Shown: positions 1 to 45,293 of the stretch, one piece after another
Numbering within the stretch: the first letter of the stretch is position 1
Layout of the letters: each line of letters begins with the position of its first letter
From: a virus
Lineage: Duplodnaviria > Heunggongvirae > Uroviricota > Caudoviricetes
Reading direction: 5' to 3' (one strand)
Length of the DNA: 45,293 nt
IMG/VR virus record: IMGVR_UViG_2571042653_000011
Translations under genes and position numbers: made by a program
The notes under the pieces: generated by a model
The model's database searches: none
What the model was told of the DNA's origin: nothing
The model's input: the letters and a program-made list of their open reading frames with translations, nothing else

Positions 1-573
1 ATGTTTTGCGAAGAAAAAGTAGCTCAAATGGCTGCATACCTACTTCTTAAGCGAGGTGGGCGCATGGCATATCTGAAATTGATGAAGCTGCTCTATCTGT
101 CTAACCGCAAGTCGATTTTGAAGCATGGCAGGATGATCGGCGAAGATAGCCTTTACTCTATGAAATTTGGTCCAGTCATGTCGAATACGCTGAACTTGAT
201 TCGTGGTAAGGCTGAAGGTATTGGTGACTACTGGTACAACCTGATAGAGACGAACGGGCATGATGTGTTGTTGCGTTCAGATCCGAGGGAAATGGATGCA
301 GACGAGGTCTTTGATGAGTTGAGCCGTGCAGATATCCGGATTTTAGATGAAATCTATTCTCTGTATGGGCATATGAACCGATTTGATCTCGCAAACATGA
401 CGCATTTAGAAAGCGTTTGTCCAGAGTGGCACAATCCTGGCAATTCTCGTAAGCCTATAGACCTGAAAGAAATGCTGATCAGTGAGGGTAAAAGCGAGGA
501 TGAGGCTAATCGTATAATTGGCAAAATGGAAGAATCTCAGAAACTTAAGGAATTTTCTTTGCAATTATCATGA
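1..573 (+). CDS. Panacea (DUF4065)-like domain protein, putative antitoxin-type component
   Basis: 190-aa ORF starting at the window edge; motifs KLMKLLYL and KFGPV resemble the DUF4065/Panacea (SocA/GepA-like) family as recalled; stop overlaps the next ORF's start (ATGA). May be 5'-truncated by the window. Confidence 0.5.
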   Translation: MFCEEKVAQMAAYLLLKRGGRMAYLKLMKLLYLSNRKSILKHGRMIGEDSLYSMKFGPVMSNTLNLIRGKAEGIGDYWYNLIETNGHDVLLRSDPREMDADEVFDELSRADIRILDEIYSLYGHMNRFDLANMTHLESVCPEWHNPGNSRKPIDLKEMLISEGKSEDEANRIIGKMEESQKLKEFSLQLS

Positions 574-989
574 CGGATTATCAGCCATACAGGAAAGGAA
601 CTGTGCTTGCCCCAACTGGGCCATGCAATCATCTTCATGTGATTTGTAATGATCCTGTTTATTACCCCGTTAACGATTGTTATTGTGTTTTAGTTGTTAA
701 TATTTCTAGTATCAAGGATGGTGTCCCCCACGATCCGTCTTGCGTCTTGAATTCTGGTGATCATCGCTTTATCAAGCATCCAAGTTATGTTGTTTACGCT
801 GAAGCTATAATTTGGCGAGTGGATAACATGGTTAGAAAGCAGCGATCGGGTGAGATTTCCGTTCATGATGATATGCCAGAAGCTACATTCAATAGAATTC
901 TGGACGGTTTTGATATATCTGATGAAGTTACGCCAAAGAACCTTAAATTTAAAAATAAATATTGCGTATCATCTATTGATGATGAGTAA
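570..989 (+). CDS. Hypothetical protein, translationally coupled partner of the Panacea-like gene (candidate toxin/effector)
   Basis: 139-aa ORF; ATG at 570 overlaps the upstream TGA; no Shine-Dalgarno of its own, consistent with coupling; AT-rich by eye; no family recognised. Confidence 0.45.
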   Translation: MTDYQPYRKGTVLAPTGPCNHLHVICNDPVYYPVNDCYCVLVVNISSIKDGVPHDPSCVLNSGDHRFIKHPSYVVYAEAIIWRVDNMVRKQRSGEISVHDDMPEATFNRILDGFDISDEVTPKNLKFKNKYCVSSIDDE

Positions 990-1028
990 ACAACAGGAAT
1001 TGTTTCGGTATAGCTTCTGGAGTTTTCT

Positions 1029-1202
1029 ATGGAAGATCAAAAAGCAACCAAGCCACAGGTTAAGTTCGACACAATGAAAGCATTCGCAGGTATGGGTGCT
1101 GCTGTTGAAGTTCTGATGAAGGCTGCTCCTAATGCGTTCACTCACGCTACTGTCTCTGGTAAAGAGCAGCAGGGTAAGCTTCGTCGTCGCAAAGCAGCAT
1201 GA
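1029..1202 (+). CDS. Small hypothetical protein (57 aa)
   Basis: ATG at 1029 preceded by GGAG; ends 20 nt before a strong intrinsic terminator; below the ORF-track length cutoff, translated by hand. Confidence 0.3.
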   Translation: MEDQKATKPQVKFDTMKAFAGMGAAVEVLMKAAPNAFTHATVSGKEQQGKLRRRKAA

Positions 1203-1223
1203 TCATAGCTGGTGCTTTTTGAA

Positions 1224-1248
1224 AACCCGCCTTTAGGCGGGTTTTTTC
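1224..1248. terminator. Bidirectional rho-independent terminator between convergent genes
   Basis: Hairpin ACCCGCC-TTTA-GGCGGGT followed by TTTTTT on the plus strand, with an A-run upstream giving a T-run on the minus strand. Confidence 0.7.
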
Positions 1249-1249
1249 T

Positions 1250-1531
1250 TTAGTGATGTTCTTTGCCCTTCTGTTTGCCTGTTCTGACCTGTTCCCACTC
1301 GATACGTCCTTCTTCTCGTCTTTTGTCTATGTATTCCGCAAGATCCTGAATATTGATGCAACGTTTTGCTTTTTGTGATGTACCGATGCGATATGTAGGT
1401 ACAGGCAACTTACAAGCGTTTGCTTTTGCTTCTGCTGTGGCTGGACTCATACCAAAGTATTTTTGACTAACTGCTGAGAGTTCAATGTTTGGGGTATTGA
1501 ATTCAGCCATCAGTAAAAACAAGGTGTTCAT
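1250..1531 (-). CDS. Excisionase-like DNA-binding protein (DUF1233/PrtN-like, tentative)
   Basis: ORF 1250-1558; start assigned to the internal ATG (MNTLFLL...) which has GGAG 6 nt upstream; family resemblance is from memory. Confidence 0.5.
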   Translation of the reverse strand: MNTLFLLMAEFNTPNIELSAVSQKYFGMSPATAEAKANACKLPVPTYRIGTSQKAKRCINIQDLAEYIDKRREEGRIEWEQVRTGKQKGKEHH

Positions 1532-1567
1532 AATTTTCTCCATCAAAACCGGCTGCACCCGGGAAAA

Positions 1568-2140
1568 TCATAATTCTGTGCTGGTGGCAGGAATTAATTT
1601 CTGCCAGATAGCGGAAACATATTTTGCCTGATGACGGGCATCAGCCAGGGCGTTGTGCCGTTCGCCATCGAAAGGCATGTCCATTTTGGGGTCGAATCCG
1701 ATGGAACGCCCAAGCGTAACGATCGTGCGTACATCGTGGTCATTCCAGTACGCCCACGGGCAGATTTGTCCTGCTCGCTCGTAAGCTCCACGTAAAATTA
1801 CGTTGTCGAAGGTGGCCCCGTTACCCCAGACTTTTAAATATTTCGTATTGGCTGCGTGCCGGTTAATGAAATGATTTAGTTCTGAGAGAGCATCGCTGAT
1901 CGACAAAGTATCATCAATACAGATTGCAGCTCGTGCTTCAGGGCTTTGTTTCAACCACCACAGGATGGTATCGCCGTCAGGTGTAGCTCCTTGCCCCATA
2001 GCACTTTCCAGGCTAACAACCGTATAGAATTCTTGTCCGATGTCTCCGGTTTCTGGAGTGAAGAACACCGCGCCAATGGAAACGATCGGTGCATCCTTAT
2101 TTTTCCCCATCGTCTCAAGGTCGATCATTAAGTTGTTCAT
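1568..2140 (-). CDS. 3'-5' exonuclease (DnaQ-like DEDD family)
   Basis: DxE motif (MIDLETMG) near the N-terminus and a C-terminal H...D motif; strong SD (GGAGGTGA) before the ATG; start overlaps the upstream gene's stop. Confidence 0.75.
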   Translation of the reverse strand: MNNLMIDLETMGKNKDAPIVSIGAVFFTPETGDIGQEFYTVVSLESAMGQGATPDGDTILWWLKQSPEARAAICIDDTLSISDALSELNHFINRHAANTKYLKVWGNGATFDNVILRGAYERAGQICPWAYWNDHDVRTIVTLGRSIGFDPKMDMPFDGERHNALADARHQAKYVSAIWQKLIPATSTEL

Positions 2141-2898
2141 CACTTCACCTCCTGCGGCGGTTCCGGTAGCGGCATCCAGTGAGTTGCTTGCTCAATACCA
2201 TTACCCGGCTTAATCGTTGCATCTCCTCTCCGAAAGGTGCTTCCGGTATAGCGTGCGGAGCATATTAGCGGTTCAACCAGAGAGCTATCGAAATTCACCG
2301 AAATAAGCACGTTCTGGCCCTTTTCAGGCATTCGATCACTACAGCTTATCCAACCATCCGGAGTTACCGGATAGTTGCCAGCCAGTGCGTTCTGCAATCG
2401 TTCCAGCTTAACGTATTCCTGAACCCTGTTTCCGTCGCACGCCTGAAGCCATTGCACAGCCTTTTGCGCATCAGTGTGAAAGGTACAAGTGCGTCCATCC
2501 TCAAATTGCATTTCGTAAAGGTCAGCAACCTGTTCAAAGTGCGTTTGTGGCAAGTTGTAAGTTTGGTTTACAGGTTGGCCTCCCTGAAGCATGGCGGCGC
2601 GGTGACACCAGATAATCCAGCCAAGCGCCATATCCCATGCCATGTATTCTCTATCACCATTTTTTGCCCTGCGGCGATCTACAGATTCCCCGAAACGCTT
2701 CTCCATAAATAATTCATAGGCTGCCCGTTCATCCGATACTGCTGCCAGCGATGCCAGTGCAATTTTAAATGCGGTAAGTATGTTGTTAACCTGACCTATT
2801 TCGAATGCTATTTCACTACATACAAACGATTTATCGTCTATTATCGACTCAATTCCGGTAATCGTGTTCTGTAACCATTCTTTGGTAATAGTATTCAT
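2140..2898 (-). CDS. DUF551-domain phage protein
   Basis: 252 aa; C-terminal segment WISCSDRMPE...HWMPLPEPP resembles DUF551; SD AAGGTGA upstream of the ATG. Confidence 0.65.
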   Translation of the reverse strand: MNTITKEWLQNTITGIESIIDDKSFVCSEIAFEIGQVNNILTAFKIALASLAAVSDERAAYELFMEKRFGESVDRRRAKNGDREYMAWDMALGWIIWCHRAAMLQGGQPVNQTYNLPQTHFEQVADLYEMQFEDGRTCTFHTDAQKAVQWLQACDGNRVQEYVKLERLQNALAGNYPVTPDGWISCSDRMPEKGQNVLISVNFDSSLVEPLICSARYTGSTFRRGDATIKPGNGIEQATHWMPLPEPPQEVK

Positions 2899-2900
2899 AA

Positions 2901-3092
2901 CTATTTCACCTTAATCTCAACATTTCGCAGCTTTAGCTCTACTGGCAGGTCTGACTTTCCTGTTAATGCTAATGCGAGATTTTCAGGAGTAATGAGAGCA
3001 GTTATTGTTTTCCCCCTCGCCAGACGAATAATCATTCGTATCTCGCAATCGTCACATGCTCCCGGTCGAACAATTGAGATTTGTCCGTTCAT
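2901..3092 (-). CDS. Hypothetical small phage protein (63 aa)
   Basis: Tightly packed between the Ea22-like and DUF551 genes in the same leftward operon. Confidence 0.4.
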   Translation of the reverse strand: MNGQISIVRPGACDDCEIRMIIRLARGKTITALITPENLALALTGKSDLPVELKLRNVEIKVK

Positions 3093-3093
3093 C

Positions 3094-3648
3094 TCACTTC
3101 CCCTTCACACCAATGTTGGCGGCGGCGCGCTCGGCTTCACTTTGTTCCCAAAACCACTTGTGAAGCGCCATAAGCTTTTCGTCAATCGGTGCATATTTGC
3201 GATTAAAGTAGGCCTGAGCATCTTTCTCAGATTCGTCCGGTAATTCGCCAGGGCCAAACAGTGTGTTATAAATCCATGCCAGTCCGCTCTCAGCGTCGCC
3301 AGTTGCCTGCCATTCGATAATGGCAGCCTGCATGACCAGAATGTTTTTCCCGATTAATAGGTCCAGTTCTTTGTACCGGTTGCGGATGTATGCATTCTCG
3401 CTTTGTAATTCAGCGTTTCGCTTCTCTGCTGCTTCCAGCTCATCCAGCAGCGCCAAGACGGTGGCAGGATTGGCGGCGGCTATGAATCGTTTATTGGCGC
3501 GATTATCTGGTCCTGAGCATGATGCTATGTAGTAATTGGCGTTCAGTCCGGCATCGGCAATTACTACATGGTAGTCATCAGCACACCATTCGCCTGGTGT
3601 TGCATTTTCTGCCGCCAGTCGCAGAGCCTGATAGTTAATCTCGCTCAC
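3094..3648 (-). CDS. Ea22-like early protein
   Basis: 184 aa with central coiled-coil; GTG start preceded by consensus SD AAGGAGG at 6 nt; N-terminus MSEINYQALR resembles Ea22-like prophage proteins (recall). Confidence 0.55.
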   Translation of the reverse strand: MSEINYQALRLAAENATPGEWCADDYHVVIADAGLNANYYIASCSGPDNRANKRFIAAANPATVLALLDELEAAEKRNAELQSENAYIRNRYKELDLLIGKNILVMQAAIIEWQATGDAESGLAWIYNTLFGPGELPDESEKDAQAYFNRKYAPIDEKLMALHKWFWEQSEAERAAANIGVKGK

Positions 3649-3884
3649 TGGTTGCCTCCTTTACGGATCTGCGCTGCGATGCGCGAAAAAAAAGACTCCC
3701 GCGTATGACTGTTAAGAGCTGGCGCGAACGCTGCGTTAAGAACGGCAGCATCACAGCCGTCATCGATATAGAGCGCAATTTTTTTCTCCAGGCGCGCTTT
3801 GGCTTCCTGCAACTGCATACCCCGGCACGCACGCGGGATATACTCAGCAATTTGAGCGATAGATTTTTCGTTCTGTTTAAACAT
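3645..3884 (-). CDS. Hypothetical phage protein (79 aa)
   Basis: ATG with SD GAGGTGA; stop overlaps the downstream start. Confidence 0.45.
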   Translation of the reverse strand: MFKQNEKSIAQIAEYIPRACRGMQLQEAKARLEKKIALYIDDGCDAAVLNAAFAPALNSHTRESFFSRIAAQIRKGGNQ

Positions 3885-4080
3885 GCTTCACCTCGATAGG
3901 CTTGATGGTGTCGATCAGTAGTCGGAGGCGCGTATTTTCTGCAAAGTGGCGGCGTCCGGTTTCTTTGTGGTAAAACTCGTTTTTGCCGACGACCCACATC
4001 CGCTCTGTCTGGTGAAGTTTTTTTACCTGCGGGCCGTCTTTGGTGATCACAATGCCGGTATGGGTTTTTACGATTGTCAT
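3877..4080 (-). CDS. Hypothetical phage protein (67 aa)
   Basis: ATG overlaps the stop of the upstream PAPS-reductase-like gene (ATGA). Confidence 0.45.
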   Translation of the reverse strand: MTIVKTHTGIVITKDGPQVKKLHQTERMWVVGKNEFYHKETGRRHFAENTRLRLLIDTIKPIEVKHV

Positions 4081-4955
4081 GCCACCACCTCTTCGAATTT
4101 CAATTCCAATTGATCACCCCAGATTTCACATGACTCTGAACACGAGCCGGTATCGAATCGCCTGGCTTGCACCATCGCTTGATACAAATTTCTGTAGTCG
4201 CTGTCGGCATACATTCTGGCAATCCCGTCAAGGCTCAGATGACCACGGTACATAACGTCTTTATTTGTCTTTCGGTGACCATCCCGGACGTGTTTACCTG
4301 TAACCAGCTCATTAAAAACTCGCATCAGACCAGGTTCGTCTTTACATGCAAGCCCCAGCTTTTGCGTGGACTTTTTGATGCAGAAAACACAGTTCCCGAG
4401 GTGCTCCGGGATTTGCAAATCAAAAGGTTGTTTATGCCACCACCGGATAACATCCGAGTTATCAAAATCAGATAGCTCGGCAAGATACCGGACGCCCGAT
4501 TTCGGTTTCAGCCTACGAGGTTCGTCTGCACGAATACCCAGCCATGTGATGTAATTCCCTCGTCCGAAATGGTCATCGCAGTATTTTGTGAAGGGGGTGA
4601 GTTTTAATCTGTCAGTGCAGAACGCGCCGCCGATGTATGGCGTGCCATATTTTTTTACCATGTCCATAAACGGTTTAAGCACCGGCATTCGTGTCTGAAT
4701 ATCCTTTGGTTCCCATTCCGTATAACCATTTGGCTGCCCAAGCTCTGGATTTATATCGACCTGCAACACAGTTAGCGGTATGCCCCAGAACTTCACAACC
4801 TCCCGAATAAAGCGGTATGTCAGCGGATGTTCGCAACCGGTATCCATAAAGATGTAGCAGACGTTATTGCCAGCCTTTCTTTGTTCTTCCATCAGGTGAA
4901 CAAGATATGCAGATGTTCTCCCGCCAGAAAAACTAACTACATGAGTTATGCACAT
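4077..4955 (-). CDS. Phosphoadenosine phosphosulfate (PAPS) reductase family protein (PP-loop ATP pyrophosphatase fold)
   Basis: 292 aa; N-terminal PP-loop motif SFSGGRTS; overlaps the 3' end of the upstream HD-domain gene by 10 nt. Confidence 0.75.
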   Translation of the reverse strand: MCITHVVSFSGGRTSAYLVHLMEEQRKAGNNVCYIFMDTGCEHPLTYRFIREVVKFWGIPLTVLQVDINPELGQPNGYTEWEPKDIQTRMPVLKPFMDMVKKYGTPYIGGAFCTDRLKLTPFTKYCDDHFGRGNYITWLGIRADEPRRLKPKSGVRYLAELSDFDNSDVIRWWHKQPFDLQIPEHLGNCVFCIKKSTQKLGLACKDEPGLMRVFNELVTGKHVRDGHRKTNKDVMYRGHLSLDGIARMYADSDYRNLYQAMVQARRFDTGSCSESCEIWGDQLELKFEEVVA

Positions 4956-5482
4956 TTGCGTAATTCCGATAACTCGTTAAAACGTTCCATAAACATCCCG
5001 TAGGCATGGCCTGGTGACAGTGGAATAACTTTGAACATCTCTGTTGCCGGGATGCCTTCCAGTACAGGCCAGAAAGAGCCATCATCAAGCCCGAGATCGC
5101 GGCGTTCGGTTGCCAGCATAATGAGATCGGCATATTTCACTGGCGTGCTCATAACAGGAGGTAACCCGTATTTCTCACGGATTACGGCGTCTATTTTTTC
5201 TTCCATCCGTTTATAGTCAGGAAGAGGTCGTTTCAGTGGCGCGGGGATGTCCTGGCAATATGCTTCTGTTGCATCATGCATTAACGCTTCGAAAGCAAAC
5301 TCCTGCGGTACCAGCTGGCTGCAAAGCACCGCATGTTGGGCGACGCTGTAGAAGTGTGAAAGATGCCCTGCAAAGCGACAGATATTTGAGAGGGAAACTG
5401 CGATATCGTTAATCACGATGTCGTCTTTATTTATCTTGTCATAATAAAAATGCTTCCCGGAAAAAGTTTTAATAAATGACAT
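4946..5482 (-). CDS. yfdR: HD-domain phosphohydrolase, YfdR-like 5'-deoxynucleotidase
   Basis: 178 aa from the ATG at 5482 (GGAG 7 nt upstream); HD motif (ALMHDATE); length and P-Q-R gene order match the CPS-53 prophage yfdPQR set as recalled. Confidence 0.65.
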   Translation of the reverse strand: MSFIKTFSGKHFYYDKINKDDIVINDIAVSLSNICRFAGHLSHFYSVAQHAVLCSQLVPQEFAFEALMHDATEAYCQDIPAPLKRPLPDYKRMEEKIDAVIREKYGLPPVMSTPVKYADLIMLATERRDLGLDDGSFWPVLEGIPATEMFKVIPLSPGHAYGMFMERFNELSELRKCA

Positions 5483-5609
5483 TTTGTTCTCCACGTATAT
5501 GCGCTGCACCGCGCTGAATTCTGGTAAAAGGAAGCTCTCACCATCCGGTGATTATTGAGTTAATTACGTTTCCATAAATGCCCCCGCAGGGGCATTTGCA
5601 GTAATGAAA

Positions 5610-6434
5610 TCAGGCGGTGAAAGTACCAATAAAGGTTTCGACTTTGCTGTCTTTGAATTTCTCAACAAGCAGATCACGAAATTCGTTAGCCATTTCTTCC
5701 TGCACCGCTTCCAGCTGAATAATGCGCAGAACCAGTACAGGACGATCGCCAGTGATAATGCTGAGGCGTAATTTAAACGGACGTTCTTTCAGGCCTTCAA
5801 ACGGAACGCATTTAAATTCAAATGCCACTGGCATAATGTCTTTGGTCTTCGCTTCGACTGACTCCATCAGGGAGCGTTTGCCGCTGAAGTCATTATCTTC
5901 AAAATCAGCTGTCTGGTTCGCTTCAATTGTGATTTTACGGATCGCCGCAGCCGCTTTGGTTGCCTGAATGGCGTCACCATTAGCATCAAAGCCCACAAGG
6001 TAGTCGGCCCAGTCTTCAATCCATTCTGCCAGTGACTTCTGGGAGTTACGCTCGCCGTTAACAGACAACAGGGCAGAGAACGGTGCTGTCTTTTTCAGTT
6101 TGAGAGTGGCGGTGTTATCTGCGTGACCTGGTTCATCGATAGTACCCAGGTTAAGTACACTGACGGCACGCATATTATCGGCGTCGATAAAGCAGCGGGT
6201 GCCTTCATCTGCAAGATCTTTAGAATAACGGGTAAAATCATCGATGCTGGCAGTGGAAAGTGCACCACGGAAACGGAAGCGATTTAAATTAAATTTTTCC
6301 AGATCATGAATGCGGAAATTCTCAGGCAATGCCACAGCATCGGCACCAATCTTACTGATAATTTCATTAACACCCTGAGCAGAAATAAGGGCATGAATTT
6401 GATTAATTGCGGTTGCGTCTAAGTTCTGAGACAT
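5610..6434 (-). CDS. yfdQ: YfdQ-like protein (DUF2303)
   Basis: 274 aa, same length as E. coli CPS-53 YfdQ (recall); sits between the yfdP-like and yfdR-like genes. Confidence 0.6.
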
Positions 6435-6499
6435 AATAAGTCCTCACTATATAAAGATATTCAATGATGAGATAAATAATCAGTTAATTAAGAACGATA

Positions 6500-6862
6500 T
6501 TAATGACCTGCTGCGCGGAGTTTTCCGTCAGGCTCACCGGCAAGAGTCAGTAATTGTCCCTGGTCTTCCTGCAGAATAGTCAGGCGACCACCGCGATTGA
6601 CATACATCGGCGTTTCGGTGGTGTCTTCTTCGGAAATTTTCCCGCGGTTAGTCGGGCGAACATATGAGAGTTTGTGTTTTATTTTCACACGGTTCTCATC
6701 AAACGGTTCGATTTCCAGGTTGAGCGAGACCTTACCTTTGGTTTTCGTGTTCATCACACCGGAAGCGACTTCACTGAGAACTGCGCCGATTTTGGTTTCA
6801 AATACGCCGCCGTCCAGCTCCCCGATAAATGCCTGCACATCAGTACTGTGTTCGCTAGCCAT
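6500..6862 (-). CDS. yfdP: YfdP-like early protein; first gene of the leftward operon
   Basis: 120 aa from the ATG at 6862 (MASEHSTD...) with SD GAGGAG 7 nt upstream; the longer track ORF to 7048 has a TTG start, no SD, and would translate the structured leader. Confidence 0.5.
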   Translation of the reverse strand: MASEHSTDVQAFIGELDGGVFETKIGAVLSEVASGVMNTKTKGKVSLNLEIEPFDENRVKIKHKLSYVRPTNRGKISEEDTTETPMYVNRGGRLTILQEDQGQLLTLAGEPDGKLRAAGH

Positions 6863-6910
6863 TTTGCTGCTCCTCATCATATCGACCCTGCAAGGTCGGT
6901 TGGTTTCTCC

Positions 6911-7009
6911 ACAAAACAGAGAAGAACACCTGCGGTGACTGCCGCCCGGATGGATTGGGTTATGAGCCCGTCGTCCGGTGATGCTCTTCTCTGTTTTGTA
7001 AAAAGAGCG
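6911..7009 (-). promoter_or_regulatory. Structured leader of the leftward transcript: boxA-like element followed by a long hairpin (nut/put-like candidate)
   Basis: On the minus strand CGCTCTTTTTA (plus 6999-7009) is immediately followed by a 15-bp inverted repeat (arms 6911-6925 and 6985-6999) around a 59-nt GC-rich loop; lies between the PL candidate and the first gene. Confidence 0.3.
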
Positions 7010-7203
7010 GTACCAGCCGGAAGCAAGTGTACAAACTGGTACCGCCAAAGCAGTGGCTGTTGTGGTGACCGGTGCTGATCTCCGGCTTGCGGTTATTTCA
7101 GACTCTCACGGGCGTTTAATTGCCCCGCCGAACAGCTCTTTTCCGCAATAGCTGCAATGTCTTTCGCGCATCAGCCTGCGCATTCACCACAACTCTAAAA
7201 ACA

Positions 7204-7257
7204 AATGTAGGATATCCAACATGTAGGTGTCAAGAGTTTATGTTGGTTATCCTACAT
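7204..7257 (-). promoter_or_regulatory. Left operator/promoter region (OL/PL candidate)
   Basis: Minus-strand TTGACA (plus 7228-7233), 18-bp spacer, TACATT (plus 7204-7209); overlapped by operator 18-mers ATGTAGGATATCCAACAT (7205-7222) and ATGTTGGTTATCCTACAT (7240-7257) sharing the half-site ATGTAGG. Confidence 0.55.
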
Positions 7258-7273
7258 AAAAAGATAGGCTCAT

Positions 7274-7299
7274 AAAAAAACCGGGGATACCCCGGTTTT
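7274..7299 (-). terminator. Intrinsic terminator downstream of the repressor gene (bidirectional shape)
   Basis: A7 then hairpin CCGGGG-ATA-CCCCGG then TTTT; on the minus strand the hairpin is followed by T7, 20 nt past the cI-like stop. Confidence 0.7.
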
Positions 7300-7319
7300 G
7301 CGATAGTGAGGAAGATGTG

Positions 7320-7973
7320 TCAAAAATCCATTATTACTTGTTTGACAAGACCAACTATTCTGCAGTTCTCACCGCATTCAATAGTTTTATAGTTAGGATT
7401 TAGTGGGACGAGATACCTGTTCGGCCAGTCCTCAACAAATTTTTTGAGTGTCGCTTCTTGCCCACCATTGATATGGGCAACAACGATTTTTCCGTTAATA
7501 CACTCTGTATCAATAATATCTGGCTCTACGATAACGATAGAACCTTCTGGTATCGATGGTGAGCCGAGGGGATTGGTCATTGAATCACCACGGACCCGTA
7601 GTGCAAATGCCATTTCTGATACAAGGGCGGTAGTATAAACCCACTCTTCAGCATCTTCTTTCCTGACACCAGGCTCCGTCATTGTCCATGAACCCGCCTG
7701 AACCCACGAGATGAGGGGGACTTTTTTAACTGCGAATATTTCAGGTTTTAGATTTATCTTTGGTTCAGGCGAGCCTTTTCCGCTAACAAGCCACAGAGGA
7801 TCGCATTTAAGTGCGTTGGCTAGGGCTTGAAGGTTGGCTCCATTTGGTTGGTAGTCGTCCTTTTCCCATCCAGTAACCGTGACACGGTTCACACCAGTCA
7901 AATCAGCCAGTGCTTGTTGTGTCAGGTTCAGTTCTTTTCGCCTTTGGCGAATACGATCACTCATGTTCATCAT
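7320..7973 (-). CDS. CI-like prophage repressor (HTH_XRE N-terminal domain plus S24 LexA-like peptidase domain)
   Basis: N-terminal HTH (RIRQRRKELNLTQQALADLTGV) and C-terminal S24 motifs (GDSM ... KK); start is ambiguous among ATGs at 7973, 7970 and 7964 because operators overlap the 5' end. Confidence 0.85.
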   Translation of the reverse strand: MMNMSDRIRQRRKELNLTQQALADLTGVNRVTVTGWEKDDYQPNGANLQALANALKCDPLWLVSGKGSPEPKINLKPEIFAVKKVPLISWVQAGSWTMTEPGVRKEDAEEWVYTTALVSEMAFALRVRGDSMTNPLGSPSIPEGSIVIVEPDIIDTECINGKIVVAHINGGQEATLKKFVEDWPNRYLVPLNPNYKTIECGENCRIVGLVKQVIMDF

Positions 7974-8037
7974 GTAGGCAATCCTACCACATGCCAATGT
8001 AGGATTCTTGACATTGGCATGTTGGATATCCTACATT
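7972..8037 (+). promoter_or_regulatory. Right operator/promoter region (OR/PR candidate, with PRM presumably interleaved)
   Basis: TTGACA (8008-8013), 18-bp spacer, TACATT (8032-8037) upstream of the cro-like ATG at 8069; operator copies at 7972-7992 and 8019-8036 (the latter is the exact reverse complement of the OL 18-mer); 10-bp inverted arms at 7991-8000 and 8011-8020. Confidence 0.55.
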
Positions 8038-8068
8038 CCTGCTTGACGTAATTTAACGGGAGACAGAA

Positions 8069-8266
8069 ATGCGGAAATCCGACGTGATTAATTATTTCGG
8101 CGGAGTTTGTAAAACCGCCGAAGCCCTAGGTATTAAGCATCCGTCTGTTTCAGAGTGGCCTGAGATTATTCCTGAAGGCCGAGCGTACCAGTTAGAAAAA
8201 ATTACTAACGGGAAACTGAAAGTTGACGTGTCTTTATATCAAAAGACTAACAGTGCTGCGGCATAA
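8069..8266 (+). CDS. Cro-like small HTH regulator
   Basis: 65 aa, divergent from the cI-like gene; GGGAG SD before the ATG; HTH-like segment GGVCKTAEALGIKHPSVSEW. Confidence 0.6.
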   Translation: MRKSDVINYFGGVCKTAEALGIKHPSVSEWPEIIPEGRAYQLEKITNGKLKVDVSLYQKTNSAAA

Positions 8267-8293
8267 AAACACCACAGAAATGAGGAATTAACC

Positions 8294-8878
8294 GTGGGTA
8301 AAGAACCTGAATGGAAAGTTGATAAACAACCAGCATGGCTGGTGGCAGCAATACGAAGAACGATTGCTGATTTACCTCATGGCTATGAGGAAGCAGCAGA
8401 AATTCTTGGTTTGTATAAATCTGATGATATCACCCCAGCAAAAGATCAATTGCATAACAGACTGCGTAGCGGTGGGGATCAAATTTTTCCACTTGAGTGG
8501 GCCATGGTTTTACAGGATGCCAGTGGTACCAGGCATGTAACAGATGCAATAGCCCGTCGTAGTAATGGGGTGTTTGTGCCGCTGGTGGTCATTGATGACA
8601 TTGACAATGGTGACATTAATCAGCGGCTGATGGAGTCAATAGAATGGATTGGCAAGCATTCCCAGTACTTACGCAAGGCAACTGCTGATGGAGTTATTGA
8701 CCAGGCTGAGCGTGAGCAAATCGAAGAGAACAGCTACCAAGTAATGGCGAAGTGGCAGGAGCATTTAACACTGTTATTTCGTGTTTTTTGTGCGCCGGAA
8801 AAGAGTAACGCCCGCGAGTGTGCAGCTCCGGGCGTCGTGGCGTCGATTGCTTCTGGTTGTGGAGAAACTAACGCATGA
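8294..8878 (+). CDS. CII-like regulatory protein (CP76/YmfL-like, tentative)
   Basis: 194 aa, GTG start with SD TGAGGA; position directly after cro; family assignment is from memory. Confidence 0.4.
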
Positions 8879-9213
8879 ACAGTTTAACAACACACTACCG
8901 TCGCTCGCAACTGATTGCGCTTCCTGTACCGGGTGGAAAAGCGAAGGTGGAGTATTGCTATGCAGTGAATGTACCAGGTGACAGGGAAATTGTAACCCAC
9001 AGCTTTGCAGAGTGGGCTGTGGGTGATTTCAACCGGCAGAAGGAGACAGTCCTTTGCGACAAGTTAACCGCTGGTTCAAAGATCACTACGGAGTGCCCGT
9101 CAGAGTCATTCGTTGGGAGCCGGAAACACAACGGGTTATCTACCTCCGTGAAGGCTATGAACATGAATGCTTCAGTCCGCTCGAACAGTTTCGTCGTAAA
9201 TTCAGGGAAATAG
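8875..9213 (+). CDS. Hypothetical early protein (YmfM-like position)
   Basis: 112 aa; ATG overlaps the upstream stop; C-terminal half is Ser/Thr-rich and overlaps an alternative-frame ORF at 9054-9266. Confidence 0.35.
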
Positions 9214-9222
9214 AGGTCGGTC

Positions 9223-10215
9223 ATGAGCCTGTTAATGACATCCCAGCCCATTGTGATAAATCGTGATCTTGCATGCCGTATTGGTCTGAATGAGGCAATT
9301 GTGTTGCAGCAGCTTCATTACTGGCTGAATGAAACGAATTCAGGCACTGAGCATGGCGGAATTCGCTGGGTTTATAACACGACAGAACAGTGGCTGGAGC
9401 AGTTTCCGTTCTGGTCAGAGTCCACTCTGAAACGCACATTTGCAAGCCTGAAATCACTTGGGGTTTTGCGACGCGAGCAACTCAATAAATCGAAGCGTGA
9501 CATGACCAACTTCTACACGATCAACTATGAAAGTGAGCTTTTAGAAGAGGTCAAAGTGAACGAATCCATCAGGTCAAAATGCACTTCTCCATCGGGTCAA
9601 AGTGACCTGATGGATGGGCGCAAAATGACACGATCCATTGGTTCAAAACGACACGCTGTCATCGGGTCAAAATGGCCCAATGATCTTACAGAGAATACAA
9701 CAGAGATTACTACAGAGAATAAAACCTCTTCTCGTCCGGACGCTTCGCAACCGGACACGCAAACGGCTGAACAGGAGTTTTTAACTCGCCATCCTGATGC
9801 GGTTGTATTCAGCCCTAAAAAGCGCCAGTGGGGAACGCAGGATGATTTGACCTGCGCACAGTGGCTCTGGAAAAAAATCATCGCCCTGTACGAGCAGGCC
9901 GCCGAATGTGACGGCGAGGTGGTTCGTCCCAAAGAACCGAACTGGACAGCATGGGCAAACGAAATTCGCCTGATGTGTGTGCAGGATGGTCGTACTCACA
10001 AACAAATCTGCGAGATGTACAGCCGCGTCAGCCGCGATCCGTTCTGGTGCCGTAACGTGCTCAGCCCGTCGAAGTTGCGGGAAAAATGGGATGAGCTTTC
10101 CCTGCGCTTATCGCCGTCCGTCAGCACGCACACAGAAAAACGTGAAGACCCGTACTTCAAAGCCAGTTACGACAACGTGGACTACAGCCAGATCCCGGCA
10201 GGATTCAGGGGGTGA
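9223..10215 (+). CDS. Replication initiation protein (O-like position; N-terminal HTH)
   Basis: 330 aa; N-terminal HTH-like segment (LACRIGLNEAIVLQQLHYW ... LKSLGVLRR); internal iteron array; SD AGAGGT before the ATG. Confidence 0.6.
   Translation: MSLLMTSQPIVINRDLACRIGLNEAIVLQQLHYWLNETNSGTEHGGIRWVYNTTEQWLEQFPFWSESTLKRTFASLKSLGVLRREQLNKSKRDMTNFYTINYESELLEEVKVNESIRSKCTSPSGQSDLMDGRKMTRSIGSKRHAVIGSKWPNDLTENTTEITTENKTSSRPDASQPDTQTAEQEFLTRHPDAVVFSPKKRQWGTQDDLTCAQWLWKKIIALYEQAAECDGEVVRPKEPNWTAWANEIRLMCVQDGRTHKQICEMYSRVSRDPFWCRNVLSPSKLREKWDELSLRLSPSVSTHTEKREDPYFKASYDNVDYSQIPAGFRG
9549..9674. repeat. Iteron array (candidate replication origin) inside the replication gene
   Basis: Direct repeats of the form CATCGGGTCAAARTG at 9567-9581, 9590-9604, 9636-9650 and 9660-9674, with degenerate copies near 9549 and 9613; spacing about 23 bp; followed by an A/T-rich stretch at 9680-9725. 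Confidence 0.55.
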
Positions 10216-10217
10216 TC

Positions 10218-10310
10218 ATGAGTCTGTTAAATGACGTTCAGAAATTCATTGAAGCCCATCCGGGCTGTACTTCCGGAGACATTGCGGATGCTTTTTACGT
10301 GGGGGCTTAA
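10218..10310 (+). CDS. Very small ORF (30 aa) bridging the replication gene and the methyltransferase
   Basis: ATG with SD AGGGGG; its stop overlaps the methyltransferase ATG; could be only a coupling spacer. Confidence 0.2.
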   Translation: MSLLNDVQKFIEAHPGCTSGDIADAFYVGA

Positions 10311-10963
10311 TGAGTAATAAATATTGCCAGGCGCTGGTAGAACTGCGGAACAAACCAGCCCATGAACTGAAGGAAGTGGGCGATCAGTGGCGCACGCCGG
10401 ACAACATTTTCTGGGGAATTAACACCTTGTTTGGTCCGTTTGTTCTGGATCTGTTCACTGACGGTGATAACGCCAAATGTGCCGCGTATTACACGGCGGA
10501 AGACAACGCGCTGGCGCATGACTGGTCAGAACGTCTTGCGGAGCTTAAAGGTGCTGCCTTTGGTAATCCCCCATACAGCCGCGCCAGTCAGCATGAGGGG
10601 CAATACATCACCGGCATGCGTTACATCATGAAACATGCCAGTGCCATGCGTGATAAGGGCGGGCGCTATGTTTTCCTGATCAAAGCTGCCACCAGCGAAG
10701 TGTGGTGGCCGGAAGATGCGGACCATATTGCTTTTATTCGCGGGCGTATTGGTTTTGAACTGCCTGCCTGGTTTATCCCGAAGGATGAGAAGCAGGTGCC
10801 GACAGGCGCTTTCTTCGCTGGTGCTATTGCTGTTTTCGACAAGACCTGGAAGGGACCGGCAATCAGCTACATCGGGCGCGATGAACTTGAGGCATGTGGT
10901 GAGGCGTTTCTGGCGCAGGTTCGCCAGCAGGCAGAAAAACTTGTCAGGGAGATGGCGGCATGA
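10310..10963 (+). CDS. Phage N6-adenine DNA methyltransferase (Dam-like, orphan)
   Basis: 217 aa with catalytic NPPY motif (FGNPPY); no adjacent restriction endonuclease. Confidence 0.8.
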   Translation: MSNKYCQALVELRNKPAHELKEVGDQWRTPDNIFWGINTLFGPFVLDLFTDGDNAKCAAYYTAEDNALAHDWSERLAELKGAAFGNPPYSRASQHEGQYITGMRYIMKHASAMRDKGGRYVFLIKAATSEVWWPEDADHIAFIRGRIGFELPAWFIPKDEKQVPTGAFFAGAIAVFDKTWKGPAISYIGRDELEACGEAFLAQVRQQAEKLVREMAA

Positions 10964-11286
10964 CGACGTTAACTCAATGCCAGCAGCAGGTGCTGGATAT
11001 GCTGATTTCTTACCAGCAAGAGCGTGGCTTTCCGCCAACCAATCAGGAGGTGGCAACCATGCTGGGATACCGTTCGGTGAATGCAGCGGTGGAGCATCTT
11101 CGCGCACTGGAGAAAAAAGGCGTCATCACGATAAAGCGTGGCGTGGCCCGGGGGATAACGCTTCATACCGCAGTGAAGGACGACGACAGCGAAGCGGTCG
11201 GTATCATCCGCGCACTGCTTGCCGGTGAGGAGAACGCCAGGCTGCGTGCAGCCCACTGGTTACATGAGAGGGGCCTGAAAGTATGA
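10960..11286 (+). CDS. LexA N-terminal-domain-like winged-helix DNA-binding protein (no peptidase domain)
   Basis: 108 aa; N-terminus resembles the LexA DNA-binding domain (LTQCQQQVLDMLISYQQERGFPPTNQEVATMLGYRS); start overlaps the upstream stop. Confidence 0.5.
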   Translation: MTTLTQCQQQVLDMLISYQQERGFPPTNQEVATMLGYRSVNAAVEHLRALEKKGVITIKRGVARGITLHTAVKDDDSEAVGIIRALLAGEENARLRAAHWLHERGLKV

Positions 11287-11672
11287 AGTTGATCCTGCCT
11301 TTCCCGCCCAGTGTGAACACGTACTGGCGACACCCCAACAAAGGGGCATTTGCTGGTAAGAGCCTGATAAGCGAGGCGGGGCGAAAATTTCAGAGCGCGG
11401 CGTGCGCAGCAATAGTTGAGCAGTTACGTCGTCTGCCGAAACCAACGTCGGCACCTGCTTCAGTGGAGATCGTGTTGTTTCCTCCGGATAACCGGATCCG
11501 CGATCTGGACAACTATAACAAGGCGCTGTTTGACGCCCTGACCCACGCGGGTGTGTGGGAAGACGACAGACAGGTGAAAAGAATGCTGGTGGAGTGGGGA
11601 CCGGTTATCCCGAAAGGGAAGGTCGAGATCACTATCAGTAAGTATGAGAAACCGGCGGGTGCAGCCGCCTGA
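11283..11672 (+). CDS. rusA: Holliday junction resolvase RusA
   Basis: 129 aa; characteristic RusA motifs (DLDNYNKALFDALT, VWEDDRQV). Confidence 0.85.
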   Translation: MKLILPFPPSVNTYWRHPNKGAFAGKSLISEAGRKFQSAACAAIVEQLRRLPKPTSAPASVEIVLFPPDNRIRDLDNYNKALFDALTHAGVWEDDRQVKRMLVEWGPVIPKGKVEITISKYEKPAGAAA

Positions 11673-11691
11673 TTAAGAGGAGAAACGAAGT

Positions 11692-12501
11692 ATGAATAAT
11701 CTGATGGTCATTGATGGTATTGAAGTTCGTCGTGATGCTTATGGGCGTTACAGCCTGAACGATCTGCATCGCGCAGCAGTAGCATCTGGTGCAAATGCCA
11801 GAACCAAGGAGCCAGGAAAGTTTCTTTCCAGCCAACAAACTGTTGAGCTTGTTCATGAATTGACCAACACCCAGAATTTGGGTGTTGACCCGGTGAGTGT
11901 GATTCATGGGGGAAATGAACGGGGAACGTATGTCTGCAAGGAACTGGTGTATGCCTATGCAATGTGGATCAGCCCGTCATTCCATCTGAAGGTGATCCGT
12001 ACTTTCGACATGGTAACCAGCGCACCGGAAAAATTATCCGGACAGGCTGCTGACAAGATGCAGGCTGGTGTGATTCTGCTGGACTTTATGCGCCGGGAAT
12101 TAAACCTGTCTAACTCTTCAGTGCTTGGTGCCTGTCAGAAACTCCAGGAGGCTGTTGGCTTACCGAATCTGGCACCGCGCTATGCCATTGATGCTCCTGC
12201 TGACGCGCCTGATGGCTCAAGTCGTCCTACGCTGTCGCTGAGTGCACTGCTGAAACAGTATGGTATCCGCCTTACGGCTAATCAGGCATATCACCAGATG
12301 GCGAAGCTGGGGATCGTTGAACAACGCGAACGATACAGCCGTACCGCGATTAACAACATCAAAAAATTCTGGTCGCTGACAGCGAAAGGTTGCATGTTCG
12401 GCAAGAACATCACCAGTCCCGCAAATGCGCGCGAGACGCAGCCGCATTTCTTCGAATCCCGATTCCCTGAGCTGTTAAAGCTGCTCGATACCGTTCATTG
12501 A
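11692..12501 (+). CDS. KilA-N domain protein (antirepressor-like)
   Basis: 269 aa; N-terminal KilA-N-like region; strong SD AGAGGAGA. Confidence 0.6.
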   Translation: MNNLMVIDGIEVRRDAYGRYSLNDLHRAAVASGANARTKEPGKFLSSQQTVELVHELTNTQNLGVDPVSVIHGGNERGTYVCKELVYAYAMWISPSFHLKVIRTFDMVTSAPEKLSGQAADKMQAGVILLDFMRRELNLSNSSVLGACQKLQEAVGLPNLAPRYAIDAPADAPDGSSRPTLSLSALLKQYGIRLTANQAYHQMAKLGIVEQRERYSRTAINNIKKFWSLTAKGCMFGKNITSPANARETQPHFFESRFPELLKLLDTVH

Positions 12502-12502
12502 G

Positions 12503-13498
12503 GTGACCGTGAGAGCACTACTGACCCCTGAAATTGCCCCGCGTATGGGGATCGTATTGTTCAGGCCAGGTTCAGAGCTGATGCCCCTGTTTATGCAGGG
12601 GCGTGTCCTGCTGGAGCCTGAGCCGGAACGTTATTCATCTTTCGCCAGTGGTGCCGTTCCGGCGGCATCACAACCGCTGGCGGATGATCCTGCCGTTCGG
12701 GCCGTGTTCCGCAATGAGGAAGTGATCCGTCGTGCTGGTGGCGTGGAATGTCTTGAAAGCTGGTTACTTCGTGAAAAAGGCTGCCAGTGGCCTCATTCCG
12801 ACTGGCACAGCGAGAACATGACAACAATGCGACACGCGCCGGGCGCAATCCGTCTGTGCTGGCACTGCGATAACCAGCTGCGCGATCAGTTCACGGAACG
12901 GCTGGAATCAATGGCAACGGATAACTGTGCCCGCTGGGTGTTGTCTGTTGTGCGTCGGGATCTCGGTTTTGATGACAGTCACGTTGTGACAATGCCGGAA
13001 CTGTGCTGGTGGCTGATTCGTAATGACCTGGCGGATGCCTTACCGGAAAGTGCAGCCCGTAAGGCACTGAGATTACCGAAGCCTGTTGTGCCGTCTGTCA
13101 CCCGGGAAAGTGACCTTGTGCCTTCGGTTCCTGCCACCAGCATCATCCAGGATAAGGCGAAAAAGGTGCTGGCGCTGAAAGTGGATCCGGAGTCGCCGGA
13201 GTCTTTTATGTTACGCCCAAAACGTCGCCGCTGGGTTAATGAAAAGTACACACGCTGGGTTAAGACACAGCCGTGTGCATGTTGTGGAAAGCCTGCTGAT
13301 GATCCCCACCACCTGATAGGCCACGGTCAGGGGGGAATGGGTACAAAAGCGCATGACCTCTTTGTGTTGCCTTTGTGCAGAAAGCATCACGACGAGCTGC
13401 ATGCGGATACCGTGGCATTTGAAGAGAAGTATGGCTCCCAGCTGGAGCTGATATTTCGTTTTATCGATCGTGCGCTGGCAATTGGCGTGCTGGCCTGA
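12503..13498 (+). CDS. DUF968 (YdfU-like) protein with HNH-like zinc-binding C-terminus
   Basis: 331 aa; C-terminal CACCGK...HHL...H...CRKHHDELH motif; GTG start at 12503 has a weak SD, true start may be downstream. Confidence 0.6.
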
Positions 13499-13515
13499 TT
13501 TTGTGGAGAACGTTG

Positions 13516-13881
13516 ATGCGTGATATTCAAATGGTTCTTGAACGTTGGGGGGCATGGGTGGCAAATAATCACGAGGATGTCACCTGGTCGTCTATTGCTG
13601 CAGGATTTAAAGGACTAATCCCTTCAAAAGTAAAATCCCGCCCGCAATGTTGTGACGATGATGCGATGATCATTTGTGGGTGCATGGCTCGCCTGAAAAA
13701 GAACAACAGCGATTTGCACGATTTATTAGTGGATTATTATGTAGGTGGTATGACGTTTATGGCGCTTGCCCGTAAACATGGGCGTTCTGATTGCTGGGTT
13801 GGGCGTTTATTGCAAAAGGCTGAAGGTGTAGTTGATGGCATGTTAATGATGTTAGAAATTGAGCTAGAGATGGATCGTTAG
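13516..13881 (+). CDS. Late-gene antitermination protein Q-like
   Basis: 121 aa from ATG 13516 (GGAGAA upstream); cysteine-rich segment ([16 protein letters not shown]); last gene of the early-right operon before the late region. Confidence 0.55.
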
Positions 13882-13965
13882 AAGACCTCTTATTGAGGGG
13901 GTAATTGAATCAGTTTAATGTGTGGGGAGTCGATTTATTCTCCCCATTTTATTTAATTAATTTAC

Positions 13966-14412
13966 TTAAGGTTTTAATTCATCAAGACGTTGTTGGATAG
14001 TGTTTTTGCTTGCGTTGTCTGTTATAGCCATTTGTTGTACTTGCCCCATTGCCATTTGAGTTTCCATCCACATATCGGCCCACACTTTTGTATCGTTATT
14101 AACTTGAGCGATAGTAAATCTGACTTTTGATACCGGGGTTGTTGAATAGGCATTGCCGATTAACATTTGTCCAAAAACAGCAGACCCGCCTTCCAGTTCT
14201 TTACCACATATAACACTGCTGTTATCAGCGTTGTAAATTATCAACCCTCTACTATTGCAGTAATTCACAAGGGCATCTTTGACTTTATCTTTTGTCGTAT
14301 TTTGATAAACCCCCTCAGGTTTTCCTGATTGAGTTTTTTTTATCAATGGTACGGAAGAAGTACAACCTGAAATGATAGTTGCGCTAAGTAATAGTACAGT
14401 CATTTTATTCAT
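13966..14412 (-). CDS. Lipoprotein (moron, unknown function)
   Basis: 148 aa; signal peptide with lipobox LLSATIISGC; opposite strand to flanking genes; AT-rich by eye. Confidence 0.6.
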   Translation of the reverse strand: MNKMTVLLLSATIISGCTSSVPLIKKTQSGKPEGVYQNTTKDKVKDALVNYCNSRGLIIYNADNSSVICGKELEGGSAVFGQMLIGNAYSTTPVSKVRFTIAQVNNDTKVWADMWMETQMAMGQVQQMAITDNASKNTIQQRLDELKP

Positions 14413-14456
14413 GTTTCTTATCCATTGTTAAGGGCATACCTACACAATTATTTTTA

Positions 14457-14485
14457 TTGGAGATGAATAATCAACCGTTTACAAT
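14457..14485 (+). promoter_or_regulatory. Late promoter candidate (PR'-like)
   Basis: TTGGAG, 17-bp spacer, TACAAT; downstream of Q and upstream of the late genes. Confidence 0.35.
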
Positions 14486-14540
14486 CGTAAAAAATCAAAT
14501 ATGCTGTTAAGAGTGGTTACTTCGCCACACAACTTAAACC

Positions 14541-14560
14541 CGCCGCTGAGCGGTTTTTTT
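14541..14560 (+). terminator. Short intrinsic terminator candidate after the late promoter (tR'-like)
   Basis: Short GC stem with TGA loop followed by T7, about 55 nt downstream of the predicted -10. Confidence 0.35.
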
Positions 14561-14658
14561 GTACCTGTAAACTTGGTGCAGTACAGTAAACACGCTGGTG
14601 GTCGTGAATACTGACCTTTTATCTTGCTGGCTTTTTAGACAAGAGTTATTGGTATGTC

Positions 14659-14886
14659 ATGTTAACCAGAAGGGAAAAAGACATGCTAAAACAGCAAGAT
14701 ATGACAGAAACCGCCGCCGCAGTCCTTCATTTCTTACCTGCTGACAAGTGGGTAACGCCACGCATGATGACGAGAACTACCGGAGTAAGCGAAGCCCGGT
14801 GCCAGTTAATACTGACTCAGTTAGTTCTGGCGGGTCTGGCGAAGGATAACGGCGGATACGGGAATAAATTCAGACGCTGCCAGTAA
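14659..14886 (+). CDS. Hypothetical small protein (75 aa)
   Basis: ORF between Q and the methyltransferase; alternative ATG at 14683 has a better SD-like purine run. Confidence 0.4.
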   Translation: MLTRREKDMLKQQDMTETAAAVLHFLPADKWVTPRMMTRTTGVSEARCQLILTQLVLAGLAKDNGGYGNKFRRCQ

Positions 14887-15036
14887 TGGCGGTTTCCTGC
14901 TGTGAAAATGGGCGGCTGGTGGGTGTTGGTAGCACCTGCCAGCCATTCGCTCATGCTTACTGGTCACAAGCGAACCACGGCCCACTGCTTTAGCGCAAAA
15001 GCAGAGTGAGCCTACCAGAGTTACGCTTACTGATCC

Positions 15037-16089
15037 ATGAAAAATACTGTAAAAATAAACAGTGTTGATTTAATCAACGCTGATTGCCTGCATTTTATTC
15101 AGTCCCTGCCTGATGATTCCATTGACCTGATTGTTACCGATCCGCCGTACTTCAAGGTGAAACCCAACGGCTGGGACAATCAGTGGAAAGGGGACGAAGA
15201 TTACCTTAAGTGGCTGGACCACTGTCTGGCCCAGTTCTGGCGGGTGTTAAAACCTGCCGGAAGCCTTTACCTGTTCTGTGGGCATCGCCTGGCATCTGAT
15301 ATTGAGATCATGATGCGTGAACGTTTCAACGTGCTTAACCATATCATCTGGGCGAAGCCGTCCGGACGTTGGAATGGGTGTAATAAAGAAAGTCTGCGCG
15401 CATATTTTCCTGCCACAGAGCGCGTTCTGTTTGCTGAACATTACCAGGGGCCATATCGCGGCAAAAGTGACGGCTATGCGGCAAAAGAAAGGGAACTCAA
15501 ACAGCACATAATGGCACCGCTGATATCGTATTTCAGGGATGCTCGTGCCGAACTGGGTATAACGGCAAAACAAATTGCCGAAGCCACAGGTAAGAAAAAT
15601 ATGGTTTCCCACTGGTTTGGTGCCAGTCAGTGGCAGTTGCCGAATGAGGCTGACTATCGGAAGTTACAGGCACTGTTTTCCCGTATAGCGGCAGAGAAGT
15701 TTCAGGAACAACAACTGGAACAACCACACCACCAGCTGGTGGCATCTTATGATTCACTGAATCGCAAATATTCTGAATTGCTGGATGAGTTTAAATCTCT
15801 CCGGCGCTATTTCTCCGTATCAGTCTCCGTGCCTTATACCGATGTCTGGATGCATAAACCCGTTCAGTTCTACCCGGGTAAACATCCGTGTGAGAAACCG
15901 GCGGATATGCTCAGGCAAATAATCAATGCCAGTAGTCGACCTGGTGATCTGGTTGCTGATTTTTTTATGGGATCCGGTTCCACAATAAAAGCAGCAATGG
16001 CGCTGGGGCGTCGGGCCTTAGGTGTTGAGCTTGAGTCAGAGCGGTTTAACCAGACAGTGAAAGAGATAAACGAGCTGGTGGGGAAATAA
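15037..16089 (+). CDS. DNA methyltransferase, beta class (N6-adenine or N4-cytosine), orphan, in the late region
   Basis: 350 aa; DPPY motif (IVTDPPYF) near the N-terminus and SAM-binding FxGxG (FFMGSGST) near the C-terminus; no cognate nuclease nearby. Confidence 0.8.
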
Positions 16090-16156
16090 TCTGGTGGCCA
16101 CGTCAGGTGGCCTTTTTATTTCCATTACACAGCACCCGCATCTGCGAGGTGGGGTT

Positions 16157-16372
16157 ATGAAATCCATGGATAAGTTAACAACGGGTGTCGCCTATGGCAC
16201 CTCCGCAGGCAGTGCTGGCTACTGGTTTTTACAGTGGCTTGATCAGGTCAGTCCGTCACAGTGGGCTGCGATTGGTGTACTGGGGAGTCTGGTTCTGGGC
16301 TTCCTGACTTATCTGACAAATCTGTACTTCAAAATCAGAGAAGACAAGCGTAAGGCTGCACGGGGAGAGTAA
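16157..16372 (+). CDS. Pinholin (phage 21 S-like class II holin)
   Basis: 71 aa from ATG 16157 with dual-start MKSM motif; two hydrophobic segments; closely resembles the phage 21 S protein as recalled. Confidence 0.8.
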
Positions 16373-16376
16373 TTCA

Positions 16377-16928
16377 ATGACTCAAAACTATGAACTGATT
16401 GTGAAAGGGATCCGCAATTTTGAGAATAAAGTTACGGTAACTTTAGCGTTACGGGACAAAAAACGCTTTGACGGTGAAATTTTTGACCTGGACATCTCGC
16501 TGGACCGTGTTGAAGGTGCCGCGCTGGAGTTTTATGAGGCAGCAGCCAGAATGAGCATCAGACAGGTCTTCCTGGATGTTGCTGCCGGGTTATGTGAAGG
16601 GGATGAGCAGTCGCCGGAAAAGCGCCCCGTAATTTTAGAGGCGCAGAATGTATGGATAACCTACAAAGGAAAGCTACCGGGAAGAATTACTGGTTCTCTG
16701 AAGACGCCACCGACGGCATTGCGGTCAGAAAAAGATGATATTGAATCGCCCATTGAAAAACTGGAGGGCAGCGTCGCTGATCTGAATAAAAAATTGTCGG
16801 TGCTGATCCCTTCTGAAGATGAAAAAAAACGCCGCGATGAGCAGTTTGCGGCGTTTTACGATTATTGCATTGAAGTTACTCGCAGGAATTTTGTGAAGAT
16901 TTTTGAGGAGGGTAAATCTCTTCAGTAA
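16377..16928 (+). CDS. Hypothetical protein inserted between holin and endolysin
   Basis: 183 aa; SD GGGGAGAG before the ATG; no family recognised; 3' end overlaps a convergent ORF by 53 nt. Confidence 0.5.
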   Translation: MTQNYELIVKGIRNFENKVTVTLALRDKKRFDGEIFDLDISLDRVEGAALEFYEAAARMSIRQVFLDVAAGLCEGDEQSPEKRPVILEAQNVWITYKGKLPGRITGSLKTPPTALRSEKDDIESPIEKLEGSVADLNKKLSVLIPSEDEKKRRDEQFAAFYDYCIEVTRRNFVKIFEEGKSLQ

Positions 16929-17136
16929 GCTTAATGGCGGACGCTGCAATTAATTCAGGAAGGTCCGCAAGGTCATCTGTCAGTGGATATGATGAAAAAT
17001 CGGCGGCAGTTCTGTTAAGAAGCGCTTTAACTAATTCCTTTTCCTTCTCCGGCAACAAGTTGATTAGAGCTACGACTGCTTGCCTGAGTGCGATTAAATC
17101 AGCAAAAGTTTGTTTTGGTAGATTTGTGTAATCCAT
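16876..17136 (-). CDS. Hypothetical protein, convergent with the inserted gene
   Basis: 86 aa from ATG 17136 with SD AGAGGTGA; acidic and Leu-rich; no family recognised. Confidence 0.35.
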   Translation of the reverse strand: MDYTNLPKQTFADLIALRQAVVALINLLPEKEKELVKALLNRTAADFSSYPLTDDLADLPELIAASAIKLTEEIYPPQKSSQNSCE

Positions 17137-17249
17137 AGTCACCTCTGTGTTTATCAGATTGACATCCTCCTCCCGCCAGTGCCCATCACTGGTGAGGTAA
17201 GATTTAACATATCCGGGGATTTGAAGCCGATAAATCCTGATAAATATCC

Positions 17250-17783
17250 ATGAACGTAAAAATCAGATACAGCCTGTCGGCTGCTGTTCTGGCACTGATT
17301 GCCGCCAGTGCTCCTGCCCCTGACATTCTCGATCAGTTTCTGGATGAAAAAGAGGGGAATCACACCACTGCATACCGCGATGGCTCCGGCATATGGACCA
17401 TCTGTCGGGGAGCAACGATGGTGGACGGTAAACCTGTTATTCCGGGAATGAAACTGTCGAAGGAAAAATGCGCCCAGGTTAACGCCATTGAGCGGGATAA
17501 GGCGCTGGCATGGGTGGAGCGCAATATAAAAGTTCCACTGACCGAGCCACAGAAAGCCGGTATCGCGTCATTCTGTCCCTATAACATTGGCCCTGGTAAG
17601 TGTTTCCCGTCGACGTTTTATAAGCGGCTGAATGCCGGTGATCGTAAGGGTGCATGTGAGGCGATTCGTTGGTGGATAAAAGATGGTGGGCGCGATTGCC
17701 GCATACGTTCAAATAACTGCTATGGGCAAGTTATTCGTCGTGACCAGGAAAGCGCATTAGCCTGTTGGGGGATAGATCAGTGA
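17250..17783 (+). CDS. SAR endolysin (T4-type lysozyme, GH24)
   Basis: 177 aa; N-terminal signal-anchor-release segment ([17 protein letters not shown]); catalytic E...D...T spacing ([18 protein letters not shown]). Confidence 0.85.
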
Positions 17784-18247
17784 GCAGAGTCGCCGCGATT
17801 ATTTATGCTCTGGTTATCTGCATCATCGTCTGCCTGTCGTGGGCGGTCAATCATTACCGTGATAACGCCATCGCCTATAAAGAACAGCGTGATAAAAAAG
17901 TCAGTGAGCTGAAGCAGGCGACCGCCACCATTACTGACATGCAGCAGCGCCAGCGTGCTGCTGATGCACTCGATGCTAAATACACGAAGGAGTTAGCTGA
18001 TGCGAAAGCTAAAAATGATGCTCTTCGGCGCAAGCTTGATAATGGTGGTCGGGTGTTCGTCAAAGGAAAATGCCCTGTGCCATCCTCAGCCGAAACCTCC
18101 AGCGCCTCCGGCATGGGCAATGATGCCACCGTCGAACTCTCTCCAGTTGCTGGACGAAACGTTCTCGGTATCCGGGACGGAATTATCCGCGACCAAACAG
18201 CACTGAGAACGCTTCAGGAATACATCAGGACGCAATGCCTTCGATGA
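17765..18247 (+). CDS. Spanin inner-membrane subunit Rz
   Basis: N-terminal TM helix then coiled-coil; likely GTG start at 17780 overlapping the endolysin stop; contains Rz1 in the +1 frame. Confidence 0.7.
18000..18206 (+). CDS. Spanin outer-membrane lipoprotein Rz1 (embedded in Rz)
   Basis: 68 aa; lipobox VVGCSS; proline-rich; SD AAGGAG 8 nt before the ATG; fully inside Rz in another frame. Confidence 0.7.
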
Positions 18248-18420
18248 TAGCGATAATTTTACTCATCATCCTTCACATCTGGCTCTGTAGACAGGATGGT
18301 GATCACTTCTGGAGTGAATCCAGATTAAACATCTCATTGCTGATGCTTGATATTGAGCATCTTGCGCGCGGTAAGGGGCTGCGTTGAGATAAGAGCCAGT
18401 CATTACAAATACCAGGATTT

Positions 18421-18482
18421 AGCCTCGCATTCGCGGGGCTTTTTATTGCCATTACAAAAGCCACTCCCTACAGAGTGGCTTT
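18421..18482 (+). terminator. Tandem hairpin terminator candidates downstream of the lysis cassette
   Basis: Hairpin at 18421-18440 followed by TTTTATT; second hairpin (stems 18460-18466 and 18473-18479) flanked by A and T runs. Confidence 0.45.
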
Positions 18483-18601
18483 GATAATGGCTTATACCCT
18501 GCACGGGATAACTTAACTGATATCCCTTTTAACGGATAAACGGAGCCAACAATGGCAGAGAATGTCGGCATTATGGCAGTGAAATTTGGATTAATCGGGG
18601 A

Positions 18602-18724
18602 TTAGAAAGATAGAGGCGAGCCGGTCAGGTAGAAATGAATCAGGCTCAAAGTGAAGCGGAAAAGGTCTGTGGCACAAACTGATGCTGCCATAATTACAGC
18701 CTGATGACTTGTGGAATGAAACAT
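18602..18724 (-). CDS. Small hydrophobic ORF (40 aa) with consensus ribosome-binding site
   Basis: Minus-strand ATG preceded by AAGGAGG at 6 nt; predicted hydrophobic core; hand-translated; no family recognised. Confidence 0.3.
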   Translation of the reverse strand: MFHSTSHQAVIMAASVCATDLFRFTLSLIHFYLTGSPLSF

Positions 18725-18803
18725 GTTGAACCTCCTTAATTGATGTTATTCGAGTGAGGAAGGCATTCTGTCCTCCTATACTGTCCAGTAAATCAAACAG
18801 GAA

Positions 18804-18827
18804 GCTTGTCTCACGTGTGAGACAAGC
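18804..18827. repeat. Perfect 11-bp inverted repeat (palindrome with 2-bp centre)
   Basis: GCTTGTCTCAC-GT-GTGAGACAAGC; candidate protein-binding site or hairpin in the gene-poor gap. Confidence 0.5.
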
Positions 18828-19269
18828 CTCTCCATTAGCGAGTTGTATTGATCACAACTCTTCAAAGAATTCATTACTGGGTAGATGAAAATAGTTTCAC
18901 GATGAATGGAGGAGGCTATGTTGGTGGCTTCTTCATTGGAGTACATATGCCCCCACGAACCCCAAAAACCTGCCGTGTTCGCGGCTACCGCAATACCACC
19001 ACAGATCCGTCAGGCTATTGCAAAAGCCACAAAAGCGAAGGCTGGAAGCAATACAAGCCGGGCCAGTCCTGTCATCAGCGCGGTTATGGTTCGCGGGGTT
19101 GTCCCTCATGCTCGCCAGTCCTGTGCGGGGGTGGAAGAAACAGGACACTCACACTAATTTGTGTGGGCATGCTGTGATGTCCTTCTGAATTATCCCCACG
19201 CCATTATGTAAAGCTCTGTTTCAGATGCTCGTCACGGTTGTCAGGCTGTCGGGTCCTCCCTGTGGGGGG

Positions 19270-19300
19270 CCCTGCCACGGGGCGGGAGCGTCGCGGAAAA
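19270..19300. other. cos-like site (cosN candidate)
   Basis: CACGGGGCGGGAGCGTCGCGG resembles the lambda cohesive-end sequence as recalled; about 170 bp upstream of the small terminase gene, followed by an A/T-rich stretch. Confidence 0.4.
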
Positions 19301-19463
19301 AGGCTAGTTTTTGCATTTCCATGGCGGCGGCAGCATGTTTGGTAATTTATTGATAATTAAAAGTTATTTCCCTTTTCACCTGTACAATATTTTTTTCTTC
19401 CTGTCATTAGACCAGTTTGCAATTAATTGAAATATATAAATAAACCTGATTTTCACCTGCCAG

Positions 19464-20003
19464 ATGGAGTTGCTTATGTCAAATGTGAGCGGGATCGGTG
19501 ATGCTTATTACTGGAGTGTTTTTAAAATCGCCGAGGCCTTTGGGCTTCACCGGGACACAGTAAAAAAACGGCTCCTCGCGGCCAACACTCCTGTGGCTGC
19601 GACTGTCAGGGGGAACCCCGTTTACGCCCTGCAGCATGTCGGGCCCGCCCTGTTTAGTGTGAAGCATGAGGCAGCAGACTCTGTTCATGATCCATCCCGT
19701 ATGGAGCCGAAAGAGAGAAAGGACTGGTACCAGTCTGAAAATGAAAGGATCAAGCTGGAAAAGGAGCAGCGAAAACTCATCCCAGTTGATGAAGTAGTCA
19801 TCGTCTATTCGTCCATGAGAAAGGCTGTCGTCCAGGTTCTGGAGACAATTCCGGATGTTCTTGAACGCGATTGCGCTCTGACTCCTCAGGCCGTCGGCGT
19901 TGTACAGCAGGCCATTGATGACCTGCGATACACTCTTCAGGAAAAATCCTACGAGGCTTGTGCTGCTGAATTAATTCCTGATGAGGAAGGAGAGAGTCTC
20001 TAG
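19464..20003 (+). CDS. Terminase small subunit (Nu1-like)
   Basis: 179 aa; N-terminal HTH-like region; directly precedes the large subunit; alternative ATG at 19476. Confidence 0.7.
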   Translation: MELLMSNVSGIGDAYYWSVFKIAEAFGLHRDTVKKRLLAANTPVAATVRGNPVYALQHVGPALFSVKHEAADSVHDPSRMEPKERKDWYQSENERIKLEKEQRKLIPVDEVVIVYSSMRKAVVQVLETIPDVLERDCALTPQAVGVVQQAIDDLRYTLQEKSYEACAAELIPDEEGESL

Positions 20004-20011
20004 GAGGAATA

Positions 20012-22111
20012 ATGGGTTTTTCATCAGCCCGAAATTTGGGAAGGGACATATCGGCAGGATTTTCCCCACCACGTCGCATGCCGATTTCGGAGGCTGTTAA
20101 AAAATTCATGCGTGTTCCCAAGGGGGCTGGTAACTCGGTGCCATGGGATCCTGAACTGACACCCTACATCATTGAGCCCATGAACTGCCTGGCATCGCGT
20201 GAATACGATGCGGTGATTTTTGTTGGTCCTGCGCGAACAGGGAAGACCATTGGTCTGATCGATGGATGGATTGTCTATACCATCGTTTGCGATCCTTCGG
20301 ACATGCTCGTTGTGCAGATGACCGAAGATAAGGCCCGCGAGCATTCTAAAAAGCGCCTCGACAGAACGTTCAGAAGCAGTGCGGCGGTAAAGAAAAGAAT
20401 GAGTCCACGTCGTAACGACAATAATGTCCATGATAAGACGTTCAGGGATGGCTCGTTCCTTAAAATTGGTTGGCCCTCGGTCAACATTATGTCGTCGTCG
20501 GATTACCGGTTTGTCGCCTTAACCGATTACGACCGTTTTCCGGAGAATATCGACAGCGAGGGTGATGGTTTCTCCCTGGCCTCAAAACGTACCACCACAT
20601 TTATGTCCGCCGGGATGACTCTGGTGGAGAGCTCGCCGGGACGTGACATCTGCGACAGCAAATGGCGACGTAAGTCGCCTCATGAAGCGCCACCGACGAC
20701 TGGTATTCTTTCCCTTTACAATCGTGGTGACCGCCGCCGCTGGTACTGGCCATGTCCGCACTGCGGTGAATATTTTCAGCCAGCTATGGATGCCATGACC
20801 GGCTACCGTAATGAACCGGATCCCTTTAAAGCCAGTGAGGCGGCGTATCTACTTTGCCCGCACTGCAGCGGCATTATCACTGCGGAGAAAAAGCGTGAGC
20901 TCAATAGTGCAGGAGTCTGGTTGCGTGAAGGTCAGGTCATTGATCGTAACGGCAACGTTTCCGGTGAACCGCGCCGCTCCCGTATCGCCAGTTTCTGGAT
21001 GGAAGGGCCAGCTGCTGCGTATCAGACCTGGGCGCAACTGGTTTACAAATTACTGACTGCAGAACAGGAGTATGAAGCGACAGGAAGCGAAGAAACACTC
21101 AGGGCGGTTATCAACACCGACTGGGGATTGCCTTATCTTCCTCGTGCCAGCATGGAGCAACGAAAAAGTGAACTGCTTGAGCAGCGGGCAGAGCCAGTTC
21201 CTTCCTGCAGTGTGCCGGATGGCGTTAATTTCCTTGTGGCGACAGTGGATGTGCAGGCGGGACGTCATCGCCGTTTTGTGGTTCAGGTAACTGGCTATGG
21301 CAGTCGTGGCGAACGCTGGATTATTGATCGTTACAATATCACGCAGTCATTGCGCAGTGACTGCGACGGGGAGAGCCAGCGAATTGATCCGGCCAGCTAT
21401 CCGGAAGACTGGGATGTCCTGCTGACGGATGTTTTTCATAAAAGCTGGCCGCTGGCCTCCGATCCTTCTCAACAAATGCGACTGATGGCAATGGCGGTGG
21501 ACTCCGGCGGTGAAGACGGGGTCACTGATAATGCCTATAAATTCTGGCGTCGTTGCCGTCGTGATGGCCTTGGTAAACGTATTTACCTGTTTAAGGGCGA
21601 CAGCATCCGGCGCGCAAAACTGATCACCCGTACATTCCCTGATAACACCGGACGAACGGGCCGACGGGCGCAGGCCGCAGGTGATGTGCCGCTCTGGCTT
21701 CTTCAGACGGATGCACTGAAAGACCGGGTGAATAACGCGTTATGGCGTGACTCGCCAGGTCCCGGCTATGTGCATTTCCCTGACTGGCTGGGGAGCTGGT
21801 TTTACGACGAACTGACGTATGAAGAGCGGAGCAGTGACGGGAAATGGAGTAAGCCGGGTCGCGGTGCCAACGAAGCTTTTGACCTGATGGTGTATGCCGA
21901 GGCTCTGGTCATTCTGCATGGATACGAAAAGATCCGCTGGCCGGATGCACCGGAGTGGGCGAGCCGGGAAACCTGGCTGGAGTGTGTCCCGGACAGTACC
22001 GAACCGTCACCCTCACCGGAACCGGTATCCACGCCTGTTAAAAAACAAAAACGGAAGAAAACAGTAACTGACGATGTTAACCCCTGGCTGACTTCCGGAG
22101 GATGGTTATGA
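20012..22111 (+). CDS. Terminase large subunit (GpA-like)
   Basis: 699 aa; Walker A VGPARTGKT; strong SD GGAGG; typical size. Confidence 0.9.
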   Translation: MGFSSARNLGRDISAGFSPPRRMPISEAVKKFMRVPKGAGNSVPWDPELTPYIIEPMNCLASREYDAVIFVGPARTGKTIGLIDGWIVYTIVCDPSDMLVVQMTEDKAREHSKKRLDRTFRSSAAVKKRMSPRRNDNNVHDKTFRDGSFLKIGWPSVNIMSSSDYRFVALTDYDRFPENIDSEGDGFSLASKRTTTFMSAGMTLVESSPGRDICDSKWRRKSPHEAPPTTGILSLYNRGDRRRWYWPCPHCGEYFQPAMDAMTGYRNEPDPFKASEAAYLLCPHCSGIITAEKKRELNSAGVWLREGQVIDRNGNVSGEPRRSRIASFWMEGPAAAYQTWAQLVYKLLTAEQEYEATGSEETLRAVINTDWGLPYLPRASMEQRKSELLEQRAEPVPSCSVPDGVNFLVATVDVQAGRHRRFVVQVTGYGSRGERWIIDRYNITQSLRSDCDGESQRIDPASYPEDWDVLLTDVFHKSWPLASDPSQQMRLMAMAVDSGGEDGVTDNAYKFWRRCRRDGLGKRIYLFKGDSIRRAKLITRTFPDNTGRTGRRAQAAGDVPLWLLQTDALKDRVNNALWRDSPGPGYVHFPDWLGSWFYDELTYEERSSDGKWSKPGRGANEAFDLMVYAEALVILHGYEKIRWPDAPEWASRETWLECVPDSTEPSPSPEPVSTPVKKQKRKKTVTDDVNPWLTSGGWL

Positions 22112-22320
22112 ACCAGAATGATATCGAAGCCATGATTCAGCGTTATACGGAAGCTGAAATGGCGGTGCTGGACGGAAAATCCGTCACCTTTAATGGTCAG
22201 CAGATGACCATGGAAAACTTATCTGAGATCCGGCAGGGACGGCAGGAGTGGGAGCGCCGCCTTGCGGCTCTGATTACACGACGACGGGGGCATCCCGGGT
22301 ACCGGCTGGCGAGGTTCTGA
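22108..22320 (+). CDS. Head-tail joining protein W-like
   Basis: 70 aa from the ATG overlapping the terminase stop; SD GGAGG; position between terminase and portal as in lambda. Confidence 0.65.
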   Translation: MNQNDIEAMIQRYTEAEMAVLDGKSVTFNGQQMTMENLSEIRQGRQEWERRLAALITRRRGHPGYRLARF

Positions 22321-23828
22321 TGGCAATTCTTGATGATGTGATTGGCGTTTTTTCACCAGGATGGAAAGCGGCAAGGCTGCGTTCCCGGGCGGTGATCCAG
22401 GCTTATGAGGCCGTAAAAACGACGCGGACACACAAAGCCCGGCGGGAAAACCGAACTGCCGACCAGTTAAGCCTCTACGGGGCCGTGTCGTTACGTGAGC
22501 AGGCCCGTTACCTTGATAACAACCACGATCTGGTCATTGGTGTATTTGACAAGCTGGAAGAACGGGTGGTGGGGAAAAACGGGATTATTGTCGAGCCACA
22601 TCCGGTATTACGCAATGGGGCCATTGCCCGTGATCTGGCAGCGGAGATACGCACCCGATGGAGTGAATGGTCTGTCAGTCCGGAAGTTACCGGGCAGTTT
22701 ACCCGTCCGATGCTGGAACGTCTGATGCTGCGTACCTGGCTGCGCGATGGTGAGGTGTTTGCCCAGATGGTTTCCGGGCGCATAAACAGCCTGACGCCTT
22801 CTGCCGGTGTTCATTTCTGGCTGGAGGCACTCGAGCCAGACTTTATTCCCATGACCAGTGATGAGAGCAACAGGCTGAATCAGGGCGTGTTTGTTGATGA
22901 CTGGGGGCGTCCCGAAAAATATCTGGTGTATAAAAGTCGTCCTGTATCCGGACGGCAGATGGAAACCAAAGAAGTGGATGCAGAGCGAATGCTGCATCTT
23001 AAATTTGTTCGCCGTCTGCACCAGATGCGCGGGACGTCTTTATTGTCCGGTGTGCTGATCCGCCTCAGTGCCCTGAAAGAATATGAAGATTCTGAGCTGA
23101 CTGCAGCAAGGATCGCTGCTGCTCTGGGGATGTACATCCGCAAAGGCGACGGACAGAGCTATGAAACGGATGGTAATGACAGCAAGGAGAATGAACGCGA
23201 GCTTACCATTCAGCCAGGCATTATTTACGACGATCTGAAACCCGGCGAAGAAATCGGAATGGTGAAGTCGGATCGCCCCAATCCTAACCTTGAAACTTTT
23301 CGTAATGGTCAGTTGCGTGCCGTGGCGGCGGGCAGTCGTCTGAGTTTTTCCAGTACAGCGCGCAACTATAACGGCACTTACAGCGCCCAGCGTCAGGAGC
23401 TGGTTGAATCCACTGATGGCTACCTGATCCTGCAGGACTGGTTTATTGGTGCCGTCACCCGCCCGATGTATCGTGCCTGGCTGAAACAGGCTGTGGCATC
23501 CGGTGTTATCAGGCTACCCCGCGATCTTGACCGTTCTTCACTGTATACCGCGGTGTATTCCGGACCGGTGATGCCGTGGATTGACCCTGTTAAGGAGGCT
23601 GAGGCCTGGAAAATTCAGATTCGTGGTGGAGCGGCGACAGAATCAGACTGGGTACGTGCAGGTGGTCGTAATCCGGATGATGTCAAACGTCGGCGCAAGG
23701 CAGAAATTGATGAAAACCGCAAGCTGGATCTGGTATTTGATACCGATCCGGCCAGTGATAAAGGAGGCAGCAGTGCCGCAACGAAACGACAGGAGCCGCA
23801 GCACACCGACGACCAGTCCGAAGAATAA
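22320..23828 (+). CDS. Portal protein (lambda family)
   Basis: About 502 aa from the ATG at 22320, which overlaps the W stop; size and position typical of lambda gpB. Confidence 0.85.
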   Translation: MAILDDVIGVFSPGWKAARLRSRAVIQAYEAVKTTRTHKARRENRTADQLSLYGAVSLREQARYLDNNHDLVIGVFDKLEERVVGKNGIIVEPHPVLRNGAIARDLAAEIRTRWSEWSVSPEVTGQFTRPMLERLMLRTWLRDGEVFAQMVSGRINSLTPSAGVHFWLEALEPDFIPMTSDESNRLNQGVFVDDWGRPEKYLVYKSRPVSGRQMETKEVDAERMLHLKFVRRLHQMRGTSLLSGVLIRLSALKEYEDSELTAARIAAALGMYIRKGDGQSYETDGNDSKENERELTIQPGIIYDDLKPGEEIGMVKSDRPNPNLETFRNGQLRAVAAGSRLSFSSTARNYNGTYSAQRQELVESTDGYLILQDWFIGAVTRPMYRAWLKQAVASGVIRLPRDLDRSSLYTAVYSGPVMPWIDPVKEAEAWKIQIRGGAATESDWVRAGGRNPDDVKRRRKAEIDENRKLDLVFDTDPASDKGGSSAATKRQEPQHTDDQSEE

Positions 23829-25800
23829 TTCCTGGTTCAGGATGCAGGCTGGTCACCAGAGTGACGCGGATATTTATATTTATGACGAGATTGGTTTCTG
23901 GGGTGTTACAGCGAAGCAGTTTATCAGTGATCTGAATGCACTGGGCGATATCACCCACATTAATCTCCATATCAATTCACCGGGTGGCGATGTCTTTGAA
24001 GGCATCGCCATTTTTAATGCGCTGAAAACACATGGTGCGTCCATTACCGTTTATGTCGACGGTGTGGCGGCGTCAATGGCGTCGGTCATTGCGATGGTGG
24101 GAAACCCGGTCATTATGCCGGAAAACACCTTCATGATGATTCATAAACCATTTGGCTTTACGGGCGGTGATGCGGAGGACATGCGCACCTATGCCGACCT
24201 GCTCGATAAAGTTGAGGCGGTTCTGTTACCCGCTTATGCACAGAAAACCGGGAAAACCACCGATGAAATTGCTGCCATGCTGGCGGATGAGACCTGGATG
24301 TCCGGTGCCGAATGTCTGGCACAGGGATTTGCTGATCAGGTGACGCCAGCCGTTAAGGCAATGGCATGTATTCAGTCAAAACGTACAGAGGAATTTAAAA
24401 AGATGCCGGAATCCATTCGAAACATGATTACTCCGCCACGTAACAGTGCTCCACGCGTACAGGATAATGAACCTGCAGCCTCCCGGACGCCAGTGCAGGC
24501 AGCAGCACCCGTGCTGGATGAAAACAGTATCCGTGCGCAGGTACTGGCAGAGCAAAAAGCGCGTGTAAACGGTATTAATGATCTGTTTGCCATGTTTGGC
24601 GGGCGTTATCAGACGCTGCAGGCTCAGTGCCTTGCCGATCCTGAATGTTCGCTGGAGCAGGCCCGCGAAAAGCTGTTGAACGAGATGGGGCGCGAGTCCA
24701 CGCCATCCAATAAAAATACCCCGGCTCATATTTATGCCGGTAACGGTAATTTTGTGGGGGACGGGATCCGCCAGGCGCTGATGGCGCGTGCCGGATTTGA
24801 AAAAACCGAACGTGATAATGTCTACAACGGGATGACTCTGCGTGAATATGCCCGTATGTCACTGACTGAACGGGGTATTGGTGTTTCCAGTTATAACCCG
24901 ATGCAGATGGTCGGTGCGGCGTTCACACACAGTACGTCTGACTTCGGTAATATTCTGCTGGATGTTGCGAACAAAGCCATTCTGCAGGGCTGGGAAGATG
25001 CCCCTGAAACCTATGAACAGTGGACGCGGAAAGGTCAGTTGTCTGATTTTAAAATTGCCCATCGTGTGGGTATGGGGGGCTTCAGTGCTCTGCGTAAGGT
25101 GCGTGAAGGGGCGGAATATAAATACGTCACCACCGGAGATAAACAGGCCACTATTGCACTGGCGACCTATGGCGAGCTGTTCAGTATCACCCGTCAGGCC
25201 ATTATCAATGATGATCTGAATATGCTGACCGATGTCCCGATGAAACTGGGCCGTGCGGCGAAATCCACTATTGCCGATCTGGTTTATGCCATTCTGACGT
25301 CTAACCCGAAAATCTCCACAGATAATGTAAGTCTGTTCGATAAAGCGAAACATGCAAACGTACTGGAGAGCGCTGCAATGGACGTGGCATCGCTGGATAA
25401 AGCCCGCCAGTTGATGCGCGTTCAGAAAGAGGGGGAGCGTCATCTGAATATTCGTCCTGCGTTCGTACTGGTACCGACGGCGATGGAGTCTGTTGCTAAC
25501 CAGGTCATTCGCTCCTCAAGTGTCAAGGGGGCTGACATTAACGCCGGTATTATTAACCCGGTGAAAGATTTTGCGACCGTTATTGCAGAGCCTCGTCTTG
25601 ATGATAACAGCCAGACCACTTTCTACCTGGCTGCGTCCAAAGGCTCCGATACGATTGAAGTGGCTTATCTCAACGGTGTGGATACGCCATATATTGATCA
25701 GATGGAGGGCTTCAGTGTGGATGGCGTGACAACGAAAGTGCGTATTGACGCCGGTGTCGCGCCAGTTGATCACCGCGGTCTGGTGAAATGTACGGCGTAA
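23773..25800 (+). CDS. Prohead protease (ClpP/S49-like) fused to major capsid protein
   Basis: N-terminal protease-like region (IYIYDEIGFWG ... SMASVIAMVG) continuous with a capsid-sized C-terminal domain; GTG at 23773 has consensus SD AAGGAGG at 5 nt; alternative ATG at 23842. Confidence 0.75.
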   Translation: MPQRNDRSRSTPTTSPKNNSWFRMQAGHQSDADIYIYDEIGFWGVTAKQFISDLNALGDITHINLHINSPGGDVFEGIAIFNALKTHGASITVYVDGVAASMASVIAMVGNPVIMPENTFMMIHKPFGFTGGDAEDMRTYADLLDKVEAVLLPAYAQKTGKTTDEIAAMLADETWMSGAECLAQGFADQVTPAVKAMACIQSKRTEEFKKMPESIRNMITPPRNSAPRVQDNEPAASRTPVQAAAPVLDENSIRAQVLAEQKARVNGINDLFAMFGGRYQTLQAQCLADPECSLEQAREKLLNEMGRESTPSNKNTPAHIYAGNGNFVGDGIRQALMARAGFEKTERDNVYNGMTLREYARMSLTERGIGVSSYNPMQMVGAAFTHSTSDFGNILLDVANKAILQGWEDAPETYEQWTRKGQLSDFKIAHRVGMGGFSALRKVREGAEYKYVTTGDKQATIALATYGELFSITRQAIINDDLNMLTDVPMKLGRAAKSTIADLVYAILTSNPKISTDNVSLFDKAKHANVLESAAMDVASLDKARQLMRVQKEGERHLNIRPAFVLVPTAMESVANQVIRSSSVKGADINAGIINPVKDFATVIAEPRLDDNSQTTFYLAASKGSDTIEVAYLNGVDTPYIDQMEGFSVDGVTTKVRIDAGVAPVDHRGLVKCTA

Positions 25801-25824
25801 ACGTCGCAGACAACAACTCTGATG

Positions 25825-25843
25825 GCCCGTAAGGGCTTTTTTT
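25825..25843 (+). terminator. Short intrinsic terminator or attenuator after the capsid gene
   Basis: GCCC-GTAA-GGGC followed by T7. Confidence 0.4.
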
Positions 25844-25886
25844 GTACCTGAAATCAGCCCCTGAACGGGGCTGTGCGGAGACAGTT

Positions 25887-26210
25887 ATGGCAAAGAATTT
25901 TGTAGAAGAAGGAAAAACGGTGGCGATTGTTGCCAGTGCAGCCATCAGCAGCGGAGATCTGGTGCAGGTGGGCGATGTTTTTGCGGTGGCGCTGACCGAT
26001 ATTCCACAGGGTGAAACAGGCGACGGCATGACCGAAGGTGTGTTTATGCTGCCTAAGCTGAAAACGGATGACATGAAAACGGGTAAGAAGGTTTATCTGA
26101 AGTCCGGAAAAGTTCAGCTGACTAACAGCGGCTCTGATCCGCTGGTCGGGGTTGTCTGGGCAGATGCCGGAACCAGTGCAGAAGAAGTGCCGGTAAAACT
26201 CAATGTCTGA
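25887..26210 (+). CDS. Small head protein (DUF2190-like, possible decoration protein)
   Basis: 107 aa from ATG 25887; immediately downstream of the capsid gene; family assignment tentative. Confidence 0.5.
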   Translation: MAKNFVEEGKTVAIVASAAISSGDLVQVGDVFAVALTDIPQGETGDGMTEGVFMLPKLKTDDMKTGKKVYLKSGKVQLTNSGSDPLVGVVWADAGTSAEEVPVKLNV

Positions 26211-26478
26211 TCCCTTTTCCCGGTTGGCAGCGCGTATGGATGCGATCACGGTCAGAAAGATGGGAAAGACAGCCTCGATTAATGATGTCGATATGGCTGT
26301 GATCCTGGGAGAAACACTGGCAGAGCTGAATGCTCTGTCCGGACCTGCGGTCTCTCTGGTGGTGTTTTCTTCGGGATACCGCCCACGGCGCGGGGATCGC
26401 GTTGTTTATGACGGACAACAATGGACGGTCACACGGCATGAACGCTTTAACGGTAAGCCAATGATCTTTATTGAGTAA
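26203..26478 (+). CDS. Head-tail attachment/head completion protein (FII-like position)
   Basis: 91 aa; ATG overlaps the upstream stop; position between head and tail genes. Confidence 0.45.
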   Translation: MSDPFSRLAARMDAITVRKMGKTASINDVDMAVILGETLAELNALSGPAVSLVVFSSGYRPRRGDRVVYDGQQWTVTRHERFNGKPMIFIE

Positions 26479-26489
26479 AGAGGTGTGGG

Positions 26490-27068
26490 ATGAAGGGGCT
26501 TGAGAATGCCATCCGCAATCTGAACAGCCTTGATACCCGTATGGTGCCACAGGCCAGCGCATGGGCGATAAACCGTGTGGCACAGAAAGCGGTCTCGGTT
26601 GCCACCCGGCAGGTTGCCGGGAATACCGTTGCGGGAGATAACCAGGTGAAAGGGATCCCCCTGAAACTGGTACGTCAGCGTGTCCGGGTGTTTAAAGCCA
26701 GTCCGTCAGGAAAAATGACGGCCAGGATCCGCGTTAACCGGGGCAATCTGCCCGCCATTAAGCTGGGGACAGCCCGGGTCAGACTGGCCCGGCGTGGTGG
26801 AAAACTGCAGTACCGTGGCAGTGTGCTGAAGGTGGGTAAATATCTTTTCCGGGATGCGTTTATTCAGCAACTGGCGAATGGTCGCTGGCATGTGATGCGG
26901 CGTATTGATGGCAAAAATCGTTACCCCATTGATGTGGTGAAAATCCCGCTGTCCGGACCGCTGACACAGGCATTTGAAGATGCCCGCGACCGCATCATTG
27001 CTGCGGAAATGCCGAAACAGCTGGGGTATGCACTGAAACAACAACTGAGGTTATGGCTGACCCGATGA
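26490..27068 (+). CDS. Minor tail protein Z-like
   Basis: 192 aa (same length as lambda gpZ by recall); SD AGAGGTG; precedes gpU. Confidence 0.55.
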   Translation: MKGLENAIRNLNSLDTRMVPQASAWAINRVAQKAVSVATRQVAGNTVAGDNQVKGIPLKLVRQRVRVFKASPSGKMTARIRVNRGNLPAIKLGTARVRLARRGGKLQYRGSVLKVGKYLFRDAFIQQLANGRWHVMRRIDGKNRYPIDVVKIPLSGPLTQAFEDARDRIIAAEMPKQLGYALKQQLRLWLTR

Positions 27069-27466
27069 ACCGACATACACAAATCCGCCAGGTCGTACTG
27101 GCACGCCTTCGGGAACAGTGTGGAGACAGCGCCACGTTTTTTGACGGGCTTCCGGCATTTGTTGATGCGCAGGAACTGCCTGCCGTGGCGGTGTGGCTGA
27201 GTGATGCTCAGTACACCGGAAAAATGACGGATGAAGATGACTGGCAGGCTGTTCTGCATATTGCTGTCTTCATCCGGGCACAGGCACCGGATTCAGAGCT
27301 GGATATGTGGATGGAGAGCACCATTTTCCCGGCCCTGAATGATGTACCGGCACTTTCCGGACTCATCGACACCCTGATCCCACTCGGTTTTAACTATCAA
27401 CGTGATAATGAGATGGCCACCTGGGCGATGGCGGAAATCACGTACCAGATCACGTACACGAATTAA
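27065..27466 (+). CDS. Tail terminator protein U
   Basis: 133 aa; strong resemblance to lambda gpU (ATFFDG ... PAVAV ... DSELD.WMES ... TY.ITY) from memory; ATGA overlap with Z. Confidence 0.8.
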   Translation: MNRHTQIRQVVLARLREQCGDSATFFDGLPAFVDAQELPAVAVWLSDAQYTGKMTDEDDWQAVLHIAVFIRAQAPDSELDMWMESTIFPALNDVPALSGLIDTLIPLGFNYQRDNEMATWAMAEITYQITYTN

Positions 27467-27476
27467 GGAGGTGGCA

Positions 27477-28220
27477 ATGACCACACCAAATCCACTGGCA
27501 AAGACGAAAGGTGCGGGGACGACGTTCTGGATGTATACCGGCAACGGCGACGCATTTGCGAACCCTTTGTCGGACACTGACTGGCTGCGTCTTGCGATGG
27601 TGAAGGATCTGCAACCTGGCGAAATGACCGCTGATGCAGAAGATGATACTTATCTCGATGATGAAGATGCAGACTGGAAAACGACAACCCAGGGGCAGAA
27701 ATCAGTCGGTGATACTTCGGCGACGCTGGCCTGGCGTCCGGGTGACAGCGGGCAGAAAAAACTGGTTCAGTTGTTCGACTCCGGTGAAGTCTGCGCGTTT
27801 CGTATCAAATATCCCAACGGTACTGTTGATGTTTTCCGTGGCTGGCTGAGTTCACTGGGTAAAACCATTGCCTCAAAAGACGTGATGACCCGCACTGTGA
27901 AAATCAGCGGTGTGGGGCGTCCGTATCTGGCAGAGGAAGGCACTGAAACAGTGAGCGTTACCGGGCTGACGGTGGCACCGGCATCTGCCAGTGTAAAAGT
28001 GGGAGCAACCACCACGCTGACCTTTACAGTAAAACCTGACGGAGCCAGTGACAAAGCGATCAGTGTGCATTCGTCAGATCCACAGACTGCCACGGTGACC
28101 CTGAACGGGCTTGTGGCCACGGTGAAAGGCGTGAAGCAGGGCAGTGTCAGCATTGTGGGCATGACCGCTGACGGGAATTTTGTGGCTGTGGCTGCGGTGA
28201 CTGTCAGCGCCGCAGGTTAA
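27477..28220 (+). CDS. Major tail protein V with C-terminal Ig-like domain
   Basis: 247 aa from ATG 27477 with SD AAGGAGG; Thr/Val-rich Ig-like C-terminus; position after U. Confidence 0.8.
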   Translation: MTTPNPLAKTKGAGTTFWMYTGNGDAFANPLSDTDWLRLAMVKDLQPGEMTADAEDDTYLDDEDADWKTTTQGQKSVGDTSATLAWRPGDSGQKKLVQLFDSGEVCAFRIKYPNGTVDVFRGWLSSLGKTIASKDVMTRTVKISGVGRPYLAEEGTETVSVTGLTVAPASASVKVGATTTLTFTVKPDGASDKAISVHSSDPQTATVTLNGLVATVKGVKQGSVSIVGMTADGNFVAVAAVTVSAAG

Positions 28221-28240
28221 CAGGACGATACTCATCATTT

Positions 28241-28264
28241 GCCCCGGTTATCCGGGGCTTTTTT
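28241..28264 (+). terminator. Intrinsic terminator or attenuator between V and G
   Basis: GCCCCGG-TTAT-CCGGGGC followed by T6. Confidence 0.5.
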
Positions 28265-28277
28265 GCAGGTGGAGAAC

Positions 28278-28667
28278 ATGATGTTTCTGAAACAGGGCAC
28301 GTTTAATTATGAAAAACAGTCCGTGGTGCTCAGTGAGCTGTCCGGGTTGCAGAGAATTGAATATCTGGCGTTTGTTCAGCAGCGAACGGCAAAGTTTGAT
28401 GCCGGTGAGGGAGAACTGCCGGAGGCTGAACGACAGATTGCTTTTCTGCGGATGGGGATGGATATCAATGCCTGGCTGGTTTCCCGCTCACTGTGGAATG
28501 CGGATCAGTCTAAGGATGTAGAGACGCTTTGCGCATCCGTTATTACAACATGGTCGTATGATGCCCTGGGTGCGGGGGCGGAGATGGTTCTGTCGCTGAG
28601 CGGTATGGGGGCCATTGATAATGCCGGGGATGATGAGCATGAGGCGCTGACGCCGGAAAAGTCCTGA
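28278..28667 (+). CDS. Tail assembly chaperone G
   Basis: 129 aa; SD GGTGGAG; resembles lambda gpG (TLSELS.LQRIE) from memory. Confidence 0.75.
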   Translation: MMFLKQGTFNYEKQSVVLSELSGLQRIEYLAFVQQRTAKFDAGEGELPEAERQIAFLRMGMDINAWLVSRSLWNADQSKDVETLCASVITTWSYDALGAGAEMVLSLSGMGAIDNAGDDEHEALTPEKS

Positions 28668-29005
28668 CGCGGGAAATGCAGTTTGTCATGCGGCTTGCCC
28701 GGGAGTTCCGGCGGGCAGACTGGCGGCGGATGCTGTCGGAAATGTCGGCCACTGAGCTTGGTGAGTGGGGCGATTATTTCCGGATGCAGAGCTTCAGTGA
28801 TGTGTGGATGGATGCGCAGTTTGCCTCGCTGAAGGCATTGATCGTGAGAATGGTGTCCGGCAGCAGTGATGCTGCGGTGGCTGATTTCAGCCTTTTACCG
28901 GAAGAGAACGGGATACCGGAGCGAACGGACGAAGAACTGATGCATCTTGGGGAAGGTATTTCCGGAGGTGTGCGTTATGGACCAGATAGCCAACCTGGTC
29001 ATTGA
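28278..29005 (+). CDS. Tail assembly chaperone G-T fusion via programmed -1 frameshift (inferred)
   Basis: The T-like reading frame (28676-29005, motifs AGGVRYG, FSLLPEE) is in the -1 frame relative to G and open across the G stop; shift inferred near 28650-28667. Confidence 0.55.
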
Positions 29006-32000
29006 TTTGGGGATTGATGCGGCAGAGTTTAAAAATGAAATCCCCCGTATCAAAAACCTTCTGAATGGTGCAGCCAGCGATGCAGAACGGTCTTCTGCCC
29101 GTATGCAGCGTTTTATGGAGCGTCAGACTCAGGCCGCCCGGCAGACAACGCAGGCGGCGTCTTCGGCTGCAACAGCCGCATCCGTCCATGCGCAGACGGT
29201 GGAGAAGAACGCACAGGCTCATGAACGCATGGCCCGCGAGGTGGAGAAAACCCGCCAGCGTATGGAGGCGCTGAGCCAGAAAATGCGCGAGGAACAGGCG
29301 CAGGCCATGGCTCTAGCGGAGGCTCAGGATAAAGCGGCTGCTGCGTTTTATCGTCAGATTGACAGTGTGAAACAGGCCAGTGCGGGTCTGCAGGAATTAC
29401 AGCGTATTCAGCAGCAGATCCGACAGGCCAGAAACAGTGGCGGGATTGGTCAGCAGGATTATCTGGCGCTGATTTCTGAGGTTACGGCGAAAACCCGTGT
29501 TCTTACACAGGCTGAGGAAGAGGCTACCCGACAGAAAGTGGCGTTTATCCGTCAGCTTAAAGAGCAGGCAACCCGCCAGAATCTTTCTTCTTCTGAGTTG
29601 CTTCGTGCCAAGGCTGCCCAGCTGGGGGTAAGCAGTGCTGCAGAAGTGTATATCCGCAAAATGGAGCAGGCAGGAAAAGCCACGCATTCGCTGGGGCTGA
29701 AAAGTGCAGCGGCCCGTCAGGAGATAGGCGTTCTGATAGGTGAACTGGCCCGCGGAAATTTAGGTGCGCTGAGGGGATCCGGAATAACGCTGGCTAACCG
29801 TGCCGGGTGGATAGACACATTGATGTCACCGAAAGGCATGATGCTTGGCGGGGTTATTGGCGGTATTGCCGCGGCTGTCTATGGCCTGGGTAAAGCCTGG
29901 TATGACGGTCAGAAGGAGGGGGAAGAATTTAACCGCCAGCTGTCGCTGACGGGGCATTATGCCGGAGTCACTGCCGGGCAGCTGTGGACGCTCAGTCGTG
30001 CTATTTCCGGGAATGGTATCACGCAACATGCTGCAGCCGGTGCGCTGGCTCAGGTGGTGGGGAGTGGTGCATTTCGTGGAAACGATATCGGTATGGTGGC
30101 GAGAGCTGCCGCACAGATGGAGCGATCGGTTGGCCAGTCGGTCAGCGATACCATAAATCAGTTTAAGCGGCTGAAGGATGATCCTGTAAATGCCGCGAAG
30201 TCTCTGGACAATGAGCTGCATTTTCTTACTGCCACTCAGCTTGAGCAGATACGCGTCCTTGGAGAGCAGGGGCGGTCCAGTGATGCGGCACGGATAGCCA
30301 TGTCTGCACTGGCAGAGGAAACCGGTCGGCGTACTGCGGATATTGATAATAACCTCAATGCGCTGGGCAGTACGCTGCAAACTTTGTCTGACTGGTGGAA
30401 GCAGTTCTGGGATGCGGCCATGAATATTGGTCGTGAAGATTCGCTGGATGCGCAGATTGCCACTTTGCAGGAGAAAGTGTCGCGGGCGAAAAGACTCCCC
30501 TGGACGGCATCATCTTCTCAGGTTGAATACGATCAGCAGCGTCTTAACGATCTTCAGGAGAAAAAACGCCAGAAGGATTTGCAGGATGCAAAAGAGCAGG
30601 CAGAGCGGAATTATCAGGAGCAACAGAAACGCCGTAATGCTGAAAATGCTGCACTGAACCGGATGAATGAAACGGAAGCTGCACGACATCAGCGTGAAAT
30701 TGCGCGTATTAATGCCATGCAGTACGCCGATCAGGCTGTCAGGGATGCGGCGATACAACGTGAAAATGAACGTTACGAGAAAGCCCTGGCATCCGGTAAG
30801 AAAAAAACACGCGAAACCCGTAATGATGAGGCCACCCGGTTATTGCTGCAGTACAGTCAGCAACAGGCACAGGTGGAAGGACAGATTGCTGCTGCAAGAC
30901 AGTCAGCAGGCATTGCCACTGAAAAGATGACAGAAGCGCATAAACAGCTTCTGGCTCTGCAGCAGCGCATCAGCGATCTGGACGGGAAAAAACTGACGGC
31001 AGATGAAAAGAGTGTGCTGGCCCGTAAAGATGAACTGATTCAGGCACTGACGCTGCTGGATGTAAAACAGCAGGAGCTTCAGAAACAGACGGCACTCAAC
31101 GATCTGAAGAAAAAAACAATTCAGCTGACCAGTCAACTGGCTGAAGAAGAGCGCGCTCAGCGTCAGCAACATGACCTGGATATCGCCACGGTGGGTATGG
31201 GTGATCAGCAGCGGCAGCGATATCAGGTACAACTGAGTCTTCGCCAGAAATACCAGCAACAGCTGGAGCAGTTGAGGCGGGATAGTGAGCAGAAAGGGAC
31301 ATATAACACGGATGACTACAGAAAGGCCGAGCAGGCGCTGACGGAGAGTCTGAACCGACAACTGAATGAGAATCGCCGTTACTGGCAACGGCTTGAAATT
31401 GCTCAGGGTAATTGGAAAAACGGAGTCCTGCGTGCACTCCAGAATGTCACTGAGAATGCGGATAACACAGCCGGGACAGTGGAACAGTTGTTCACGTCTG
31501 CGTTCAGTAGCATGAGTGACTGGCTGGCGACATTCTGTACTACAGGCAAACTCAATTTCAAATCCTTCACCTCTTCTGTGCTGTCAGATATGTCCAGAAT
31601 CATGGCTCAGATAGCTTTAATGAAAGCGGTAAAAGGCATTGCTTCCGCGCTGCCTTTTGATTTTGTAGCCAATGCTGATGGCGGTGTTTATCAGTCGGCT
31701 GATTTGAGTCGCTACAGTGGCACGGTGGTTAACCGTCCGACGTTTTTTGCTTTTGCAAAAGGCGCGGGTGTGATGGGGGAAGCTGGACCTGAAGCCATTC
31801 TGCCACTGCGTCGTGGTGCTGACGGTAAGCTGGGGGTTGTGGCGGATATTGGTGGTTCAGGTATGGCGATGTTTGCCCCGCAGTACAACATCGAGATCAA
31901 TAACGATGGCACGAACGGGCAGATAGGTCCTGCTGCCCTGAAGGTGGTTTATGACCTTGGGAAAAAAGCGGCAGCGGACTTTATGCAACAGCAGGCCCGT

Positions 32001-32033
32001 GATGGTGGTCGGTTAAGTGGAGCATATCGGTAA
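28977..32033 (+). CDS. Tail tape measure protein (H-like)
   Basis: About 1018 aa; long coiled-coil, Ala/Gln-rich, with a hydrophobic glycine-rich segment; SD GGAGG 8 nt before the ATG. Confidence 0.9.
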   Translation: MDQIANLVIDLGIDAAEFKNEIPRIKNLLNGAASDAERSSARMQRFMERQTQAARQTTQAASSAATAASVHAQTVEKNAQAHERMAREVEKTRQRMEALSQKMREEQAQAMALAEAQDKAAAAFYRQIDSVKQASAGLQELQRIQQQIRQARNSGGIGQQDYLALISEVTAKTRVLTQAEEEATRQKVAFIRQLKEQATRQNLSSSELLRAKAAQLGVSSAAEVYIRKMEQAGKATHSLGLKSAAARQEIGVLIGELARGNLGALRGSGITLANRAGWIDTLMSPKGMMLGGVIGGIAAAVYGLGKAWYDGQKEGEEFNRQLSLTGHYAGVTAGQLWTLSRAISGNGITQHAAAGALAQVVGSGAFRGNDIGMVARAAAQMERSVGQSVSDTINQFKRLKDDPVNAAKSLDNELHFLTATQLEQIRVLGEQGRSSDAARIAMSALAEETGRRTADIDNNLNALGSTLQTLSDWWKQFWDAAMNIGREDSLDAQIATLQEKVSRAKRLPWTASSSQVEYDQQRLNDLQEKKRQKDLQDAKEQAERNYQEQQKRRNAENAALNRMNETEAARHQREIARINAMQYADQAVRDAAIQRENERYEKALASGKKKTRETRNDEATRLLLQYSQQQAQVEGQIAAARQSAGIATEKMTEAHKQLLALQQRISDLDGKKLTADEKSVLARKDELIQALTLLDVKQQELQKQTALNDLKKKTIQLTSQLAEEERAQRQQHDLDIATVGMGDQQRQRYQVQLSLRQKYQQQLEQLRRDSEQKGTYNTDDYRKAEQALTESLNRQLNENRRYWQRLEIAQGNWKNGVLRALQNVTENADNTAGTVEQLFTSAFSSMSDWLATFCTTGKLNFKSFTSSVLSDMSRIMAQIALMKAVKGIASALPFDFVANADGGVYQSADLSRYSGTVVNRPTFFAFAKGAGVMGEAGPEAILPLRRGADGKLGVVADIGGSGMAMFAPQYNIEINNDGTNGQIGPAALKVVYDLGKKAAADFMQQQARDGGRLSGAYR

Positions 32034-32362
32034 TGGAGACGTTTCACTGGAAAGTGCGCCCGGATATGAATGTGGTATCAGAGCCGAAAGTGGTGACAGT
32101 GAAGCTGGGCGATGGTTATGAACAGCGTCGTGCGGCGGGACTGAATAACCAGTTGTCGACTTACAGCGTGACGATACGTGTTCGTAAATGTGAACACCCA
32201 TCTTTAAAATCCTTTCTGGAACGGCACGGTGGCGTCCGCGCATTTCAGTGGACGCCACCTTATGACTGGAAGCCGATCAGGGTGGTTTGTCGTAAATGGT
32301 CGGCAAGCGTGGGGGCGTTGTGGGTAACCATAACGGCAGATTTTGAACAGGTCGTGGCATAG
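32033..32362 (+). CDS. Minor tail protein M
   Basis: 109 aa (same as lambda gpM); ATG overlaps the H stop. Confidence 0.85.
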   Translation: METFHWKVRPDMNVVSEPKVVTVKLGDGYEQRRAAGLNNQLSTYSVTIRVRKCEHPSLKSFLERHGGVRAFQWTPPYDWKPIRVVCRKWSASVGALWVTITADFEQVVA

Positions 32363-32371
32363 GAGGCTCTG

Positions 32372-33070
32372 ATGCAGGATATTCCACAGGAAACACATCA
32401 TGAGACGACACGCCTCACTCAGTCAGCCCAGGCGGTGCTCTGGGAAATCGATCTGACAGAGGTCGGTGGTGAACGTTATTTTTTCTGTAATGAGCAGAAC
32501 GAAAAAGGTGAGCCGGTTACCTGGCAGGGGCGGCAGTATCAGGCATACCCCATTCAGGGGACGGGATTTGAACTGAACGGCAAGGGCAGTGCTGCCCGTC
32601 CGACACTGACGGTTTCTAACCTGCACGGAATGGTCACCGGGATGGCGGAAGACCTGCAGAGTCTGGTCGGCGGAACGGTGGTCAGGCGTAAGGTTTACGC
32701 CCGTTTTCTGGATGCGGTGAACTTCGTCAACGGAAACAGTGACGCCGATCCGGAGCAGGAGGTGATCAGCCGCTGGCGCATCGAGCAGTGCAGCGAACTG
32801 AGCGCGGTCAGTGCCTCTTTTGTACTGTCCACGCCGACGGAAACGGACGGTGCTGTTTTTCCGGGGCGCATCATGCTGGCTAATACCTGCACCTGGACCT
32901 ATCGCGGTGATGAGTGCGGTTATCACGGTCCGGCTGTCGCGGATGAATATGACCAGCCGACGTCCGATATCACGAAGGATAAATGCAGCAAATGCCTGAG
33001 TGGTTGTAAGTTTCGCAATAACGTCGGCAACTTTGGCGGCTTCCTTTCCATTAACAAACTTTCGCAGTAA
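32372..33070 (+). CDS. Minor tail protein L
   Basis: 232 aa (same as lambda gpL); Cys cluster near the C-terminus; SD AGGAGG. Confidence 0.85.
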   Translation: MQDIPQETHHETTRLTQSAQAVLWEIDLTEVGGERYFFCNEQNEKGEPVTWQGRQYQAYPIQGTGFELNGKGSAARPTLTVSNLHGMVTGMAEDLQSLVGGTVVRRKVYARFLDAVNFVNGNSDADPEQEVISRWRIEQCSELSAVSASFVLSTPTETDGAVFPGRIMLANTCTWTYRGDECGYHGPAVADEYDQPTSDITKDKCSKCLSGCKFRNNVGNFGGFLSINKLSQ

Positions 33071-33074
33071 TCCC

Positions 33075-33818
33075 ATGACACAGACAGAATCAGCGATTCT
33101 GGCGCACGCCCGGCGATGTGCGCCAGCGGAGTCGTGCGGCTTCGTGGTGAGAACGCCGGAGGGGGAAAGATATTTTCCCTGCGTGAATATCTCCGGTGAG
33201 CCGGAGGCGTATTTCCGGATGTCGCCGGAGGACTGGCTGCGGGCAGAGATGCAGGGTGAGATTGTGGCGCTGGTCCACAGCCACCCCGGTGGTCTGCCCT
33301 GGCTGAGTGAGGCCGACCGGCGGCTGCAGGTGCAGAGTGATTTGCTGTGGTGGCTGGTCTGCCGGGGTGAGATTCATAAATTCCGCTGTGTGCCGCATCT
33401 TACCGGGCGGCGCTTTGAGCACGGGGTGACGGACTGTTACACGCTGTTCCGGGATGCTTATCATCTGGCGGGGATTGAGATGCCGGATTTTCATCGCGGG
33501 GATGACTGGTGGCGTCACGGTCAGAATCTCTATCTGGATAATCTGGAGGCCACAGGGCTGTATCAGGTGCCGTTGTCAGCGGCGCAGCCGGGCGATGTGC
33601 TGCTGTGCTGTTTTGGTTCATCGGTGCCGAATCATGCCGCCATTTACTGTGGTGACGGCGAGCTGCTGCACCATATTCCTGAACAACTGAGCAAACGAGA
33701 GAGGTATACCGACAAATGGCAGCGACGCACACACTCCCTCTGGCGTCACCGGGCATGGCACGCATCTGCCTTTACGGGGATTTGCAACGATTTGGCCGCC
33801 GCATCGACCTTCGTGTGA
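33075..33818 (+). CDS. Tail assembly protein K (JAMM/MPN plus NlpC/P60-like)
   Basis: JAMM-like motif (ALVHSHPGG) and Cys-His peptidase-like segment; 3' end overlaps gene I by about 100 nt as in lambda. Confidence 0.8.
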   Translation: MTQTESAILAHARRCAPAESCGFVVRTPEGERYFPCVNISGEPEAYFRMSPEDWLRAEMQGEIVALVHSHPGGLPWLSEADRRLQVQSDLLWWLVCRGEIHKFRCVPHLTGRRFEHGVTDCYTLFRDAYHLAGIEMPDFHRGDDWWRHGQNLYLDNLEATGLYQVPLSAAQPGDVLLCCFGSSVPNHAAIYCGDGELLHHIPEQLSKRERYTDKWQRRTHSLWRHRAWHASAFTGICNDLAAASTFV

Positions 33819-34363
33819 AAACGGGGGCCGAAGCCATCCGGGCGCTGGCCACACAGCTCCCGGCGTTTCGTCAGAAACTGAATGACGGCTGGTATCAGGT
33901 GCGCATTGCCGGGCGTGATGCAGGTGAAACCGAATTATCTGCCCGTCTTAATGAGCCGCTGGCAAATGGTGCCGTGATCCATATCGTGCCGCGTCTGGCG
34001 GGAGCTAAAAGTGGCGGTGTATTTCAGGTGGTGCTGGGGGCGGCGTTGATTGCGGTGGCATGGTGGAACCCTGTGGGCTGGCTGGGTGCCGCGGCTGTAT
34101 CGGGCATGTATGCGGCAGGGGCCAGTATGATCCTGGGCGGTGTGGCGCAGATGCTGGCACCGAAAGCCAGGACGTCCACGGCAGCCAGTACAGATAACGG
34201 CAAACAGAACACCTATTTTTCCTCACTGGATAACATGGTTGCTCAGGGCAATGTTTTGCCTGTTCTGTACGGTGAAATGCGTGTGGGGTCGCGGGTGGTT
34301 TCTCAGGAGATCAGCACGGCAGACGAAGGGGATGGTGGTCAGGTTGTGGTGATTGGTCGCTGA
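33716..34363 (+). CDS. Tail assembly protein I
   Basis: 215 aa; hydrophobic Gly/Ala-rich C-terminal region; position between K and J. Confidence 0.8.
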   Translation: MAATHTLPLASPGMARICLYGDLQRFGRRIDLRVKTGAEAIRALATQLPAFRQKLNDGWYQVRIAGRDAGETELSARLNEPLANGAVIHIVPRLAGAKSGGVFQVVLGAALIAVAWWNPVGWLGAAAVSGMYAAGASMILGGVAQMLAPKARTSTAASTDNGKQNTYFSSLDNMVAQGNVLPVLYGEMRVGSRVVSQEISTADEGDGGQVVVIGR

Positions 34364-34423
34364 TGCAAAATGTTTTATGTGAAACCGCCTGCGGGCGGTT
34401 TTGTCGTTTATGGAGCATGACGA

Positions 34424-37400
34424 ATGGGTAAAGGCAGCAGTAAGGGGCATACCCCGCGCGAAGCGAAGGACAACCTGAAATCCACGCAGTTGCTGAGTGT
34501 GATCGATGCCATCAGCGAAGGGCCGATTGAAGGTCCGGTGGATGGATTAAAAAGCGTGCTGCTGAACAGTACGCCGGTGCTGGACAGTGAGGGGAATACC
34601 AATATCTCCGGCGTCACGGTGGTGTTCCGGACCGGTGAGCAGGAGCAGTCACCGCCGGAGGGATTTGAATCCTCCGGCTCCGAGACGGTGCTGGGTACGG
34701 AAGTGAAATATGACACGCCGATCACCCGGACCATCACGTCGGCAAACATCGACCGTCTGCGCTTTACCTTCGGTGTACAGGCACTGGTGGAAACCACCTC
34801 AAAGGGGGACCGGAATCCGTCGGAAGTCCGCCTGCTGGTTCAGATACAGCGTAATGGTGGCTGGGTGACGGAAAAAGACATCACCATTAAGGGCAAAACC
34901 ACCTCGCAGTATCTGGCCTCGGTGGTGGTGGATAACCTGCCGCCGCGCCCGTTCAATATCCGGATGCGCAGGATGACGCCGGACAGCACCACAGACCAGC
35001 TGCAGAACAAAACGCTCTGGTCGTCATACACCGAAATCATCGATGTGAAACAGTGCTACCCGAACACGGCACTGGTCGGCGTACAGGTGGATTCGGAGCA
35101 GTTCGGCAGCCAGCAGGTGAGCCGTAATTATCATCTGCGCGGGCGTATTCTGCAGGTGCCGTCGAACTATAACCCGCAGACTCGGCAATACAGCGGTATC
35201 TGGGACGGAACGTTTAAGCCAGCATACAGCAATAACATGGCCTGGTGTCTGTGGGATATGCTGACCCATCCACGCTACGGCATGGGGAAACGTCTTGGTG
35301 CGGCGGATGTGGACAAATGGGCGCTGTATGTCATCGGCCAGTACTGCGACCAGTCAGTGCCGGACGGCTTTGGCGGCACGGAGCCGCGCATCACCTGTAA
35401 TGCGTACCTGACCACACAGCGCAAGGCGTGGGATGTGCTCAGTGATTTCTGCTCGGCGATGCGCTGTATGCCGGTATGGAACGGGCAGACGCTGACGTTC
35501 GTGCAGGACCGACCGTCGGATAAGGTGTGGACCTATAACCGCAGTAATGTGGTGATGCCGGATGATGGCGCGCCGTTCCGCTACAGCTTCAGCGCCCTGA
35601 AGGACCGCCATAATGCCGTTGAGGTGAACTGGATTGACCCGGACAACGGCTGGGAGACGGCGACAGAGCTTGTTGAAGATACGCAGGCCATTGCCCGTTA
35701 CGGTCGTAATGTCACGAAGATGGATGCCTTTGGCTGTACCAGCCGGGGGCAGGCGCACCGCGCCGGGCTGTGGCTGATTAAAACGGAACTGCTGGAGACG
35801 CAGACCGTGGATTTCAGCGTGGGTGCTGAAGGGCTTCGCCATGTACCGGGCGATGTCATTGAAATCTGCGATGATGACTATGTCGGTATCAGCACCGGTG
35901 GTCGCGTGCTGGCGGTGAACAGCCAGACCCGGACGCTGACGCTCGACCGTGAAATCACGCTGCCATCCTCCGGTACCACGCTGATAAGCCTGGTTGACGG
36001 AAGTGGTAATCCGGTCAGCGTGGAGGTTCAGTCCGTCACCGACGGACTTAAGGTGAAAGTGAACCGGGTTCCTGACGGCGTTGCAGAATACAGTGTGTGG
36101 GGGCTGAAGCTGCCGACGCTGCGCCAGCGCCTGTTCCGCTGTGTGAGTATCCGTGAGAACGACGACGGCACGTATGCCATCACCGCCGTGCAGCATGTGC
36201 CGGAAAAAGAGGCCATCGTGGATAACGGGGCGCACTTTGACGGCGACCAGAGTGGCACGGTGAATGGTGTCACGCCGCCAGCGGTGCAGCACCTGACTGC
36301 CGAAGTCACCGCAGACAGCGGGGAATATCAGGTACTGGCGCGCTGGGACACGCCGAAGGTGGTGAAGGGCGTGAGCTTTATGCTTCGCCTGACCGTGGCA
36401 GCGGATGACGGCAGTGAGCGGCTGGTCAGCACGGCCCGGACGACGGAAACCACATACCGCTTCACGCAACTGGCGTTGGGAAACTACAGGCTGACAGTCC
36501 GGGCGGCAAATGCCTGGGGGCAGCAGGGCGATCCGGCGTCGGTATCGTTCCGGATTGCCGCACCGGCAGCACCGTCGCGGATTGAGCTGACACCGGGGTA
36601 TTTTCAGATAACCGCCACGCCGCATCTTGCCGTTTATGACCCGACGGTACAGTTTGAATTCTGGTTCTCGGAAAAGCGGATTGCGGATATCAGACAGGTT
36701 GAAACCACAGCGCGCTATCTTGGCACGGCGCTGTACTGGATAGCTGCCAGTATCAATATCAGGCCGGGCCATGATTATTATTTTTACATCCGCAGTGTGA
36801 ACACCGTTGGCAAATCGGCATTCGTGGAGGCTGTTGGCCAGCCGAGTGATGATGCATCCGGCTATCTGGATTTTTTCAAAGGAGAGATAGGGAAAACCCA
36901 TCTGGCTCAGGAGTTGTGGACGCAGATTGATAACGGTCAGCTTGCGCCTGACCTGGCGGAAATCAGAACGTCCATCACGGATGTCAGTAATGAAATCACG
37001 CAGACCGTCAATAAGAAACTGGAAGACCAGAGTGCAGCGATCCAGCAGATACAGAAGGTTCAGGTTGATACAAATAATAACCTGAACAGCATGTGGGCTG
37101 TGAAGCTGCAGCAGATGCAGGACGGACGCCTTTATATCGCGGGTATTGGTGCCGGTATTGAAAACACCCCTGACGGCATGCAGAGTCAGGTGCTGCTGGC
37201 GGCAGACAGGATTGCGATGATTAATCCTGCGAATGGCAACACAAAGCCGATGTTTGTTGGTCAGGGCGATCAGATATTCATGAACGAAGTGTTCCTGAAA
37301 TACCTGACGGCTCCCACCATTACCAGCGGCGGTAATCCTCCGGCATTTTCCCTGACACCGGACGGGCGGCTGACGGCGAAAAATGCCGATATCAGCGGTA

Positions 37401-37903
37401 ACGTGAATGCGAACTCCGGGACGCTCAACAATGTCACGATTAATCAGAACTGCCGGATTCTGGGAAAACTGTCAGCCAACCAGATTGAAGGCGATATTGT
37501 TAAAACGGTGGGCAAAGCTTTCCCCCGGGACTCCCGTGCACCGGAGCGGTGGCCATCAGGAACCATTACCGTCAGGGTTTATGACGATCAGCCGTTTGAC
37601 CGGCAAATTGTTATCCCGGCGGTGGCATTCAGTGGCGCTAAACATGAGCAAGATCATACTGATATCTACTCCTCATGCCGTCTGATAGTACGAAAAAACG
37701 GTGCTGAAATTTATAACCGAACGGCTCTGGATAATACGCTGATATATACGGGTGTTATTGATATGCCTGCAGGCAGTGGTGTCATGACACTGGAATTTTC
37801 TGTATCGGCATGGCTGGTAAATGGCTGGTATCCCACAGCAAGTATCAGCGATTTGCTGGTTGTGGTGATGAAGAAAGCCACCGCAGGCATCAGTATCAGC
37901 TGA
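34424..37903 (+). CDS. Tail tip/host specificity protein J
   Basis: 1159 aa; N-terminus [18 protein letters not shown] typical of lambda gpJ family (recall). Confidence 0.9.
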
Positions 37904-37922
37904 ATTTTATAACCCCAATATG

Positions 37923-37946
37923 GGCGTCAGAAATGACGCCTTTTTT
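37923..37946 (+). terminator. Intrinsic terminator downstream of J
   Basis: GGCGTCA-GAAA-TGACGCC followed by T6. Confidence 0.6.
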
Positions 37947-37970
37947 ATTGCAGAAAAGCGAGAGGTAATT

Positions 37971-38570
37971 ATGCGTAAATTATGTGCTGTTATTCTGTCC
38001 GCAGTAGTCTGGCTGGTTGCCGCTGGTACGCCAGCGAGCGCAGCAGAGCATCAGTCCACACTAAGCGCCGGGTATCTTCAGACCCATACTGATATGCCAG
38101 GCAGTGATGACCTGAAGGGCATTAACGTGAAATACCGTTATGAATTTACGGACACGCTGGGGCTGGTGACGTCATTCAGTTATGCCAATGCCAAAGATGA
38201 GCAAAAAACGCATTACAGCGATACCCGCTGGCATGAAGATTCAGTGCGTAACCGCTGGTTCAGCATGATGGCGGGGCCATCTGTACGCGTGAATGAATGG
38301 TTCAGTGCTTATGCGATGGCAGGTGTGGCTTACAGCCGTGTGTCGACCTTCTCCGGGGATTATCTCCGCGTAACTGACAACAAGGGGAAAACGCACGATG
38401 TGCTGACCGGAAGTGATGACGATCGCCACAGCAACACATCTCTGGCGTGGGGAGCTGGCGTGCAGTTTAACCCGACCGAATCCGTGGCCATTGATATTGC
38501 TTATGAAGGCTCCGGCAGTGGCGACTGGCGCACTGACGGTTTCATCGTGGGTGTCGGTTATAAATTCTGA
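37971..38570 (+). CDS. lom: Outer-membrane beta-barrel protein Lom (Ail/Lom family)
   Basis: About 199 aa with signal peptide and C-terminal aromatic residue (GYKF) typical of small outer-membrane beta-barrels; sits between J and the tail fibre as in lambda; flanked by terminators. Confidence 0.8.
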   Translation: MRKLCAVILSAVVWLVAAGTPASAAEHQSTLSAGYLQTHTDMPGSDDLKGINVKYRYEFTDTLGLVTSFSYANAKDEQKTHYSDTRWHEDSVRNRWFSMMAGPSVRVNEWFSAYAMAGVAYSRVSTFSGDYLRVTDNKGKTHDVLTGSDDDRHSNTSLAWGAGVQFNPTESVAIDIAYEGSGSGDWRTDGFIVGVGYKF

Positions 38571-38596
38571 TTAGCCAGGTAACACAGTGTTATGAC

Positions 38597-38623
38597 AGCC
38601 CGCCGGTTCAGGCGGGCTTTTTT
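38597..38623 (+). terminator. Intrinsic terminator downstream of lom
   Basis: GCCCGCC-GGTTCA-GGCGGGC followed by T6. Confidence 0.6.
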
Positions 38624-38634
38624 GTGGAGTGGAT

Positions 38635-40983
38635 ATGGCAGCAGTAAAAATCTCAGGTGTGCTGAAAGATGGTGCGGGAAAACCAATACAGAACTGCACT
38701 ATTCAACTGAAGGCAAAGCGTAACAGCACCACGGTACTGGTGAACACGGTGGCCTCTGAAAATCCTGATGAAGCCGGGCGTTACAGCATGGATGTTGAGT
38801 ATGGCCAGTACAGCGTCACCCTGCTGGTTGAAGGTTTTCCGCCTTCACATGCCGGGACCATTACCGTCTATGAAGGCTCCAGACCAGGTACGCTGAATGA
38901 TTTTCTCGGTGCCATGACGGAAGATGATGTCATGCCGGAGGCATTGCGCCGTTTTGAGGCAATGGTGGAAGAAGCGGCACGCAACGCCGAAGCCGCCTCT
39001 CAGAGCGCAGCGGCGGCAAAGAAATCCGAAACTGCAGCGGCATCATCGAAGAACGCGGCGAAAACGTCAGAAACGAATGCAGCTAATAGTGCACAGGCGG
39101 CAGCGACCTCAAAGACTGCATCGGCAAACTCCGCGACAGCAGCCAAAAAATCAGAAACCAACGCGAAAAATAGCGAGACAGCCGCAAAGACGAGCGAAAC
39201 CAACGCAAAGTCCAGCCAGACGGCAGCGATAACCAGCGAAACGAATGCTAAAGCCAGTGAAACTGCGGCAAAAAACAGCCAGGTTGCAGCAGCCGAAAGC
39301 GAGAGCGCGGCAGCCGATTCTGCGACTTCAGCAGCTGGATCAGCAACTGCTGCGGCTAACAGTCAGAAAGCAGCGAAGACGAGTGAAACTAACGCAAAGT
39401 CCAGCCAGACGGCAGCGAAGACCAGCGAAACGAATGCCAAAGCCAGCGAAACTGCGGCGAAAAACAGTCAGGATGCGGCGGCCCAAAGCGAGAGTGCTGC
39501 AGCTGGTTCTGCAAGTGCGGCGGCTTCTTCTGCCACTGCATCAGCCAACAGTCAAAAAGCTGCAAAAACCAGTGAAACCAACGCAAAGGCGAGCGAGACT
39601 GCGGCGACTAACTCGGCAAAAGCATCCGCTGCAAGCCAGATGGCTGCAAAAGCAAGTGAAGACGCAGCGAGAGAGTATGCAAGCCAGGCAGCAGAGCCGT
39701 ATAAATATGTCTTACAGCCACTGCCTGATGTGTGGATACCGTTTAACGATTCACTGGATATGCTTGCTGGCTTTTCGCCTGGTTATAAGCAAATAACTGT
39801 AGGTGATGATGTTATTAAAATGCCATCCGATAAGGTTGTTAGCTTCAAACGCGCATCAGGTGCAACATACATTAATAAATCAGGTGTATTAACCGTTGCT
39901 GAAGTTGACGAACCGCGATTTGAACGAGAAGGTTTGCTGATTGAAGGACAGAGAACAAACTATTTCAGAAATTCAAATACACCAGAAGCATGGAATAACA
40001 CGGGTAGTGTGTCTGTTGAGTCGTTCGACAGTGATAATGGGTTTAACTATGGAAGGATAACTGTTATTAATGAAAATCCGACAGCACAAGGATATCAGGC
40101 AATTGCTGTAAACACGAATGATGCTTACACCTGCCCGGCAGGTTCTTATACGACGATATCGTGTCTGACGAAAAGTGATAATTCCCGGTGTCGTGCAAGG
40201 TTCGGAAAAATGTCTGATAATGGTGCGTTTGTTTTTCATTCAGATGCAGCTCTGGATCCTGTTACGGGAAATGTTGTTCATGGAAATAATGTGACGGTGA
40301 CGGCAGAAAGAGTCGGTGAATGGTGGTTGTTTACCGCCACTCTTTTTGCAGATGAGGAAATGATAATCAGCTCAAGATTTGAAATCCTGGCGATGCCTGG
40401 AATCAGTATTATCCCCAATGGCTCTACGTTAGATATTGCGATGCCTCAGGCGGAGATTGGGTCGTACAGGACGTCATTTATCATTACTGAAGGGGCTCCT
40501 GGCACTCGCTCCAGCGACATGGTGACAATACCTGTAAGAAACAATATTCACCGATTACCATTCAGTGCTCTTGTTGAAGTTAATAAAAACTGGGATATCC
40601 CTCCCAGCAAATCACCATTAATCTTTAATGTTAAAGATTATCAGGAAAATGGTCTGTTCACGCATGGATTCCGTGGTAATAATTTCTCTGATGCCGGTTC
40701 TCCTTTTATTTCTATGGGAGGGTGTAATAAATATGTGGCAACAACCCAGAGGAAAATCATTTCAGGCTTACGTTGTGGCGCTGATGGAGATGTTCAGGCC
40801 GTATGTAATGGTGAATTATCTGTTGCGGCAAAAACAACATGGACTTCAATTGTTCCACGGGCAGTATTGCGAATTGGAGGGCAGGGCACTAATGGGGAGT
40901 ATCATCTTTTTGGTCATATCCGTAATCTGCGTATCTGGCATAAAGAATTAACTGATGCGCAAATGGGGGAGAGTATTAAATGA
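38635..40983 (+). CDS. Side tail fibre protein (Stf-like) with repeat-rich shaft and divergent C-terminal domain
   Basis: N-terminus MAAVKISGVLKDGAGKPIQNCTIQLKAK resembles lambda Stf (recall); central Ala/Ser/Thr repeats; the C-terminal third is AT-rich by eye. Confidence 0.85.
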   Translation: MAAVKISGVLKDGAGKPIQNCTIQLKAKRNSTTVLVNTVASENPDEAGRYSMDVEYGQYSVTLLVEGFPPSHAGTITVYEGSRPGTLNDFLGAMTEDDVMPEALRRFEAMVEEAARNAEAASQSAAAAKKSETAAASSKNAAKTSETNAANSAQAAATSKTASANSATAAKKSETNAKNSETAAKTSETNAKSSQTAAITSETNAKASETAAKNSQVAAAESESAAADSATSAAGSATAAANSQKAAKTSETNAKSSQTAAKTSETNAKASETAAKNSQDAAAQSESAAAGSASAAASSATASANSQKAAKTSETNAKASETAATNSAKASAASQMAAKASEDAAREYASQAAEPYKYVLQPLPDVWIPFNDSLDMLAGFSPGYKQITVGDDVIKMPSDKVVSFKRASGATYINKSGVLTVAEVDEPRFEREGLLIEGQRTNYFRNSNTPEAWNNTGSVSVESFDSDNGFNYGRITVINENPTAQGYQAIAVNTNDAYTCPAGSYTTISCLTKSDNSRCRARFGKMSDNGAFVFHSDAALDPVTGNVVHGNNVTVTAERVGEWWLFTATLFADEEMIISSRFEILAMPGISIIPNGSTLDIAMPQAEIGSYRTSFIITEGAPGTRSSDMVTIPVRNNIHRLPFSALVEVNKNWDIPPSKSPLIFNVKDYQENGLFTHGFRGNNFSDAGSPFISMGGCNKYVATTQRKIISGLRCGADGDVQAVCNGELSVAAKTTWTSIVPRAVLRIGGQGTNGEYHLFGHIRNLRIWHKELTDAQMGESIK
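39050..39620. repeat. Tandem coding repeats inside the tail fibre gene
   Basis: A ~180-bp unit (about 39190-39365) recurs at about 39370-39545 with high identity, built from shorter ~21-bp sub-repeats encoding AAKTSETNAKSSQT-like heptads. Confidence 0.6.
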
Positions 40984-41261
40984 AAGATTTAACACTCAAA
41001 TTTGCAGACAGGGCCGACTTTTCGGCCTTTATGGAGAGTATTGGCTATTATGATGACGAGTCGATGCAGGATGATATTCTTATTGACGTGATAGGTAACG
41101 TGTACAAAGAAAGCGGAGAACTGACTGAAGATGGCGAACCGGTATGTGTTAAGGAAGACGGATATTTTGTAAACGTGCGCATCATTAATGATGCAAAAAA
41201 ATCGTCAATATTCGATAAATACGCGATTGTTGTTGAGCATCAACTTCGTGGCTGGATGTGA
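40980..41261 (+). CDS. Hypothetical protein downstream of the tail fibre (possible fibre-associated factor)
   Basis: 93 aa; acidic; ATG overlaps the tail fibre stop; no family recognised. Confidence 0.4.
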   Translation: MKDLTLKFADRADFSAFMESIGYYDDESMQDDILIDVIGNVYKESGELTEDGEPVCVKEDGYFVNVRIINDAKKSSIFDKYAIVVEHQLRGWM

Positions 41262-41270
41262 GGGAGACAA

Positions 41271-41975
41271 ATGGCTACATCGACAGTAATTCCAGGAGAC
41301 ATCACCACGTTAAAGGGAGATGTCAGTAAAGCCAAGGAAGATATTTCCTCAATTAACGGAAAAGTATCAACGCTTCAGACTGATATGACCAGTGCAAAGC
41401 AGGATATCAGCACCAGATACACAAAAACTGAAGTTGATAATAAGCTGAAAAACAAAGTGGAAGTGAACGATCTGGAAAGTGGTCGTTATGGTGGAGATTT
41501 TTACCCGCTGACTGGTCGTGAAGCGTTTTATTTGTGGGGATTGGGCACGACTACAGCGGCGGCAAACCTTTATCTTAATCCTGACCCCGCAATTTCGTCT
41601 GTACTGCGGTCCACATCGTCTATCCGCTATAAACATTCAGTAGAGACGATAGATTCGGAGCACGCCGATCTCATTTTCAAGATGCGCCCTGTGTGGTACA
41701 GGTCGCAATGCGAAAATGACAGGCGCGATTGGGGATTCTATGGATTGATTGCCGAGGAAGTAGGAGAAATTGCCCCTCAGTTTGTTCACTGGCGACCAGC
41801 TAACGAGAATGATGCTCCTGAAGCTATTTCCAGCAATGGCCTTGTTGCCGAAGGTGTAATGTACGAACGTCTGGTTGTTCCACTGATTCACCATATCCAG
41901 AAACTGACTGAAAGAGTTGATGAACTTGAGTCAGAATTAAAGTTGTTATCAACTTCCCGAAGCGATATCGGATAA
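41271..41975 (+). CDS. Tail-fibre-like protein with C-terminal intramolecular chaperone (peptidase S74-like) domain
   Basis: 234 aa; N-terminal coiled-coil; C-terminal segment WGFYGLIAEEVGEIAPQFV ... YERLVVPLIHHIQKL fits the S74 chaperone pattern (recall). Confidence 0.55.
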   Translation: MATSTVIPGDITTLKGDVSKAKEDISSINGKVSTLQTDMTSAKQDISTRYTKTEVDNKLKNKVEVNDLESGRYGGDFYPLTGREAFYLWGLGTTTAAANLYLNPDPAISSVLRSTSSIRYKHSVETIDSEHADLIFKMRPVWYRSQCENDRRDWGFYGLIAEEVGEIAPQFVHWRPANENDAPEAISSNGLVAEGVMYERLVVPLIHHIQKLTERVDELESELKLLSTSRSDIG

Positions 41976-41985
41976 AGGAGGAGTA

Positions 41986-42273
41986 ATGGATATAACACCT
42001 TTCCTTCATGCACTTTGTGCTGTGGCTGCACAGGTACTGATTGGCCTTTTTACCGGAAACTGGGCTTACGGGGCGATAGCCGGTTGTACGTTCTTCATTG
42101 CGCGTGAACACACCCAGGCAGAATATCGCTGGATTGAAATGTTCGGACATGGCAAGCGTATGAATATGCCGTGGTGGGGCGGTTTTGATCCGCGCGTGTG
42201 GGATGTAGCAAGCCTGATGGATTTTGCTGTGCCGGTGATGGCGTGTCTGCTGGTCTGGCTGTTTATCCGTTAA
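41986..42273 (+). CDS. Small membrane protein (95 aa), unknown function
   Basis: Consensus SD AAGGAGG before the ATG; predicted hydrophobic helices at both ends. Confidence 0.45.
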   Translation: MDITPFLHALCAVAAQVLIGLFTGNWAYGAIAGCTFFIAREHTQAEYRWIEMFGHGKRMNMPWWGGFDPRVWDVASLMDFAVPVMACLLVWLFIR

Positions 42274-42383
42274 ACATAAAAAGCCGCAGCAACTTGTCAT
42301 GGCAGAATACTGCGGCTGGCTGGTGAACTTCCGATAGTGCGAGTATTGAATGATTTCCAGCCGTTATCGATTTTACGTATTAA

Positions 42384-42632
42384 TTAATGAACAAACCACT
42401 CGTCAGCAGACTCCCAGGTATCTTTCAGAGTTTCCTGAACAAAAGTTTTAGCTGAATCTTTATCGGCGGTGCGCGTAACAGAAAGGCCATCGTTGCTGGT
42501 GGCTTTTACGATCACCTCTACATCGTCATAACGCTTACTGATGCGTCGAGTTAATTCTTCCTTTAACGCATCCACAGCACCGTTTGGCATTTTAGTCATT
42601 TTCTCTTTGGCTATGCAGATCTCAATACGCAT
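42384..42632 (-). CDS. dinI: DinI-like DNA damage-inducible protein
   Basis: 82 aa; resembles E. coli DinI (MRIE...IAK ... [14 protein letters not shown]) from memory; tandem LexA boxes immediately upstream. Confidence 0.8.
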
Positions 42633-42645
42633 AAAAATCCCTCTA

Positions 42646-42693
42646 TACTGTGTTTGTATACAGTATTATTTTTAACTGTATGAATAAACAGTG
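42646..42693 (-). promoter_or_regulatory. Two tandem LexA (SOS) boxes in the dinI-like promoter
   Basis: TACTGTGTTTGTATACAGTA (42646-42665) and CTGTATGAATAAACAG (42676-42691), both CTGT-N8-ACAG; minus-strand TTGACA overlaps the integrase stop. Confidence 0.7.
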
Positions 42694-43791
42694 TCAAGAG
42701 GTCTTATTTCTGCTCCTTTGGAGTTCTTCAAAACGATTATGTAAAGATTTTGGATACAGTTCGGTATATACCTGCCATAGCACGTTTAATGAACGATGCC
42801 CTGTAACCTGGGCGACTTCCTCAATACTAAAACCAGCCTCAAATAAGCGACTTGCCCCTTCTCTACGCAAATCATGGTATCGCAGATCTTTAATACCTAA
42901 TTTGCTTCTTACCCTCTGAAATCCTGCGGTAACAGAAGTGCTGTTGTATGGAAAAATGAATTCAGATTTTTTGGGTTGTCGTTGGACGATATCCCAGGCT
43001 TCCCCAAGCAAGGCCACTTTCATATGGTTACCTTCCTTTTTACGTGGATCTTTCCTGTCTCTTACTAGTATAGATTTTTGTTCCTGGTCGAGATCTTCCC
43101 ATCGTAACCGGCATACTTCTCCGATTCGCATACAGGACCACACAGAAAATTTGAGGATATCAACGAACGGAATTTTTGAGCATTTATGAGTAGATCGTTG
43201 TTGAAGGCCTTCAATGAGCATGTCTAGTTCATCAGATGCTGGTCTACGATTACGACGATTTGATTTACCAATTAAACCAAGTTTAAGTAGATATGGACGA
43301 GCGGCTTTTGCTGGGTTTGATGTGTAATTAATTCCGTATACAGGTTTGGCTGCATCCAGAACACTGCCAAGATAACTAACATCGTGGCTAACAGTAGCTG
43401 GACCTGCACCGGCGTTGTTTCTCAACCTGCAATGTTCTATTACGTCATTTTCTGTTAATTCAGATAGTCTGATCGCAGAAATGTCACTATCCATAAGTAG
43501 TTCCAGCACATATCTTTTAGTACGGCCTGCTTTACCTCCGGCATTTGGGTCATTTAAATATTTGCGTAGTAAGTCACGGACTGTAAGCCCGTCAACAGCA
43601 TTTGATGATGGAATGCCATGTAGATCTAATTCCATCACTTTCTGTGTGCCCCATGTTTTGGCATGAGCATGTTTAGGGAATGTTTTGCTTTCCCTGTAAG
43701 TGATAACCCCTTTTTCTTTGATAATCACATTACAGCGATAGCGTGGTGTGCCATCGGATTTTAGTCGTTTCTCTATGTTATAGTACGCCAT
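42694..43791 (-). CDS. Tyrosine-type integrase (dusA-associated)
   Basis: 365 aa; C-terminal catalytic region with R...H.LR...Y pattern (HDLRREGASR ... LWQVY); adjacent and divergent to dusA. Confidence 0.9.
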   Translation of the reverse strand: MAYYNIEKRLKSDGTPRYRCNVIIKEKGVITYRESKTFPKHAHAKTWGTQKVMELDLHGIPSSNAVDGLTVRDLLRKYLNDPNAGGKAGRTKRYVLELLMDSDISAIRLSELTENDVIEHCRLRNNAGAGPATVSHDVSYLGSVLDAAKPVYGINYTSNPAKAARPYLLKLGLIGKSNRRNRRPASDELDMLIEGLQQRSTHKCSKIPFVDILKFSVWSCMRIGEVCRLRWEDLDQEQKSILVRDRKDPRKKEGNHMKVALLGEAWDIVQRQPKKSEFIFPYNSTSVTAGFQRVRSKLGIKDLRYHDLRREGASRLFEAGFSIEEVAQVTGHRSLNVLWQVYTELYPKSLHNRFEELQRSRNKTS

Positions 43792-43810
43792 TACACGACC
43801 TCGTTATTTC

Positions 43811-43846
43811 GGGTTCCCATAAAACGTGGGAACCTGTGCGGGAACC
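43811..43846. repeat. GGGAACC repeats between the integrase and dusA starts (candidate recombination/regulatory sites)
   Basis: Inverted pair GGGTTCCC (43811-43818) and GGGAACC (43827-43833), plus a direct copy GGGAACC (43840-43846). Confidence 0.4.
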
Positions 43847-43879
43847 TAACGCGAGAAAAATAGCCTGAAATGTTCAAAA

Positions 43880-44917
43880 ATGCACGATAATCATGAAACA
43901 CAAAAAATTAATCAAACCAGCGTGATGCCTGAAAAAAATGGTGTTTACTGGAATTCTCGGTTTAGCATTGCTCCTATGCTCGACTGGACGGACAGACATT
44001 GCCGCTATTTCTTGCGTCTGCTTTCCCGCAATACGTTGCTGTATACCGAAATGGTGACCACAGGGGCGATTATTCACGGTAAAGGTGATTATCTGGCGTA
44101 CAGTGAAGAAGAACATCCGGTAGCATTGCAACTGGGCGGTAGCGATCCGGCGGCGCTGGCGCAGTGTGCAAAGCTGGCAGAAGCGCGCGGATATGATGAG
44201 ATCAACCTGAATGTCGGCTGCCCGTCTGACCGGGTGCAGAACGGCATGTTTGGGGCGTGTCTGATGGGTAATGCGCAGCTGGTTGCCGACTGCGTGAAAG
44301 CGATGCGCGATGTGGTGTCGATTCCGGTGACGGTGAAAACGCGTATTGGCATCGACGACCAGGACAGCTATGAATTTCTCTGCGATTTCATCAACACCGT
44401 TTCCGGCAAAGGCGAGTGTGAGATGTTCATCATCCATGCTCGTAAAGCCTGGCTTTCGGGGTTAAGCCCGAAAGAAAACCGTGAAATCCCGCCGCTCGAT
44501 TATCCGCGTGTGTATCAACTGAAGCGTGACTTTCCGCATCTGACAATGTCGATTAACGGTGGTATCAAGTCGCTGGAAGAGGCTAAAGCGCATTTGCAAC
44601 ATATGGATGGCGTGATGGTCGGGCGCGAAGCGTATCAAAATCCGGGTATTCTGGCGGCGGTAGACCGAGAGATCTTTGGTTCCTCGGATACCGATGCCGA
44701 TCCGGTGGCGGTAGTGCGCGCCATGTATCCGTACATTGAGCGTGAACTCAGCCAGGGGACGTATCTTGGCCATATTACCCGGCATATGTTGGGCTTGTTC
44801 CAGGGTATTCCTGGCGCGCGGCAGTGGCGGCGTTATTTAAGTGAAAATGCCCATAAAGCGGGTGCAGACATTAATGTGCTGGAACACGCGCTCAAACTGG
44901 TGGCGGATAAGCGTTAA
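43880..44917 (+). CDS. dusA: tRNA-dihydrouridine synthase A
   Basis: 345 aa; flavin-dependent Dus TIM-barrel features with catalytic Cys (NLNVGCPS); the first ~30 codons are likely supplied by the prophage end. Confidence 0.9.
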
Positions 44918-44999
44918 CTTTTCACCAAAAAGTAGTCAAATTCACCACGCCCTGCGCACCGTCGCGGGGCGTTTTGCTGTTAAATCAATAGATTATTTT

Positions 45000-45014
45000 T
45001 GGCATGATTCTTGT
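45000..45014 (+). promoter_or_regulatory. Sigma-54-type promoter candidate upstream of pspG
   Basis: TGGCAT-N5-TTGT resembles the -24/-12 consensus TGGCAC-N5-TTGC, about 37 nt upstream of the pspG ATG; the -12 element is imperfect. Confidence 0.35.
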
Positions 45015-45050
45015 AATGCCTGCAAGAGATTTCATATTTGGGAGAGCATC

Positions 45051-45293
45051 ATGCTGGAACTACTTTTTGTGATTGGCTTTTTTGTCATGCTGATGGTCAC
45101 CGGCGTTTCGTTGCTGGGCATTATCGCCGCGCTGGTTGTGGCGACGGCCATTATGTTCCTCGGCGGTATGCTGGCATTGATGATTAAGTTGCTGCCGTGG
45201 TTACTACTGGCGGTTGCGGTGGTGTGGGTTATTAAGGCGATTAAAGCACCAAAAGTGCCGAAATATCAGCGTTATGACCGCTGGCGTTACTAA
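45051..45293 (+). CDS. pspG: Phage shock protein G
   Basis: 80-aa small membrane protein (MLELLFVIGFFVMLMV ... KYQRYDRWRY), recognised from memory; ends at the window edge with a stop codon. Confidence 0.85.
   Translation: MLELLFVIGFFVMLMVTGVSLLGIIAALVVATAIMFLGGMLALMIKLLPWLLLAVAVVWVIKAIKAPKVPKYQRYDRWRY

Follow-up and report, generated by a model that had tools for sequence, protein, structure and literature searches.

Integrases associated with dusA have been defined in more than 200 genomes, in which the island was shown to provide the gene with its 5' end (PMC4482086). The DAI family combines a divergent tyrosine integrase, insertion into the 5' end of the gene, a supplied replacement 5' end, ~21-bp imperfect direct repeats at the two junctions (attL, attR) and a homologue of prtN, the last being present in 64% of dusA islands (PMC4482086). 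Table S1 of that work contains 8 E. coli entries, and the rows considered here represent phage lysogens with int beside dusA and prtN near the far end (PMC4482086). Here we analyse one such locus in the IMG/VR virus record IMGVR_UViG_2571042653_000011, a stretch of 45,293 nucleotides that is called "the window" throughout; it possesses all of the listed DAI features, and no essential difference from this family was revealed.

The closest described relatives of the window are the phages 1720a-02 (KF030445, an Stx2dact phage) and mEp460 (NC_019716), in which int, the spacer and the phage-supplied start of dusA (PhidusA') share 95–97% DNA identity with the window up to the same core, and in which a PrtN-family excisionase is also encoded across attP. 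The integration modules differ from that of the window only in cargo and in a few percent of the sequence. Phage 1720a-02 inserts 100 bp into the dusA gene of Citrobacter rodentium, carries a PhidusA' ORF whose frame continues into the remaining part of dusA and has the 21-bp motif of the family with its 7-base core; in infected mice the excised attP made up 0.44% of the 1720a-02 junction reads (PMC6328086). The attL host fragment is of the E. coli K-12 type in our case, while in the published 1720a-02 case it belongs to C. rodentium.

Excision has been dissected for one dusA-specific element, IMEVchUSA3, in which int and rdfN are placed across attP from each other: RdfN, a PrtN-family protein, is needed for this process, as shown only for this element, and is sufficient together with Int (PMC8409611). 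A lacZ fusion demonstrated that the element supplies dusA with a working, although somewhat weaker, promoter and a new N-terminus, and promoter activity in the int–dusA region is documented only for this related Vibrio element (PMC8409611). The window resembles IMEVchUSA3 in the PF11112 recombination directionality factor (RDF) located across attP from int and in the new N-terminus of the same length; in IMEVchUSA3 dusA gains a new promoter and Pint is constitutively active (PMC8409611). IMEVchUSA3 is a mobilisable island with rdfN driven by the plasmid activator AcaCD, whereas in the window rdfN ends the phage early-left gene block and presumably is under phage induction control.

A similar layout is known from the KplE1 IntS/TorI and HK620/Sf6-type modules, in which int and the RDF gene are transcriptionally uncoupled as in the window, and the int promoter lies in the att arm among Int sites, predicting negative autoregulation; the int promoters of the KplE1 type do overlap att and are negatively autoregulated (PMC2951348). 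Integrases of this type target tRNA genes and have no family-level homology to the window Int. In phage lambda, xis and int are neighbours located to the same side of attP, and pL transcribes them together. Lambda and the window module have in common a tyrosine integrase, core and (here probable) arm sites and a small RDF, but in the window module attP and two plus-strand genes separate int from the RDF gene, and the target is a protein-coding gene with a replaced 5' end.

We have high confidence that the analysed region represents the attR, the right-hand junction, of a ~44-kb lambdoid E. coli prophage with a dusA-specific Int and a phage-supplied gene start. The integration module as such is already described, since the family was defined in 2015, a phage integrase with 99% identity was reported in 2019, and the excision factor and promoter in 2021.

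Organisation of the Junction

The integrase start had been placed by the first-pass annotation 88 bp from dusA and divergent to it, which agrees with the ORF limits (Table 1). The limits of int and dusA in the window also appear in the RefSeq annotation of a junction that is 100% identical. In FDAARGOS_497, where the 701-bp junction is 100% identical, the annotated order is tail fibre genes, dinI-like gene, integrase, dusA, pspG and qorA; a dinI-like gene beside int at the prophage end also occurs in mEp460 and SKA5. The hybrid dusA ORF covers positions 2–309 of the 311 positions of the Pfam Dus profile (E = 8e-105).

Table 1. Coordinates of the integration module and adjoining features in the window.
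Feature	Position	Strand	Evidence or remark
Prophage body, lambdoid	1–43983		left end begins ~254 nt before window start; attL core outside window
rdfN-like gene (PrtN family), probable recombination directionality factor	1250–1531; mechanical ORF to 1558	minus	PF11112, PHROG 1300
DinI-like gene	42384–42632	minus	PF06183, E = 1e-19; directly adjoins int
int, dusA-specific tyrosine integrase, 365 aa	42694–43791	minus	ORF; Pfam Phage_integrase PF00589
int–dusA divergent spacer, 88 bp	43792–43879		outer part of attP P arm
Inverted GGGAACC copy (GGTTCCC on plus strand)	43812–43818	minus	
Direct GGGAACC pair, starts 12 nt apart	43828–43834, 43840–43846	plus	probable arm-type sites
dusA ORF, intact, 345 codons	43880–44917	plus	Pfam Dus PF01207
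Phage-supplied dusA 5' end (PhidusA'), codons 1–32	43880–43975	plus	found in phage genomes
attR core ATGCTCGA	43976–43983		sole block identical in attP and attB; contains crossover
Host-derived dusA part, codons 35–345 and stop	43984–44917	plus	98.6% identity to K-12 dusA

The spacer, which is identical or near-identical in free phage genomes, presumably holds the promoters of both genes, that of dusA being supplied by the phage. A promoter and terminator scan of 43650–44050 returned neither sigma-70-like sites nor terminators at the scan threshold. The candidates for the DusA start are ATG 43880 and Met16 at 43925, and by-eye reading of the sequence revealed no obvious Shine–Dalgarno motif before either of them. 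The annotated start codon of dusA is contained in the block 43876–43891 (AAAATGCACGATAAT), which is conserved at the DNA level and at a constant distance from int in Enterobacterales elements, including those not located in dusA; this block may function at the DNA level, as a promoter element or a protein site, besides, or in place of, being coding sequence.

A separate feature of the prophage is the tail fibre ORF (38629–40983), in which the segment 39113–39607 holds 21-nt periodic repeats that are nested in a 189-nt duplication and encode an Ala/Ser/Thr-rich heptad-like array (…SETNAKNSETAAKT…).

Phage Origin of the dusA Start

When the segment 42694–43990 was used as a megablast query against 50,697 phage records, 12 records matched; in 10 of them, including mEp460, 1720a-02, Lys8385Vzw, SKA5 and phiSTEC1575-Stx2k, the match has 95–97% identity and a query coverage of 80% or more. 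All these matches end at query base 1287–1292, which corresponds to window positions 43980–43985. The phage virion or genome records share with the window int, the 88-bp spacer and ~104 nt at the start of the dusA frame, with homology ending at 43983, in agreement with the first-pass suggestion that the element restores the 5' end of its target gene. Because free phage genomes contain this segment and the match stops at 43983, the part 43880–43983 is recognised as phage-borne.

The base composition follows the same boundary: GC content is 37.5% in the first 104 nt of dusA (43880–43983) and 54.0% in the other 934 nt, where it never falls below 45.2% in any 104-nt window. The AT-richness of the first ~30 codons noted previously is thus real, and its cause is the one proposed, a phage-borne segment. 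Identity to the K-12 dusA is 81.7% over the first 104 nt and 98.6% over the rest, and 19 of the 32 mismatches in total fall within the first 96 nt. The first-pass annotation named as the contrary case a dusA start that does not differ from uninterrupted alleles and is devoid of att-like repeats; instead, the identity is as low as stated, and att sites were found.

One can suppose that the divergent 5' end arose within dusA, through ordinary variation between alleles or as a patch introduced by recombination, the integrase being merely a neighbour, and indeed E. coli has two unrelated native-looking dusA 5' ends, so that this part of the gene is polymorphic in the species. However, the exact 5' segment is contiguous with int in isolated phage genomes, where it ends at the core, and the lysogen attL holds the displaced host fragment, which makes this explanation extremely improbable. 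Judged by these sequence comparisons, the segment 43880–43983 is phage DNA and not an allelic variant.

Recombination Sites

The attR core, for which an alignment with uninterrupted dusA had been proposed, lies at 43976–43983 by comparison of the four att sites. The attP of mEp460 and SKA5 reads TCCTATGCTCGATAGGA, and this palindrome, common to 1720a-02 and mEp460, is the same as that of the window module. Beyond the core (the slash marks the boundary), mEp460 and SKA5 continue as ...GCTCCTATGCTCGA/TAGGATGTACCGTTTTTG..., which is not dusA, while the host counterpart in K-12 (strain DH1) is ...GCACCAATGCTCGA/CTGGACGGACAG... and the lysogen attL of KGu016 and FDAARGOS_497 is ...GCACCAATGCT(C/T)GA/TAGGATGTACCG.... 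Comparison of the four sites demonstrates that attR, present in the window, consists of the left half of attP and the right half of attB, and that attL in KGu016 and FDAARGOS_497 consists of the left half of attB and the right half of attP. Such reciprocal halves, as read from the aligned sites, are the signature of conservative site-specific recombination.

The ~21-bp direct repeats extend over the APM(L/M)DW codons and read GTTGCACCAATGCT(C/T)GATAGGA at attL and ATTGCTCCTATGCTCGACTGGA at attR; compared with the attB motif that PMC6328086 gives for C. rodentium, the att motif of the window has 1 mismatch in 19 positions. The predicted attP of the window prophage is …GCATTGCTCCTATGCTCGATAGGATGTACCG…, and the predicted restored attB is …GTTGCACCAATGCTCGACTGGACGG….

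A direct-repeat search within the window revealed no second att copy, because attL lies outside it. The left 2.5 kb of the window is 100% identical to prophage DNA that, in KGu016 and 3 other genomes, adjoins a pseudogene fragment of the dusA 5' end, and in KGu016 and FDAARGOS_497 this fragment is annotated as a 105-nt pseudogene ("tRNA-dihydrouridine synthase, missing C-terminus") just left of the gene with which the window starts. In these near-identical lysogens 254 nt separate the end of the attL core from window position 1; this core provides the matching direct repeat expected to the left of the window, and its position gives a prophage length of ~44.2 kb if the source is collinear with those lysogens. 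KGu016 has a 100% identical left end, differs in the int–dusA region at 50 of 2,224 positions and has a prophage ~355 bp shorter.

In addition, the KGu016 attL core ATGCTTGA (L005:2239–2246) differs by one base from its own attR core and from the window attR core, while FDAARGOS_497 has C at both junction cores. The one-base difference in KGu016 may mark the side of strand exchange or the outcome of heteroduplex repair.

Probable Excisionase Gene and State of the Prophage

The 93-aa product of the 1250–1531 gene matches Pfam PF11112 (PrtN) with E = 4e-23 and PHROG 1300 ("excisionase") with E = 1e-39, which supports the first-pass placement of an excisionase-like gene at the prophage end opposite to int. 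In mEp460, int (minus) is followed by attP and by two small genes on the plus strand, after which comes a PrtN-family gene (minus) annotated as excisionase. The location of attP between int and xis, unlike in lambda, was therefore predicted correctly; it is seen in mEp460 and is already in print (PMC8409611). This PrtN-family gene should be annotated as excisionase rather than as pyocin activator.

Two plus-strand genes lie between attL and rdfN in the orientation opposite to the early-left genes: one (1–573) encodes a SocA/Panacea-domain protein (PF13274, E = 2e-18), and the other (570/603–989) is an overlapping ORF of 128–139 aa with function unassigned (PHROG 19071). This pair could be a toxin–antitoxin or a defence "moron" at the prophage end; mEp460 has other genes at the SocA/Panacea spot.

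The junction might also be a fossil, with the prophage copy defective and its excision lost. Close relatives do have a small capsid-protein pseudogene fragment annotated near dinI, and the prophage length differs by 0.35–4.9 kb among otherwise similar lysogens. Nevertheless, both int and rdfN have intact ORFs, the core of attR is perfect, the window has the full set of lambdoid-sized ORFs, and activity is known for the 1720a-02 Int, which is 99% identical, so we consider a defective copy improbable.

Integrase Family and Its Targets

The PF00589 match of Int (E = 1e-20) spans residues 189–346, and the catalytic residues R222, H306, R309, H332 and Y342 occupy invariant columns in the integrase alignment A2. 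Amino acid identity is 99.2% to the 1720a-02 Int, 97.5% to that of mEp460 and 56% to that of Salinivibrio phage Smhb1; the integrases of 1720a-02 and Smhb1 were both placed in the dusA family in print, and the window Int belongs with them by homology. Since dusA integration of 1720a-02 was experimental (PMC6328086), the earlier assignment of a dusA-specific integrase is well founded. The NCBIfam search gave only sub-threshold Xer and integron-integrase matches, this collection having no dedicated model for the integrase or the RDF.

A family set was then formed from an alignment of three integrases, which yielded 80 loci in one-genome-per-species contigs (52–98% identity, more than 30 genera). 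In other genera dusA is divergent from int in 54 of the 75 loci with enough upstream DNA, and the APM(L/M)DW codons are situated 158–191 nt from the int start in these 54 dusA-adjacent loci. The Enterobacterales elements have a 30-codon "MH(D/E/G/Q)N…" leader starting 87–101 nt from int. Among complete E. coli genomes, 741 of 5,426 match at least 80% of the int–dusA junction query.

In the remaining 21 of 75 loci (L032, L036–L038, L041–L045, L047–L049, L056–L058, L064, L065, L070, L072, L087 and L088) the neighbours are, among others, a DEAD-box helicase gene and pgl-like, upp-like and NlpC-like lipoprotein genes, which agrees with the "non-cognate" targets noted in 2015. These 21 integrases are 52–66% identical to the window Int. 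Many of the 21 relatives retain the tandem repeats and a block AAATGCACGAAA ~88 nt from int, which suggests target switching with the P arm kept.

Repeats Upstream of int

The GGGAACC repeats reported earlier from the int–dusA intergenic region are present there in three copies (43812–43846), 21–55 nt upstream of the int start. In the window as a whole this heptamer is not enriched (5 copies vs 4.8 expected), but three copies within 35 bp form a local cluster, for which a rough Poisson estimate is ~2e-5 for one anywhere in the window. The P' arm, in both attP and attL, carries GGGAGCC and GGGAACC ~50–60 nt past the core, within the sequence GTGGGAGCCTATTGGGAACC.

The pattern is common in the family, where pairs of 7–10-nt G-rich repeats occur 15–50 nt upstream of int, 11–12 nt apart, with additional copies on the far side of the core. 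An exact 7-mer repeated at 11–12-nt spacing not farther than 80 nt upstream of int was found in 53 of 79 related loci, compared with 1.2 ± 1.2 loci (maximum 5) in control windows from the same loci, and in many relatives an inverted copy is located ahead of the tandem pair. The Acinetobacter prototype (supplement of PMC4482086) has the same pattern ATGGTGTAATTTTGGTGTAATG beside the integrase start, and a 12-bp repeat at equivalent places was noted without explanation in Smhb1 (PMC8537503).

The motif itself varies by lineage (GGGAACC, GGGGTGC, GGTGTAC, GGTGTCC, GGGATAC, GGGGCAC and others), and its class tracks identity within the N-terminal 60 aa of Int rather than in the remainder of the sequence (+4.0 vs −1.4 as standardised logistic coefficients), statistics in which shared ancestry is a confounder. 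At equal C-terminal identity, N-domain identity is 65–82% in pairs of integrases with the same motif and 49–62% in pairs with different motifs.

We suppose that the GGGAACC repeats are probably arm-type sites recognised by the N-terminal domain of Int. They may instead be operators bound by RdfN, by a repressor or by a host factor, or may simply belong to the divergent promoters: the repeats sit where the int promoter must be, –35/–10 boxes were annotated in the corresponding Acinetobacter region (PMC4482086), and the link between motif class and N-domain, confounded by shared ancestry, is compatible with binding by RdfN or a host factor. We consider these functions unlikely, however, given that the tandem 11–12-nt spacing is kept while the motif shifts by lineage, that the motif class goes with the Int N-terminus, and that the copies occur on both attP arms, as is the case for arm-type sites. 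If the repeats are arm-type sites for Int, the lineage-specific match of motif and N-domain suggests a readable "code" of arm-site specificity.

Two dusA 5' Ends in E. coli

Two dusA 5' sequences occur among the 5,426 E. coli genomes, exactly one per genome: a K-12 type (4,303 genomes), accompanied by DUF2713 genes between zur and dusA, and a short type (1,123 genomes), in which zur is directly adjacent. Alleles were compared using window 43880–43983, L001:1504–1607 (K-12/DH1) and L002:1369–1520 (SCU-111). Divergence between the K-12 and short types stops ~9 nt before the att core, and from ATG-3 to the core the K-12 type has 82–86% nucleotide identity to the PhidusA' leaders borne by the elements.

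Past exchange at this att site has probably left its footprint in one of the two types, and one of the two "native" starts, possibly that of the K-12 reference, may be the fixed trace of an earlier dusA-specific element. In the opposite direction, the elements may have copied an ancestral host 5' end. C. rodentium dusA is 1038 nt long with the core near nt 100 (PMC6328086); its length and core position fit either direction of exchange.

The K-12 dusA start was considered as a fossil attR, which is unproven: tblastn revealed no integrase remnant upstream of K-12 dusA, no relic of the short-type dusA 5' end was found next to zur in K-12-type strains, and K-12 homology to the element arms begins only 3 nt before ATG.

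Discussion

The anatomy of the junction is best explained as follows. Int has recombined the phage into codons 33–35 of host dusA, with strand exchange inside the core (43976–43983). To the left of the core the lysogen has phage DNA with int, the 88-bp divergent control region and a 104-nt surrogate 5' end of dusA that includes a start codon, and to the right the host dusA, in a fusion that preserves the full-length DusA frame. As this frame is kept, production of DusA most likely continues in the lysogen. The displaced 5' fragment of dusA remains as a pseudogene at attL. By analogy with the published close and related elements, an excised circle should be formed, its excision should require Int together with the PrtN/RdfN-family protein encoded at 1250–1531, and the promoter of dusA would be supplied by the element. 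Indirect support for the circle comes from the attP junction present in phage records such as that of mEp460 and from the attP reads of 1720a-02. In the circular phage, rdfN is followed by two small genes, attP, PhidusA' and int.

Early-left transcription therefore cannot reach int in the prophage, so that this gene must depend on a promoter within the P arm. The GGGAACC repeats in this arm and their P' arm copies would most likely serve as the arm-type sites for the N-terminal domain of Int, and Int bound to them could also repress its own promoter. This arrangement suggests possible autoregulation of Int from a divergent control region that also drives the surrogate dusA. Taken jointly, the arm-site code, the autoregulation of Int and the allele as an element footprint would go slightly beyond the published work, a proposal that we make only tentatively.

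The phage uses an essential-looking site in a conserved gene without inactivating this gene, and the significance of the finding is small beyond correct annotation. In ~14% of complete E. coli genomes, the annotated N-terminus of DusA and its promoter are phage DNA, and the 105-nt "dusA pseudogene" some 44 kb off marks the other end of the prophage. The correspondence between the repeats and the N-terminal domain could guide the work on arm-site recognition in dusA-specific integrases.
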